A DNA stretch of 64,000 bases from an uncultured Chloroflexia bacterium (GCA_963750125.1 CAVVPT010000026.1:22059-86058), one strand, 5' to 3'. Positions 1 to 64,000 are shown, counted from the first letter of the stretch. Numbers and translations are program-made. Notes: generated by a model not told the origin, from the letters alone.

Positions 1-590
1 ACCGCGTTCACCCGGATCCCCTTCGAGGCGTAGTAGGAGGCCATGGTTCGCGTGAGGGCAGCGATGGCGCCCTTGGCTGCGGCATAGGCGTGGGTTGCAA
101 AATGGGTCGGCGACGGGCTGGTGCTCGTGACCGAACCCATATGCAGGATCGCGCCGCGCTGGCCGTCGGCGTCCGGGTCCTGGCGGAGCATCTGGCGGGC
201 AGCCGCGCCCGACACGAGGAACAGGGTTCGGGCGTTCAGGTCGAGCGTGGCGTCCCATCCTTGCGGTGTCGCTGCGTGGGCCGGCCCGTCGCCGTGGCGG
301 CGGCCACTTCCGCCGGCAACACTGAAGACGCCATCGAGACGGCCGTGGCGCTCGACGGTCGCGGTGACGATGCGATCGGCGGCGTCGTCCTCGGTCAGGT
401 CGGCGACCTCATACGAGGCGGCGCCACCGGTCGCGGTGATTGCCTCGACCAGGCTGCGGCAGTGATCCTCGGTGCGCGAGGCGACGACCACACGCGCCCC
501 CTCGGCCGCGAGCCGCTGAGCCGAGGCGGCCGCGATCCCGGTCGAGCCAGTGATCAGCACCACCCTGCCGTCGAACCGTTGGAACAGCAC
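1..590 (-). CDS. SDR family oxidoreductase (3' end beyond window)
   Basis: Minus-strand translation gives VVLITGSTGIAAA (Rossmann-like), YAAAKGA (YxxxK) and GIRVNAV. GTG start lies 6 nt after TAGCAT. Confidence 0.85.
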   Translation of the reverse strand, partial: MLFQRFDGRVVLITGSTGIAAASAQRLAAEGARVVVASRTEDHCRSLVEAITATGGAASYEVADLTEDDAADRIVTATVERHGRLDGVFSVAGGSGRRHGDGPAHAATPQGWDATLDLNARTLFLVSGAAARQMLRQDPDADGQRGAILHMGSVTSTSPSPTHFATHAYAAAKGAIAALTRTMASYYASKGIRVNA

Positions 591-630
591 GGGCCGATGC
601 TAGCAATCCGGGTGGGTCATCATTCGAGCC

Positions 631-1506
631 ATGACGATCGAGATGCACGCCGAGCTCGTCCTCGACGCGCACGCGACCCTCGGCGAGGGCCCGGTGTGGG
701 ACGCAGATCGTGGTGTGCTGTGGTGGGTCGACATCGAAGGTCGGCGCATCCACCGCTTCGATCCGGCGACGCGCACCGACACATCCTTCGAGACTGCGAC
801 CCAGGTAGGAGCGTTGGCGCTCCGAGAGGGTGGGGGACTCGTCGCCTCGCTGGCGGATGGGGTCTGGACGGTCGACCCCGAAAGTGGCGCAGCGGAGCTG
901 TTCGTGGGCCTCGGCGAGCCACCGGACGTGCGCTCGAACGAGTCGAAATGCGACCCGGCCGGACGGTATCTCGTCGGGACGATGGCCTTCGACTACCTGC
1001 CGATCGGCTCGCTCTACTCAGTCGAGGCGGACGGTTCGGTGCGCCGCCTGCTCGACTCGCTGTCGATAGCCAACGGCATGGCCTGGACCGAGGACGGCGC
1101 CACGTTCTACTACATCGACTCACCGCTCCGCCGCGTCGACGCGTTCGACTACGACCTGCCGACTGGCGCCATCTCCGGTCGGCGACCGTACCTCACGTTT
1201 GACGACCGGGTTGCCAAGCCCGACGGGATGTCGATCGACGCCGAGGGCGGTTTGTGGATCGCCTTCTGGGACGCCGGCGAGATCCGCCGCTACGGGCCGG
1301 ATCGCGCTCTGGATGTGGTTGTCGACGTGCCGGCGACCCAGGTGACGAGCGGCGTGTTCGGCGGCTCGGATCTCCGTGATCTATACATCACGACCGCAAC
1401 GACCGAACTGCCGGCCGAGGCCCTCGTCGGGCAGCCCCACGCCGGCGGGCTGTTCCACGTCCGTGCCCCCGTCCCCGGCGTGCTCCCGCACCGCTTCGCA
1501 GGCTGA
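631..1506 (+). CDS. SMP-30/gluconolactonase/LRE family protein
   Basis: LGEGPVWD, RSNESKCDPAGR, NGMAW and PDGMSIDAEGGLWIA motifs. Confidence 0.92.
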   Translation: MTIEMHAELVLDAHATLGEGPVWDADRGVLWWVDIEGRRIHRFDPATRTDTSFETATQVGALALREGGGLVASLADGVWTVDPESGAAELFVGLGEPPDVRSNESKCDPAGRYLVGTMAFDYLPIGSLYSVEADGSVRRLLDSLSIANGMAWTEDGATFYYIDSPLRRVDAFDYDLPTGAISGRRPYLTFDDRVAKPDGMSIDAEGGLWIAFWDAGEIRRYGPDRALDVVVDVPATQVTSGVFGGSDLRDLYITTATTELPAEALVGQPHAGGLFHVRAPVPGVLPHRFAG

Positions 1507-1775
1507 TTTTCGGAACCTGGCCCGAACAGCCCTTCGGCTGCGGCCACCCCGCGAATGCTTCCAATGAAGCGGAACAAGCGCAGGAACGTGCCTGAATTCG
1601 GGTTGCGGCCGCGCCGCGTCGAATCCACTCGGCGCCCTGACCGAGGCGGGGGCGCCACGCCGAATTCCGGTTCGGGCCGGCGACGATCCCGACGCCCGAC
1701 AGCTCGCGGAGTACGGCCAACCTCAAGCCTGGAATGAGCACAACTGCAGCACGCCAATCGGGCATGTTCGCACGG

Positions 1776-2255
1776 TCATTCCGCATGCGCGGAAGCACCT
1801 CGAGGGTGCGTCCCGGGCGGAGATGCCTTCGCCGCGCCGCCGGCCTGGATGAGGTCAATCCGCCCGATCTGCGAGAGCATCGTGGCGCGGTCGAAGTAGT
1901 CGCGATACGCCGTGATGCGGCCGTTGTGCACCTCGGCCACGCCGACGCCCCGGCGGGTGAAGGGCAGGCCGGTCGGCTCGGCGCCGGCGAACTGGCCGGT
2001 GTTCGTGCCGGTCGCCCGCCACTCGACGACGACGAACGGCTCCGCGACGATCAGGTTGTCGATCTCGACGTGCAGGTCGGGAAACGCCTCCTTGAAGGCG
2101 CGGGCACCCTCCTGGCTCTCGATTGGATCGCTCGAGATCTCGTTCCGCGCGATGACCTCGGTCACAGCGTTGGGGGCGAGGAGCGCAAGGTCGAGCTCCC
2201 AGTCGTTGCGGTTGTATGCGTCGATCCACTGCCGCACGACCGTTTCAGCGTCCAT
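1776..2255 (-). CDS. SnoaL-like ester cyclase / NTF2-fold protein
   Basis: VVRQWIDAYN...AFPDLHVEI...WRATGTNTG...GRITAYRDYFD. Confidence 0.8.
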   Translation of the reverse strand: MDAETVVRQWIDAYNRNDWELDLALLAPNAVTEVIARNEISSDPIESQEGARAFKEAFPDLHVEIDNLIVAEPFVVVEWRATGTNTGQFAGAEPTGLPFTRRGVGVAEVHNGRITAYRDYFDRATMLSQIGRIDLIQAGGAAKASPPGTHPRGASAHAE

Positions 2256-2291
2256 CGGCCCATTCTGCTCGGGACGGGACCTTCGGGCGCG

Positions 2292-2321
2292 TTGACACTG
2301 CCGGCCTTCCGCCCGTACGAT
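2292..2321 (+). promoter_or_regulatory. Sigma70-type promoter of the methionine operon
   Basis: TTGACA-N18-TACGAT immediately upstream of the riboswitch. Confidence 0.7.
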
Positions 2322-2339
2322 CCCCACACAACTGAATAG

Positions 2340-2446
2340 CTCTTATCAAGAGTGGCGGAGGGACCGGCCCGATGAAGCCACGACAACCTACCGGCGTCGA
2401 GTCGGCAAGGTGCCAAATCCGGGCAGGTCCTCCTGCGAGATAAGGG
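2340..2446 (+). promoter_or_regulatory. SAM-I (S-box) riboswitch aptamer
   Basis: CTTATCAAGAG..GGAGGGACCGGCCCGATGAAGCC..CAACC..AAGGTGCCAAATCC..GATAAG matches the S-box consensus and precedes met genes. Confidence 0.93.
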
Positions 2447-2454
2447 AACTCCCT

Positions 2455-2486
2455 GAGACCCTTCCAGCAGGAAGGGTCTTCCGTTT
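2455..2486 (+). terminator. Riboswitch expression-platform terminator
   Basis: GAGACCCTTCC-AGCA-GGAAGGGTCTT stem followed by a pyrimidine/T-rich tract. Confidence 0.7.
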
Positions 2487-2534
2487 CCACCGGTCCCGTC
2501 GCTGCCCCAGCCGCGCACCGACCTGGAGCCGACG

Positions 2535-3848
2535 ATGACGATCCACACCGCGCCTGCACCAACGACCGAGCCGACCGCCTACGACGCGGGTCGCCCGGTC
2601 ATGGCGGCGCCGCGCGTCGTCGGCCTCATCTGTCGCAGCTGTCGCCGGCCCGAACCGCTCGGACCCTCCTACGTTTGCGCAGCGTGCTTCGGCCCGCTCG
2701 AAGTGGCGTACGACAAGGACGCGGTCCGCGACCAGGTGAGCCGCGAGGTCATCGAGGCCCGTCCGCCGGGCCTGTGGCGCTACCTCGAGTTCCTGCCCGT
2801 CGACGCGCCGCCGGCCCGTGGCCTGCGCGTCGGCTCGACGCCGCTCCTCCGTGCGGACCGGCTCGGCCCGGCGCTCGGGATCGAGCGCCTGTGGCTGAAG
2901 GACGACACCCGCAACCCGACCCTCTCGTTCAAGGACCGCGCAGTGGCGGTTGCCGCCGCCCGGGCCCGCCTCTTCGGCATCGACACGCTGGCCTGTGCCT
3001 CGACGGGCAACCTCGCCGGCGCCACAGCCGCAGCCGCGGCCGCGCTCGGCATCCCGGCCTACGTGTTCATCCCGGCCGATCTCGAGCCCGCCAAGATCGA
3101 CCACGCGCTGGCCTACGGCGCGACGGTCGTCCCGATCGAGGGCACGTACGACGACGTCAACCGGCTGTGCCTCGAAGTCGCCGACGAGACCGGCTGGGGC
3201 TTCGTCAACGTCAACCTGCGGCCGTTCTACGCCGAGGGCAGCAAGACCCTCGCGTTCGAAGTCGCCGAGGGCCTCGGCTGGCGGTCGCCCGACGTGATCG
3301 TCGCTCCGATCGCATCCGGGGCGATGTTCACCAAGCTCGCAAAGGGCTTCGGCGAGCTGGCCGATGCGGGCCTCATCGAGCGCCGCCCGATCCGCTTCGT
3401 CGGTGGGCAGGCCGCCGGCTGCGCACCGGTCGCCACGGCCTGGGAGCAGGGAACAATCGACGTCCAACCCGTTCGCACGCCGGACACCTTCGTCCGCTCG
3501 CTGGCGATCGGCAACCCGGCAGACGGTCGCTACTCGGTGGAGCAGGCGAACGACTCGGGCGGTTCGATCGAAGCGATCCCCGACGAGGCGACGGCAGCCG
3601 CGATCCGGCAGGTGGCGACCCTCGAAGGGATCTTCTCGGAGACGGCAGGTGGCGTCACGGTGGCCGCGGCCGAGGCGGCTCGCCGCCGGGGCGTGATCCG
3701 GGAGGGCGACGAGGTCGTCGTCCTGCTCACCGGGAACGGGCTCAAGACTCCGGATGCGCGTTTACTCGGTCTCGAGCAAGGTGGCGTCGCGCCATCGATC
3801 CGGCCGAGTCTGTCAGCCTTCGAAGCCTGGCTGGAGGCGCGGGCATGA
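2535..3848 (+). CDS. thrC: Threonine synthase-like PLP enzyme (possibly O-phosphohomoserine sulfhydrylase, MetM-type)
   Basis: N-terminal CxxC...Cxx[13 protein letters not shown] lysine, ASTGNLA, EGSKT and LTGNGLK. Confidence 0.85.
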
Positions 3849-4122
3849 GCGCGGTCCGCATCCCGCCCACGCTCCGTACCTCGACCTCCGGGGAGAAGCT
3901 CGTCCAGGTCGACGGCTTCGACGGTCCGCGAGGTCGTCGACGGCCTCGTGGCGGCGTACCCGGGTCTCGGACCGCAGCTGCTCGACGGCGGAGGGCGGCA
4001 TCAACCGCTTCGTCAACGTCTTCCTCAATGACACCGATGTGCGCCACCTCGACGGCCTCGACACGGCCGTCGACGAGCGAGACTCCCTCGTGCTGCTCCC
4101 GGCGATGGCCGGCGGCTGTTGA
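3845..4122 (+). CDS. MoaD/ThiS/CysO-like ubiquitin-fold sulfur carrier (frameshifted in assembly)
   Basis: [11 protein letters not shown]...TVREVVDGL...[11 protein letters not shown]...LLPAMAGGC*. Overlaps the upstream stop (ATGA). Indels near 3918 and 3990. Confidence 0.85.
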
Positions 4123-4153
4123 CGGGCGACTGACTGGCCTTGCGGAACCACAG

Positions 4154-6109
4154 ATGACTCCCGCGTCCACGCCTCGAACCCGGTTCCGCGAGCGGCTCGG
4201 TCAGCGGCCGCTCCTCGCAGACGGCGGCATGGGCACGCTCATGTACAGCCGGGGCGTCCCGCAGAGTGCCTGCCTCGACGAGCTGGCCGCGACGCGGCCG
4301 GAGCTGGTCGGCGCTGCACATCGGGAATACCTGGATGCCGGAGCCGAACTGATCGAGACCTTGTCGCTCGGCGCCAACCGGCGCCGCCTGGCGGTCGTCG
4401 GCCTCGATACAGAGGTCCAGCGCCTCAACCGCCGGGCGGCCCAGGTCGCCCGCGAGGCCCGCGAGGTGAGCGGACGCGACGCGCTCGTCGGCGGCTCCGT
4501 GGGGCCGCTCGCGCCGCCGAACCGTGGGAGTGCCGGGCTCTCGGAGCGCGCGGCGCGCACGATGTTCCGCGAGCAGCTCGACGGCCTGCTGGAGGGCGGC
4601 ATCGACGTCGTCGTGCTCGAGACGTTCTCGGACCTCGACCAGCTGCTGATCGCGCTCGACGAGGCGCGGAGCGCCGCGGACATCCCGATCATGGCCTCGC
4701 TGACGTTCGGTGAGGACCTCACGCTTGCCGACGGGACGACGGCCGAACGAGCCGCCGGCCTGCTCGCCGCGGCCGGCGCCGACGTCATCGGAGTCAACTG
4801 CGGGGCAGGGCCGAGCGCTTCGATCAACGCCCTGAAGGCGATGGGCAGGGCCGGACCTGACGATCCGCCGCGCTCGATCATGCCGAACGCCGGATTGCCG
4901 CAACGGCTCGAGGGGCGATTTATCTACGCCGCCGGTGCCGGGTACTTCGCGCAGGTCACGCCGCGCATGGTCGAGGCCGGGGCACGGATCGTCGGCGGTT
5001 GCTGCGGGACGACGCCCGAGCACATCGCCTCGATGCGGGCCGCGCTCGAAATCGTCACGACGACCGGGGCCGCTGCGCCGTTGTCTGAGGTCACAACGTC
5101 CCGGACCAATGCCGCGCTCGCGGACCGGTCGACGCTCGAAGCCGAAGGCGCGCCGCCGCCGACCCGGCTCGCCGAGCTGCTTGCCGCCAAGCGGTTCGTG
5201 GTCTCGGTCGAGATCGACCCGCCCCGGAGTGTCCGCATCGAGCGGACCATCGAGGCCGCAAGGCTGCTCCAGGAGGCCGGGCGTCGACGCCGTCAACGTC
5301 TCGGACTCGGCGATGGCCAAGGTGCGGATGGGTGCCTTCGCGGTCGCGTTCGGCATCCAGCACGATCTCGACCTCGAGTGCCTGGTCCACTGCACGACGC
5401 GCGACCGGAACCTGATGGCGCTCGAATCGGAGCTGCTCGGGGCGCATGCGCTCGGGGTCCGCAACATCATCGCGCTCACCGGCGATCCGCCGCGCGTCGG
5501 CGATTATCCGACCGGGACCGGCGTGTGGGACGTCGATTCGATCGGGCTCATCGACATCCTGACCCGGCTCAACCGTGGCGAGGACCAGTCCGGCTCACCG
5601 ATCGGCCAACCTGCCGGCTACACGATCGCCTGCGCGCTCGACCCGACCGCGGCCGACGTCACGACCGAGTGGGACCGCCTCGAACGAAAGCTCGCCGCCG
5701 GAGCGCACCTGGTCATGACCCAGCCGCTCTATTCGGTCGAGCAGGTCGAGACGATGTTCGTCGAGGCGCGCCGCCGCTTCGGCCAGGCCGGGTTCCCGGT
5801 GCCGGTGCTGCTCGGTGTCCTGCCGCTCGTGTCGGCGCGGCACGCCGAGTTCCTCCACAACGAGGTGCCCGGGATCACGATCCCCGACGACGCACGCGCG
5901 GCCATGCATGCGGCAGGCGAGCGCGGCTCGGCACGGGGCATCGAGATGGCCGACGACCTGCTGCGCGCTGTCGAAACCGAGCTGGCCGGCACGTACATCA
6001 TGCCGAGCTTCGGTCGCTACGAGCAGTGCGCCGGCCTGGTCCGGCGGATTCGCGAGCGCTACCCGAAGGCCGTGGCCTCGGCGGCGAGCGCCACGACCGG
6101 GGTTTCAGC

Positions 6110-6113
<4 letters not shown>
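4154..6113 (+). CDS. Bifunctional homocysteine S-methyltransferase / methylenetetrahydrofolate reductase (YitJ-like), frameshift near 5280
   Basis: [13 protein letters not shown] and [11 protein letters not shown], then [29 protein letters not shown] and FLHNEVPGI. Confidence 0.9.
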
Positions 6114-9851
<3,738 letters not shown>

Positions 9852-9904
9852 GGGCCGTCGGCGTCGGGCGCGCAGACTCCCAGCGCCCAGCAGGGGGCGC
9901 GGAA

Positions 9905-10106
9905 CTAGATCGGGAGCGGGGTCGTGAGACCCGCGTCTTCGCGGGTCAGTTCGCGGGTGCCGTCGGCCGAGGTCGGCGAGGCGCCGTTCGAGATCCTCGA
10001 TGAGGGCCATCGAGGCGTCCCAATCCGGGCTGAACGGCGGCGCATCAGCGGCCCGCAGTCGAGCACGGTGGAGGCGTGCGGACAGGAGCACAGGGTCGTC
10101 GGGCAT
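9905..10106 (-). CDS. Small hypothetical protein (probable frameshift)
   Basis: MPDDPVLLSARLHRARLRAADAPPFSPDWDASMALIEDLERRL..., preceded by a purine-rich RBS-like sequence. Confidence 0.45.
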
Positions 10107-10351
10107 GCTTCTCGCTGGGGCTGTGGGGGTCGAGGAGCCGAACATACGCCTCGCCGGTGCGCGTGGGCATCCCCCGATTGACGTAATCGGCATGAGCCGA
10201 TCGGGTTGTTTCGTGCGTGGCACGAACGCGGCGGGGTGCGTCGCCGCACCGGGACCATCGGCGCGCGTGGTGACCCGAGTTCGCCGCTATTCCCGGCTGA
10301 CGCGAGGTGGGAGGCTCGGGCCGAACGCCGTCCACCAATGCCGGAGTCCTC

Positions 10352-12368
10352 ATGCTGCGCCGCCTGCTCGTCGCGATACCGGCCGCTTTCCTGTTCGCGC
10401 TGTTCGCGGCAAGTGTCGTCTCCGCGCACGAGGGGCACGACCACTCGCTCCTGACGGCCGACGCGGGCGAAGAGCTGCGCGGCCGGGTCGTCGAGACGCA
10501 CGGCGACACGTTCACTGGCGAGTCGAAGGGCCGGACCTTCTGGCTCGAGATGGACGGCGAGCGAGTTCGCCTCGATGGCGCGCCGGCGAATCTGAAGCCC
10601 GGCGAGCGGGTGCGCGTTCGCGGGACGCGGCACGGGGCGACCTTCGTCGTCGCGGCCGACGCCGGTGCCGTTACGTCCGAAGGCCCCGCCACCGTCACGT
10701 CGGTCGGGCCCGCCGTCACCAAGAGCGTGGCGGTCGTCGCATTCACGTTCTCGGACAACACGAGCCAGCCATGGACGACCGCCCAGATCCAGGCGAACTT
10801 CTTCGGAACGTCGAACTCGGTCAAGGCCTACTTCAGCGACGCGTCGTACGGCCAGGTCACGGTGACCGGCGACGTATTCGGCTGGTACCAGATCGCCGCA
10901 ACCGACGATGCGTGCGACAGCTCGACGTGGGCGACCCAGGCGAAGGCGGTGGCCACCGCGGCCGGCGTCAACCTCAGCGCGTACCAGCACATCGCGTACG
11001 TCTTCCCGCGTTCGACCGCGTGCGGTTGGGCCGGGCTTGCGTACATGCCCGGCAAGGAGAGCTGGAACAACGGCGCCCTGTCGGTTCGGGTCGCCGGGCA
11101 CGAGCTCGCCCACAACTTCGGCGTCCACCATGCGTCAACGCTGGCGTGCACGGCGGTGGCGTCCGGGTGACGCTCTCGACGAGCTGCACCGAGAGCGAGT
11201 ACGGCGACCCGTTCGACATCATGGGCAACGCCGCGCGCCTGACGAACAACTGGCACCGCTGGCGGCTCGGGTACTTCTCGAACAGCGAGGTCGTGACCGT
11301 CACGTCGGCCAACGCGGGGCAGCTCGACCCTCGGGGTCGTGAGCCACGCCGCTTCGGTGCCCGAAGATCGTCCGCGTCGCCCGCGGCGACGGCAACTTCT
11401 ATTACCTCGAGTTCCGCCAACCCTTCGGCGTGTTCGACAACTTCGCGGTGGGGGATTCAGCGGTGAACGGGGTCCTCGTACGCGTGGCCCCCGACACGAC
11501 GAACGTGCGGCCGCTGCTGCTCGACGGGAACCCCGCGACGACGACGTTCAACGACGCGGCGTTCGGGGCCGGCCAGACATTCACGGATTCGGCTCGTGGG
11601 ATCTCGATCGCAGGTCGTCTCGGTGTCGACGAGTGGGGCCGTCGTCAACGTGTCGTTCGGTGGCGGCCCAATCCCGACCCCAACGCCGACACCGGGGCCG
11701 ACGCCCACACCGACGCCCACACCGACACCCACGCCGACGCCCAGCCCAACGCCGGATCCCTCGCCCACCCCGGATCCCTCGCCCACGCCGGACCCGACGC
11801 CGACGCCGGACGCCGACGCCTCCGCCGCCGTCCGACACGACCCCACCGACCGCGCCGGACACCCTCACGGCGACCGTCAAGAGCGAGACCGTGATCGTGG
11901 TCGAATGGTCGGCGGCGACCGACGACACCGGCGTGACCGGCTATCGAATCACCCGGAATGGGACGCAGGTCGCCACGACGGCCAACTTGAACTGGACCAA
12001 CATGGTCCTCAAGCCCGCGACGACGTACACGTACACGGTGTCTGCGCGTCGACGCTGCGGGGAACACCGGACCTGCGGTCGAGGTCGCGGCAACCACCAA
12101 CGCCGACAGGATCCGGCCGGGCAAGCCACCAGGGTCGCGGATCGTGGCCGTCGGATCACGCCAGACGAAGCTGACGTGGGGCACCGCGACCGACAACGTG
12201 GCCGTCCGCGGATATCGCCTCTACGTTGACGGCGCCTACTACAAGACAATCACCGGGCGGACGGCCTACATCAGGACGAGCCGCGGCAAGCACTCGTTCT
12301 CGGTCCGGACGGTCGATACGTCTGACAACCGCAGTTACCAGATCGGCACGACGATCCGCGTCCGCTGA
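10352..12368 (+). CDS. Secreted zinc metallopeptidase (M11-like) with Pro/Thr linker and fibronectin type III domains; several frameshifts
   Basis: Signal peptide, [11 protein letters not shown] (HExxHxxGxxH), [10 protein letters not shown] Met-turn, PT repeats and DTTPPTAP...[15 protein letters not shown]3 motifs. Confidence 0.82.
11668..11820 (+). repeat. Pro-Thr low-complexity linker repeat
   Basis: CCGACG/CCCACA hexamer repeats encode (PT)n and PDPSPT units. Confidence 0.85.
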
Positions 12369-12379
12369 TCGCGACGCGA

Positions 12380-13097
12380 TCATGCATTCGGCCGGGCGGC
12401 GACCATTCCCATGCGGTACTCGACCGCGTGGCCGCGCTTTCCGACCGCGAGGACGGCATCGACCTCACGCAGGCAGTAGACCATCTGCTGGGCAAGGCGG
12501 CGGGGTCGTCCGAGCAGCATTGCCAGCTCGGCCGTGGTAAAGCTCTCGGCGAGACCCGGCGGGAGGAGCGCGGCAAGATCCACGACGCCACGAAGCGGAA
12601 GCGTACCCCGCACCTCGACGAGCCGACGCTCCTCGACCGCCCAGCCCTTCCGGCGCCACGGGCCGTCGGGCGCGTGAAACCTGAGCTCCTCCATCTCGAT
12701 CAGCACCAGGTCAAACTCCAGGTGCGGATCGGCCAGCAGGGTGGCGACGCTGACGAGTTCGGCGAAGACGTCGCTCGCGATGCCGTGCCGGGGTGAGCGG
12801 CGCCGGCTGAGCACGCGGCCGTCTGCGTCGAACTTGACGATCCAGGTGTCGACGGCGATCGGGTAGATCACCCGGAGGCGGTGTCCTCGCCCGAGCAGGG
12901 CCGCGACCTTGTGGCGTGCCGACGACAGGCCGCGCGTCTGCACCTCGATCGAGCAGGTCCCCGCGAAGGAGATCGATCACGTAGCCATCGACAGCAACTT
13001 CGGTCTGGTCGCCTGGCTCGGCGTACCAGCGCTTCAGGGAGGCGTGGAGCGGTCGCTCACGCAGCGTGCCGATCCCGAGCGCGCTCGCGGTTGCCAT
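12380..13097 (-). CDS. Conserved hypothetical protein, PD-(D/E)XK-like N-terminus; frameshift near 12950
   Basis: IGTLRERPLHASLKRWY...DGYVID...IEVQT and a C-terminal helix-turn-helix-like segment (FTTAELA..AQQMVYCL). Confidence 0.7.
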
Positions 13098-13205
13098 CGC
13101 GGCACCAGTATGCCGACCGAAGGGCGCACCCTATCGACGGGACTGGCGTCGCGACGTACCTTGGGCGAGGTCTCTGTGGTCCTTCCTGCCAGGGGAGCAA
13201 CGACG

Positions 13206-14016
13206 TTGAGCAAGCCGGTCGTCTTCGTCTCTGACCTTGGCCTGCGCGATGAGTTCGTGGGCGTGTGTCATGCGGTCATCGCCCGGATCTCGCCGGGCTC
13301 GACCGTCATCGATATCTCCCACGGCGTCGCCCCGCATGACATCCGCGCCGGCGGCCTCATCCTCGCCGAGAGCCTGCGGTTCGCCCCCGCTGATGCGGTG
13401 GGCCTCGCGGTTATCGACCCGGGGGTGGGGACCGATCGGCTGGCGATCGCCGGTCGAAACCGAAGCGAGGCGCCAGCTGGTGGGACCGAACAATGGTGTC
13501 CTGTCGCTGGCGTGGCGGGCTGACGGTGGTGTACGGCGCGCCGTCGCCATCAGCTCGCCGGATGTCGTTCTCGAGCCGATCTCGAGCGTCTTCCACGGTC
13601 GTGATGTCTTTGCGCCGGCCGCGGCGCATCTGGCGTCGGGAGCCGACCTGTCGGCCCTGGGTCCGCCGGCTGAGCTGGCCGAGCTCACGGAAGTCCGCCT
13701 GGCCGAGCCCGAGGTCGAACGTGGCCGCATCACGGGGGAGGTCATGGACATCGACCGCTTCGGCAACGTCCGGCTCAACGTGCGTCCGTCGCATCTCACA
13801 GCCGCCGCGTTGCAGGAGGCATCCGTGCTCCATGTCGCCACCCTTGGCGGCGAGGCCGATGCTCCGCGGATCAGGACGTACGGAGGAGTCGAGCCCGGTG
13901 CGTATGGCGTCCTCGTCGACGCCTGGAACTGGATCGCGGTCATCCGCTACGAGGCGAACGCGGCGGCGGAGCTGGGCGTCCAACCCGGCGACGTCGTCTG
14001 GCTGACGGCCGGCTGA
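13206..14016 (+). CDS. SAM hydroxide adenosyltransferase / chlorinase-fluorinase (DUF62) family; frameshift near 13452
   Basis: SDLGLRDEFVG, DISHGV, VIDPGVGT, VGPNNG, FHGRDVFAP and IDRFGN. Confidence 0.9.
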
Positions 14017-14032
14017 GGCGCGACCGAAGCGG

Positions 14033-14383
14033 CTATTCCGGCGGCTGCTCGTAGGGTCGACCGAAGAACCAGATCTCCCGATAGGGCAGCGTCATGTGCC
14101 AGGTGGTCACGGCGCCCTTCGGGAGCGACGCCATATCGCCGACCGTGAGTTCCAGGGTCGGACCACCGTCGATCTCGATCCGTGCAGCACCCTCGAGGAC
14201 GATCACGGTCTCGCGCTCAGGCAGCGTCCAGCGCTCCAGGCCCGCACGGGTCGTGAACCGCGACATGCCGCAGTAGGCCGTCTCCTCCTCGACCAGAACG
14301 TGGATCTCACCACCGACCTCAGGATCGGGCTGCCATTCGTCGGTCAGCACGTTTGACACGAAGACCCCGGGATGAAGCTCCAA
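14033..14383 (-). CDS. Cupin domain protein (EutQ/DUF861-like)
   Basis: ETVIVLEGAARI..GDMASLPKG..TW. AGGAGG RBS. Confidence 0.8.
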   Translation of the reverse strand: MELHPGVFVSNVLTDEWQPDPEVGGEIHVLVEEETAYCGMSRFTTRAGLERWTLPERETVIVLEGAARIEIDGGPTLELTVGDMASLPKGAVTTWHMTLPYREIWFFGRPYEQPPE

Positions 14384-14416
14384 GCTCGATACCTCCTCGC
14401 ACGGCGACGCACTCCG

Positions 14417-14548
14417 CTATTGACCGAGCGCTCCCGCGAATACGGGTGCGCCGACCGGCTGCATGAGGCGCGCGAATTCGACGTTTCCACCGTCCCAGAC
14501 CTCGTCATAGAAGCGCTGGACCAGCGCCTTGTTCTCCGCCTCTCCCAT
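14417..14548 (-). pseudogene. Ester cyclase (SnoaL-like) remnant with internal deletion
   Basis: MGEAENKALVQRFYDEVWDGGNVEFAR is fused directly to a C-terminus-like LMQPVGAPVFAGA. Only 43 aa. Confidence 0.6.
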
Positions 14549-14799
14549 CGCATGCGCTCCACTCACTCGGGGGGCGAGTGTACCTGCGGGTACGACGCAC
14601 CACGAGGCATCTGCGCACGCGCCGTAACACTTCGGCCGTTGAAGCGTTACCGGTGCAGAGGGATGTGAGCGTCACTGATTGGGCAGGTGGGGTGTCTGAC
14701 CCCTGCACCCAGCGATGAGCGCCCAGGCACGTTCAACCACTGCGTTCCGTCGCATCTGCTTTGCGGCGGCACAGTGCACAACCGAAGAGGGGCCGACCA

Positions 14800-17730
14800 A
14801 TGGCAGTCGCGAACACCAGGCGACGCTCTGCACGGCGTGTCCCGAACGCGAGCCAGACGGCTACCGACAGCGGTGATCGGCATCGCGATCGTGGCGCTAT
14901 CGGTCACCCCGAGTGTCGCTGCATCGACGACGCAGCCGGCACCGCTCACGGACGATGGCCCCCAACTCCAGGCCCTGGTCGGCGATCCGGCCGAGCTCGA
15001 CGCCACCTTCGGGACCGGCGGCAAGGTCATGACGAACACCGGCGGTCACCGCGCATTCGCCGTGGCCCTCCAATCGGACGGCAAGATCGTCGTCGCGGGC
15101 GAAGGGAACAACGACGTTGCCTTCGGCTTCGCGCGCTACACGACCACCGGATCACCTCGACCCTCGTTCGACGGGGACGGCATCGCGAACGTCGACGTCG
15201 GTTTCTCGACGTCGCCGTGGACATGGCCATCCAGTCCGACGGCAAGATCGTGGTCGTCGGGCCGAACTCGCCCGACGGTTTCTGCTGCGCTGCTGCAATT
15301 GTGCGGCTGAAGAGTACGGGACCCCCGACAGCACGTTCGATTCGGACGGGGTCGTGACGACCGGGCTCGGCGGCAGCCTGTCTCGACGCCAGCGCGGTCG
15401 CGCATCCAGACCGACGGCAAGATCTCGTGGCGGCGGCGGTCCGGCGGTGGAGCGGGACGTTCACGATCGGCAGGTTCACGACGACCGGCGCGCTCGACTC
15501 GACCTTCGGCACGGCAGGCTACGCGACGACCGACGGACGGCATCTCATCGACGACTCGAGGACATCGCGATCCAGCCCGACGGAAAGATCGTCGCGGTCG
15601 GCCGGGCGAACAACGATTTCGGAGTTGTCCGGTTCACCAGCGGCGGAGTCCTCGACACCACGTTCGACGGCGACGGCATCGTCATGACCGACTTCGGGAC
15701 GGCTTCCGACAAGGCCGCGGCCGTTGCACTCCAGGGCGACGGCAAGCTCGTGGTCGCCGGGACCGGGAACGACCGGTTCGCAGTGGCGAGATACACGACC
15801 GCCGGAGTGCTCGACGCGACATTCGATGGCGACGGCAAAGTCACGACGACGATCCTCGGTCAAGGAACACCGAGCGCGCCGCAGACGTCGCGATCCAGTC
15901 CGACGGCAAGATTGTCGCGGTCGGGACGGGCATTCGACGAGCCACGACTTCGAGTACGCGATCGTCCGATTCGACACCGACGGCTGGCTCAACGGCCGGA
16001 TGATCACGGACTTCGCGGATCCGGCCGACGACGGGCCCATGGCGTCGCGATCCAGGGCGATGGGCGGATCGTTGTCGTCGGCGGAGCCCAATCCTGTAGT
16101 TCGGATTCGTGCGCGTGGACGTTGGCCCGCTACACGAGCGTGACGCCGATCAGGACGCTCGCCGCGTCACCATCCTCGTCGTCGACTTCGGGTCGGTGAC
16201 GGTGGGTGCCGCACCCGGCTCGGCGAGTGTCACCGTCACCAACACGGGCAGCGTCACGCTCGAGATCTCGCTCGCGGAGATCACGGGAACGGCGGCCGGC
16301 GTGTCGATCACCGCGGACACCTGTACGGGCTATCGATCGCACCCAAGGCAACGTGCACGGTCGGCCTCTCGTATGCGCCGCCCTCGCCGGCGACGCTGGC
16401 CGCCCAACTCGCCATCGACAGCGACGCCGACGTCTCACCGCTGGTCGTGCCGCTCCAGGGCACAGCCGTCGCGCCAACGAGTGGCGTCACATGGGGTTCG
16501 AACAACAAGGCCGGCCCTGCCTACACGTGGAACGGCGGCGGAGCGCTGGCGCGCACGGTCCAGTCAGGATCGCAACGCCTGCACGTCGCATACGCGACGG
16601 ACCGCGTCGGCGGCGCGTGGGCCGATAACAACGGGCCATATGTCGGCGTGTACTACGTCCGCAGCTCGACCGGCGCGACCTGGTCGTCGACACCCAAGCG
16701 CGTCAATTCCTCGTCACAGCACGCAGCGCGGTTAGGGCTCGCCGCCGCGGGCTCGCGTGTCTACGCGACGTGGGTCAGCCAGACGAAGTGGGTTCATTAC
16801 TCGCCGACGGCCCCGCGGGTGCTGTACGTCCGCGTCAACACGAACCATGGCAGCTCAACCGCGTGGAAAAGCGCGATCAGGCTTTCGTCGACGAGCCGTC
16901 GTGTCGACTACCCGACGATCGCTGCCACCGGCGACGACGTGTACATCGCGTACACCGACGGGACGACCGGTGAGATTCGGTTCGCGCGGTCAAACGATCG
17001 CGGGGCGAACTGGACAAAGGCCGCGATCGGGACCTCGACTGTCTCCACTTCGGAGGGTCGGAGCGGCTTGCCCTCGGTCGCCGCAAATGGCTCCACGGTG
17101 GTCGTCGCGTGGGTCGCGGACAGCGCCGGCACCGTGAAGGCCCGGGTATCGAGCAACCGCGGTTCGACCTGGGGTACGGCGGTCACGGTCGGCAGCCAGA
17201 GCAATGGGTATGCCAGCGCCGCGGTCCTCGGGAGCCGCGTCGCCATCGCCTGGACGACGGCCGACGACGTCGTCGTCCGGCAGGCGAACTCTGGAACCTG
17301 GGGGACGGCCAAGGTCGTCGAGAGCCTGACGCCTGGCGGGGCGCCGCTGCCGTACGCACCCCAGGTCGTGCTGAGTGGGACGAGCGGAATCGCGGTTGCA
17401 TGGTCGGTTACGGGGCCGAGCCATACCGCCGACCTCCGATGGGCCAAATCGGCAGACGGCGGCGCTGTCTGGTTTGCCCCGCAGATCCTCGCGACCGGCG
17501 GCACGTCGGCACGACGGCTCAACGACTGGCCGTCGGTCGTCTGGCCGAGCGCCGGGACGCGCTACATCGTGTGGAACGGCTGGCGGCTCAACAGCTTCAA
17601 TTACCGGCTCTACCTGCGGAAGGGTTCGGGCGCTCCGTCGGGAATCACCACGGCGGCGCCCGATTGGCAGCCGACATCTTCCACGGAACGAACGGTGAAC
17701 GTTGACGTGCAGGACCGGCGTCGTGATTGA
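14800..17730 (+). CDS. Large secreted protein: delta-60 repeats, Ig-like (ASH) domain and BNR/sialidase-like propeller; many frameshifts
   Basis: Repeated ALQSDGKIVVAG / LDTTFDGDG units, VDFGSV..VTVTNTGS and SNDRGANW / SSNRGSTW Asp-boxes. Confidence 0.78.
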
Positions 17731-17747
17731 CGCCGCTCCTCAAGGCT

Positions 17748-18186
17748 TCAGCTGAGCGGCTCGGCCAGCGCGACGATGATGCCCTCGGGACCGCGGACGT
17801 AGCAGAGCCGGTAGCTGTCCTCGTACTGCACCACCTCGCCGACGAGCTCGGCGCCGATGGCCTGCAGGCGGGCAACGACGTCCTCGATGTCGTCGACGGC
17901 GAACATGATGCGACCCATGCCCAGCGTGTTCACCGGTGCGTTCGGCTCCGCCGCTGGCCGCCGGCGGCGTGTGGAACTTGGTCAGCTCGAGCCGGCTGTG
18001 GCCGTCCGGCGTCCGCATCATCGCGATGTCGCTTCGGACGCCGTCGAGCCCGACGATGCGGTCCACCCACGCTCCCTCGACGGTCGTCTCGCCCTCCAGC
18101 TCCAGGCCAAGCTCGACAAAGAACGCGATCGCAGCCTCGAGGTCGTCGACCACGATGCCGACATTGTCCATCCGCAGAACCGTCAT
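17748..18186 (-). CDS. VOC/glyoxalase family protein; frameshift near 17950
   Basis: RMDNVGIVVDDLEAAIAFF...RLELTKFH...IMFAVDDI...YVRGPEGIIVALAE. Confidence 0.88.
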
Positions 18187-18259
18187 ATCCTCGAGTCACC
18201 CCTTTTGCATTCGATGAGCACGGACTCATCTTGCCGTTTTTCCGGCGCACAATCCGCGG

Positions 18260-18495
18260 ATGATCCCCGAGACTCGCTACGCGAGAAGCCCGATGGCGTG
18301 CACATCGCGTACCAGGTCCTGGACAATTCGCCGCTGGACCTCGTCCTGGCGCCCGGCTTCGTGTCCCACCTGGAGCATTCCTGGGACGACCCCGCCCTCG
18401 CGCGGTTCCTTCGACAGCTGGCTTCGTTTGCCAGGCTGATCGTCTTCGACAAGCGCGGGACAGTGGCGACGGCTCGGGCCATTCGACTCTGGTGA
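18260..18495 (+). pseudogene. Truncated alpha/beta-hydrolase N-terminal fragment (LipJ/cyclase-type)
   Basis: MIPETRYA..GVHIAYQV..LDLVLAPGFVSHLE..LIVFDKRGT, then abrupt loss of homology. Confidence 0.7.
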
Positions 18496-18565
18496 AGCCA
18501 ACTCAGAAGCGGTAGAAGGGAGACCGATCGCGATTCCGGCGGATCGATGAGAGGAAAGGCGTGAG

Positions 18566-18739
18566 ATGGACGACCTCATCAAGGAACTGGTTGATCGGGC
18601 CGGGTTGTCGGAGGAACAGGCGAAGGCGGCAGCCGAAGTCGTTGTCGAATGGGTGAAGGACGAGGACAAGCGCAAGAAGATCCTGACTGCCGCTGTTGCG
18701 ACGACGATCGCGTCGGCCGTGGTCACCGGCGCAATCTGA
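18566..18739 (+). CDS. Small hypothetical protein (57 aa), absent from the ORF track
   Basis: MDDLIKELVDRAGLSEEQAKAAAEVVVEWVKD...; GAGGAAAGG RBS; GC3-rich codons. Confidence 0.75.
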   Translation: MDDLIKELVDRAGLSEEQAKAAAEVVVEWVKDEDKRKKILTAAVATTIASAVVTGAI

Positions 18740-18784
18740 CGTACGGCACGCGCGACCTCGGCCTCGGGCCGGGGACGAACATGA

Positions 18785-18821
18785 AAGAGCCGGGCCCGGA
18801 GAATTCGGGGACCCGGCTCTT
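18785..18821. terminator. Hairpin terminator between convergent genes
   Basis: AAGAGCCGGG...CCCGGCTCTT inverted repeat. Confidence 0.7.
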
Positions 18822-18842
18822 CTGATGCCGTGGTGTGGCCTG

Positions 18843-19517
18843 TCAGTCGACGTACTGGAGCGGCGTCACCTTGAAGTCGGCCGGCAGCGTCACGCCGGTC
18901 GAGTGGTTCGGGCAGTAGCCGTTCGGCACCTTGTCGAGGTACTGCTGGTGGTAGTCCTCGGCGTAGAAGAACGGCGTGCGCTCGGTGATCTCGGTCATGA
19001 TCTCGCCGTAGCCGGCCTTGGTAAGCATTTCCTGGTAGGCGTCGCGTGACATCTCGGCGATGCGTCGCTCCTCGTCGTTCGACACCTGGATCAGCGAGCG
19101 GTACTGGGTCCCGACGTCGTTGCCCTGGCGCATGGCCTGGGTCGGGTCGTGCGACTCCCAGAACACCCTCAGCAGGTCCTGGTAGCTGACCCGTGACGGG
19201 TCGTAGGCGACGAGCACGGCCTCGGCGTGGCCGGTCTGACCGGTGCACACCTCGCGATAGGTCGGGTTCGGGGTGTAACCGCCCACATAGCCGACAGCCG
19301 TGGTGATAACGCCGGGGAGCTGCCAGTAGTCCTTCTCGGCGCCCCAGAAACAGCCGAACGCGAAGACCGCCGTTCGTGTGCCGTCGGGCCACGGTCCGCC
19401 GAGCGGCGTGCCCAGGACACTGTGCGTGCCGGGCTTCTCAATGGGGTCATTGCGGCCGGGGAGTGCCCGGTTCGGGTCCGGCATCTTGGCAGGCCGGAAG
19501 TAGTCGAAAACGCTCAT
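18843..19517 (-). CDS. msrA: Peptide-methionine (S)-S-oxide reductase
   Basis: [26 protein letters not shown] and [10 protein letters not shown]. Confidence 0.97.
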
Positions 19518-19523
19518 GCCGAA

Positions 19524-19555
19524 ATTCTAGGCCGGATGTGTGACGGAGCAGTGAC
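19524..19555 (-). promoter_or_regulatory. msrA promoter: GTCAC-N6-GTCAC direct repeat, -10 box, leaderless start
   Basis: Minus strand reads GTCAC tgctcc GTCAC-N10-TAGAAT-N6-ATG. Confidence 0.6.
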
Positions 19556-19633
19556 GGGGCGGGTACATTGATGTCCGACGACCGAGCCCCGGCATCGCGG
19601 CCGGGGCTCGAGAACGCCACGAGCGACCGCGCC

Positions 19634-20924
19634 TCAGGGCGCCAGGCGCTGCCAGTCGAGGGCCGAGCCAGATTCCCACGGGACGGTGCTGTAGTCACCG
19701 CTCTCTGGATCGATCAGGTACGCCGAAGGAGTCGAGCCGTCCTCCGGCATCATCAGGATCTTCGACGAGTCGGGCGCCCACAACCACGGGAAGAAGTCAC
19801 TCATCGAGGGACCGATGCCAAACGACGGCCCACTTTCGTCGGCCGGGGCGACCCGGATCTGCTGCCTCCCTGAGTTCCCGAGGACGGACCAATACGCCAC
19901 CCATCGGCCGTCGGGCGAGACGGTCGGCACGCCGGTCCATGCTGTCTGGGTCGCTCCCTCGAAAGCGTGTGGATCCGAGCCGTCCGCGTTCACCACCCAC
20001 AGCTGGCAGCACCCCTCCGTACGGCCGGCGCCTGCCGGCGTGTAGCTCTGATAGAAGAGCCGCTGCCCGTCGGGGGAGAAGGCCATGTTGTTGGCGTGGT
20101 TACCCATGTCGAGCGAGACGTTCGGCTCCAGGAGCGTTCGCATGGCCCGTCCCGTCGGCGTTGATCACATACACCCCGTACTTGCCGTTGACGATCGCCC
20201 GAAACGCGATCTCCTGCCCGTTTGGCGGGCGGAACGCAGGGCTGCTCACGTCCATGTCCGGCACCAGCTGGCGCGGCGCCTCGCTGCCTTCGACATCGAC
20301 GAGCTCCAGACGACCGTGTCCATCCACCCCATGGATCACCGCCAGGTACCTGCTGTCCGCCGCCCAATTGGCCCAGGTCTCGTCCGCGACGAGCGGCTCC
20401 GATGTGACCTTGAACAGACCCGATCCATCCGCGTTGACCACAACGATGTCGACGGTCTTCGGACAACAGCCGGCATCCCGGAAGAACGCGACCCGGGTGC
20501 CGTCGTAGGAGTAGCCCGGCGCGCTGTCGAGTTCTGGGCCGCCGACCAGCAACCTGGATGCGCCGGTCATGGGATCGCCGATGTACAGGTCGCCGTCGGA
20601 GTCGTACACGATCTCACCGTTGCGGGCCGGCCCGAAGGGCGGCGCGACCTTGCGCTGCGAGCCGGCCACCAACAGTGCAGCGAGGACAAGGGCGATCAAC
20701 ACGAGGGCGAGCACGATCAATCGCCACGGTGGAGCGGGCGCGAATGCCCGCGTGCGAGCGATGTCAGCCACTGGGAGCCACCTTTCGGGGAACGTCCAGC
20801 CGGGCCGCTGCCGCATGCGGCCGGTCCGTGCAAAGACGTCATCGAGATACTCAGGGGCGGGTCCCGCCGACAGGTCGTCGAGGATGCCCGGCAGGTTGCG
20901 CTCGTAGCGCGTCGAGGCGGTCAT
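19634..20924 (-). CDS. Membrane-anchored TolB-like/PD40 beta-propeller, putative anti-sigma factor; frameshift near 20145
   Basis: Short cytoplasmic N-terminus, one TM helix and repeated FSPDG/WAPD motifs. Overlaps the ECF sigma stop. Confidence 0.75.
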
Positions 20925-21481
20925 GCCACCTGCCCTCCCGGGATTGGCGACGGCGACGGGGGTTCGGTCTCGACCGCGATCCGCATCTCGCGCAGGGCGC
21001 GATGCAGCCGCGACTTGACCGTGCCGAGCGGGATGCCGAGCGTCGCCGCGACGTCGGTCAACGGCATCCCGAGGAAGTAGTGCAGGACGACGATTGCCCG
21101 GCTCGACTCGTCCAGGCGACGCATCGCGGCATCGACGATCTCGCGATCGGCGACGGCCCCGACGTGGTCGCCGCCGGTGGGCGCATCGATCGGGTCGAGC
21201 TCTACCTCGATGACGCGTCGGCGGCGATGCCGTGCGATGTCGAGGCAGGCGTTGACGGTCAGGCGATGGAGCCAGGCGTCGAACCGATCGGGGTCACGCA
21301 ACACCCGAAGGTCGCGCCAGGCTCGGATGAGCGCCTCCTGGACCGCGTCGCGGGCCAGCTCCGGGTCCCGGAGGATGAGGCGGGCGGCACGGTCCAGCCG
21401 CGTGCTGGCATCGCGGGCAAGCACGGTGAAGGCGTCATGATCGCCGCCACGCGCTCGCTCTACGACACCTCGCTGGTCCAC
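20921..21481 (-). CDS. ECF RNA polymerase sigma factor
   Basis: DAVQEALIRAW, FDAWLHRLTVNAC and LGIPLGTVKSRLHRA. Confidence 0.92.
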   Translation of the reverse strand: MDQRGVVERARGGDHDAFTVLARDASTRLDRAARLILRDPELARDAVQEALIRAWRDLRVLRDPDRFDAWLHRLTVNACLDIARHRRRRVIEVELDPIDAPTGGDHVGAVADREIVDAAMRRLDESSRAIVVLHYFLGMPLTDVAATLGIPLGTVKSRLHRALREMRIAVETEPPSPSPIPGGQVA

Positions 21482-21587
21482 GGTCGCCTCGGATTCGGCA
21501 CGCCAGGGTGGTCGTGCTCGACGGGTATGGCGTCGGGATCGCCGTTTCGGTTCTCGCGAACTGTAGTGCGGCCGGGAAGAGCCGCCT

Positions 21588-22430
21588 TCAGGTAATCGAG
21601 AGCCAGCCCGCACGCATCGCGGCCGCGACCGCCTGCCCGCGGCGTCGCGCGCCGAGCGTCCGCATCGCTGCCGTCAGGTGGTTCTTGACGGTCTGACGGC
21701 TGATGTGGAGGCGCTGCGCGATCTCTTCGTTGCTCATGCCCTTCGCGACGAGCCGCAGGATCTCGAGCTGGCGGGGGCTGACGCGTCCCTTCCGCTCCGG
21801 TCGCGCGGCCCCGCGGATCGCCAGCTCGCGGTACGCGCCGGCCACGCGCTGCGCGACGGCGGGCCGCCCAGCGACGGTCTCGATCAGCGGGTCCTCGCCT
21901 TCGGCCACGCGACGGATCGCGTCCACGAGCTCGCCCGGCCCGTCGTCGTCGGCAACGTGCGCGCTGGCCCCCGCCTGCACCGCGCGGAAGACCGCCTCGT
22001 CGTCGGCAGCACCGCCGATGATCACGAGCGCGCTGTCGGGCGTCTGCCGCCGAAGCAGGCGGGTGGCTTCGACCGCTGCGGAGTCGGGCAGGTCGACATC
22101 GACGATGAGGATGTCAGGCGCCTCGTGGGCGGAGACGTTGGCTGCCTCTTCGGTGGTTCGCACGGACGCGACGACTTCGAAATCGTCTTCTCGCTCGAGC
22201 ATCTCCCGGACGGCAGCGCCGTGGATCGGGCGTGGCTCGACCAGCACCAGCCGAATCGGCCCCGGGTCGACGTCGTCATCTCCGGTTTCGCCTGCCGGCG
22301 TCAGCGCGATGTCGTGAGCCCCCCTGTTCGAATCCGGGCGCACGTCGTCCTGGTCATCGGGCGGTGTCGACTCGGCGAAGGGTGAGCGACGAGGGGTGGC
22401 CGAGACCCGTGCGGGCGCCCGGGTCGGCAT
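21588..22430 (-). CDS. NarL/LuxR family response regulator (start uncertain)
   Basis: REC domain (PDILIVDVDLP) plus LuxR HTH (SPRQLEIL..GMSNEEIA..TVKNH). Confidence 0.85.
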   Translation of the reverse strand: MPTRAPARVSATPRRSPFAESTPPDDQDDVRPDSNRGAHDIALTPAGETGDDDVDPGPIRLVLVEPRPIHGAAVREMLEREDDFEVVASVRTTEEAANVSAHEAPDILIVDVDLPDSAAVEATRLLRRQTPDSALVIIGGAADDEAVFRAVQAGASAHVADDDGPGELVDAIRRVAEGEDPLIETVAGRPAVAQRVAGAYRELAIRGAARPERKGRVSPRQLEILRLVAKGMSNEEIAQRLHISRQTVKNHLTAAMRTLGARRRGQAVAAAMRAGWLSIT

Positions 22431-22500
22431 CGCATCTGCATCGCATCGCCGTTCGGAAGCCCCGCTACCCATCCTGTCGCGCGTCTGCCACAGTCGCGCG

Positions 22501-23292
22501 ATGCGCCTTGCCGTGAACGTCGATCTCTTGTTCGAGGAGCTGCCTTACCTGGAGCGCTTCGTGGCCGTCCGGGCGGCCGGGTTCGACGCCGTCGAGTTCG
22601 CGTGGCCCAACGAGCCAGTCGAGGACGTTGCCCGGGCCGTCAAAGTGGCGGGGCTGGGCGTCGCGCTGATCGGCGTGCCTGCCGGCGCTCAGGCCGTCGG
22701 CCACGTCGGGGACGCGAACGATCCGGCTGCGCGCGATCGCTGGCGCTCGCAGTTCGAGGCGGCAATGCAGCTCGCCGACGATGTCGGCTGCTCGACGCTG
22801 AGCGTCTTTGCCGGCAGCCGGGTGGCCGGCGTGTCGATGGTGGTCCAGCTGAACACGTTCCGCGACAACCTCGCGTGGGCGCTGCCCCTGGCGGCAGCGG
22901 CCGGCCGGACACTCACCCTCGAGCTGCTGAACCCCGACGACGCACCCCGCTACCTGCTCACGGACCCAGTCCGGATCCGCGCGTTGCTCGAGGCAGTCGG
23001 AGATCCGGCACTACGCCTGCTGTTCGACACATACCACTTCGGGCGCCTCGTGCCGGATGTCCCGGCAAGCTTCAGCGAGCTGGCAACGCTGGTCGGCCAC
23101 GTCGACGTCGCAGACGTGCCAGACCACCACGAACCCGGGACCGGTGCCATCGAGTGGGCGGCCTTCATTACCGCAATGGCCGACGGCGCGTACGACGGGT
23201 CGGTTGGTCTCCGGTACGAGCCGAGCGCGGGGTCGTTCGAGGGTCTCGGCTGGATCGAGGACTACGGGCTCGAGCGCTCGAAGTCGTCCTGA
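22501..23292 (+). CDS. Hydroxypyruvate isomerase (Hyi) family TIM barrel
   Basis: AAGFDAVEF, LELLN, LFDTYH and ADVPDHHEPGTG. Confidence 0.85.
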   Translation: MRLAVNVDLLFEELPYLERFVAVRAAGFDAVEFAWPNEPVEDVARAVKVAGLGVALIGVPAGAQAVGHVGDANDPAARDRWRSQFEAAMQLADDVGCSTLSVFAGSRVAGVSMVVQLNTFRDNLAWALPLAAAAGRTLTLELLNPDDAPRYLLTDPVRIRALLEAVGDPALRLLFDTYHFGRLVPDVPASFSELATLVGHVDVADVPDHHEPGTGAIEWAAFITAMADGAYDGSVGLRYEPSAGSFEGLGWIEDYGLERSKSS

Positions 23293-23308
23293 TCGGCGCC
23301 CGGCGCGA

Positions 23309-23920
23309 TCAACCGTCGACCGGTTGCCACGGGTTGGCCGACAACGTGGCCGGCTGTGCCGGACCGTTGCATGGCGGGACATCGTCGGCGGTCAGGTCGA
23401 GGCCCGGGATCGGGATGCCCGCGGACCCCGAGCGCAACAGGACGTGCAGCGGCAGCGCCGTCCCTTCCTCGCACCAGTTGCTGAACAGGAGCGTGAACGT
23501 GGTCACGCCGCCCGGTTCAAGGATCGGCCCGGGCTCGTCGGCCGGCGGCGGCGGGCTTTCGATGATCGCCGTTCCTGCGGCGTCGAGGAGTGCCACCGAT
23601 GGGCCAGCCGGCAGAGCGCAGGCAGACGATCCACGGTTCTCGACGGAGACCTCGGCGCCGCGCGAGCCGGCCGCGGCATCCCACGCGCCACCGGTCAGGG
23701 CCAGGTCGTCGGGCGAACACGCACCTCCTCCGGCCGCCGTCGCGACCGCGGTTGCACTCGCGGCAGCGGTTGCACTGGCGGCAGCGGTTGCACTGGCGGC
23801 CGGAGTCGCTGCAATGCTCGGGGCGGGGGAGGGGCTCGTGGTGGTCGTCGCGCAGGCGGCGACGATGAGTGCGAGCGAGACGAGGAGCGCGCCGCGGAGG
23901 GCGCGAACCGGGTTGTTCAT
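23309..23920 (-). CDS. DUF4232-like lipoprotein
   Basis: Lipobox VAAC, Ala/Ser/Thr linker and CSPDDL...AAAGSR...N....C.L...P...SNWC. Confidence 0.75.
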   Translation of the reverse strand: MNNPVRALRGALLVSLALIVAACATTTTSPSPAPSIAATPAASATAAASATAAASATAVATAAGGGACSPDDLALTGGAWDAAAGSRGAEVSVENRGSSACALPAGPSVALLDAAGTAIIESPPPPADEPGPILEPGGVTTFTLLFSNWCEEGTALPLHVLLRSGSAGIPIPGLDLTADDVPPCNGPAQPATLSANPWQPVDG

Positions 23921-24043
23921 GTGCGGTCCCCGCAGTAGTCGGAAGTCGGGAGCGCGTCCATCATCCGCCCGTTGGGCAGAAGATGGGGCCGGCCACCGTC
24001 GTGGCAGCCGGCCCCCTTTGCGCGCGATGGATCTGGGCGGCGC

Positions 24044-25372
24044 CTATGGGATGAGCACCTTCGTCAGGTCGGTGCCGTTGTAGCGATCGAGGTCGACACG
24101 TCCGCTGATCCCCGGCACCGAGCCATCCGACGTGTACTGCCAGAAGGTCCAGCTCTCGCCACCCCAGTTCTCAGCGGGAACGCTTGGCGATTTCGCGGTG
24201 GTCCAGTGGGCGATCCACAGCACGTCGTAGCCGTTCTTGGCGAACCAGCTGGAGTTGCCCATCTTGCTACCCCAGAAGCTCGGCGAGACGTAGATGACGG
24301 CACGCACGCCAGTGCGGTCGTGGACGCGCTGGACGAACGCCTTGACCCAGGTCTGGAGCGCAGAAGACGACAGACCCCCCGTGTCCTCGAGGTCGAGCAC
24401 CGGCCGCAGCTCGCCGCTCGTCCAGTCCGCGGTCCTGATGAAGTGGTCCGCTTCGGCGTAGGCGTCCGCGGTCCCGATGTCGGGGCGGGCGAAGTGGTAC
24501 GCCCCAACCTTCAGACCCGCGGCCTTTGCCCGGGATCAATTCGTCGCGTATTTGTCATCGACGAAGCTGGTGTGCTCGGACGCCTTGATGTAAGCGAATT
24601 TCTTGCCGGCCGCGCGGACCTTGGCCCAGTCGATCGTGCCCTGCCAGTGGCTGATGTCGATGCCCTCGAGCCGGTTCGATGTGGTCGAGCCATCCGTGGG
24701 CGGGGGCGGGGTCGACGCTGTCGCCACCTTGAACAGCGATGTGGCCGCGTAGACGTAGGTCACGCGGTACCGCGACGAAACGCTCCTGCCGCTCACGTAG
24801 CCGATCCGGTACCACGACTTGCCCGACTCGGTGTCGCCGGCGCAGGTCGTCGACCAGCTGCCGCCGCTCACACGCAAGACGACGAGGACCGAGGCTCCTT
24901 TGGGGAGCGACCCCTTCTTGGTCGCCGTCGCGCTCGGGCTGACGCGCAGCGACACGCTGTCGCACTTGGCGTATTTCTTGTACAGCGTGTTCTTCGAGAA
25001 CAGCGCCGTGGCCGCATAAACGTATGACACGCCGTATCGGACCTTGGCGCTCCGGCCGTTGACGTTGCTGATCTTGTACCAGCTGTGGCCCTTGTACGAG
25101 CGACCGTTGCAGACGAGGCTCCAGCTACCGCCGCTCACCATCGTGACCGCGTACATCTGGCCGCCGTCGGGCAGCTCGGCCTTCCTGGTGGACTTCGACG
25201 AGGGCTTGGTGCGCAGGTTCGCATCGCACTTCGCGGTGAACGTCGATGCGCCATTTACTGCCGCGGGTGCGGCGAACGAGGCGATGGCGGTCATGGCGGT
25301 CGCCGACAGGAGCGCCGCAAGGGCGAGCGGAAGAAGCATGGCGCGATGCGGGCGGCTGGTGAGCGTCAGCAC
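24044..25372 (-). CDS. Secreted GH25 muramidase with N-terminal SH3-like repeats; frameshift near 24535
   Basis: GIDISHWQG, KASE, GAYHFARP, PVLDLE and WQYTSDG..GISGRVDLD. Two NLR/SLR..P..WY repeats. Confidence 0.88.
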
Positions 25373-25572
25373 GGAACGGGTACCTCTCGATTGGGGTACC
25401 CGAACCGTCCCGCACCGACCCGCTCCGATCCATCACACCATCGGCCCAGTCAGGCCCGGCCCCATGGGACCATGTCCGAGCGGTCCCATCGGGCCATTGC
25501 CCGCCGGCGAGATCGCCATACCCGACAGCCCCGCACCACACGGCAACCCACCGCCGGCGGGCAACGGAAGGG

Positions 25573-26064
25573 CTACTTCAACCAGATGTTGTCGTGCACG
25601 CGGTAGAACTCGGCGAGTTCCCGGGGCCCTGGGCGGCCTGAGCGGGCGAACTCGGCGAGACCCTCGAAATAGCCCTCGCGCGCAGCACCTGGCGAGAAGT
25701 GGATGAGCATCGAAGCCAGCTCACCGGACTCGTTCCTGAAGCCGTGGATCCCGCCCTCGGGGACGTGGACGAAGTCGCCCGGCAGCGTGTCGATCCATCG
25801 CGTGCCGTCGTAGATGCGGATCGTGCCGCTGAGGACGTAAAACAATTCGGTGATCGTACGGTGGAAGTGAGGGTCGGGCCCGCTGCGCTCCGTGCCGAAC
25901 TCCCAGCGGTACAGCCCGAATAACCCGTGGGTCGCCTCGCCAGTGGCAAGGTAGTGAATCGTGTTGCCGTTCGGATAGACGACCTCAGGGGCGTGGTCCG
26001 CGGCGCGGTACGTTGCACTGGCCTCGCCGGTTTCACCGTGGTAGTGCGGTTCGGGATAGGACAT
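25573..26064 (-). CDS. Cupin domain protein
   Basis: PHFHRTITELFYVLSG...GDFVHVPEGGIHGFRN. Confidence 0.88.
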   Translation of the reverse strand: MSYPEPHYHGETGEASATYRAADHAPEVVYPNGNTIHYLATGEATHGLFGLYRWEFGTERSGPDPHFHRTITELFYVLSGTIRIYDGTRWIDTLPGDFVHVPEGGIHGFRNESGELASMLIHFSPGAAREGYFEGLAEFARSGRPGPRELAEFYRVHDNIWLK

Positions 26065-26139
26065 GACGACTCCCTTCGGGCGCGACGACAGGCGGGAATC
26101 CGTCGATGATGCAGTCTGAGGGCCGCGCCTGCATCCAGA

Positions 26140-26166
26140 TGTCGAAACCGCGTTTCCAGCTCCGAC
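26140..26166 (+). promoter_or_regulatory. Putative ECF42-type promoter
   Basis: TGTCGA-N17-CGAC upstream of the hydrolase-YciI-ECF operon, matching the described ECF42 -35/-10 elements. Confidence 0.6.
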
Positions 26167-26217
26167 CCCTGTTCGAACGGCCCGCTGCGGGACCTGCAGA
26201 CGACGAGGAGAACCCCG

Positions 26218-27015
26218 ATGTCCGACGCTACCGAGACCCTCAACCGTGTCACCTCCGCCGACGGAACGTCGATCGGCTACGACCGCCTCGGGAACGGCGA
26301 GCCGGTCGTCCTCGTGAGCGGCGGCTCGACCGACCGAATGGCGAATGCGGGCCTCGCGGCCGTGCTCGCCGGCACCTTCACGGTGTTCAACTACGACCGC
26401 CGCGGGCGCGGCCCGAGCGGCGACACCCAGCCGTACGCGGTCGAACGCGAGGTCGAGGACATCGCCGCGGTCATCGCCGCGGCCGGCGGCGCGGCGCACC
26501 TGTACGGGACGTCCTCCGGGGCGGCGCTCGCCCTCGAGGCCGCTGCTTCCGGTGTGACGGTCGACAAGCTGGCGCTCTGGGAGCCTCCGTACTTCGTCGA
26601 CCCGGCTGCCCGTCCCCCGCTCGACACCGCGGCCACCTACCGGCGCTTCGTCGCAGAGGGACGGCGCGACGCCGCGGTCGAGTACTTCATGGCGGAGGTC
26701 GTACACCTGCCCCCGGAGTTCGTCGCGTTCGCGAAGACCCAGCCGTGGTGGGCCGGCCAGGAGGCCATCGCCCACACCCTCGCGTACGACGCCGAGGTCA
26801 TGGGCGACTACCTCGTTCCGACCGCCCGCGCCGCGAAGGTTGCGGTCCCCACGCTGATCCTCACGGGCGGCGCCAGCTTCCCGTTCTTCCGGGAGACTGC
26901 CGAAGCGCTCGCGCAGGCCATCCCCGATGCGCGAACGGGTGTCCTGGAGGCACAGGAGCACAACGTGGATCCTGCAGTAATCGGTGCTGCATTGACCGAA
27001 TTCCTGGCCAGCTGA
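26218..27015 (+). CDS. Alpha/beta hydrolase
   Basis: YDRRGRGPSG and GTSSG nucleophile elbow; C-terminal His. Confidence 0.9.
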   Translation: MSDATETLNRVTSADGTSIGYDRLGNGEPVVLVSGGSTDRMANAGLAAVLAGTFTVFNYDRRGRGPSGDTQPYAVEREVEDIAAVIAAAGGAAHLYGTSSGAALALEAAASGVTVDKLALWEPPYFVDPAARPPLDTAATYRRFVAEGRRDAAVEYFMAEVVHLPPEFVAFAKTQPWWAGQEAIAHTLAYDAEVMGDYLVPTARAAKVAVPTLILTGGASFPFFRETAEALAQAIPDARTGVLEAQEHNVDPAVIGAALTEFLAS

Positions 27016-27024
27016 GGAGCCCAC

Positions 27025-27381
27025 GTGAAGTACGTCGTCCTGATCTACAGCAACCCACGGACCTGGGAGACGCTGCCCGCGGCCGAGCGCGAGCGCGTGC
27101 TCGGGATCCACGACCGGCTGCTCGGCGAGATGCGCCAATCGGGCGAGTTGCTCCGTGTCGACGGACTCACTGACCCCACGACGACGAAGACGATCCGCTC
27201 ACGCGACGGTCTTCCGGTGGTCACCGACGGTCCGTTCGGTGAGGCAAAGGAACAGCTCGCGGGCGTGTGGGCGATCGACGTGGAGAGCCTCCAGCGCGCG
27301 ATCGAGATCGCCTCGCCCATCACCGACTACGACGTCGTCGAGATCCGGGGCTTGATGGACCTGTCGGGCTACGAGATGTGA
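27025..27381 (+). CDS. YciI/DGPF family protein
   Basis: VTDGPFGEAKEQLAG. Confidence 0.92.
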   Translation: MKYVVLIYSNPRTWETLPAAERERVLGIHDRLLGEMRQSGELLRVDGLTDPTTTKTIRSRDGLPVVTDGPFGEAKEQLAGVWAIDVESLQRAIEIASPITDYDVVEIRGLMDLSGYEM

Positions 27382-28647
27382 CGGGCAATCGCGCCGTCGT
27401 ACGCGACGCCGACGTCGAGGGCCTGCTGCGCGAGCTGGCGCCGCAGGTCCTCGGGGCGCTGATCCGGCGCTTCGGCACGTTCGACACCGCCGAGGACGCG
27501 GTGCAGGAAGCGCTCCTCGCCGCTGCCGTCCAGTGGCCCGCGGACGGCATTCCCGACAACCCGCGCGGCTGGCTCCTGACGGTCGCGTCGCGCCGCCTCA
27601 CGGATCAGCTGCGCAGCGACGTGTCCCGCCACCGGCGGGAAACGGCCGCTACGGCCCTGCTCCCGCCCGAGGCACTCGTCGTCCCTGCTCCCGCCGGGGC
27701 CGACGAGGCGGGGTCCGAGACCGACGACACGCTCACCTTGCTGTTCCTGTGCTGCCACCCAGCCCTCTCCCCACCGTCGCAGACTGGCGCTTACGCTGCG
27801 CGCGGCCGGCGGTCTCACGACAGAACAGATCGCCCGCGCCTTCCTTGTCCCCGACGCGACCATGGGCCAGCGGATCAGCCGGGCCAAACAGACGATCCGC
27901 GCCGCAGGCGGGCGGTTCGAGCGCCCGCCGGAGCCAGAGTTGGCCGGACGGCTGCAGGTGGTCCTGCAGGTGCTGTACCTGATGTTCAACGAGGGCTACA
28001 CGGCGACCTCGGGATCAGACCTGCAGCGGCCGAACCTCACCGCAGAGGCGATCCGCCTCGCACGCGACGTCCACCGCCTGTTGCCTGTCGACCCCGAGGT
28101 CACCGGCCTGCTCGCGCTGATGCTGCTCACAGATGCGCGGCGTCCGGCTCGCACCCGAGCGGACGGCAGCCTCGTGCCGCTCGACCGCCAGGACCGTGGC
28201 CGCTGGAGCCGGGCGATGATCGATGAGGGAACGGCGCTGATCGCAGCGGCACTCGCCCGGGGACCGGCCGGGCCCTACCAGGTCCAGGCGGCGATCGCGG
28301 CTATCCATGACGAGGCAACCCGTGCCGCGGACACCGACTGGGGCCAGATCCTCGTCCTGTACGAGACGCTCGAGGTGATCGCCCCGAACCCGATGGTGAC
28401 GCTCAACCGGGCCGTCGCTGTCGCGATGGTTCACGGCCCGACGGCCGGGCTCGAGGTGCTTGCAACCCTCGAGGCTGACCCGCGGATGGCAGGCCACCAC
28501 CGGCTCCACGCCGTACGGGCGCATCTCCTCGAGCGGGCCGGCGACCCGGGCGCGGCGACCGCCGAATATCGGACGGCCGCGCGGCTCACCACGAGCCTGC
28601 CCGAACGCCGCTATCTCGAGACGCAGGCCGCCCGCCTCGCCGGCTGA
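27378..28647 (+). CDS. ECF42-type sigma factor with C-terminal TPR extension; frameshift near 27785
   Basis: AEDAVQEAL, LFLCCHPAL, LYLMFNEGY and GPYQVQAAIAA. Confidence 0.9.
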
Positions 28648-28679
28648 TCATCGAGCGACGGGTCGCCGGCGCGCATGGA

Positions 28680-29166
28680 TCAGAGGGTGACCCCGTAGCG
28701 CTCCTTCAGCTCATCGGTCCAGTCGTTCAGGATCGTCAATCCGAATTCCTCGGCGAGCGCGTCGTAGCGCTTCGTCCAGTCGGGACCGTGCTCCATGAGG
28801 ACCGGGGCGATCTGCTCGAAGTGATTCGAGGCCACCGGGCATGACGACTTCCAGGATTCGTGCCGGTGCAGCGGTGACGTTCCACATCGCATGGGGGATC
28901 GACCGTGGCTTGACCAGCCAGCTGCCGGCCGGGATCGTCTCGACAATCTCGTCGCCGAGGCGCGCGCTCACATTGCCCTCGAGGACGAGCGTGAATTCGT
29001 CCTCCCGGGTATGCATGTGCGGCTTGATCAGCGTCCGCGCGGGGACCGTGACCTCGAGCATCGAGAGCGTGCCGTCGCTCTCTGTCGCGCCGACGGCGTA
29101 GCGGAACAGAACGTCGTACAGCGGGATGCGCTTCGAGTCATCGGCAAGGGTGACCTTCGGGACCAT
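28680..29166 (-). CDS. Cupin domain protein; frameshift near 28825
   Basis: PHMHTREDEF...KPRSIPHAMWN. Confidence 0.82.
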
Positions 29167-29194
29167 GCTCACCTCCCTGACGTGCCTGGAGCCA

Positions 29195-30454
29195 TCATGC
29201 TGTCGCCGGCCTGCCCTCGACGACGATTGGGTCCGACGAAGCTCGCTCGCGGCGGGCGAGGAGCAGGAACGGTAGCGCGAGGGTCTCGATGCCGGCTGCG
29301 ATCACGTACGACGCCCCGTAGCCGTACACGTCCGCGGCTCGCCCGAGGGCGGGCTGGATCACGACGCCGCCGGCTGAACCCATGAGCGAGTCGAACGACA
29401 GCACCGTGGCCCGTTGTGCGGACGGGATCACGCCGTTGATGAACGCCTGTCGAAGGGGTCGCTCGATCGACGCCAGGATCGACGAGACCGTGAGCAGCGC
29501 AATCACGAATACGAAACTGGCGCTCACCCCGATCAACGCGAGGATGACGATGTCGGCGAGCAGTCCGAGCAGCAGGGCGGTCGTCCGGCGCCGGAACAGG
29601 CGCCGTGCCCACGGTACGAGCAGCCCGCCGACCATCGAGACGCCGGCGAAGAGCGCCGCCGCGAGGCCCGCGATGCTGTAGGCATTCGGGTCTCCGTACA
29701 GCTGCAGGAGATACGGCTGGATGGCGTAGAAGACGTAGAACCCCACGCCCGTCGTGAACGGCGCAGCGAGCATCAGCCAGCGCACGGGCGGGTTGCGTAG
29801 CCCGCCGTCGAGCGCCCCGTTCCACACCGTGCGCACGGCCTTGACCGGGTTCGCGCCGCGGTCCGGGGTGAACCCGATGTCGTGCATGAAGCGGAAGGCA
29901 ACCACGAGCGTGACGCCGAGGAACGCCGCCCGTAGCAGGTACGGCACGCCGAGGCTCGTGAGCTGGGCGACAACCCCGCCCGCGACCGAGCCGACGAGCA
30001 TTGCCGCCCCGCCGACCGCCTGCGCTCGCCCGAACACCGACTCGAGGTTTCCGGTGAAGCCAGTGGCCACCAGCGCATCGACCAACCACGCTTCGGTCGC
30101 GCCGGAGAAGAACGTGAAGCCCAGGCCCAGCAGGATCGAGGCCAGCGCCCAGCCGGCGAACGGTGCTTCCGTCTCCCACATGTACAGGTACAGGAGCGTC
30201 GACACCAGCAGTGTCGCCGCCCCGAGCAGGAACGAGAAGCGCCGGCCGCGTGTATCGGCGACCACACCGGTCGGAATCTCGAACAGGACCTGACCGGCCG
30301 AGAAGAACGCATTCGCGGCGAACGCTTCCGCGTTTGACAGGCCTGCATCGAGCAGGAACAGCGTGTTGACACCCCAGATGAACGACGCGGCGAACGTCGT
30401 CAGCAGCGTCAGCGTCAGGTAGACCCGCTGGACCGAGGCCGGCGTCGCAGTCAC
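29195..30454 (-). CDS. MFS transporter
   Basis: About 12 hydrophobic segments; EIPTGVVADTRGRR motif A. Confidence 0.92.
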   Translation of the reverse strand: MTATPASVQRVYLTLTLLTTFAASFIWGVNTLFLLDAGLSNAEAFAANAFFSAGQVLFEIPTGVVADTRGRRFSFLLGAATLLVSTLLYLYMWETEAPFAGWALASILLGLGFTFFSGATEAWLVDALVATGFTGNLESVFGRAQAVGGAAMLVGSVAGGVVAQLTSLGVPYLLRAAFLGVTLVVAFRFMHDIGFTPDRGANPVKAVRTVWNGALDGGLRNPPVRWLMLAAPFTTGVGFYVFYAIQPYLLQLYGDPNAYSIAGLAAALFAGVSMVGGLLVPWARRLFRRRTTALLLGLLADIVILALIGVSASFVFVIALLTVSSILASIERPLRQAFINGVIPSAQRATVLSFDSLMGSAGGVVIQPALGRAADVYGYGASYVIAAGIETLALPFLLLARRERASSDPIVVEGRPATA

Positions 30455-30553
30455 GAGCGGGCTGGCGGGTCGAGGTCAGTGGACTCGCAGTGGGGCACCC
30501 CGTTCACCGACCGCATGATATCGGGGGAGCCAGCGGGCCGGGTCGGGGCGCGC

Positions 30554-31690
30554 TCAGCTGCGGTCGGTGAGTCGCTCGCGGACCGTGATGACGATGTCGA
30601 TGAGGAGCAGGACGCCGACCGTCGCCGCGAGGCCGGCCGCAGGCTCTGTCCCGAAACCCATCCGCGGCACCGTCCGAGGGCCCGTATCCCCGGCCGACCC
30701 CGGGGCGGTGCCGACCGGCCTGCCGGTGACCAGGTCGCGTTCGACCTGGAGGCGGATCCGGTACAGGACCTCCCACTCGTCGGCGTCGATCTCGAGGGTC
30801 GCCAGCCTCTCGTCGATCCAGCGGAGCTCGGCCACGGCGTGCGTGGGGTCGTGGGCGATCTCCTCGAGGCGTCGCTCGATCTCCTGGGCTTCGGCCGATG
30901 TCGTCCGGTACACGGCCGTCGACGTGAGGCGGCTCGCGATCGCGGCCCTGGCGCGGGCGACCTGGGCCTTGCTACCGGTGATTGCGATGTCCGACTGGTG
31001 GATGAGGACCTCGATGCCGGGACCGGTGAGCTGCTTCACCCGTTCGGGCACGAGCGCCCGGAAGTGCTTGCCCGCGATCGATGCCAGCAGCCGACCGGGC
31101 AAGGCGAGGACGGCTGGTGCGTCCCGTCGTGTCACGGTGAGGTCCGCGTCGTCAAGCGCTCGCTCGAGGTCGGCGACCACCTGGTCGTAGCCGCCGGGCC
31201 GGACGACACCCGGGATGTGCGCATCGGACCAGCGCCTTGCGAGGGCCCGCCCCTTGCGCCCGATCCCGATGACGGCAAGGAAGACGAGCGTGAGCGCGAG
31301 GGCGGCAGTCAGGGGATAGCCGCGCAGCACGAGGCGAACGGCTTCCATGCCGGACGGCCGGTCGGCCGGATCCAGCATGAACAGGATCGCAATGCCGACC
31401 ACGATCGGCAGCACGATCGCTGCCGCCAGCATCCCGATGCGCACCCAGAGCGGGTCGACGAAGTCGGGCACCGGCACGAACGCGAGGAGCATCGTCCCGA
31501 CGTCGGGGACGATCACGCCGACCAGCAGGACCACCCACACGACCGAGCCGAACGTAATCGCGGCGAGGACCACCTGTCGGTCCTTGCGGACCTGCCCGAA
31601 CAGGAGCGTGCCCGCCCACCCGAGGGTGGTCGTCAGGATCCGGCCGGCGAACCGCCCGAGCATCCCGAAGACCGTTGCAAGGATCGCCAC
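30554..31690 (-). CDS. Hypothetical membrane protein
   Basis: 378-aa ORF with several N-terminal TM helices and high-GC codon bias. Confidence 0.75.
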   Translation of the reverse strand: MAILATVFGMLGRFAGRILTTTLGWAGTLLFGQVRKDRQVVLAAITFGSVVWVVLLVGVIVPDVGTMLLAFVPVPDFVDPLWVRIGMLAAAIVLPIVVGIAILFMLDPADRPSGMEAVRLVLRGYPLTAALALTLVFLAVIGIGRKGRALARRWSDAHIPGVVRPGGYDQVVADLERALDDADLTVTRRDAPAVLALPGRLLASIAGKHFRALVPERVKQLTGPGIEVLIHQSDIAITGSKAQVARARAAIASRLTSTAVYRTTSAEAQEIERRLEEIAHDPTHAVAELRWIDERLATLEIDADEWEVLYRIRLQVERDLVTGRPVGTAPGSAGDTGPRTVPRMGFGTEPAAGLAATVGVLLLIDIVITVRERLTDRS

Positions 31691-31958
31691 GCGCCGATCG
31701 TCGGCGAACGCTCGCAGCCGGCGTGTCTCACAGCGCGCGCACGGCCTATCGGCGGCGTTGCGGGAGGTCCGCCGTAAAGGTGGGCCGCGTGTTTACGCGA
31801 CTGGGCGGCTGCGGTAAAGGCCGGCACGTTCGAAATAAGCGTGGATCGCGCTGTGGACTGGGCGGCCTCCGGATGTGCCAGGCCCTCTTTCGCTCGTACT
31901 GTCGTCCTTGTCACCAAGAAGCATCACGAGCGACCAAGCGAGCAAAGGGGCGAAACCA

Positions 31959-32243
31959 ATGAACACGATGCACGAGCTGCTCAACCCGGACCTGATCGAC
32001 CTGAAGATCGCGGACCGCCGAGCGGAGGCAGTGGCCTGGCGGCGGCGTCACGAGGCCGACGCGGCCAGCCGGCCCGGAGCGCACCTGGAGCCTCTCCGGC
32101 GCGCTGCGACTGCCGGCCCTCCGCCACGACGGGCACGCGACGAAGGCCGTCTGATCCACCACAGCACTCCCAGCACCGAACCGGCCGGGCGTCCCTCCCG
32201 GCCGGTTCGTCGTGCGCGGCGATCGGCGAGGACCGCCGTATGA
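31959..32243 (+). CDS. Small hypothetical protein upstream of STAND-LuxR gene (3' end uncertain)
   Basis: MNTMHELLNPDLIDLKIADRRAEA...; AAAGGGG RBS. Confidence 0.5.
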   Translation: MNTMHELLNPDLIDLKIADRRAEAVAWRRRHEADAASRPGAHLEPLRRAATAGPPPRRARDEGRLIHHSTPSTEPAGRPSRPVRRARRSARTAV

Positions 32244-32251
32244 TCGAAGTC

Positions 32252-35200
32252 ATGGCCGGCCGGATCGTCAGCCCCGAACTGATCGGGCGCGAGCAGGAGC
32301 TCGACGTGATCGCGCGCGGCCTGCGCGACGCGGAGGCCGGCCGCGCCCGGACCGTCCTGCTGGGCGGCGAGGCGGGGATCGGCAAGTCGCGCGTCCTCGC
32401 CGCGGCTCTCGACCGGGCAAGCGCCGACGGGGCCGTTGTGCTGCTCGGCGGCTGTATCGGGCTCGCGGAGGGCTCGCTGCCGTTCGCGCCGATCGTCGAG
32501 GCCCTCCGCCCATACATCCGTGAGCTCGAGGGAATGGACGGCCGGGACGGGGAATCGCCCGACGGCGTACCGCGCCGGGCGCTGTCCACGGTAGGCGCCG
32601 CGCTCGGCATGTTGACCGACTATCCGGTCGCCACGTCAGCGGGCGCCGAGATGCGACCGGAGTGGGCCCGCAGCCGGATGTACGAGGCATTCCTCGACCT
32701 GTTGCGGAGGCTCGCCGCCGACGGGCCCGTCGTGCTCGCCATCGAGGACCTGCACTGGGCGGATGACTCGACCCGGGAGCTCCTCGCATTCTTGGTCCGC
32801 AACGCCCAGGCGGAGCGCCTGCTGCTTCTGGTCACGTTCCGCAGTGACGAGCTGACGCGCCGTCACCCGCTGCTGTTCTGGCTGGCCGAGACCGACCGGC
32901 AGTCCGGCGTCGAGCGGATCGAGCTGCGCCGGCTCGACCGCGGCGACGTCGCCCGCCAGCTCAATTCGATCCTGGGGCATTCGGCCGGCCCGGGCCTGAT
33001 CGCGTCGGTCTACGAGCGCTCCGAGGGCAACCCGTTCTTCGCCGAGGAGCTGATCGCCGCGGGCGTGGAAGGCCGAGGCCTGCCGCCAACGCTGCGCGAG
33101 GTGCTCCAGGCACGCCTCGCGCACGTGTCCGAGTCGACCCTGCGGCTGCTCGGCGTGGCGGCGGTGGTCGGGCGAAAGGTCGACCACGATCTGCTCGCCC
33201 GGCTCTCCGACATGAACGAGCGTGAGCTGTACGACGCGCTCGAGGAGGCAGTCGCGGCCCAGCTCCTCGTCGTCGACGAGAGCGTGGTGAACGAGCGCTA
33301 CGAGTTCCGCCACGCGCTGACCGCCGAGGCCGCGGCCGAGGCCGTCCTGCCCAACCAGCGCCGGCGGCTCCACGTGACGATTGCCGAGCATCTCGAGAAG
33401 GCGCCGGCTCCGGGGCGGCACGGCGGGGCGGAAGCGGCGGGCCACCTTGCTGAGATTGCGCACCACTGGTTCGAGGCCCGCGAACTGCCGCGCGCCCTCG
33501 AATTCCTCGATCAAGGCGGGCGAGGCCGCCGCCAGCTCGGGAGCATTCGTCGAGGCGTTCCGCCAGTACGAGCGTGCGCTCGAGCTGTGGGACGTCGTGC
33601 CGTCGCCCGATGAGATCGCCGGCATCGACCGGATCGAGCTCCTCCGGCGTACCGCGCAGGCTGGCCAGCTGTCCGGCGAGTTCATGCAGGCGGTGGCCCT
33701 CCTGCGTGAGGCGATCGCACTCCTCGAGGCGAACGGTGAACCAATCCGCTCGGGCGTCTTCCACGAGCGGCTTGGTCGGGCGCTGTGGACGTCGGGCAAG
33801 CTCGACGACGCCCTTGATGCGTATGGCCGCGCGGTGGCACTCGTTCCGGAGTCGCCGCCCACGGCGGACCGCGCGCGCGTCCTCGCGGGCTACGCGCAGG
33901 TACTCATGCTCGGCGGCCGCTACGGCGAGTCGATGCCGATCGCGCGCGAGGCGAACGAGATCGCCAAGGCAACAGGCGAGCGCCAGCTCGAGGGCCATTC
34001 TGCGGCGACGCTCGGGATCGACATGGTCTACGTGTCGCCCGACGCCGAGGAGATCGGCCTCCAGACCATCCGTGAGGCCATGGCCATCGCGGAGGAGGTC
34101 CGCGACGTCGACGACATCGGCCGCGCCTACGCCTGCCTGTCGTCGGCGCTGGATATCGTCGGCCGCAGCGAAGAGGGGATGCTGGTGGCGCTCGAGGGCG
34201 CCGAACGCATGAAGCAGGTCGGCATGAGCGTGACGTACGGCGCCTTCATCCAGATGAACGCGGTCGACGGGATGATCACCCTGGGACGTTGGGACGAGGC
34301 ACTCGAGATCGCGCAGGCGGCCGAACCCATCAGCCGCGGCAACGGGCGGATCTTCACCAACATCCAGCTCGCTCGGATCCATACGGCGCGGGGCAACGTC
34401 GACGACGCGCGTCGTGCCCTGGACCACGCCACACACAAGCTGGCCCGCCCGACCGAGGCGCAGTTCAGCGGCCCGCTTGCGGTGACGCGCATGGAACTCG
34501 CCCTGTGGCTGGGCGACATTGCCGCCGCGCGGACGGTGGCCGACGAGGTCGGCCCGATCCTCGAGCAGACGGAGGACCAGGGAACGCTCGGGTTCTTCCT
34601 CGCCCGGGCCATCCGTGTGGAAGCCGACGCGGCCGAACGAGCGAGGGCCGCCCGCGACGAGGCGCGCCGTTGCCGAGGCCATTCGGCGTGGCGAGGCGTT
34701 CCTCGCCCGGCTCACGGCGAATCGAGCCCGAAACAGCATCGACCGGACATCGCGCGCTGATCCGCCTCGCGACGCTGTTCGGTTTGGCGGAAGGGACGAG
34801 GGTTGCCGGTCGCTCCGACCCGTCGGCGTGGGCCGAGGCCGTCGGCGCGTCGGACGCGCGGCCGATGGTCTACGAGTCGGCGTACGCGCGTTTCCGCCAT
34901 GGCGAGGCGCTCCTCGCCGAACGAGCGCCGCGCGAGGCGGCGGCCGCCGTCCTCGAGCGGGGCCGTGCCACCGCAGCGCAGCTCGGCGCGCTTCCGCTCA
35001 TCGAGGCCATCGACGGGCTGGCTGCAAGAGCCCGGCTCCCGCTCGGGGAAACCGTGGAGCCGGAGCCGGCCATCGATCGCGTCCCGGATCCCGTGGCTGC
35101 CTACGAGCTCACCGCCCGGGAGCGTGAAGTGCTCCGGCTGGTGGTCGCGGGCCGGACGAACCGGCAGATCGGCGAAGAGCTGTTCATCAGCGAGTCCACC

Positions 35201-35296
35201 GCCGGCGTCCACGTCTCGCGGATCCTCGCCAAGTTCGGTGTCGCCGGGCGGGTCGAGGCGGCGACGATCGCGGCCAGGCTGGGCCTCACCGACTGA
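32252..35296 (+). CDS. AAA ATPase-TPR-LuxR (LAL/STAND) transcriptional regulator; frameshifts near 33505 and 34660-34750
   Basis: GEAGIGKS Walker A, IEDLHWAD, SEGNPFF and C-terminal LTAREREVL..GRTNRQI..VHVSRILAK. Confidence 0.9.
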
Positions 35297-35298
35297 CC

Positions 35299-36042
35299 GT
35301 GGAGCTGCGCGTCATCGGTGGCTGCGGTGGGTGGCCCGCGGCGGGCGAGGCCTGCAGCGGCTACCTGCTCGAGCACGACGGGTTCCGGCTGCTGATCGAT
35401 CCGGGCTATGCGGTGCTGCCCCGTTTGCTTGGCGTACTGCCCGCCGAGGCGGTCGACGCCGTGCTCGTCAGCCACCGCCATCCCGATCACTGCGCCGACG
35501 TCAACCCGCTGTTAAGGGCGCGTGCCCTGCGCGACGATCCAGCCCCGGCCCTCCCGCTGTTTGCGCTGCCCGGCGCACTCGACGCTGTTCTCGCGCTGGA
35601 CCGGCCCGGGATGCTGGCCGACGCATGCGCTTTGCACGAGTTCCAAGCAGGTGACGCCTTCGCGATCGGGCCGCTCGCGATCCAGTCGGCCGCCCTGCCG
35701 CATTCGGCGCCGAACGCGGGCGTTCGAATCACGGCCGGTGGGTCGGTCCTGACCTACACCGGCGATGCCGGTCCCGACGCTGCGCTGGTCGACCTGGCAC
35801 GGGACGCGGATGTGCTGCTCGCCGAGGCGAGCTATGTCGACGACGTCCCCGACGACAGCCGCGCCACCCTGTCGAGCGCCCGCGATGCCGGCCGGCAGGC
35901 CGCTGCGGCCGGGGCTGGCAAGCTCGTGCTGACCCACCTGCTGCCCGGCACTGATCGGCGCCGCGCCGCGCAAACCGCCCGCGCGAGCTTCGGCGGGCCG
36001 ATCCGGGTCGCGCGCGCCGGGCTGACCGTCGCCGTCGGCTAA
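35299..36042 (+). CDS. MBL-fold metallo-hydrolase (RNase Z-like)
   Basis: SHRHPDHCAD, YTGD and LVLTH. Confidence 0.9.
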   Translation: MELRVIGGCGGWPAAGEACSGYLLEHDGFRLLIDPGYAVLPRLLGVLPAEAVDAVLVSHRHPDHCADVNPLLRARALRDDPAPALPLFALPGALDAVLALDRPGMLADACALHEFQAGDAFAIGPLAIQSAALPHSAPNAGVRITAGGSVLTYTGDAGPDAALVDLARDADVLLAEASYVDDVPDDSRATLSSARDAGRQAAAAGAGKLVLTHLLPGTDRRRAAQTARASFGGPIRVARAGLTVAVG

Positions 36043-36295
36043 CGCCGGCGAGGCGAAACCTGTTGCCGTGGGACGGGCGCTGATACGAACGACCCCGCGA
36101 GGGCGCGTCGTTGGCCCGTGCCGCGGGCGGCTTCGAGCGCAGGGGCCAAATGCCGCCCGCCGGACGGGACAACTGACGGCCCGAGACGTGTCGCGTCGCC
36201 GCTGCGCCCGCACGGCCGGAACTCGCGACATCCGGCCCTTGGCGTCGCGGCCGCGGAGCGCCAGACTGGGTGTGCCAACAAAGAGGAGGATCACC

Positions 36296-36778
36296 ATGGC
36301 GATCTTTGGCCGACTCGTGCGGCTCACGCTGCTTGCCTTTGTCGGCGTGACGGCGGTGAGCGCCGTGCTGGCCCTGCAGCGCAAGCGCGAAGCGCCGCCG
36401 TTGCCGGACGCGGCCGCCGACGAGATCGAGCTCGTGGCGGTCTTTGACGAGCTCGACTTCCGGAGCGAGGCCGAAGCCTTCCGCGGCGGCCGCATCGAGT
36501 GCTGGTTCGCCGGTGGCACGGTCGACCTGCGCGGCGCGACGCTCCATCCCGACGGTGCCGTCCTCCACACGCAGGCCATCTTCGGGGGCGGCAGCGTGAT
36601 CGTTCCACCGGACTGGGTCGTCACCACGAACGTCGTCGGGATCGGCGGGGCGGGGGACGCTCGCGGCGTGGACGTTCCGGAGACGGGGCCCCGCCTCACG
36701 ATCGAGGGGATGGCCGTGTTCGGCGGGTGGGGGATCCTGACGAGCGATCCGCGCGTGGAAGCACCGGCGACGATCTGA
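36296..36778 (+). CDS. Membrane-anchored LiaF/DUF2154-like protein
   Basis: One TM helix, then GGTVDLRGA..AIFGG..IVPPDWVV..AVFGG. GAGGAGG RBS. Confidence 0.7.
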   Translation: MAIFGRLVRLTLLAFVGVTAVSAVLALQRKREAPPLPDAAADEIELVAVFDELDFRSEAEAFRGGRIECWFAGGTVDLRGATLHPDGAVLHTQAIFGGGSVIVPPDWVVTTNVVGIGGAGDARGVDVPETGPRLTIEGMAVFGGWGILTSDPRVEAPATI

Positions 36779-36782
36779 CGAG

Positions 36783-36812
36783 AAAACCGCCGGACCTGTT
36801 CGGCCCGGCGGT
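36783..36812 (-). terminator. Intrinsic terminator
   Basis: ACCGCCGG...CCGGCGGT stem with an A-run on the + strand (U-tract on minus). Confidence 0.65.
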
Positions 36813-36837
36813 CTGGACATTTCGCGAGACGCTCCGG

Positions 36838-37329
36838 TCAGATCGCGGCGATCTCCTCAGCGAGGCGATCCCACGACTCGATCGCGCCGCCGGTCATGCC
36901 GGTCGACAGCGCGCCTTCGAGCGCCTCGACAGACGGGAACCGCGACCGGCTGGTCAGCTTCGTCCCGCCTTGGACGGTCTCGAGTGTGACCGTGACGACC
37001 GCGGGCTCGCCCTGGTTGAACGGCTCGACATCGAACATCTCGGTGTGGACGATCCGCTCGAACGGGACGATCTCGAGGTATTCCCCGCTGAACGGCGCCT
37101 CGCCGTCTCGTCCTCGGGCGATCCAGCGCCACGTCCCGCCGACGCGGAAGTCCATGTGCTCGACGGTCATCGGGACGTCGCGCGGTCCCCACCAGCGGGG
37201 AATCCGCTCGGCCTCCGTGATGGCCTTCCAGACGAGCTCGCGCGGGGCGTCGAAGACGCGCTCCATCACGAAATCCGGGCCGTCGGCGAAGACGGCCGTA
37301 GTGTCGTTACCCAACTGCGTGACCGGCAT
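36838..37329 (-). CDS. SRPBCC/AHSA1 domain protein
   Basis: ERVFDAPRELVW..WWGP..DFRVGG.W..ESWDRL. Confidence 0.92.
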   Translation of the reverse strand: MPVTQLGNDTTAVFADGPDFVMERVFDAPRELVWKAITEAERIPRWWGPRDVPMTVEHMDFRVGGTWRWIARGRDGEAPFSGEYLEIVPFERIVHTEMFDVEPFNQGEPAVVTVTLETVQGGTKLTSRSRFPSVEALEGALSTGMTGGAIESWDRLAEEIAAI

Positions 37330-37675
37330 CGTTCTGCTCCTTTCCGGTGTCCTGTAGCTCTCGCAAATACTCGTCGAGGCGGTCGTAGCGCTCGCCGAGG
37401 AACTCCTGGTACCGATCCAGCCAGCTCTGCACGTCCCGCAGCGGCCCGGGCTTCAGCCGGCATGGGCGCCATTGCGCCTGGCGACCCTGTTCGATGAGCC
37501 CGGACCGCTGGAGCACCTTGAGGTGCTTCGAGATCGCCGGAAGGCTCAGTTCGAACGGGGCCGCCAACTCGCCGACGGTCGCTTCACCCTCCGCAAGCCG
37601 GGCGATGATGGCCCGTCGTGTCGGATCGGCGAGTGCCGCGAAGATCGCGCTGAGCTGGTCGGTCTGGTCGGCCAT
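37307..37675 (-). CDS. ArsR/SmtB family regulator
   Basis: FAALADPTRRAI..ISKHLKVL..GLI. Confidence 0.93.
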   Translation of the reverse strand: MADQTDQLSAIFAALADPTRRAIIARLAEGEATVGELAAPFELSLPAISKHLKVLQRSGLIEQGRQAQWRPCRLKPGPLRDVQSWLDRYQEFLGERYDRLDEYLRELQDTGKEQNDAGHAVG

Positions 37676-37677
37676 TT

Positions 37678-37732
37678 TTCCCTACGGTTAATTAACCTAT
37701 TGGGATAATACCGTCCTTGCCCCGCTTGTCAA
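37678..37732 (-). promoter_or_regulatory. Promoter and palindromic operator of the ArsR-SRPBCC operon
   Basis: TTGACA-N16-TATTAT on the minus strand. Perfect palindrome GGTTAATTAACC at 37686-37697. Confidence 0.75.
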
Positions 37733-37738
37733 GCACAG

Positions 37739-37772
37739 AAAAATCGGCCCGTCGATCTGGTCGACGGGCCGA
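37739..37772 (-). terminator. Intrinsic terminator
   Basis: TCGGCCCGTCGA-TCTGG-TCGACGGGCCGA with an A-run. Confidence 0.75.
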
Positions 37773-37794
37773 CATGGTGGGTGCGGGATCGGCG

Positions 37795-38214
37795 TCAGCC
37801 GATCGGTTCGGGATTCCCGAGAACCGGGCAGCGGAAGTCCGCCGAGGGGGCGCGTTCGAGCGTCAACGCGCCCGATGACACGTACCCCTGCAACTCCGCC
37901 CAGCTGGTGACCAGCTCCGAGGGATCACCGGCGGCGGTCCAGGTGGCGCGGTAGACGGCCCAGCGGCCGCCGTGGTGGCCGATCGTGCCGGGGGCGAACT
38001 CGGCCACTCCGACCTGCGATCCGTTGGTGGAGTTCGTGAAGGTAGCGAGCGGGTCGGTCCCGGTTCCATCGGGGACGTTGGCCTTGTTGCCGAACACGCG
38101 GTAGAACGCATCGCTGGCGTAGACACCGCCGAACGTGCGACCGGCATTGACCGTGCCGGCGAGCGTCGAGAGTGCGACCAGCCCGATCGCGGCCGCGAGG
38201 ATGTAGCGTCGCAT
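37795..38214 (-). CDS. Secreted hypothetical protein
   Basis: Signal peptide; GGAGG RBS; HHGGRW..W and FRCP motifs. Confidence 0.78.
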   Translation of the reverse strand: MRRYILAAAIGLVALSTLAGTVNAGRTFGGVYASDAFYRVFGNKANVPDGTGTDPLATFTNSTNGSQVGVAEFAPGTIGHHGGRWAVYRATWTAAGDPSELVTSWAELQGYVSSGALTLERAPSADFRCPVLGNPEPIG

Positions 38215-38369
38215 GAGGTTCCTCCATCGGGTGACTCCGGTGCCGGCTGCAACCGGCCTGTGCGGGAGGATCGCGATGGTCCGTGTCCAACGAACGACGA
38301 CGCCGTGACGGTTTCGTGACGGTCCCGATGGTCGGGCTCGCGGGCATACTTGGCCGCGGAGGTCAAACG

Positions 38370-39212
38370 ATGCGGATCGTGGTCACCGGGGGAACGGGGA
38401 AGGGCGGATCCTGGGTCATCCAGGAGCTGCGCGGCGCCGGCCACGACGTGCGCAATGTCGACATCCGCCACGATCGCAGCGCGCACGGCCTGTGCGTCGT
38501 CGCAGACCTTACCGACCTCGGCCAGACGCTGGACGCGCTCAGCGGTTTCGACGCGGTCGTCCATTTCGCGGCCATCCCCGCCCCCGACATCCGGCCGGAC
38601 GGCGAGACATTCCGGATCAACGTGCTCTCGACGTACAACGTTTTTGCGGCGGCCGAGGCCCATCGGATGCGACGTGTCGTGTGGGCCTCGAGTGAGACCG
38701 TTCTCGGGCTGCCCTTCGACGTTCCACCCGCGTTCGCGCCCATCGACGAAACGATCGAGCCGCGGCCCGAGTCGTCATATGCGCTCTCGAAGCTCGCCGG
38801 CGAGACGATGGCGGAGCAGTTCGCCCGGCGCACCGGGATCGGGTTCGTCGGTCTCAGGATCTCGAACATCATGGAGCCCGACGACTACGCCAGGTTCCCG
38901 ACGTTCTGGGATGACCCGACCCTTCGAAAGTGGAACCTGTGGGGATACGTGGATGCCCGCGATGTCGCGACGGCCGCCCGGCTCGGACTGGAGGCGGAGA
39001 TCGACGGCTCCGAGATCTGCATCGTTGCCGCGGCCGACATTGTCATGCCGCAGCCGAGCGGGGAGCTCATGGCGCAGGTCTATCCGAGCGTGCCGCTCCG
39101 CCGTGAGGTCAAGGGTCGTGAGACCCTTCTGGCCATCGATCGCGCCCGCGAGCTCCTCGGGTATGAGCCGGCCCATCGCTGGGCGGATTACGTGAAGGCG
39201 CCCGCTGGCTGA
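38370..39212 (+). CDS. NAD-dependent epimerase/dehydratase
   Basis: VTGGTGKGG, WASSE and YALSK. Confidence 0.92.
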   Translation: MRIVVTGGTGKGGSWVIQELRGAGHDVRNVDIRHDRSAHGLCVVADLTDLGQTLDALSGFDAVVHFAAIPAPDIRPDGETFRINVLSTYNVFAAAEAHRMRRVVWASSETVLGLPFDVPPAFAPIDETIEPRPESSYALSKLAGETMAEQFARRTGIGFVGLRISNIMEPDDYARFPTFWDDPTLRKWNLWGYVDARDVATAARLGLEAEIDGSEICIVAAADIVMPQPSGELMAQVYPSVPLRREVKGRETLLAIDRARELLGYEPAHRWADYVKAPAG

Positions 39213-39224
39213 ACCCTCGGTGCG

Positions 39225-39827
39225 TCAGGGTCGGAGGCGACCGATCCCCGGCACGAAGCGCCCGGTGCGGGCCGCGTAGCGCCGATAGGCGTCGCCGTGG
39301 ACACGCTGGAGGTACGGCTCCTCGACGCGCCGGACCTGGATCTCGAGGCCGGCCACGAACAGGATGAGCATCGCGAGCGAGAGGATGTTCGGCACGACCA
39401 GCGCGAGCCCGGCCGCGGTCACCACCGCCCCGCTGAAGATCGGATTGCGCACCAGCCGGAAGGGCCCGCCGGTAATGAGCGGGGTCCGAACGTCCGGGTC
39501 GACATCGCCTCGCCATGACTCGCCCATCGCGAGCTGCGAACCGATCGTCACGGCGATCCCCAGCACGACGAGCAGGACGCCGCCGAAGCGCACGACCGGC
39601 TGGTCGAGGCCTGCGTACGGTGCCAGCCCGGCCAGCTCGGCGAGCGGCGCCGCGACCGCGAGGAGCACACCGATCGCCGATAGCAGCCGTGACCACCATT
39701 GCGGGGAGCCGGGTCGATCGCGCAGCTGGAGGACGCTCGCGCCCGTCCGGCCGTGCTGAACGACGGCGCGCAGGATCGAGACGAGCCCGACCCAGACGAA
39801 GACCAGGACCAGGTCGAGGACGGCCAT
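39225..39827 (-). CDS. Isoprenylcysteine carboxylmethyltransferase family membrane protein
   Basis: LITGGPFRLVRNPIF..EEPYL..YRRY..RFVP. Confidence 0.88.
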   Translation of the reverse strand: MAVLDLVLVFVWVGLVSILRAVVQHGRTGASVLQLRDRPGSPQWWSRLLSAIGVLLAVAAPLAELAGLAPYAGLDQPVVRFGGVLLVVLGIAVTIGSQLAMGESWRGDVDPDVRTPLITGGPFRLVRNPIFSGAVVTAAGLALVVPNILSLAMLILFVAGLEIQVRRVEEPYLQRVHGDAYRRYAARTGRFVPGIGRLRP

Positions 39828-39879
39828 CCCCGGTACCGTACCCTTCGGCGCCGGAGGCTCAGCAAACCGGAGGTCACGC

Positions 39880-40269
39880 ATGAGACTCATTCGCCCGACC
39901 GACACGACCGCCCGGGACGGCGGTCCCCACTTCACCGGCCCGGCATGGCTGCGCGAGCCGAAGGCGCCATGGACGGGGTACCGCGCGACGGTCGTCGACT
40001 TCGCACCCGGAACGAGGAACGACTGGCATCACCATCCGGGCGGGCAGGTGCTGTTCGTGCTGACCGGACACGGGCGGGTCGTCGCCGAGCGGGACGGCGG
40101 TCTTCACGAGGAAGCGTTCGGGCCCGGAGACATCGTGATCGCGGAACCTGGCGAGTGCCACTGGCACGGGGCGACCGATGACAGCTTCATGAGCCACCTG
40201 TCGGTGACCGCCGAGGACACGGTTTGGGGCAATGCCCGGGCCGACGCGCCGCCGGATTGCGGGAACTGA
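39880..40269 (+). CDS. Cupin domain protein
   Basis: WHHHPGGQVL..GD..HWHGA. Confidence 0.88.
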   Translation: MRLIRPTDTTARDGGPHFTGPAWLREPKAPWTGYRATVVDFAPGTRNDWHHHPGGQVLFVLTGHGRVVAERDGGLHEEAFGPGDIVIAEPGECHWHGATDDSFMSHLSVTAEDTVWGNARADAPPDCGN

Positions 40270-40478
40270 TTCCGATCTGCAACGCACGCCGTAGCGGCGT
40301 TCAGGCATGATCGGTCGATGATCGCGCACGCCTGTAGCTGCATGTGTCCTGGGCGGGTTTCGAACCCGCTCTGCGCGTGCACCTCAGAGCGGCGAGGTCG
40401 TTGAGCGCGCAGGGCCAACGCCAGGTTCGAACCCGCCACGCCGCCGTCGACGAGCAGCCCCAATCGACGGAGGACCCC

Positions 40479-40985
40479 ATGGCGATCCAGACACCGACGA
40501 CCGAATATGAACGCGCCCTGGCCGAGAACCGGCGCTACGCGGACCAGTTCGATCGCTCCGCGCTCCCGCTCCCGCCCGGACGAAAGCTTGCGGTGCTCGC
40601 CTGCATGGACGCGCGACTGACGGTCGAGGACGTGCTCTCGTTGCGCACCGGCGATGCACACATCATCCGCAACGCGGGCGGGCTCGCGACCGACGACGCG
40701 ATCCGCTCGCTCGTGATCAGCCAGCAACTCCTCGGGACCGAGGAGGTGATTGTCGTCGAGCACACCGGCTGCGGGATGCTGACGTTCCACGATGCCGACG
40801 TTCATCGTGAGCTCGTCGAAAAGACCGGTGCCGACGTGGACCTCGACTTCCACGCCTTTCCGGACCTCGAGTCGAACCTGCGGGCGCAGGTCGAACGGAT
40901 CCGGCAGCACCCGTGGATCAAGGACGTGCCCGTCCACGGCCTGATCTACGAGATCGATACGGGACGTCTCCGCGAGGTGGACTGA
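40479..40985 (+). CDS. Beta-class carbonic anhydrase (short clade D type)
   Basis: CMDARL, RNAGG and HTGCGM zinc ligands. Confidence 0.93.
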   Translation: MAIQTPTTEYERALAENRRYADQFDRSALPLPPGRKLAVLACMDARLTVEDVLSLRTGDAHIIRNAGGLATDDAIRSLVISQQLLGTEEVIVVEHTGCGMLTFHDADVHRELVEKTGADVDLDFHAFPDLESNLRAQVERIRQHPWIKDVPVHGLIYEIDTGRLREVD

Positions 40986-41033
40986 CGGGCCGGTCGTTCG
41001 TGGGCGCCGGCGGCCTCGCCGGCGCCTTCTTGC

Positions 41034-42590
41034 CTACGGCGACTCGGCTCCTGGCGGCAGGACTGCAACGTTGAGCCAGCGATCACCCGTCGCCCGCCGC
41101 ATCGCGAAGGTCTCCTCGAACGGTGACTCGGTGCGACTCTGGAGGGCGCCCGCCGTGTCGTAGACCTCCTCGATCTTCGTGCCCCGACCCAGCAGCCCCA
41201 GGCTGAGGCCGGTCTGCTGCCCGAAGGGGACGAGGAGCGATACGTCGATCGAGTCAAACAGGTAATGAGTCAGGACCGGGCCCGACACGCGTGCCGTCTC
41301 GAGCCGGCCGCGCATCTCGTCGAGGCGATCACCGTGATCGACCACGGTGAGGATCGACTCGTCGCCCCGGCGAAGCGCCTCGTTCTCGAGCTCGAGGTTC
41401 TCGGCCAGCGTCACGAGGACGGCCTGCATACCTGGTCCGGCCAGCTCGTGATCGAACGAGGTCACGTCCTCCGAGACGGTGATCTCGGGAAGCGTCGCCG
41501 GATCGATGGCCACCGGCACCCCGTCCAGCGAGGCCTCCGGATCGGGGACGATGACACCACGAGCCGGCGTGCCGGCGAACACGATCCCGGCACCGATGAG
41601 GAGGACCGTTCCGACCGCGAGCGCTGCGCCTGCAAGGCCGGGTGCTACGGCGAAGGTTCGCAGGTCGTCTGCGGCTGACTTCGGTTCAGGAACCGCCCGG
41701 TCGAGCAGCGGCCGGATCGCACACACCAGGACCAAACCCGAGAGGAGCCCGACCTTGGTCCACCACTCATCGGTCTGCGGCGCCATCAGGAGGACGCACG
41801 CGATCGCGACGAGCAGCCCGAACGCCACCCGGCCGACCTGCCCAGCCGGCACTGTCTTCGGGTCGGTGATCATGAAGAACAGGAAGATCATGACTTCCGG
41901 CGAGGTCACGATCACCCGCCAGTAGTCGGCCCCGCAGACCGGCGCGAACGCCCAGTTCGCCGTCATGCAGTGGCCCGACGCGGCGAGCACGCCGAGGCCC
42001 GCCGCGAGCGCCAGCCAGAACGTCGCGGCGAGCGCCAGCAGCTTCAGGCGGCGGGTGATCAGTGTCCCGCCGATAAGGATCACCGCATACGCAGCCACAA
42101 GCCCAAGGTCGAGCGGACCCCACCAGAAGTCGAGCGGCTCGACGCGCGTCATGCCGAGCACGATGAACGCCACAACAAGGCCGATGTTCGACGGGTTGAA
42201 GATGTGGTTGCCGTGGTAGCGGATGACGTACTTCGACAGCAGCGCCAGCCCGGCGACCGCGGCAAAGACGTACCACCCGTCGAAGGTCCAATGATCGTTC
42301 GGTGCCTGGCCGGTGAGGCGCAGGATCAGGGCAACACCGCTGCCCGTGAGCATCGCGCTGGCCGGCCACACGAACGCCTTTGACGATCGGAAGGTCAGCA
42401 AAACCTCCAGGACGGCACAGGTCAGGATCGCCGCGAGGATCTGAGGGATGCTGACCCGGAAGTTCAGCGTCGCCTGGCCGAGGATGTGGATCGTGATGAT
42501 CACCGCCGCCACATGCAGGCGCGGGTCGCGGATGCTGGGCAGCACGAGCGGATACGTGTCGCCGCCAAGCGTCAGCGTGCGGGCGGTCAT
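41034..42590 (-). CDS. RnfD/NqrB-like (UnbU-like) membrane protein with C-terminal soluble domain
   Basis: RDPRLH, SAMLTG, HIFNPSN and FFMITDPKT. Confidence 0.78.
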   Translation of the reverse strand: MTARTLTLGGDTYPLVLPSIRDPRLHVAAVIITIHILGQATLNFRVSIPQILAAILTCAVLEVLLTFRSSKAFVWPASAMLTGSGVALILRLTGQAPNDHWTFDGWYVFAAVAGLALLSKYVIRYHGNHIFNPSNIGLVVAFIVLGMTRVEPLDFWWGPLDLGLVAAYAVILIGGTLITRRLKLLALAATFWLALAAGLGVLAASGHCMTANWAFAPVCGADYWRVIVTSPEVMIFLFFMITDPKTVPAGQVGRVAFGLLVAIACVLLMAPQTDEWWTKVGLLSGLVLVCAIRPLLDRAVPEPKSAADDLRTFAVAPGLAGAALAVGTVLLIGAGIVFAGTPARGVIVPDPEASLDGVPVAIDPATLPEITVSEDVTSFDHELAGPGMQAVLVTLAENLELENEALRRGDESILTVVDHGDRLDEMRGRLETARVSGPVLTHYLFDSIDVSLLVPFGQQTGLSLGLLGRGTKIEEVYDTAGALQSRTESPFEETFAMRRATGDRWLNVAVLPPGAESP

Positions 42591-42645
42591 CGGTCGCGCG
42601 GGAACAAGCGGTCGAGAAACATGACGGTTTCCGTAGGATACGCAT

Positions 42646-43707
42646 ATGACACTCCCCACCGAACCGATCGGCAGTATCCCGCGCCCGCCGGCGCTGATTG
42701 ACGGCATGCGCGCTGCGGGCGAGGGGCTGCTCGGATCGGCCGCTCTCGAGACCCTTTACGACGACGCGGTGCAGGACACCCTGCGGCGTTTCGAGGAGAC
42801 GGGTTCGCCGGTCATCACCGACGGCGAGCAGCGCAAGCAGAGTTTCGCGACCTATCCGGTCGCCGGACTCACGAACCTCGCGCCGGGCGGCGCGACCATC
42901 CCGTTCAAGGACGGGCATACCCGCCAGCTCCCGCTCCTGACCTCCGGCCCGTTCCGCTACGCCTCGCCCGCCTGGGAATACGTCGATGCCGCGCGACCCC
43001 ACACGCAGGCGAAACTCAAGCAGGCGGTCATCTCGGCCTCCGCGCTCAGCCTGATGTACCCAGGGGACGGCCTGCGTGACTACCCGCGGGACGCGTTCAT
43101 CGAGGATCTCGTCAACGAGGCCGCCGCCGAGATCCGCGGTTGCCTGGACCGCGACGCGGACGTTCAGATTGACTTCACCGAGGCACGCCTGTCGCTCAAG
43201 CTCGACCCGTCGGGCGGGCTGCTGAATCAGTTCGTGGACCTGAACAACCGGGTGCTTGGCGAGTTGTCGGACGAGCAGCGGGCGCGGGTCGGGGTCCACA
43301 CCTGCCCCGGTGGTGACCGCGATTCCACGCACAGCGCGGACGTTCCATACGAGGCCCTGCTGCCGTCCCTGTTCCGCCTCAATGTCGGCCGGTTCTACGT
43401 CCAGCTCGCGAGCGAAGCTGACCGTCCGCGAGTCCTCAAGGTGCTCGGGGAGCACGCGAACGACGGGAGGCGGATCTACGTCGGTGTCATCGACCCGCTC
43501 GACCCACGGATCGAGACGGCCGAGGAGGTCCGCGACCGGGTCCTCGAGGCAGCCCGCTTCATCGACCCGGCGCACCTCGGTACGACCGATGACTGCGGGT
43601 TTTCGCCGTTCGGCGACGATACGTCGACCTCACGTGACACGGCCTTCGCCAAGATCCGCGCGCGTGTCGATGGGACCGACATGGCGTCTCGCGAGCTGGG
43701 GGTCTGA
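42646..43707 (+). CDS. Cobalamin-independent methionine synthase II family (single-barrel MetE-like)
   Basis: PIGSIPRP, ITDGEQ, VHTCPGG and DDCGF. Confidence 0.88.
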   Translation: MTLPTEPIGSIPRPPALIDGMRAAGEGLLGSAALETLYDDAVQDTLRRFEETGSPVITDGEQRKQSFATYPVAGLTNLAPGGATIPFKDGHTRQLPLLTSGPFRYASPAWEYVDAARPHTQAKLKQAVISASALSLMYPGDGLRDYPRDAFIEDLVNEAAAEIRGCLDRDADVQIDFTEARLSLKLDPSGGLLNQFVDLNNRVLGELSDEQRARVGVHTCPGGDRDSTHSADVPYEALLPSLFRLNVGRFYVQLASEADRPRVLKVLGEHANDGRRIYVGVIDPLDPRIETAEEVRDRVLEAARFIDPAHLGTTDDCGFSPFGDDTSTSRDTAFAKIRARVDGTDMASRELGV

Positions 43708-43708
43708 G

Positions 43709-44332
43709 ATGGCTCGCGACGACGAGCGCCACGCCCGATCGCAGCAGGAGCCGCTCGTCGGCGGACTGCCGGACGTGCCCGGCATCCTGACCGCGCTCCG
43801 GCTCACGCCAGCACTCGGTGTCCACCTGCGCGGCCTCGCCGACGAGCTACTCGTCGATGCCTTCGAGGGTGCCACGATCAGCCGGGCGCAGCGCGAGATG
43901 CTGGCCACGGCGGTATCCGCCGCGAACGACTGCTTCTACTGCATGGACTCGCACGGGGCGTTCGCGAGCGCGCTGCTCGAGCGTTCCGAGGCGGTCGAGC
44001 TCCTGCCCCTCGTTGACGAGATCAAGAACGGGTCGTCCGACGGTTTCGATCCAAAGATGCGGGCACTCCTGCACATCGCGCGGACCGTTCGCCGCGAGCC
44101 GCTCGAGCTGGCCGCTGCGGACATCGCCGCCGCACAGGATGCGGGCGCTTCCGACCAGGATATCCAGCTCGCGGTGCTCATCGCAGCCGCATTCTCGATG
44201 TACAACCGGATCGTCGAGGGGTTCCGCGCCCGGACCCCGCCAACCCCGGAGGCCTATCGTGCGCGCGCCGACGAGATCGCCGAGCACGGCTACAGCGACG
44301 CCCGTGTCGCCAGCCTGCCCGGTCGTTCCTGA
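43709..44332 (+). CDS. AhpD/carboxymuconolactone decarboxylase family peroxidase-related enzyme
   Basis: REMLATAVSAANDCFYCMDSH; FSMYNRIV. Confidence 0.88.
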   Translation: MARDDERHARSQQEPLVGGLPDVPGILTALRLTPALGVHLRGLADELLVDAFEGATISRAQREMLATAVSAANDCFYCMDSHGAFASALLERSEAVELLPLVDEIKNGSSDGFDPKMRALLHIARTVRREPLELAAADIAAAQDAGASDQDIQLAVLIAAAFSMYNRIVEGFRARTPPTPEAYRARADEIAEHGYSDARVASLPGRS

Positions 44333-44418
44333 GGGCCCGGTCCACAGATCCACGAGGCAGACCGGCCGGTTCCCCCCTTTGGACCGGCCGGCCTTGGATC
44401 GTTCGAGAGCAGTTCGAC

Positions 44419-44937
44419 CTAACGAACGGTGATGGTGCCCTGCATCCAGGGATGGATGGCACAGAGGTACTTGAGCGTCGTTCCTGCCGGTGCAGTGACC
44501 TGCGCGCTGATCGTGTTGAACCCTTCTTCTTCACCGAACAAGACGGAATCGCCCGGCTCGTTGAACCCTGGCAAGCCGACGTCGACGGTCAGGACGACCG
44601 GTCCGCCAGGAAAGCCATGGGCAGCGAGGGCCTGGCCGCATGGCTGGTCGGGCGCACCGCATCCGAAGATCGCGTCGAGCGTCGATTCTGGGAACGCCTC
44701 GACGATCGTCGCAGTGTGCGGCTCGTCCGTCTTGTCATCGTGCGTCCATGTGACCTCGTCGCCGCTCGTCGTACCGATCTGGCCGGGCGTGAATCGGAGC
44801 GTCGCCTGGACCATGGCGTTGGGCACGACGCGCTCGTCGCCGGTGGACCTGACCTCGTTGGGAGCAGCCACCGCTCCGTTCGCGATCAGCGCGACTGCCA
44901 GCACGGCCACAGTTATGGGGAGTAGTCGTCGCTTCAT
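44419..44937 (-). CDS. Secreted cupredoxin (type-1 copper) protein
   Basis: Signal peptide; EPHT and YLCAIHPWMQG ligands. Confidence 0.82.
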   Translation of the reverse strand: MKRRLLPITVAVLAVALIANGAVAAPNEVRSTGDERVVPNAMVQATLRFTPGQIGTTSGDEVTWTHDDKTDEPHTATIVEAFPESTLDAIFGCGAPDQPCGQALAAHGFPGGPVVLTVDVGLPGFNEPGDSVLFGEEEGFNTISAQVTAPAGTTLKYLCAIHPWMQGTITVR

Positions 44938-45144
44938 CCTGCCTCCTTCCGGGCACGTCGGCATCAGGGCTGCGGCGCGTCCTGGCGAGACGCTATGTCG
45001 CTCTGCTTGCCGAGATAACCGGGAATCCACGGTGTTTTCCGCGGGATGCGCTTCCTCCCTGGGGTATCGTCTGGGCTGACGAGCTCATCGACCGCCGCTT
45101 CGATTGCTTCGATCGCTGCGGACCCAGGGCCGCCCGAGGACGAC

Positions 45145-47922
45145 GTGACGTCGATCACGGATTCCCGGCCGGGGGTCATCGGTCGCGACGACGATCTTGC
45201 CGCCGGCGACCGGTTCCTTGACGCGCTCGAAAGCGGCTCGGCGACGCTCGTGCTCGAGGGCGAACCCGGGATCGGCAAGACGACGGTATGGTCGGAGATC
45301 CGCGCCCGTGCGCTGGCGCGCGGGCACACCGTCCTCACCTCGCAACCGGTCCAATCCGAGACCGAGCTCCCCTTCGCCGGTCTGCTCGACCTGCTCGTCG
45401 AGCACCTCGACCTGCTCGGCGAGATTCCCGGTCCGCAGCGTCGCGCGCTGGAGATCGCCCTGACGCGGGTCGAACCGGAGCTCGACGAGACGGTTCGCAG
45501 CATTGCCGCCTCGGCCGGCTTCCATGCGTTGCTTATCCAGATGTCGAGGGAATCGCCGGTCGTCATCGCGATCGACGACCTTCAGTGGCTCGACGTACCG
45601 ACCTTCAGGGTGGCTTCCTTCGCGGTTCGGCGGCTCGGATCCTTGCGCGCCGGTCTACTCGCCACGCTCCGCGTTCCGTCCGCGCTTGACCCAGGAGTCC
45701 GAGTGATCGACATCGGCGTCGTTGTGGATCGTCTCCGCCTCAGGCCGCTGTCCATGGCGAACCTTGATCGGCTGATCGATGAGCGGCTCGGACACACGCT
45801 TCCGCGCTATGAGCTCGCCCGCATCGAGGCCCTGTCGGGCGGGAACGCGATCGTCGCCCTCGAGATTGCCCGGGCTTCGACACGGGACGGGCACGAGCCC
45901 GCCGACCTGGGCGCTGCGATTCCTGAGGCCGTGGCGGGTCTCGTTCTGGGTCGCGTCGAGCAGCTGCCCGAGCCGACCCGGCACGCCCTGCTTCAATGTG
46001 CCGCGCTGTCGCGCCCGACCACGCAGCTCGTGGACGCAATCAATCTCGAGCCTGCCGTCGTCGCCGGTCTGGTGGCACTCGACGCGGACGACCGGATCCG
46101 GTTTGCCCACCCGCTGTTTGCCCGCGCGGTGTATTCGAAGGCCACGCCGGCGCGCCGCGCCGACGTGCATCGCTGGTTCTCCGAGCGGGTCGCCGACCCG
46201 GATGAGCAGACGCTGCATGCCGACCTCGCAACCAGCGAACGTGATGCCGGATTGGCACTGCGGCTCCACGAAGCTGCGGAACGAACACGTCGGAAGGGAG
46301 CTCCCGAGGTCGCCGCGGAGCTCGAGGAGCGCGCCGTTGCGCGAACGCCGCCGGAAGACACCGAGCTCGAGCTCATGCGGCGCCTTCGCGCGGCCGAGCA
46401 TCACGAACGAGCCGGCAACATCGTCCGGGCGACCGCGCTGGTCGCAGAGGTTCTCGCGGCGACACGCGTTCCCGCCGCGCGCGCCCGGGCGCACTGGCTT
46501 GTCGCCCAGATCGCGTTCGGGCAGAGCTTTCCGACGGCGATCGAACTCCTCGAGGATGCGATCCGGCAACCCGGCGCCGAACCCGCCAGTGTGGCGCAGC
46601 TGGAGGCATATCTCGGCTTCGCGAAACTCGCGATGACCGACTTCGCGGGCGCCTTGCCACACGCTCGGCGGGCCGAGCAGCTCGCCTCCGCATCGGGGGA
46701 TCGGCCGGCGCTCGGAGACGCCCTCGCGCTTCGCGCATACATTGAGCTGGTCAAGGATGATCGGCTCGACCGCGACGCCATGCGCCGCGCGCTCGAGCTC
46801 GAGGACCCGGGCCGCGAGACCCCGGTCCAGCTCCGTCCGCTGCAGTTCGCAGCGACGATCGATCTGCTGTTCGGACGGATCGACGAGGCGCGGGCCGCGC
46901 TGCTCGCACTCCGGACGGCCATCCTGGAGTCCGGAGAAGAGCACGAACTGCCGTACGTTTCCAACCTCCTCGGCTTCGCTTCCCTCGTGAGTGGCGATCA
47001 ACCAGCGGCCCTGACGTATGTCGACGAGGCCTATCGCACCTCGATCGTCGTCGGGAGCGAGACGCTCACAGGGTTTGCGATCGGGGTGCGCTGCCTGGTC
47101 TCCGCGTTGGCGGGCGACGTCGAAGCGGCTCGTGCCGATGCGAGCAAGGCCAACGCGATCTTCGACCGCGTAGCCTGGGGAGTCGGGCGCTTCTATGTCG
47201 CCAAGGCGATGAGCTTCCTGGCGTTGTCGCTCGACCGGCCCGCGGAGATCGAGCATGTCCTGGGACCCTTTGCCGCTGGGCTCGGCACGACCGTCGGGTT
47301 CTCCGTGCCGGCATTCTTCTACGGCGATCTGATCGATGCCAGGCTCATGACCGGCGACCGGAAGGGAGCGGCACGCCTCATCGAAGGGCTCGTCGAGGCG
47401 GGTCGGAGGGTCGACTCGCCGTTGGCGCTCGTCATCGGCTTGCGCGGAAAGGCTTTGCTCGAGTCGGCCCGAGGGCGACACGTGGCCGCGCTGGCGGCTG
47501 TGGCGGAGGCCGAGCGGGTGTCCGCGACCATGGCGATCCCATCGGAGCACGGACGCACCATGCTCGCCAAGGGAGTCATCCTGCGGCGGACGCGTCGGAA
47601 GCAGGCGGCATCTGAGGCCCTGGCCGCGGCGCGGGCGATTTTCGATCAGGCCGGCATGCGTCTCTGGGTCGGTAAGGCAGACAGCGAGCTGGCGAGGGTC
47701 GGATTACGTCGTGCCGGGAGATCCGAGCTGACCGAGACCGAACGACGGATCGCGGAGCTCGCCGCAACCGGGCTGACGAACCGGGAGGTCGCAGCAGAAG
47801 CATTCGTGAGCCCCAGGACGGTCGAGGACGTCCTGTCGCGGGTCTACTCGAAGTTGGACATCCGTTCGCGAGCAGAGCTCGGCGCGTGGATGGCAGCCAG
47901 GAGAAGCGGACCGTCACACTGA
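45145..47922 (+). CDS. AAA ATPase-LuxR (LAL/STAND) regulator
   Basis: GEPGIGKT, IDDLQWLD, RFAHPL and C-terminal LTETERRIA..TNREVA..TVE..VYSKL. Confidence 0.92.
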   Translation: MTSITDSRPGVIGRDDDLAAGDRFLDALESGSATLVLEGEPGIGKTTVWSEIRARALARGHTVLTSQPVQSETELPFAGLLDLLVEHLDLLGEIPGPQRRALEIALTRVEPELDETVRSIAASAGFHALLIQMSRESPVVIAIDDLQWLDVPTFRVASFAVRRLGSLRAGLLATLRVPSALDPGVRVIDIGVVVDRLRLRPLSMANLDRLIDERLGHTLPRYELARIEALSGGNAIVALEIARASTRDGHEPADLGAAIPEAVAGLVLGRVEQLPEPTRHALLQCAALSRPTTQLVDAINLEPAVVAGLVALDADDRIRFAHPLFARAVYSKATPARRADVHRWFSERVADPDEQTLHADLATSERDAGLALRLHEAAERTRRKGAPEVAAELEERAVARTPPEDTELELMRRLRAAEHHERAGNIVRATALVAEVLAATRVPAARARAHWLVAQIAFGQSFPTAIELLEDAIRQPGAEPASVAQLEAYLGFAKLAMTDFAGALPHARRAEQLASASGDRPALGDALALRAYIELVKDDRLDRDAMRRALELEDPGRETPVQLRPLQFAATIDLLFGRIDEARAALLALRTAILESGEEHELPYVSNLLGFASLVSGDQPAALTYVDEAYRTSIVVGSETLTGFAIGVRCLVSALAGDVEAARADASKANAIFDRVAWGVGRFYVAKAMSFLALSLDRPAEIEHVLGPFAAGLGTTVGFSVPAFFYGDLIDARLMTGDRKGAARLIEGLVEAGRRVDSPLALVIGLRGKALLESARGRHVAALAAVAEAERVSATMAIPSEHGRTMLAKGVILRRTRRKQAASEALAAARAIFDQAGMRLWVGKADSELARVGLRRAGRSELTETERRIAELAATGLTNREVAAEAFVSPRTVEDVLSRVYSKLDIRSRAELGAWMAARRSGPSH

Positions 47923-47968
47923 GCAACGACCAGCCCCTGTCCCGTAGCGGCATGCGAACATTGTCCTG

Positions 47969-48316
47969 ATGACCGATCTGCCTGACATCGATCCTGCGAT
48001 CCCGCCGAGCGGTACCGGCTGCGCCGAGTGCCTCGCGACCGACGGCTGGTGGTTTCACCTTCGACGGTGTACAGCCTGTGGCCACATCGGCTGCTGCGAC
48101 TCGTCGCCGTCGCAGCACGCAAGCCATCACGCCGTCGACGTGGGCCACCCGATCGTCGCGAGCTTCGAGCCCGGTGAGTACTGGTTCTGGGATTACCGGG
48201 CCGAGGACTTCACCAACGGGCCGGCCCTCGTCCCGCCGGTCCACCATCCGCTCGACCAGACGACCCCGGGCCCCGAGGACCGGGTCCCCGACGACTGGAT
48301 AGAGCAGTTGCACTGA
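47969..48316 (+). CDS. UBP-type zinc finger protein
   Basis: CAEC..WFHLRRCTACGHIGCCDSSPSQHA. Confidence 0.92.
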   Translation: MTDLPDIDPAIPPSGTGCAECLATDGWWFHLRRCTACGHIGCCDSSPSQHASHHAVDVGHPIVASFEPGEYWFWDYRAEDFTNGPALVPPVHHPLDQTTPGPEDRVPDDWIEQLH

Positions 48317-48324
48317 GGGGCGAC

Positions 48325-48825
48325 ATGGACGATCGCGAAACCGCTATCTCGATGGCTCCCGCCGGCCATCCCTATGCCGCCGAGCTCGAGGCCGAGCGGC
48401 GCGGGTGGTACGAGGTGCTCGCGCTGGTCCGCTCGCTGACGCCCCGCGAGTGCTTGGAGCCCGGCTACTACCACGATCCGGACTGGACGGTGCGCGACGT
48501 CGTCGCCCATCTCGGGACCTGGCTTGCTGAGGCCCAGGTCCAGTTCGAGCGCATCTCGGCCGGAACGTACGAGGGACACGACGTCGACATCGATGGGCTC
48601 AACGCGGCGCTCCTCGAGGCCATGGTCGGCCAGCCGTGGGACGTGGCCTGGCTCCAGGCGCAGGCTGCCCGGACCCGGATGCTGGAGGAATGGCGGACGC
48701 TCGCCGAGCGGAACGACGAGGCCGTGTGGTGGATCCGCAAGGCCGGCAACGAGCACTACGACGAGCACCTCGAGCGGCTCGCCGAGTGGACCGAGGAGCT
48801 CATCGCGCGGCGATCCAGGAGCTAG
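48325..48825 (+). CDS. DinB/mycothiol-dependent isomerase-like protein
   Basis: WTVRDVVAHLGTW...EHYDEH. Confidence 0.8.
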   Translation: MDDRETAISMAPAGHPYAAELEAERRGWYEVLALVRSLTPRECLEPGYYHDPDWTVRDVVAHLGTWLAEAQVQFERISAGTYEGHDVDIDGLNAALLEAMVGQPWDVAWLQAQAARTRMLEEWRTLAERNDEAVWWIRKAGNEHYDEHLERLAEWTEELIARRSRS

Positions 48826-49739
48826 TCAGGCTCCTCGGGATCGTCGATTCGGCGGTCGTCGCCGCGGGCCGCCAGCGCGTCGGCCGAGGGGATCATGTAA
48901 TAGGCGCCGGTCACCGGTCGGGTGACGGTCGTCAGCCGATCGATCGCTTCCGTGCGGCGTCCGATCATGCTTTCGAGCATCGCCTGCAGAACGCCCTGAT
49001 CGCGGCTGAAGCCGACGAAGATCGTGCCGTGGCGTGCGAGTGTCCCGTAGGCAACATTCCGCCGGAAGATCTTGCCGAACGCCTCCTGGTCGGTCCGGCC
49101 GACGTGAGAGCTCTCGGGCGCCGGGTCGAGCTCGGCCCCGTCGGACTTGCGGCGGCCGATGATGGCTTCCTGCTCCGGAACGGGGAGCGAATCCCAGCCG
49201 TTCGCGTCGTGCTCCCACTGCTGGAGCAAGAGCACCGAACCGCCCGTTCCCGGGCCCTCCGGGATCAGGGCGACGCTGGTTGCCTCGACCAGCGTCGGGT
49301 TCTCGATCCCGTCGATGAACCCGGTCAGGTCAAGGTCGTGGTGGTACTGGAAGCCCACCATCTCGTTCACGAGGTCGGCGACGCCGCGCAGGTCCCGCTG
49401 CACGGCCCGCGACAGGTCGAAGACGACGTCATAAGTGGCGCCGTTCAGCCACACGACGACGTCGTGCTGCGTGGCGGGAAGGGCATATCCCGTGGGGCCA
49501 ACCAGCGGCTCGTTGAAGCCGGTCAGGCCGGTCGGCGCGTCATCGGGCGCGATCCCCGCCCAGAGCTCAGGGCGGAAGCCGGCGACCACGTTGACGCCAC
49601 CGATCGTCGTGCGCGGCTCGCGCAGCGACGCAACCCGGGCCACGGCGGTCGCCGGCTCGGCGCCAGCCACGAGGTCGAATTCGAGGTACGTGTGCGATGA
49701 GGTCCCGAGCGCGAAGATGCCGGTCTGGGGTGAGATCAC
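48822..49739 (-). CDS. Dyp-type peroxidase
   Basis: DLTGFIDGIENP (GxxDG), IGRRK, SSHV and IFRRN. Confidence 0.92.
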   Translation of the reverse strand: MISPQTGIFALGTSSHTYLEFDLVAGAEPATAVARVASLREPRTTIGGVNVVAGFRPELWAGIAPDDAPTGLTGFNEPLVGPTGYALPATQHDVVVWLNGATYDVVFDLSRAVQRDLRGVADLVNEMVGFQYHHDLDLTGFIDGIENPTLVEATSVALIPEGPGTGGSVLLLQQWEHDANGWDSLPVPEQEAIIGRRKSDGAELDPAPESSHVGRTDQEAFGKIFRRNVAYGTLARHGTIFVGFSRDQGVLQAMLESMIGRRTEAIDRLTTVTRPVTGAYYMIPSADALAARGDDRRIDDPEEPD

Positions 49740-49895
49740 GTCGGAGGACGATAGACCGCGGGTCGAGCCCTGCCAAGGGATGTTCCCGATGGAGAGCGAC
49801 GTCAAGCCGGGGGGAGCGGCCGGGACCTGGGTTCGGCCATAACGATCAGCGAGTGGCTCGACCGTTCCGTACCGGCACGAACGTGCGCGACTCGT

Positions 49896-50381
49896 TCAGC
49901 GCTGCCCGAGGAACGCCGTGAGCTGCTCGATGACGAACGCGTGGTCCTCGACCTGCGGCAGACCCGAGACCACGACCGAGCCGATGAACCCGACGCCACG
50001 TGTGCGCAGCGGGAACGCGCCGCCATGTGCCTGATAGAGATCCGGCGACAGGGTGTGGGCGGCGTGGACATCCTGGCCATCCCGATCGTGGCGCAATCGC
50101 ACCAGCAGGGAGCTCTGTTCGAAATGCTCGGTGAGGCGTGCCTTGCGCGCTGCCCACTGGTCGTTCGACGCGGTGCTGCCGGGTAGCGCGGCCACGTACA
50201 CGAGCCTGGCGCCGGCACGGATCTGGATCACGATGGGCAGCTCGCGCTCCTCGGCAGCCCTCGACATCAGGCGCCCGAGGTCCTGCAGGGACGCCAGATC
50301 GGCTTGCTTCAGGACGAGGTCGCGCTCCTGTGCCTCGAGTTCGTCGATCGATGGCCAGTTGTCGTTGTTCGGCGTCGACAT
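49896..50381 (-). CDS. Heme-degrading domain protein (UPF0303/GlcG-HbpS family)
   Basis: NDQWAARKA..SS..HGGAFPL..VSGLPQVEDH. Confidence 0.88.
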   Translation of the reverse strand: MSTPNNDNWPSIDELEAQERDLVLKQADLASLQDLGRLMSRAAEERELPIVIQIRAGARLVYVAALPGSTASNDQWAARKARLTEHFEQSSLLVRLRHDRDGQDVHAAHTLSPDLYQAHGGAFPLRTRGVGFIGSVVVSGLPQVEDHAFVIEQLTAFLGQR

Positions 50382-50410
50382 ACGCGCTCCGCGTGAGAAG
50401 GCTGGGGATC

Positions 50411-50442
50411 GGCTGGTGCGCCAGGATTCGAACCTGGAACCC
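50411..50442 (-). repeat. att site: outer copy of the tRNA-Gln 3' end
   Basis: GGCTGGTGCGCCAGGATTCGAACCTGGAACCC, one mismatch to 60629-60660. Confidence 0.88.
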
Positions 50443-50494
50443 AGCGTACCCGTGAAACATACCGCGTCAGGCGGACGAAACGGGGTATCGCCAC

Positions 50495-50812
50495 AGTCGC
50501 CCTGGACCGCTCCTCGGCTCCGTCAATGAACGCCGCGGGGATGCGTCCGCCGATCTCGATCGGCTTGTCGGCGCGTCGGCGCTCATCGAGGCGGATGGCC
50601 AGGTCCGTCATCGCGGCCAGCTCGTCCTCGCCGGTCCCGCTGATCGTCTCGGGTGCCACGCCGCGGCCGAACTGCGGCGCTCGGGCGGTGACGGCCCATC
50701 GGTGCGTGTCGGGACACCAGCAGGCTCGGCCAACGAGCCACGCATCGGGGAGGAGTCCCAGAACGTCGAGGGCGGCGCGCTCGAGCTTCGCGGGGTCGGT
50801 TATGACGGTCAT
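50495..50812 (-). pseudogene. Element-associated hypothetical gene (longest copy of the DPAK.ERAALDVL family), apparently 3'-truncated near att
   Basis: MTVITDPAKLERAALDVLGLLPDAW...GTGEDELAAMTDLAIRL; the frame runs into the att arm region. Confidence 0.6.
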
Positions 50813-51148
50813 GGCGGAACAGGGTACGGCTCGGCGCGGCCCTGTTCGATGCCCGAAGGCGGCAATCGTGCGCCCGCGTTATTGCACGATTTGCACGTCG
50901 GAACTCGGTCCCCTCATCGACGCGGCTGGCAGTCGGGACCCCCGCGGTCGCCGGTTAGCAGCGCGCATTCGATCACCTCGCGCAACTGTCTGGCACAACC
51001 CGTCCGCGGTCGTCATGATGCACGCGAGCGGAGAGAGGGGCGGGAGCCACAGGGGGGTTCCTGAGGCACGGCGTCACATCGAGCGGTCGCCCGACTCGTG
51101 CCAAATGCCAATGGCGAGACCGACCTCGTCCGTAGGAGGTTCTTGCCG

Positions 51149-51484
51149 ATGGCGCGTCGACGCATTGCACGATTCGGACTTGGTGTCACTGCAGCTACTG
51201 TGGTCCTCGCCCTGAGTGCCAGCATCGCTATGGCTGGGGAGGTGACTGGAAGTGGCGCCAATGAGAATCAAAATCAGGGGCGGTCGTGGTGTTCGTTCTC
51301 GGGACTGAATGACGATCCCACTGCCCCGCTGGACGGCTCCGGCCCGAACGGCCCCGGTGGCAAGTCGCAGTCGTTCGGGCAGGAGAACAAGTTGGGTCTC
51401 GCCGATCCGCACACGGGGAATCCTGGCGTGTTCTGCAACCCGAACAAGACACCCCTTCCTCCCCAGCCGAACCGGACGCACTGA
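51149..51484 (+). CDS. Small secreted hypothetical protein
   Basis: AGGAGG RBS, signal peptide (AMA-GEVTG), SWCSFSGLND and FCNP. Confidence 0.78.
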   Translation: MARRRIARFGLGVTAATVVLALSASIAMAGEVTGSGANENQNQGRSWCSFSGLNDDPTAPLDGSGPNGPGGKSQSFGQENKLGLADPHTGNPGVFCNPNKTPLPPQPNRTH

Positions 51485-51541
51485 CATCCTGATCGGCCCC
51501 GTCCGTCATGTCGGGGCCGGTCTTCCAACTCCCTGCGGTCC

Positions 51542-51640
51542 TTCGGACATTCGAATATCTCGACCGTCGCAGACGTTTGCGCCCGCCTGACCCCCGCGAT
51601 GCTGGAACGGTCAGCAGCGCGAATGGATTCGATCCACGAG
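51542..51640 (+). pseudogene. Tyrosine integrase C-terminal remnant
   Basis: FGHSNISTVADVCARLTPAMLERSAARMD aligns with LGHSQLATTADVYAHLNPAMLERTAARMD at ~60420-60510. Catalytic Tyr is replaced by Cys. Confidence 0.8.
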
Positions 51641-51705
51641 GGTACGGGCGAATTAGAGACCCCCGGCGGAGCGCCCGTCGGGGGTCAATTCGTGCGTGGA
51701 TGTTT

Positions 51706-51751
51706 TGGCTGGCGCGCCAGGATTTGAACCTGGAACCCCCTGATCCAGAGT
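51706..51751 (-). repeat. att site: inner copy of the tRNA-Gln 3' half
   Basis: 46 bp with one mismatch to 60628-60673, ending at the anticodon loop. The adjacent hairpin (51658-51686) is also duplicated. Confidence 0.92.
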
Positions 51752-51908
51752 TGGTCCCAGCCACGCTCAGGCTAGCACTCTGAACGTACACCGAGCCCTA
51801 GTCCGTCCATCCCGTACCCCTGAAACCTACCGGTTCGGGGGTATGAAAAGGGGTACGCTTCGGACTCGTAGCGAGTACCGGTCGCTTTTCTCAATCGGGG
51901 TACTCGCC

Positions 51909-52121
51909 GTGGCCCGACGATCGTCGCCCGACCGCGTCTACACCGCCCGACGAGCTGCCGTCCTTAGCCGGCTCACGCGGGAGCGCCGCCTGTCCGCGGA
52001 ACGGGCCGAGACGCTGGTCGCGGCGTGGGAGGTCGAGGGCGACTCTCGCGGCCTGTAGCGGATGACCGCGGGCTTCTGGGACGACGGCACGACGTGGATC
52101 GAGGAGCAGCTCGGGGCATAG
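51909..52121 (+). pseudogene. Small element-associated hypothetical gene with in-frame TAG
   Basis: VARRSSPDRVYTARRAAVLSRL...SRGL*RMTAGFWDDGTTWIEEQLGA*; stop at 52056. Confidence 0.55.
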
Positions 52122-52125
52122 GTCG

Positions 52126-52179
52126 GCCCCCGGTCGCCATTCGTCTCGCTGTCACGAGGCGAACGAGCGGAGCCGGGGC
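52126..52179. repeat. ~55-bp imperfect palindrome, copy 1
   Basis: CCCCGG-TCGC..TTCGTCTCG-CTGTCA-CGAGGCGAA..GCGGAGCCGGGG. Confidence 0.75.
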
Positions 52180-52273
52180 CGTGGTGAGGCTAGCGGCGAG
52201 CGCGTAGCTGCCGCTTGCTCGGTCATGGCGGACTTCGGTACGGGCGACGACTGACGGCCGGCACCCTGTCGAG

Positions 52274-52534
52274 CTATCCCTCTGTTAGGACCAGGAGCGT
52301 CTCGGGGTGAACACCATCGAACTTCATCGCGTCGGCTGCCTCCTGAGTCTGCATTGCCTGCTCAAACGCAGCCACGTCGGGTACCTCGACGATCAAACCG
52401 GTCCGTTTTGAACCCTGCTGATCGCGGAACGGACGAACGGTGATGCCTAGCGGCCCGAAGAGTTCCTGTCGCTTTGGTGAGCTTAGCCAGTGGTCAACGT
52501 CGTCTACATCGTGGAAGACCATTAGGGTTGGCAC
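52274..52534 (-). CDS. Small hypothetical protein (dimeric alpha-beta barrel-like)
   Basis: GGAGG RBS; VPTLMVFHDVDDVDHWL...AMKFDGV; lower GC3 than flanking core genes. Confidence 0.78.
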   Translation of the reverse strand: MPTLMVFHDVDDVDHWLSSPKRQELFGPLGITVRPFRDQQGSKRTGLIVEVPDVAAFEQAMQTQEAADAMKFDGVHPETLLVLTEG

Positions 52535-52652
52535 GGTCGACCTCCAAACCAGGTCGACGAGCGGGCCGGTCGTGATGGGACCGGCCTGCGGCTCGTCAGG
52601 TCGTTTAGGGTACCCGGCGGCAGAGCCCAAATAGACCCTCGGCCGCGGCGTC

Positions 52653-52707
52653 GCCCCGGTCGCAGTTCGTCTCGCTGTCACGACGGAGCGACGCGCGGAG
52701 CCGGGGC
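52653..52707. repeat. ~55-bp imperfect palindrome, copy 2
   Basis: GCCCCGGTCGCAGTTCGTCTCGCTGTCACGACGGAGCGACGCGCGGAGCCGGGGC. Confidence 0.75.
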
Positions 52708-52718
52708 GTCGTTCCTGT

Positions 52719-52937
52719 CTAAAACCTCGGAGTGCGGCCAGGGGCCACCGGGACATAGTCGCAGCGGCAGGTTTCATTCCCGCAGTCGGTAACAGGTATC
52801 ACGGGGGCGTGGTGGGGCTCGAACACATTCCCCAGCAATGCGCGACAGACGAGGCACGCATCGGGTGCTGCATAGAACTCGACCAGCGCGCCGTGCTCGA
52901 TGGCGTGGTTGGTCGTCTTCTGAACGTGCGGGTCCAC
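52719..52937 (-). CDS. Small Cys-rich hypothetical protein
   Basis: CLVC...P.IP...C....CRC. TACACT -10-like box upstream. Confidence 0.65.
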   Translation of the reverse strand: MDPHVQKTTNHAIEHGALVEFYAAPDACLVCRALLGNVFEPHHAPVIPVTDCGNETCRCDYVPVAPGRTPRF

Positions 52938-53010
52938 GTTGTGCCCTGTGACGGCCGGCCCCTAGGCGAGTGTACGCCCCCGCACGACGACCCTAACGGA
53001 CGCGCGGGCC

Positions 53011-53118
53011 GTCGGTGTCGCGCGTTCCAGGCCGCGCGTGATGGACATTGCCCGCAGCGTGTAGCGGGGCCCGCTCGCGTCCTGCCTCCCCCCAAGGGCC
53101 GTGTCGCGCCGCGGGCCC
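53011..53118. repeat. Structured non-coding repeat, diverged partial copy
   Basis: Shares GTCGCGCGTTCCAGG and GGGCCCGC...AGGGCCGT...GCGGGCCC with the two long copies. Confidence 0.65.
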
Positions 53119-53243
53119 TACCACGAGGCCAACAACCGAAACGCACCCGTGGGCGGCGTTACGGCCGTCGAGATTCCCCGTGGCGAGACACATCGTCAGC
53201 CGTCTCGGTTCGTCGCGCATCCTGCAAAGAGCCCATTTCTTCG

Positions 53244-53464
53244 CCATTGCGCGCGAACGTCTCGACAGCGCGCGTATGGTGGGTGAGGCTTCCGTCGACA
53301 CGGCGGTGCGCGACGGTGACCGTTCGAGGGGGTCGGCGTCGCGCGTTCCAGGGCCGCGCCCGACGGCTATTCGAGGGACCCTGCCGCCAGGGCCCGCACA
53401 CGTCCGTCCTTACCCCTCAGGGCCGTTCGCGTTGCGGGCCCCGCCCTACGTTTAGTCAGTCATG
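53244..53464. repeat. ~220-bp structured non-coding repeat, copy 1
   Basis: Colinear similarity with 54643-54868. Confidence 0.88.
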
Positions 53465-53513
53465 TCAAGACGTCGAGGGCGGCGCGCTCGCGCTTCGCGG
53501 GATCAGTCGGCAT
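53460..53513 (-). repeat. DPAKRERAALDVL motif copy B (mini-ORF MPTDPAKRERAALDVLT)
   Basis: Direct translation; abuts the 220-bp repeat. Confidence 0.75.
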
Positions 53514-53534
53514 TCGTCCGGGTGCCGCAAGCAG

Positions 53535-54098
53535 TCATGGAGCCATCCGCCCATTTGCGCGCTCACTGCCGATGACCGTCGCGGTCCGGTAGGCGATCTC
53601 GGACACCTTGAACACGTACCAGAGGAACAGGTCGCGGAGCAGCGCCCGACCTAGCGGCCGCATCTTGTTCAGGCGCTCGGTCTTCTCCTTGTCGGGGTGG
53701 AAGAGGTCGCCGTACAGGAACAGGTCAACCGCCTCCTGCGGTGTCACTTCCTTTGCACCGATGTTTACGGCAACGCCGCTGCTCTTCCTGATCTGATCGA
53801 GTCCGGCCTCCGCGTCGGCGATGGCCTGTAGCGCGACAGCGTCAGTCAGGTGTTTCCTGCAGTCGGCGAATATCTTCGGGAGGTAGACGTCATCCTGCGC
53901 GAGCGTGAACGGTCGAACGTCCATCACGAACGAGCGCAACCGGTGAAATTCAGGCTCGTCCAGGTCGTGAGTCGGACCCCTGGCGTTCAGGGTGATCGTG
54001 AGGCTCGGACTCAACGAGTGCACGTCGTGATCGAGGATGATCCGATCTACCGCGTCCTCGAAGAGAGCCAGCCGCTCCGCAGAGGTCCGCTTGATCAT
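53535..54098 (-). CDS. Hypothetical protein (island cargo)
   Basis: 187-aa ORF with protein-like composition; LRSFVMDVRPF and LYGDLFHPD. Confidence 0.75.
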   Translation of the reverse strand: MIKRTSAERLALFEDAVDRIILDHDVHSLSPSLTITLNARGPTHDLDEPEFHRLRSFVMDVRPFTLAQDDVYLPKIFADCRKHLTDAVALQAIADAEAGLDQIRKSSGVAVNIGAKEVTPQEAVDLFLYGDLFHPDKEKTERLNKMRPLGRALLRDLFLWYVFKVSEIAYRTATVIGSERANGRMAP

Positions 54099-54186
54099 CT
54101 GATCGCAGGCGGCACGAGCCGGATTCTCGACCGGTCGACCTCGACGAGCCCGCAGTCGACGAGCGTGCTGATCGCCCGGGCCATCG

Positions 54187-54234
54187 AGTGGCGCTGAGCA
54201 TTGGGCGGCCAGTGGCGCTGAGCATTGGGCGGCC
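54187..54234. repeat. Exact 24-bp tandem duplication
   Basis: AGTGGCGCTGAGCATTGGGCGGCC twice. Confidence 0.9.
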
Positions 54235-54243
54235 AGCTCGTCG

Positions 54244-54633
54244 TCAATCCTCGGGGAAGCGCTTCGTCTGGGTCTGTTGATACCGCTCGCGAGCGGCGTC
54301 CTCCGCTACGTGCGCGCGTTCCTCAACCGCATCAGCCGTAACCGCAGCACCCTCAGCGGTCGCGAACGCCAGTCGAGCTGCCGCGGCGGCCTGGGTGGCG
54401 GCCTCTCTGGCCTGAGCTGCCGCACTGCGCGCGTGTTCGGCTGCCTCCACCGCGGCTGTCGCGGCGGCGTCGACCTCACGGGCGGCCTCCTCGGCGGCGG
54501 TCGCCGCAGCCAATGCCAATTGAGCGACCTTCGACGCGGTATGCGAGGCGACCGTATCGCGTTCGGCAGCTCGCCAATCCGAGAGCAAGTCGCTGGGTGG
54601 TGTTGGCTCGGGCGGACCTGGTCGTCGCTCCAA
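54244..54633 (-). CDS. Ala-rich coiled-coil hypothetical protein
   Basis: GGAGG RBS; LLSDWRAAERD followed by an Ala/Glu-rich helix. Confidence 0.7.
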   Translation of the reverse strand: MERRPGPPEPTPPSDLLSDWRAAERDTVASHTASKVAQLALAAATAAEEAAREVDAAATAAVEAAEHARSAAAQAREAATQAAAAARLAFATAEGAAVTADAVEERAHVAEDAARERYQQTQTKRFPED

Positions 54634-54642
54634 GCGAAGCCT

Positions 54643-54868
54643 CCATTGTGAGCGAACGTCATGACAGCGGGCGTACGGTGGGTGAGGGCTACCGTCGACA
54701 CATCGCTGCCAGACGGTGACTGTTCGAGGGGGTCAGCGTCGCGCGTTCCAGGGTCGCGCCCGTCGGTTATTCCCGGGACCCTGCCACCAGGGCCCGCGCA
54801 CGTCCGTCCTTTACCCCCAGGGCCGTTTGTGTTGCGGGCCCCGGCCCTCCGAATCTTAGTCAGTCATG
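54643..54868. repeat. ~220-bp structured non-coding repeat, copy 2
   Basis: Colinear similarity with 53244-53464. Confidence 0.88.
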
Positions 54869-55082
54869 CAAGTCGTCGGTACGCGTTCGTACAATCTCTA
54901 CACACGAACGACGATGACCGCCACGTGGGGCCGTTCAACGGCCGCTGGCGCGGGTTCTCGGTGATCCTCCGGAGCCACCCGCAGCTACTGACGCCGGCTG
55001 GTTCGGCGCACCTCGGTCGTCGGGCATCGAGGACCCTGACGGCAATCGCGTGGAATTGTTTCAGGCCTGAGAGGGCGGCCTC

Positions 55083-55151
55083 CTACCGCGGGTCCGGGAG
55101 CAGCGCTAGAACGTCGAGCGCGGCGCGTTCACGCTTTGCAGGGTCGGTCAC
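55083..55151 (-). repeat. DPAKRERAALDVL motif copy C (mini-ORF VTDPAKRERAALDVLALLPDPR)
   Basis: Direct translation; GACGAT lies 6 nt upstream of the GTG. Confidence 0.75.
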
Positions 55152-55210
55152 GCGTGTATCGTCGGCCCTCGTCCTGAAAATGGGCGAGGGCCGATGACGT
55201 TGTCTCGGCG

Positions 55211-55909
55211 TCAGGCCGCGATCGCGCACTTGAAGCCGAAGCTGAGTGTGCCCCGATGTATCACCGCAAACCCGTCGGGATCGCCTGCCTCCAGCGGTTG
55301 GCCATCGGCGGTGCCCGCGAACATCGCATTGCGTTCCGTGCCCCGGGAGCTTTCGCGGGAGATGCAGACGCCGTCGTCGAAGACGCTGCGGAATGACGAG
55401 CGGGTCGCAGCCGAGGTCGCCGTGAACGTGCCTTCGACCGAGATCTCGCGCGTCTCCCCGGTCGGGGCGCATTCGATCGCGTCACAGACGATGGCTTCGA
55501 GGGTGATCGTCGCCGGCGCGATGGTCGCCGAGCTCAGGTCGCGCTCGATGACAGTTCCCTCGCCCAGGTCCATGGTGCAGCCGGACTCTCCGGTGAAGCT
55601 CAAGGTCTCGCCCGTCTCCTCGTTGAAGACGTCGGTGAATGTCCCGTAGCACACCTCCGTCCCATGGATTGCGCCAGACCCCTGTTCTCTGCTCTTCCCG
55701 GAGACGAGAGAGATGTTGCGGGAACTGCAGGTCACGATGTCATCCACGGGGTCGCTGCAGGTGCCTGCGTCGGCGAACGCCGAGAAGCCGCTGTTCGAGA
55801 ACTTGAAGACCTCTATCGGTTTGGCCGCGAGCGACGTCGCGGCTGCCAGCGGCAGCAGCAGCACGACGAGGGCCACCGCAGCGACGGTGCGGCGAAGACG
55901 TCCAGCCAT
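55211..55909 (-). CDS. Secreted hypothetical protein with several Cys
   Basis: AGGAGG RBS; signal peptide (SLA-AKP). Confidence 0.78.
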   Translation of the reverse strand: MAGRLRRTVAAVALVVLLLPLAAATSLAAKPIEVFKFSNSGFSAFADAGTCSDPVDDIVTCSSRNISLVSGKSREQGSGAIHGTEVCYGTFTDVFNEETGETLSFTGESGCTMDLGEGTVIERDLSSATIAPATITLEAIVCDAIECAPTGETREISVEGTFTATSAATRSSFRSVFDDGVCISRESSRGTERNAMFAGTADGQPLEAGDPDGFAVIHRGTLSFGFKCAIAA

Positions 55910-56139
55910 GGACCACCTCCTGGGGCTCCGCCGGCAACTGCCGGCACAGCCGAGGTCGGTCTCGCCATTGGCTCGGCGCGTTCCACGGCGACCAGTTTCA
56001 GGGACCGCGCGTCGTCGCCCCCCTCGACGTGGGTAACGTACCTCGTGGCCAGGCCAAGCGCGACTCGGAATTGCGCGTTTGGCAGCCTTCCGATGTAGCA
56101 AATGCTCGCGACCTAGCCCGATCTATCCCTCGGGGTCGT

Positions 56140-56210
56140 AGGAGGTCGGCCCACCACTCGGGGAGCAGGGCCAGGACTTCGAGGGCAACGCGCTCGCGCT
56201 TTACGGGAAG
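56140..56210 (-). repeat. DPAKRERAALDVL motif copy D
   Basis: LPVKRERVALEVLALLPEWW. Confidence 0.7.
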
Positions 56211-56484
56211 CCCGCAGCGTCGAACCAAGCGATCGGGCCGGCTACACCCGCTCGGAGCATCGCCCGCGCTGGCGGAAGTCTGGGTCATCACACGGGTGGC
56301 GAAGCAGATCACCGGGACGAGGGAGCTGATCGACCACCGATGAACCGTTACGACCGCATCCTTGAGGTGGTCCGCGAGACGCGCGAGGCCAACGAGCAAC
56401 TCATTGCCGCCATGGCCTATATCGAGGTGCCGACATCCACCTCATGCGTAACGCGGCCGCAGGCGCCGCCCGCGGGTCATGGGA

Positions 56485-57312
56485 TCAGGGTTCGATCTGG
56501 ATTGAGTCCACGATCGCCGCGAGTTGGGCTTGGACCTGTGCGGTCGTGCCGGGGAAGCTGTCTCTCCGGACCACCATACGGACCCCGTCGACATCGAGGA
56601 CCCAGATGCGCCACAGAGCGTTCGGCCCCTGGGCGTAGATCCCAGGCTCCCACACGAAGTAGTAGTTGCACCCACCAGGATCCGGTCCCAGCTCGTCGGT
56701 AGTGGTGTTCGCGGGCGCCCGGAGCTCCAGGTACTGCCCCGAGTACCCGCCCAGGATGACGTCCACGGGACTCGTGACGTCGAGGTCAGGATGATCCACG
56801 AGCGCGGTCACGAACTCGTCGACGGTCGTGCCGGTCGGGATGGTCGGCCCGTTGTCGTTGCCTGGCCCCGCACAAAGCTTGGAGTACAACCAGCCGCCAC
56901 GACCGATGACCAGACCCGCTCCCCCAGGTGGCAAGTAACTCTCGACGGCTCGAATAATTGTGCCGCCGAGCCCTGCCCAGCCAGCGGGGACCGTGAGCGT
57001 GACGCGAATGGAATCGTCCTCCGCGCCCGCTTCAATGCAGCCAGCCTGCAACGACTCCGCCACGCACAGACCACCGCTGCCCACGAACGGCTGGATCGTG
57101 TAGGTACCCGCCGCCAGAGGGCCGTCGAGGATCCGGGCTGGCGAGGGACTGGGTGATGGCGATTTCGATGGCGACGGGGTCGGCCCTGGTGAGCTCGTCG
57201 TCGGCGTCGGAGCCGCAGACGCCGGGGCAGCGGCCCCGGTGGCGACGCCTTGCCCCGTCGCACAACCGGCGATGGCGAACACGACGAGGACGGTTGCGAA
57301 CATGCGCTTCAT
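56485..57312 (-). CDS. Lipoprotein with Pro/Ser linker
   Basis: Lipobox IAGC; LAAGTY, TVPAGW, WVLDVDG and IVDSIQI. Confidence 0.82.
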   Translation of the reverse strand: MKRMFATVLVVFAIAGCATGQGVATGAAAPASAAPTPTTSSPGPTPSPSKSPSPSPSPARILDGPLAAGTYTIQPFVGSGGLCVAESLQAGCIEAGAEDDSIRVTLTVPAGWAGLGGTIIRAVESYLPPGGAGLVIGRGGWLYSKLCAGPGNDNGPTIPTGTTVDEFVTALVDHPDLDVTSPVDVILGGYSGQYLELRAPANTTTDELGPDPGGCNYYFVWEPGIYAQGPNALWRIWVLDVDGVRMVVRRDSFPGTTAQVQAQLAAIVDSIQIEP

Positions 57313-57498
57313 CTGGCGCCTCCGGGCAAGCGGGCAGTGGTAGTAGATGGATGCCGGCCGGGGCTACGAGGTTCGGGGACAGGCGTCACACGGACGCACT
57401 GAACCGGCCTGTCTCCAGCGGCATCTGGACACCTGACAGCAGCGATCGACGGCGACATCGCGGCGAGCGATCGCTAGGATCGGTGACCCGAGGGTGAG

Positions 57499-58092
57499 AT
57501 GAGTGCCCTGACGAGAGCGGCGACGGCGACGACTTTGGGGGACGACGCCCTCGTTCGTCGCGCTCGCACCGGCGATGCGACGGCGTTCGGGGTCCTCGTC
57601 GACACCCGGATCGATCGCTGCTACCGCCTCGCCTGGTCGATCCTGTCCAACGACGCCGACGCAGCCGACGCCACGCAGGACGCGCTCCTGGCAGCGTGGC
57701 GACAGCTCCCGCGCCTGCGCGATGCGGCGGCGTTCGACGGCTGGCTCAACCGGATCGTCGCCAACGCGGCGCTGATGGCCCGCAGGCACCGGCTCCGCCT
57801 GCGTGAGGTGTCGGTTACGCCGATCCATCCTGGCGATACGCTGCAGGAGCCCGAACCGCCGCCGGACCTTCGCGCAAGGACGGCATACGACGACGTCGTC
57901 GACAACGACGCGATCGGGCGCGGCTTCGACCACCTGCGGCCGCAGGACCGGATGATCCTCGTCCTCCACCACGTGGACGAGCGACCGGTCGCCGAGATCG
58001 CGCGGTCGTTGGGGATCCCGGCCGGAACCGTCAAGTCACGGCTGCATGCCGCCCGAATCGCGCTCGAGAAGGCGATGGAGGCCGAGCGATGA
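57499..58092 (+). CDS. ECF RNA polymerase sigma factor
   Basis: DATQDALLAAW, FDGWLNRIVAN and LGIPAGTVKSRLHAA. Confidence 0.92.
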   Translation: MSALTRAATATTLGDDALVRRARTGDATAFGVLVDTRIDRCYRLAWSILSNDADAADATQDALLAAWRQLPRLRDAAAFDGWLNRIVANAALMARRHRLRLREVSVTPIHPGDTLQEPEPPPDLRARTAYDDVVDNDAIGRGFDHLRPQDRMILVLHHVDERPVAEIARSLGIPAGTVKSRLHAARIALEKAMEAER

Positions 58093-59924
58093 ACGCCCCA
58101 CGCCTGACCGACGAGCAGGTCTCCCAGGCGCTTCGGGCCCACCTCCCGGACGGCGCCCAGGCCGGTCTGCGCGAGCGGATCCTCGAAGCAGCCGAGACGA
58201 CAAGCCAGCAGCGGGCGCTGCCCTCGTTCCTTGGTGCTCTCCGCGACGCAGACCCGGTCACCCGCCGACGGAGCCTGCTCATCGCCGCCGCGCTGCTGGT
58301 GGCACTTGCCCTCGCGGCGACCGCGGCCGTCGGGGCGTTGCGTGTCCTTGAGCGGGACCCCGTCGAGCGCCTGAGCCTCGAGCCACCGACCGTACCCAGC
58401 CCCGCGGTCACCACGCTGCCCGGACCGTCCACCGAACCATCGAGTCCACCGGTCGCCGAGACCCCCAGCCCACCGGTCGCCGATCGATACCAGGCTCTGG
58501 TCGCTCGGTCCGATGCTGACGGCACCGCCATCGTCGCCGTACGCGGCGATCGGCAGGAACGCGTCATCGTCACCTTCCCCCGAAGTGAACGGGAAGAAGT
58601 TGGATTGAAGCTTCTGTCCGCGGACGGCTGGCTCGTGATGTTCTACCGGGACGGGACGGAGTTCATCGACCTCCGCGATCCATCACGTCCGCCTCGCCCG
58701 TTCTCGATGGATGAGAACGTGACGGGCTTTTCATGGCACCCGGATGGCCGGTTCGCAGCCTGGGACGCGAGCGGGGTCGCGACGCTCATCGACCCCCAGA
58801 CCGGCGCGGAGACGCCGTTCAGAATGCGGGGCCCGGTGGGCAACTTCGTCGGATGGGCGGCAGACGGATCGGCGCTGGTCGCCTACAGCGACGGTGCCGA
58901 TGGCATCTACGGCCAAGGCGAGCTGGTGGCCGATGCGGCGTGGCGGGTGATCCGCCTCGACGGTGGCCCCGACGAGACCTCCTTCCCTGATCTGTACCCT
59001 GAGCTGGTTTCGTTCGGCCAATATGGCCGGGGAGGCGCGCGGTTGCAGCTGTGCGACCCACCGCAAGTGGACACGTCGGCGTCAGGTGACGGCCCAGGTG
59101 ACTGCCCTGACATGCCCATCGGCGCCGTGGTCGGCAAGGCTCCCGAAGGGAAGGTCACGATCTGGTACGGCGACGAGCTCGCTCCCGATACGGTTCACGA
59201 CGCGAGCTTCGGCGGCGATGGGACCGGGATGTGGCTCGTGCTCGATCGTCGGGTGGGAGGCCGGCAGCTCGCCCTCGCCCGCGTCGACGCACCGGGCGCC
59301 GCTCGGGTCGTGGCCGCAGCCGGGCTACCGGCCGCCGAGTACGATCCCTTCGAGATCCGTGGCGTCGCGCCCGACGACTCGCTCATCGCCATCGACGCGT
59401 CCGGGCTCGTCCTGGTCGAGCCGAGCACCGGACGGGTGACGCCGGTCGATGGAGGGTTCGTGGGCTTCATCCCATCAGCGAGCGCGGACACGTGGGCCGG
59501 ACAGCCGTTCCAGCCCGTCGAGCCGATTGCGTCGCTCGAGCCGGTTCTTCCCGCCTACCCGACGTTGCCCTCCATCGACGACTACTTGGTCGCCAACCAA
59601 CTCTCCCCTGGCGACCGCGAACTCGCGCGCCAGGAGTCCGTCGCCGTCGAGGGTTCGGCCGGGGCGGCTTCGACGACCGAGATCGGACCTCTCAAGCTCA
59701 AGACGGGGCTTGGCGTCGTGCTCATCTGCAGCGGCCCGTCAGACGTGCTCGTCACGATGGAACCCGACGGCCCGTTCATGCCGCTGCGGGCCAGCTGCGA
59801 TAGCGGCGTCAGCTTCGGGGGCCAGGCCCCGTCGGTGTCGATCAATGCCTCGGCCACGTTCGTCGTCACGGGGAGCACGGATACGTCGTGGCAGCTGGTG
59901 ATCTGGGACCCTGCTCCGGAGTGA
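58089..59924 (+). CDS. Membrane-anchored protein with extracytoplasmic beta-propeller, putative anti-sigma factor
   Basis: ATGA overlap with the sigma gene, one TM helix and WHPDG/WAADG/APDD repeats. Confidence 0.78.
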   Translation: MNAPRLTDEQVSQALRAHLPDGAQAGLRERILEAAETTSQQRALPSFLGALRDADPVTRRRSLLIAAALLVALALAATAAVGALRVLERDPVERLSLEPPTVPSPAVTTLPGPSTEPSSPPVAETPSPPVADRYQALVARSDADGTAIVAVRGDRQERVIVTFPRSEREEVGLKLLSADGWLVMFYRDGTEFIDLRDPSRPPRPFSMDENVTGFSWHPDGRFAAWDASGVATLIDPQTGAETPFRMRGPVGNFVGWAADGSALVAYSDGADGIYGQGELVADAAWRVIRLDGGPDETSFPDLYPELVSFGQYGRGGARLQLCDPPQVDTSASGDGPGDCPDMPIGAVVGKAPEGKVTIWYGDELAPDTVHDASFGGDGTGMWLVLDRRVGGRQLALARVDAPGAARVVAAAGLPAAEYDPFEIRGVAPDDSLIAIDASGLVLVEPSTGRVTPVDGGFVGFIPSASADTWAGQPFQPVEPIASLEPVLPAYPTLPSIDDYLVANQLSPGDRELARQESVAVEGSAGAASTTEIGPLKLKTGLGVVLICSGPSDVLVTMEPDGPFMPLRASCDSGVSFGGQAPSVSINASATFVVTGSTDTSWQLVIWDPAPE

Positions 59925-59939
59925 TGACGAGCGGGGGCG

Positions 59940-60001
59940 CGGCACTCCGCGAGCAGGGCTAGGACGACTAAAGCGGCGCGCTCTCGCTTCGAGGGGTCGC
60001 T
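59940..60001 (-). repeat. DPAKRERAALDVL motif copy E
   Basis: SDPSKRERAALVVLALLAE; abuts the integrase remnant. Confidence 0.72.
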
Positions 60002-60002
60002 C

Positions 60003-60581
60003 CAGGCCGTTGAGGGCGATCGCTTCGAAGCGCTGTACGTTGCCGCCATTGGGCTCGGGCTGCGCCGGGGCGAGCCGCTCGGGCTCCGCTGGTCCGATCT
60101 TGACCTTGAAGCGGGGACCGTGACCGTCCGCTATTCGCTATCGCGCGGGACGCGCACGCTGGCGGAGCCGAAGACGGAACGGTCCCGCCGCACCCTTCGG
60201 ATCCCCGGTGCCGTCGTAGACGCACTGCGAGAGCATCGGCGTCGGCAGCTCGAAGAGCGGATCGCTGCCGGCCCGCGCTGGGTTGACGAGGGCTACGTCT
60301 TCGCGACGCATCAGGGCCGGTCCCTGATGGCTAGGAACGTTCAGGGGTTCCATGGTCTCCGCCATTGCTACGCGACGCTGATGCTCGAGGATGGCGAGGA
60401 GCTGGCCGTCGTGAGTCGGACCCTCGGCCATTCGCAGCTCGCGACCACGGCCGATGTCTACGCGCATCTGAACCCGGCCATGCTCGAGCGGACGGCCGCC
60501 CGGATGGATGGCGTCCTGACCCCGTCACAAGAGGGCGTTGGGCGCCTGACGGTGGTACGGCAGGTGGTACGGGCGAATTAG
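60003..60581 (+). pseudogene. Tyrosine integrase catalytic-domain remnant (N-terminus lost, internal deletion)
   Basis: GLRRGE..GLRW.D.D, EPKT, FHGLRH, LGHS and ADVYAH. The segment between ARNV and FHGLRH is missing. Confidence 0.9.
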
Positions 60582-60582
60582 A

Positions 60583-60610
60583 GACCCCCGGCGGATGCCC
60601 GTCGGGGGTC
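60583..60610. terminator. Hairpin between integrase and tRNA 3' end
   Basis: GACCCCCGGCGG-ATGC-CCGTCGGGGGTC. Confidence 0.75.
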
Positions 60611-60627
60611 ATTTCGTGCGTAGATTT

Positions 60628-60702
60628 TGGCTGGCGCGCCAGGATTCGAACCTGGAACCCCCTGATCCAGAGTCAGGTGCTCTACCGTTGAGCCACGCGC
60701 CA
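60628..60702 (-). tRNA. tRNA-Gln (anticodon CUG)
   Basis: TGGCGCG..CCTGA CTCTGGA TCAGG..GGTTCGAATCC..CGCGCCAGCCA cloverleaf with encoded CCA. Confidence 0.96.
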
Positions 60703-60749
60703 GCGGTGCCGTACGGCGTGGTCGAGTCTACCGCCCACCGCCGGGCGCC

Positions 60750-61163
60750 TCAACCGTCGCCTCGGCCAACCCCCGGTGGCGGCGTCCCGACCCACGTCAC
60801 CAGCTGGATCACGATGCCGTTCGGGTCGCAAACCTGGAAGTAGCGTTCGCCCCACGGCTCGGTCTCGATCGGGGTCGTGATCTCGATACCCTCCGCCTCG
60901 AGCCGCGCGTATTCGGCGTCCACGTCGTCGACGACGAAGACGAGGAGCAGACCGTCGGCGTGGTGACCACGGAGATGCTCCGGTTTGAAGGTCGTCAGAC
61001 CGGTGCGCAGGTAAATAACGTTCATGCCCACGTCGAGGCGCGACAGCGAGACGAACCCGTCGGTGGCCATCTCCTCGACAAACCCGAAGTGGCGGACCAG
61101 GAACTCAGCGGATGATCGTTCGTTCGAAACGTTCAGCGAGACCGCCGAGGACGTGATGTTCAT
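60750..61163 (-). CDS. VOC/glyoxalase family protein
   Basis: FVVDDVDAEY..EPWGERYF..DPNGIVIQL. Confidence 0.9.
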   Translation of the reverse strand: MNITSSAVSLNVSNERSSAEFLVRHFGFVEEMATDGFVSLSRLDVGMNVIYLRTGLTTFKPEHLRGHHADGLLLVFVVDDVDAEYARLEAEGIEITTPIETEPWGERYFQVCDPNGIVIQLVTWVGTPPPGVGRGDG

Positions 61164-61195
61164 CGTGCCTCCAGGCGGTGATCGCCTGTGGTTTG

Positions 61196-62872
61196 CTACT
61201 GCCGCGCCTGGACCTTGGCCCACGTGTCCTTGAGCGTCAGCGTCCGGTTGAACACGATCTTGCCTGGCCGTGAGTCGGGATCAGCCGCGAAGTAGCCGAG
61301 GCGCTCGAACTGGACCGTCTCGCCGGGTTGCGCGTCGACGAGTGACGGCTCCACGAACGCCCCCCCGACCACGGTCTCCGAATTCGGGTTCAAGTCGGCG
61401 AGCTGATCGTCGGCCGCGCCCGGATCGGCCCGCGTGTAGAGGTGGTCATAGAGGCGCACCTCGGCAGGAACGGCGCTCGCGGCCGAGACCCAGTGGAGCG
61501 TCGCCTTCGGCCGGCGGCCGTCCGGGGCGTCGCCGCCCCGCGTCCGTGGATCGTATGTGCAGCGCAGCTCCACGACTCGACCCGAGGCCTCCTTCACGAC
61601 CTCCTGGCACGTAATGAAGTACGCCGCCCGGAGGCGCACTTCGCGGCCGGGTGCGAGCCGGAAGAACTTCGGGGCGGGCTCTTCCATGAAGTCGTCGCGC
61701 TCGATCCACAACTCCCGCCCGAATGGAACGCGCCGCGTCCCGGCGGCGGAGTCCTCCGGGTTGTTCGGGACCTCCACTTCTTCGATCCGGCCATCGGGAT
61801 AGTTGTCGATGACGACCTTGATCGGGTCGAGCACGCCAAACCGCCGCTGCGCGGTTCGGTTGAGGACCGATCGCACTGCGTGCTCGAGCAGCGCGTACTC
61901 GATCACGCTGTCCGTCTTGGTGACACCCACCATTTCCGCGAAATCGCGGATGCCCTCCGCCGGGAAGCCGCGGCGGCGCAGGCCGGAGATCGTCGGCATG
62001 CGCGGGTCGTCCCAGCCGCGAACCCGGCCCTCGTCGACGAGCCGGAGCAGGAATCGCTTCGACAGCACGGTGAACGTCAGGTTGAGCCGGGCGAACTCGT
62101 ATTGCCGCGGCCGCGAGGGGACCGGGAGGTGCTCGATCAACCAGTCGTAGAGCGGCCGGTGCGCCTCGAACTCGAGCGTGCAGATCGAATGGGTGACGCC
62201 CTCGATTGCGTCCGACTGGCCGTGCGCGAAGTCGTACGTCGGGTAGATGCACCACGTGTCGCCGGTCCGCGGGTGCGCGGCGTGGACGATGCGATACAGA
62301 ACCGGGTCGCGCAGGTTGATGTTCGGTGATGTCATGTCGATCCTTGCGCGGAGCACGCGGGCGCCGTTGGGAAACTCGCCGGTGCGCATCCGCGCGAACA
62401 GGTCGAGGTTCTCCTCGACCGGGCGATCGCGGTACGACGAGTTGCGACCAGGCTCGGTCAGCGTGCCGCGATGTTCGCGGATCTCTTCGGCCGACAGGTC
62501 GTCGACGTAGGCGTCGCCGTTTCGAATCAGATGAACGGCCCAGTCGTAGAGCTGCTCGAAGTAGTCGGATGCATGGTGCAGGTGCTCGCCCCAGTCGAAG
62601 CCGAGCCAGCGGATATCGCGCTCGATGGCGTCGATGTACTCCTGCTCCTCCTTGACCGGGTTCGTGTCGTCGAAGCGGAGATGGCAGCGGCCGCCGAAGT
62701 CGCGCGCGATGCCGAAGTTCAGGCTGATCGACTTGGCATGGCCGATGTGCAGATAGCCGTTCGGCTCTGGCGGAAAGCGGGTGACGATCGTCGAATTGCG
62801 CCCGCTTCGAACATCCGCGGCGACGATCTCGCGGATGAAGTCGGCGCGCTCGGGGGGAGTCTCGATGCTCAA
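61196..62872 (-). CDS. glnS: Glutamine--tRNA ligase
   Basis: [39 protein letters not shown] and QFERLGYF. Confidence 0.96.
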
Positions 62873-62951
62873 GGGCGCGGCAATCCGGCTGCAGTTGACG
62901 GGGCGTTCGGAGTCTATCGCGCGGGACGTGGGCGCTCAACCGGACCGCTCG

Positions 62952-63839
62952 TCAACCGGCCTTGAACCGCTCCACGAGCGCGAGGTCCTGCTCCGCCTCG
63001 TGGTAGGCGATGTTCCTGCGCGACGCCTCCGCGATGGCGGCCCGGTGGAAGAACGCGGCGGCATCGAGGTCGCGCTTGAAGAACATGATGTTCCCGAGAC
63101 CGTTGAGCGCCTCGTAGCCGGTCGGGTCGAGCGCGAGCGTCTCGAGGAACCGCTTCTCCGACTCGTCGAGGAGCGGATCGCGCGGCGCGCGCCAGGCCTG
63201 GATGGCGTCCCAGTACTTGATCATGTAGGCGTTCTTGAGGTGGTAGCCGGTCAGGTTGACGAGCATCGGGTCGAGCGGCCACGACGCAACCGCGGCATCG
63301 ACGACTGGATCCAGGGCAGCCTGATCGCGCGCAGCCGTGGCGAGGTCTCCGGCCCCCACCAACTCAAGGATTGCCGCCTGCGACCTGCCGATGCGATCGC
63401 TGGCCGCCGCCAGCTCCGGACCCTGGTAGCTCAACGCCGGCGCCAGCCGGTTCGAGCCCTTCGGCGATTTGCGGATGGCGCGCGCGAGGTCGGCGACGAC
63501 CTCCTTTGTGACGCGCTGGATCTTGAGCCGGACGCTGCCCTGGAGGCACTGCGGCAGCGGCGTCGCGTCGAGCGAGCACGGGATGATGAAGCGCTGCACG
63601 TGATAGGCGGTCAGCCATTCGGTGGCGACCCAGCGCGACGTTGCGGCTTCCTCCGACCAGAGCAGCACGAGGACACGAGCGGCCCGGATCGAGCCCTGCA
63701 GCTCCTCGCCAAGCAGGATGCCCAGCCGGATCTCGGAATCGTCCAGCCAGATGCTCAGCCCGTCTGCCTCCAGGGCCTTCTCGATCCGCAGCGCGACGTT
63801 CCGGTTGGCCGACGAGTGGCTGACAAACGCGTCGGTCAC
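62952..63839 (-). CDS. TIR domain protein with C-terminal TPR-like helices
   Basis: AFVSHSS..IWLD..LWS....SRWVATE..IIP, followed by LALDP..ALNGLGNI. Confidence 0.85.
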   Translation of the reverse strand: MTDAFVSHSSANRNVALRIEKALEADGLSIWLDDSEIRLGILLGEELQGSIRAARVLVLLWSEEAATSRWVATEWLTAYHVQRFIIPCSLDATPLPQCLQGSVRLKIQRVTKEVVADLARAIRKSPKGSNRLAPALSYQGPELAAASDRIGRSQAAILELVGAGDLATAARDQAALDPVVDAAVASWPLDPMLVNLTGYHLKNAYMIKYWDAIQAWRAPRDPLLDESEKRFLETLALDPTGYEALNGLGNIMFFKRDLDAAAFFHRAAIAEASRRNIAYHEAEQDLALVERFKAG

Positions 63840-64000
63840 GGCTGCTCGTCTTCGTCGGCGTCGTCGGGCGCTGCCTCCTCGTCGGCCTCGGCGTCCGTCT
63901 CGGCAGCCTCGCGAACGGGCCCGGGCCCGGCGCTCAGCTGACCCGTCGGAGGACGGTCCGCTGATTGATCGAGCCGGAACTGGGTCATCGCGTCCTGCAT
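63836..64000 (-). CDS. C-terminal fragment of an unknown gene with an acidic tail (5' part outside window)
   Basis: Open frame ...DAEADEEAAPDDADEDEQP*; the stop overlaps the TIR start (GTGA). Confidence 0.6.
   Translation of the reverse strand: MQDAMTQFRLDQSADRPPTGQLSAGPGPVREAAETDAEADEEAAPDDADEDEQP

Follow-up and report, generated by a model that had tools for sequence, protein, structure and literature searches.

Co-oriented gene stubs in a tRNA-Gln island of an uncultured Chloroflexia bacterium: a probable record of repeated insertion and decay

Layout of the tRNA-Gln island

The window analyzed here is a 64-kb stretch of a 3.5-Mb metagenome-assembled genome (28 contigs, estimated 66% complete). 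A repeat search of the window returned one direct-repeat family, comprising five co-oriented copies of 63 nt (50738-50800, 53445-53507, 55086-55148, 56151-56213 and 59939-60001), with copies 2-5 sharing 67-78% identity with the first. All lie on the minus strand, in the interval that separates tRNA-Gln from the core genome. These motifs are the 5′ ends of one uncharacterised gene of ~121 aa, termed SG; model coordinates below refer to SG, and M2-M6 denote repeated modules.

60628-60702, minus strand: tRNA-Gln(CTG), integration target, attL side (ARAGORN; Rfam tRNA, 69.9 bits)
60566-60673: att repeat 1, the 3′ part of tRNA-Gln (60628-60673) plus the integrase 3′ end
60045-60581, plus strand: 5′-truncated tyrosine integrase remnant, 3′ end toward the tRNA 3′ end (PF00589 positions 31-170 only)
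59939-60002, minus strand: SG stub E (model nt 3-64), flanked by the integrase remnant and the 3′ end of the anti-sigma gene
56485-59924: cargo between stubs E and D; lipoprotein (56485-57312, minus), ECF sigma factor (57499-58092, plus), putative anti-sigma factor (58089-59924, plus)
56130-56213, minus strand: SG stub D, model nt 10-95, 1-nt frameshift, no evident start codon
55211-56031, minus strand: cargo between stubs D and C; c-di-GMP-II-GAG riboswitch (55945-56031), secreted-protein gene, terminator hairpin
55083-55151, minus strand: SG stub C, 22 codons, GTG start, similarity stopping near model nt 60
54643-54878: M6 copy 2
53535-54633, minus strand: cargo between stubs C and B; 187-aa protein (53535-54098), Ala-rich 129-aa protein (54244-54633)
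53460-53513, minus strand: SG stub B (MPTDPAKRERAALDVLT, then a stop), similarity to SG stopping after GACGTCTTG (model nt 45), where M6 starts
53240-53450: M6 copy 1 (repeat of ~200 nt), adjoining stub B
52728-53239: M4 (72-aa Cys-rich ORF, minus strand) and M5, both recurring in other SG islands
52653-52707: second M3 copy, core only
51905-52222: M2 (71-aa ORF, plus strand) and M3 (hairpin repeat of ~100 nt), conserved distal arm beside att repeat 2
51641-51751: att repeat 2, displaced tRNA-Gln 3′ fragment (51706-51751) plus integrase 3′ remnant (51641-51703)
51044-51484, plus strand: element 2 cargo; sub-threshold riboswitch-like match (51044-51134), 128-aa small protein
50495-50812, minus strand: SG copy A, the longest, model nt 1-313 of 366, 3′ end missing
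50407-50455: att repeat 3, oldest tRNA-Gln 3′ fragment, distal island end; 32 nt (50411-50442) at 96.9% identity

Att repeat 1 matches 51641-51751 with 93.7% identity over 111 nt. Since three tRNA 3′-end copies accompany a 5′-truncated integrase (153-aa ORF, Pfam E 4e-9), the island consists of at least two tandemly inserted elements, with att repeat 2 as the boundary between elements 1 and 2; the proposal that this is an accretion site is thus borne out. Core genes start beyond att repeat 3, where the orthologous flank begins in relatives G003 and G002. Across three same-genus genomes with conserved flanks the locus is hypervariable: G003 (flanks ~88% identical) carries an 11.4-kb island that has nothing in common with this one beyond SG, M3 and att pieces; the island of G002 measures 3.7 kb and includes a single 3′ piece of SG; and G004 holds ~5 kb without SG. 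Cargo order and content, whose invariance would have pointed to one-off decay, are therefore not fixed among relatives. Two further relatives were uninformative here, G005 being non-syntenic at the locus and G001 (69% complete) having no GlnRS match. Joints seen in short Logan contigs during the search for circular or excision junctions are explained by paralogues.

The cargo contains some gene debris. The riboswitch (RF03169) scores 67.5 bits against a gathering threshold of 40 and covers model positions 1-86 of 86, and the riboswitch/secreted-protein unit has paralogous units on contigs C25 and C6. The 5′ part of the sigma/anti-sigma pair has a 79% paralogue on C5, and neither the 187-aa nor the Ala-rich 129-aa protein matches a family. 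The initial description of the cargo as unrelated holds only in part, as it fails for 51905-53450 and 54643-54878, whose modules occur in other SG islands, and for the riboswitch unit. Three stubs lie directly downstream of co-oriented genes: B after the 187-aa gene, C after the secreted-protein gene and D after the lipoprotein gene.

The SG gene and its link to tRNA islands

On the minus strand the copies translate as TDPAKLERAALDVLGLLPDAW (A) and LPVKRERVALEVLALLPEWWA (D) and SDPSKRERAALVVLALLAE (E), each continuing, and as TDPAKRERAALDVLT (B) and VTDPAKRERAALDVLALLPDPR (C), each ending at a stop. Searched against the whole genome, a five-copy profile recovered these copies at E 2.5e-15 to 5.1e-14, far beyond chance, confirming that the array is real, and matched 21 places at E<0.01. 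A full-length model of 366 positions combined with tblastn located copies on six contigs, some full and others frameshifted or truncated. In all, the genome holds ~21 SG copies, many of them broken, nearly all within islands bounded by tRNA 3′-end repeats.

The stubs are fragments of diverged SG lineages. Between codons 3 and 15, B and C differ at 9 nt in 8 codons, all synonymously, indicating descent from diverged functional genes; among longer SG copies, differences at codon positions 1/2/3 number 47/91/425. Both results uphold the earlier view that B and C had different protein-coding ancestors. Moreover, each stub resembles a paralogue from another locus more than it does the adjacent stubs, as with stub C and the copy at C10:121505 (89.8% identity). 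Two points of the first-pass annotation need amending. Similarity was said to fade within a few codons of VLALLP in copies B-E; in D it goes further, reaching GPTSYDP through the 1-nt frameshift. Copy A was taken to run on into a ~100-aa gene; it is indeed the longest, but the final ~17 codons of the family are missing from it, and the open frame extends into the tRNA-Gln 3′ fragment. This most complete copy in the window lies in the oldest element, a point against the accretion-and-erosion reading given below. A ~27-aa SG C-terminal remnant follows stub C on the opposite strand, short 3′-terminal fragments (model nt 307-364) are also present, and frameshifts affect SG both in this genome and in 12 of 62 partial metagenome proteins.

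SG has no match in Pfam, NCBIfam, PHROG or PADLOC. A large protein collection yielded 195 homologues at E≤0.001, and none of the best 120 of these carries a Pfam domain or a name beyond hypothetical protein. SG matches occurred in 9 of the 41 genomes searched (this genome and 40 relatives), some with several fragments. The predicted structure (pLDDT 91.2) has an alpha-beta-beta-beta-alpha topology, in which the motif forms helix 4-17; its best structural matches are dsRBDs and HPF/YfiA (Z 6.0-6.7; Foldseek E≥5.5e-3).

SG is linked to tRNA islands across the genome. Its 24 pieces, which cluster in ~10 islands and are therefore not independent, lie at a median of 4.0 kb from the nearest tRNA. 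For 14 of them this distance is under 5 kb and for 22 under 10 kb; among 20,000 random positions the corresponding shares are 10% and 18%. The suspected enrichment beside tRNAs is thus strong. Bounding these islands are 45-nt 3′ fragments of tRNA-Arg (C6), of tRNA-Leu-taa, tRNA-Val-tac and tRNA-Leu-caa (all C10), of tRNA-Pro (C25) and of tRNA-Gln. The order SG, M3, (membrane gene), M2 and att fragment recurs at C10:159-160 kb and, lacking M3, at C10:120-121 kb, in both cases ~1 kb away from the distal att; on C6 SG again lies at this distance from the distal att, with no module detected between them. SG orientation varies between islands (inverted at C25:50733 and C10:134-135 kb). Nor did this 66%-complete genome yield an islet that is intact and carries a complete integrase of this type, so the backbone layout used below is assembled from remnants. 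Both points count against that reading.

Origin of the stubs

The best explanation, to which we give a probability of roughly 0.6, is that related tRNA-integrating islets accreted in tandem and were then eroded by deletions. Because the repeats are the front ends of a small gene travelling with tRNA-adjacent islands, the stubs most likely record repeated insertion and decay at one site rather than a new gene-capture machine. SG would belong to the backbone of a family of small islets whose integration sites are tRNA gene 3′ ends; the better-preserved islands suggest a layout of tRNA, integrase pointing toward the tRNA, cargo, SG pointing away from it, M3, a 147-aa membrane gene in some islands, M2 and a tRNA 3′ fragment. 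Related islets may have inserted successively at tRNA-Gln in the same orientation, probably with one separate acquisition per stub, and deletion and rearrangement would then have removed the integrases together with the internal att sites and the greater part of every SG gene. What remains would be retained cargo separated by co-oriented stubs that are scars, not working parts. Their shortness may reflect deletions eroding a dispensable gene from within, so that ends beside retained neighbours last longest. The model has precedents in accretion and decay as described for CIMEs in the available portion of PMC5704250, and in successive tRNA integrations leaving fragmented integrases and partial tRNAs, as outlined in the available portion of bioRxiv 10.1101/2020.12.28.424599.

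The positions at which stubs end are not random. Among the 14 stubs that end before nt 100, the last position coincides exactly with the end of GACGTCCTG (nt 45) in four, falls at nt 48-60 in six and lies at nt 82-94 in the remaining four. At the protein level, 17 metagenome stubs end at aa 32-40 (6), 76-88 (6) or 98-107 (5) and none at aa 41-75, a gap into which two copies of the present genome nevertheless fall, their ends lying at model nt 169 and 198. Clusters at nt 45-60, nt ~82-105, aa 76-88 and aa 98-107 are thus found in this genome, relatives and unrelated metagenomes, which speaks against any single truncation or recombination site. The clustering is not predicted by simple random erosion. 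Taken with the short 3′-terminal SG fragments, these ends agree with erosion of a dispensable gene from within no less than with recombination at or near the gene start, which the first-pass annotation proposed.

Because the ends cluster, we retain a recombination-prone SG 5′ end as a minority reading. The SG 5′ end would be a preferred landing pad, with DNA joined at or after GACGTCCTG (nt 37-45) or near nt 82-105, an unlikely alternative. Site-preferential breakage and joining, or Campbell-type insertion of DNA bearing its own SG 5′ segment, would place a stub upstream of each cargo and a more complete SG copy downstream of it, yielding a capture platform without IntI or attC; the first ~100 nt of SG might then, tentatively, be a hotspot for islet cargo uptake, served in trans by a putative recombinase or break-and-join process. 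Several observations accord with this. The clusters recur in this genome, G003, and unrelated metagenome contigs and proteins; four independent stubs stop right after the 9-mer, and a 5′-truncated copy starts exactly at it, in a junction common to contig C8 of this genome and G002 and hence counted as one event. Three M6 copies open with GACG[T/A]CT[T/C]G behind three different left flanks, and many SG copies contain GACGTCCT two times in a span of 41 nt, although its genome-wide density is 0.15 per kb. What follows the break is different in every case, placing the specificity on the SG side, and two stubs are joined in frame to lipoprotein genes (L015, P0121). Arrays of a short stub upstream of a fuller co-oriented copy recur (C10:121.6 kb, C10:134-135 kb, L015, L028, L032) and are predicted more directly by insertion at the SG 5′ end than by erosion. 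However, the crossover point is not single, with ends at nt 45-105 and in further clusters; the motif lacks a hairpin or other structure, no candidate recombinase is linked to the stubs, and reciprocal products are rare. The 9-mer, as GACGTC[CT]T[GCA], is not enriched at other island module boundaries beyond the SG copies themselves. Ordinary decay is also evident in short 3′ fragments and internal deletions (L031), and the number of independent break events is uncertain because many stubs may share descent.

Whether the stubs persist through expression, as 17-22-aa peptides equivalent to the SG N-terminal helix or as portable start regions for cargo, was weighed from sequence features and appears very improbable. 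B and C keep their ATG/GTG starts and unchanged residues over 17 and 22 codons, the motif coincides with the predicted helix, and in G003 and in one metagenome protein the SG start reads in frame into a lipoprotein signal peptide. Yet D is frameshifted without an evident start, E has three residue changes and lies antisense to the 3′ end of the anti-sigma gene, and two of the three longer proteins found with an SG N-terminus are over-called upstream ORFs. B and C both run into stops and so start no cargo ORF, and a search of RNA runs showed none that contains this stretch. Misjoining of metagenome-assembled repeats is scarcely credible, even in a fragmented, incomplete assembly and a region full of repeated modules. 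The stubs are 67-90% identical to any other copy, too diverged to collapse, and independent contigs bridge stub C (X10 record 11, 54992-55195, 0 differences) and stub E (X5 record 31, 59592-60199; X1 record 7, 58376-60094), and one X10 match (53444-53678) spans stub B as far as the adjacent gene; none of those listed bridges stub D. The bridging contigs derive from runs of different studies, one of which may be the source sample.

Relation to known systems and significance

Integron attC sites are imperfect palindromes that fold as single strands, IntI heads the array, and the cassettes are promoterless, mostly single-ORF and co-oriented. The island resembles such arrays in its co-oriented short repeats of 50-95 nt between varied cargo and in stubs placed just downstream of co-oriented genes, and differs in that its repeats are coding fragments with synonymous divergence. 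An integron-like platform finds no backing in the motif DNA, whose five copies show no fold beyond shuffles on either strand (z -1.10 to +1.02). No IntI is present; the island's only recombinase is the 5′-truncated integrase fragment, at 32 bits against the 265-bit cut-off of TIGR02249. Its cargo units hold one to three genes on both strands, one with its own riboswitch and terminator. We therefore rejected an integron cassette array, given the missing IntI and motif hairpin, the multi-gene, both-strand cargo, the debris and the modules repeated elsewhere. In CDI/Rhs orphan modules, the repeated fragment is the tail of the conserved region; its reading frame passes into a variable toxin domain, with an immunity gene behind it. 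Both arrays place same-orientation short pieces of a conserved coding region before different sequences, but here the piece is an N-terminus, not the conserved-region end, and a polymorphic-toxin orphan array was rejected because B and C stop 1 and 2 codons after similarity ends.

Closer parallels come from ICE/IME/CIME accretion, for which Pavlovic (2004) and Bellanger (2011) are reportedly the primary papers. As far as the available text on relatives of Streptococcus thermophilus ICESt1 extends, the shared traits are direct repeats of the target gene 3′ end bounding successive segments, an integrase remnant beside the tRNA with the newest element nearest to it, internal decay, and content varying between relatives; unlike in that text, four further repeats within one att-bounded segment are protein-gene 5′ stubs rather than att sites. 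The backbone of SG, M3 and M2 is undescribed, and no conjugation or mobilisation genes were seen. Tycheposons, tRNA-targeting tyrosine-recombinase elements that build Prochlorococcus genomic islands, are similar in the accessible part of their description (bioRxiv 10.1101/2020.12.28.424599): several tRNAs targeted per genome, older elements pushed deeper by repeated integration, fragmented integrases and partial tRNAs scattered in islands, and small cargo-bearing elements. They differ in that the present host has a high G+C content and occurs in soil metagenomes, that a replication module of tycheposon type is not seen here, and that the recurring gene stub has no counterpart in that part of the description.

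These findings delineate a hitherto undescribed family of small islets that target tRNAs, in an uncultured bacterium of high G+C content found in soil metagenomes. Its signatures, SG with a predicted alpha-beta3-alpha fold and the repeats M3 and M6, can be used to delimit islands in metagenome-assembled genomes, and the locus offers a worked example of accretion and erosion mimicking a cassette array. Ordinary decay leaves a single feature unexplained, the clustering of the stub ends. If this clustering reflects a true site preference, the islet family would represent a new gene-capture route, and an SG 5′ hotspot would make this a capture array punctuated by protein-coding gene stubs.

SG and the five motif copies at tRNA-Gln

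The motif described by the first-pass annotation forms one family of five direct 63-nt copies with 67–78% identity to copy 1 (repeat finder, window), all lying at 5' ends of SG, an uncharacterised small gene.

Motif copies at tRNA-Gln (window positions)
50738-50800, minus strand, copy A, peptide TDPAKLERAALDVLGLLPDAW...
53445-53507, minus strand, copy B, peptide TDPAKRERAALDVLT, then stop
55086-55148, minus strand, copy C, peptide VTDPAKRERAALDVLALLPDPR, then stop
56151-56213, minus strand, copy D, peptide LPVKRERVALEVLALLPEWWA...
59939-60001, minus strand, copy E, peptide SDPSKRERAALVVLALLAE...

That description was accurate by repeat finder, translations and profile scores (each copy at E 2.5e-15 to 5.1e-14 with a five-copy profile against the whole genome), with two refinements. 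Copy A is the longest, as reported, but is not a whole gene: it covers positions 1–313 of a 366-position SG nucleotide model, and its frame enters a tRNA fragment. Copy D carries the motif, yet its similarity is not lost at VLALLP and extends, with a 1-nt frameshift, to ...GPTSYDP. Copies B and C differ at synonymous positions, as had been noted: 9 nucleotide differences in 8 of 13 codons, none non-synonymous.

The profile also detected 16 further sites at E<0.01 on contigs C6, C8, C10, C22 and C25 of the source genome, identified by tblastn and the full-length nucleotide model as copies of SG; the model scan of the genome did not recover B, which is a stub, or short SG 5' fragment. Intact SG encodes 121 aa (MTDPAKRERAALDVL...RVSKRYP). 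Two copies in the source genome are intact, and the others are frameshifted, stop-bearing or truncated. Differences among the longer copies fall 47/91/425 on codon positions 1/2/3, a distribution showing that the SG N-terminus was under protein-level constraint.

SG has no match in Pfam, NCBIfam, PHROGs or PADLOC. In a large protein collection 195 relatives reach E<=0.001, the best 120 of which carry no Pfam domain and no name besides hypothetical protein, and the ESM Atlas returned unnamed clusters only, at 0.85–0.86. Matches occur in 9 of 41 genomes (the source genome and 40 relatives), often as several fragments each; a single-protein scan of genome contigs gave one distant locus, and a metagenome scan gave 14 short contigs. 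The AlphaFold model (pLDDT 91.2; alignment of 37 sequences) predicts helix 4–17, corresponding to the motif itself, followed by three strands, a long helix 61–104 and a short helix. Its nearest solved folds are dsRBDs and HPF/YfiA (Z 6.0–6.7; Foldseek E>=5.5e-3), a middling resemblance of a predicted fold that is too weak for function assignment.

Tandem elements at the tRNA-Gln site

The tRNA-Gln 3' end recurs at two further places; the island therefore consists of at least two tandem elements.

Layout of the tRNA-Gln island (window positions)
60628-60702, tRNA-Gln(CTG)
51706-51751, first recurrence of the tRNA-Gln 3' end, with about 60 nt of integrase 3' end
50411-50442, second recurrence of the tRNA-Gln 3' end
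51751-60628, element 1, with stubs E, D, C and B
50455-51703, element 2, with copy A

The 111 nt that include 51706-51751 and the integrase end are 93.7% identical to 60566-60673, and the tyrosine integrase adjoining tRNA-Gln is cut down to PF00589 positions 31–170. Starting at the tRNA, the island presents in turn the integrase remnant, stub E, the anti-sigma and ECF sigma genes (other strand), lipoprotein, D, riboswitch with secreted-protein gene and its terminator, stub C, a short remnant of a gene (other strand), M6, Ala-rich protein, 187-aa protein, B, then M6, M5, M4, M3, a 167-aa ORF, M3, M2 and att, where M2–M6 are repeated modules that travel with SG and att denotes the tRNA 3'-end repeats bounding islands.

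Several cargo units have features of their own. A full-length c-di-GMP-II-GAG riboswitch aptamer (RF03169; 55945-56031, minus strand; 67.5 bits vs a gathering score of 40) precedes the secreted-protein gene, and this riboswitch-gene-terminator unit has paralogues at C25:42757-43774 and C6:168682-169540; a sub-threshold match (51044-51134, plus strand, 34.8 bits) lies ahead of the gene for element 2's small protein (128 aa). A segment comprising the ECF sigma gene plus the initial ~300 nt of its anti-sigma neighbour (57418-58387) has a 79% paralogue at C5:3978-4948, about 2 kb from a tRNA-Arg(ccg) that also has short 3'-end repeats downstream. Stub C is directly followed, on the opposite strand to SG, by a ~27-aa C-terminal remnant (...GIEDPDGNRVELFQA, then stop; about 54985-55068, plus strand), which may be the end of a glyoxalase/VOC protein. 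Beyond glnS and outside the island, 62952-63839 (minus strand) encodes a protein with a TIR domain (PF13676, E 1e-18) that weakly matches the ThsB-like and SAVED-TIR models of PADLOC.

Modules, other tRNA islands and relatives

The proposed association with tRNA genes was borne out across the source genome: 22 of 24 SG pieces lie within 10 kb of a tRNA vs 18% of random positions (median distance 4.0 kb), the pieces falling in about 10 islands and thus not being independent of each other. SG-containing islands bounded by 45-nt tRNA 3' fragments span 1.2 to 17.8 kb and occur at tRNA-Arg (C6), tRNA-Pro (C25) and tRNA-Gln, with the same bounding at tRNA-Leu-taa, tRNA-Val-tac and tRNA-Leu-caa (C10).

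Repeated modules accompanying SG (window positions)
51843-52058, plus strand, M2, 71-aa helical-looking ORF, no library match
52119-52222 and 52653-52707, M3, ~100-nt hairpin-forming repeat, about 20 copies in the source genome
52719-52937, minus strand, M4, 72-aa Cys-rich ORF (CxxC...CxxxxCxC), no library match
53240-53450 and 54643-54878, M6, ~200-nt repeat, 8 copies, 83–86% identity

M3 shares the orientation of SG, often starts at a stop codon or immediately downstream of one, and retains a conserved hairpin (GGCCCCGG...CCGGGGCC). Further copies come from a relative and an unrelated metagenome contig (locus L015: 6729-6822, 9545-9636, 10572-10663 and 13776-13876; locus L034: about 1690-1800). 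We rejected M3 as a validated RNA, no pair showing a compensatory change among 12 copies; candidates for its identity are a terminator, a REP-like element and a small mobile element. Neither M3 nor M6 has an Rfam match. On C10, M6 lies at 115197-115402, 142498-142707, 208083-208284 and 137918-137994, two M6 copies being directly downstream of tRNA-Leu genes, and 207942-209162 is a 1.2-kb att-bounded mini-island made only of M6, SG and M3. Better-preserved islands share a distal arm of SG, M3, (a 147-aa membrane gene), M2 and an att fragment, in which about 1 kb separates SG from the distal att; the tRNA-proximal end carries integrase remnants that read towards the tRNA.

As the first-pass annotation had anticipated, cargo at tRNA-Gln varies among same-genus relatives. 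In G003, flanks about 88% identical enclose an 11.4-kb island, from tRNA-Gln to a 48-nt tRNA fragment, that has only SG, M3 and att pieces in common with the window; one of its three co-oriented SG copies is a stub of 45 nt that continues in frame into a lipoprotein ORF. The island in G002 spans 3.7 kb and contains one SG 3' piece only, and G004 has about 5 kb at the site without SG. Content at the site thus turns over quickly. G005 is not syntenic here, and no GlnRS match was found in G001 (69% complete). Between tRNA-Gln and glnS, the glyoxalase/VOC gene (60750-61223, minus strand) is present in G002 and missing at the orthologous position of G003 and G004; a single public contig links 60705 to 61206 across it.

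Stub ends and the origin of the array

Truncation points, expected to be random if the capture reading were wrong, are instead clustered. Among 14 DNA-level stubs ending before nt 100 (source genome, G003 and metagenome contigs), four break off exactly where GACGTCCTG finishes, at nt 45 of the model (B, L015, L034a and C10:121.6 kb), six at nt 48–60, C and E among them, and four at nt 82–94, including D. When 62 partial SG proteins from the large collection were classed (17 true stubs, 12 frameshifts, 33 undecidable), the 17 stubs ended at aa 32–40, 76–88 and 98–107, with none at aa 41–75; two source-genome copies end inside that gap (nt 169 and 198). M3-SG joins use four different points (about nt 222 to 243), short 3'-terminal fragments (nt 307–364) recur, and sequences past the breaks have nothing in common. 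One metagenome copy (L031, 852-1048) exemplifies ordinary deletion inside SG, having cleanly lost model nt 83–250 at a joint with 2-nt microhomology.

The array had been read as an integron-like capture platform without intI or attC. An integron attC folds as a hairpin, whereas neither strand of the SG motif folded better as a single strand than shuffled sequences (z -1.10 to +1.02). The integrase fragment scores far under the integron-integrase cut-off, the inter-stub units contain between one and three genes, with both strands in use, and the riboswitch and secreted-protein unit is bounded riboswitch-to-terminator hairpin in three paralogous copies, only 2/3 being followed by SG. The testable defining features of an integron are thus absent. 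A recombination-prone SG 5' end, which the clustered stub ends speak for, as do arrays in which a short stub often precedes a fuller co-oriented copy, is the less likely reading. One 5'-truncated copy, common to C8 and G002, begins exactly at the 9-mer GACGTCCTG. Over 53 kb of islands, GACGTC[CT]T[GCA] has 21 matches, mostly inside SG copies, and shows no excess at the remaining module boundaries. Ordinary decay does not explain the clustering.

That the stubs are expressed mini-ORFs of 17–22 aa, also suggested earlier, seems very improbable; translational fusion as a general stub role was rejected, with only three longer proteins found, one a real fusion. An artefactual array is less credible still: in public soil-metagenome runs, independent contigs connect across C and E and extend over B into its neighbour, so gene order at these junctions is not an assembly artefact. 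In a survey for excision or circular junctions, which compared short Logan contigs (4 runs from 4 studies) with 49800-61300 at 90% likeness, joints touching SG copies (e.g. 50653->53470, 50800->52159) were out of register or matched paralogue arrangements elsewhere.

We favor accretion and decay at the tRNA site (probability roughly 0.6), which accounts for the att repeats, integrase remnant, co-orientation, separate stub ancestry and turnover among relatives. Such a system is already known: the model is set out in passages of PMC5704250, and tycheposons, as outlined in part of bioRxiv 10.1101/2020.12.28.424599, offer a parallel. The islet family, SG, M3 and M6 have no description in the libraries searched or in the papers covered on accretion, CIME and tycheposons. 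Under accretion and decay, SG would become dispensable after integration, as the many frameshifted copies suggest; deletions would take out its interior first, and its ends, adjoining retained neighbours, would last longest, which fits the co-existence of 5' and 3' terminal fragments.
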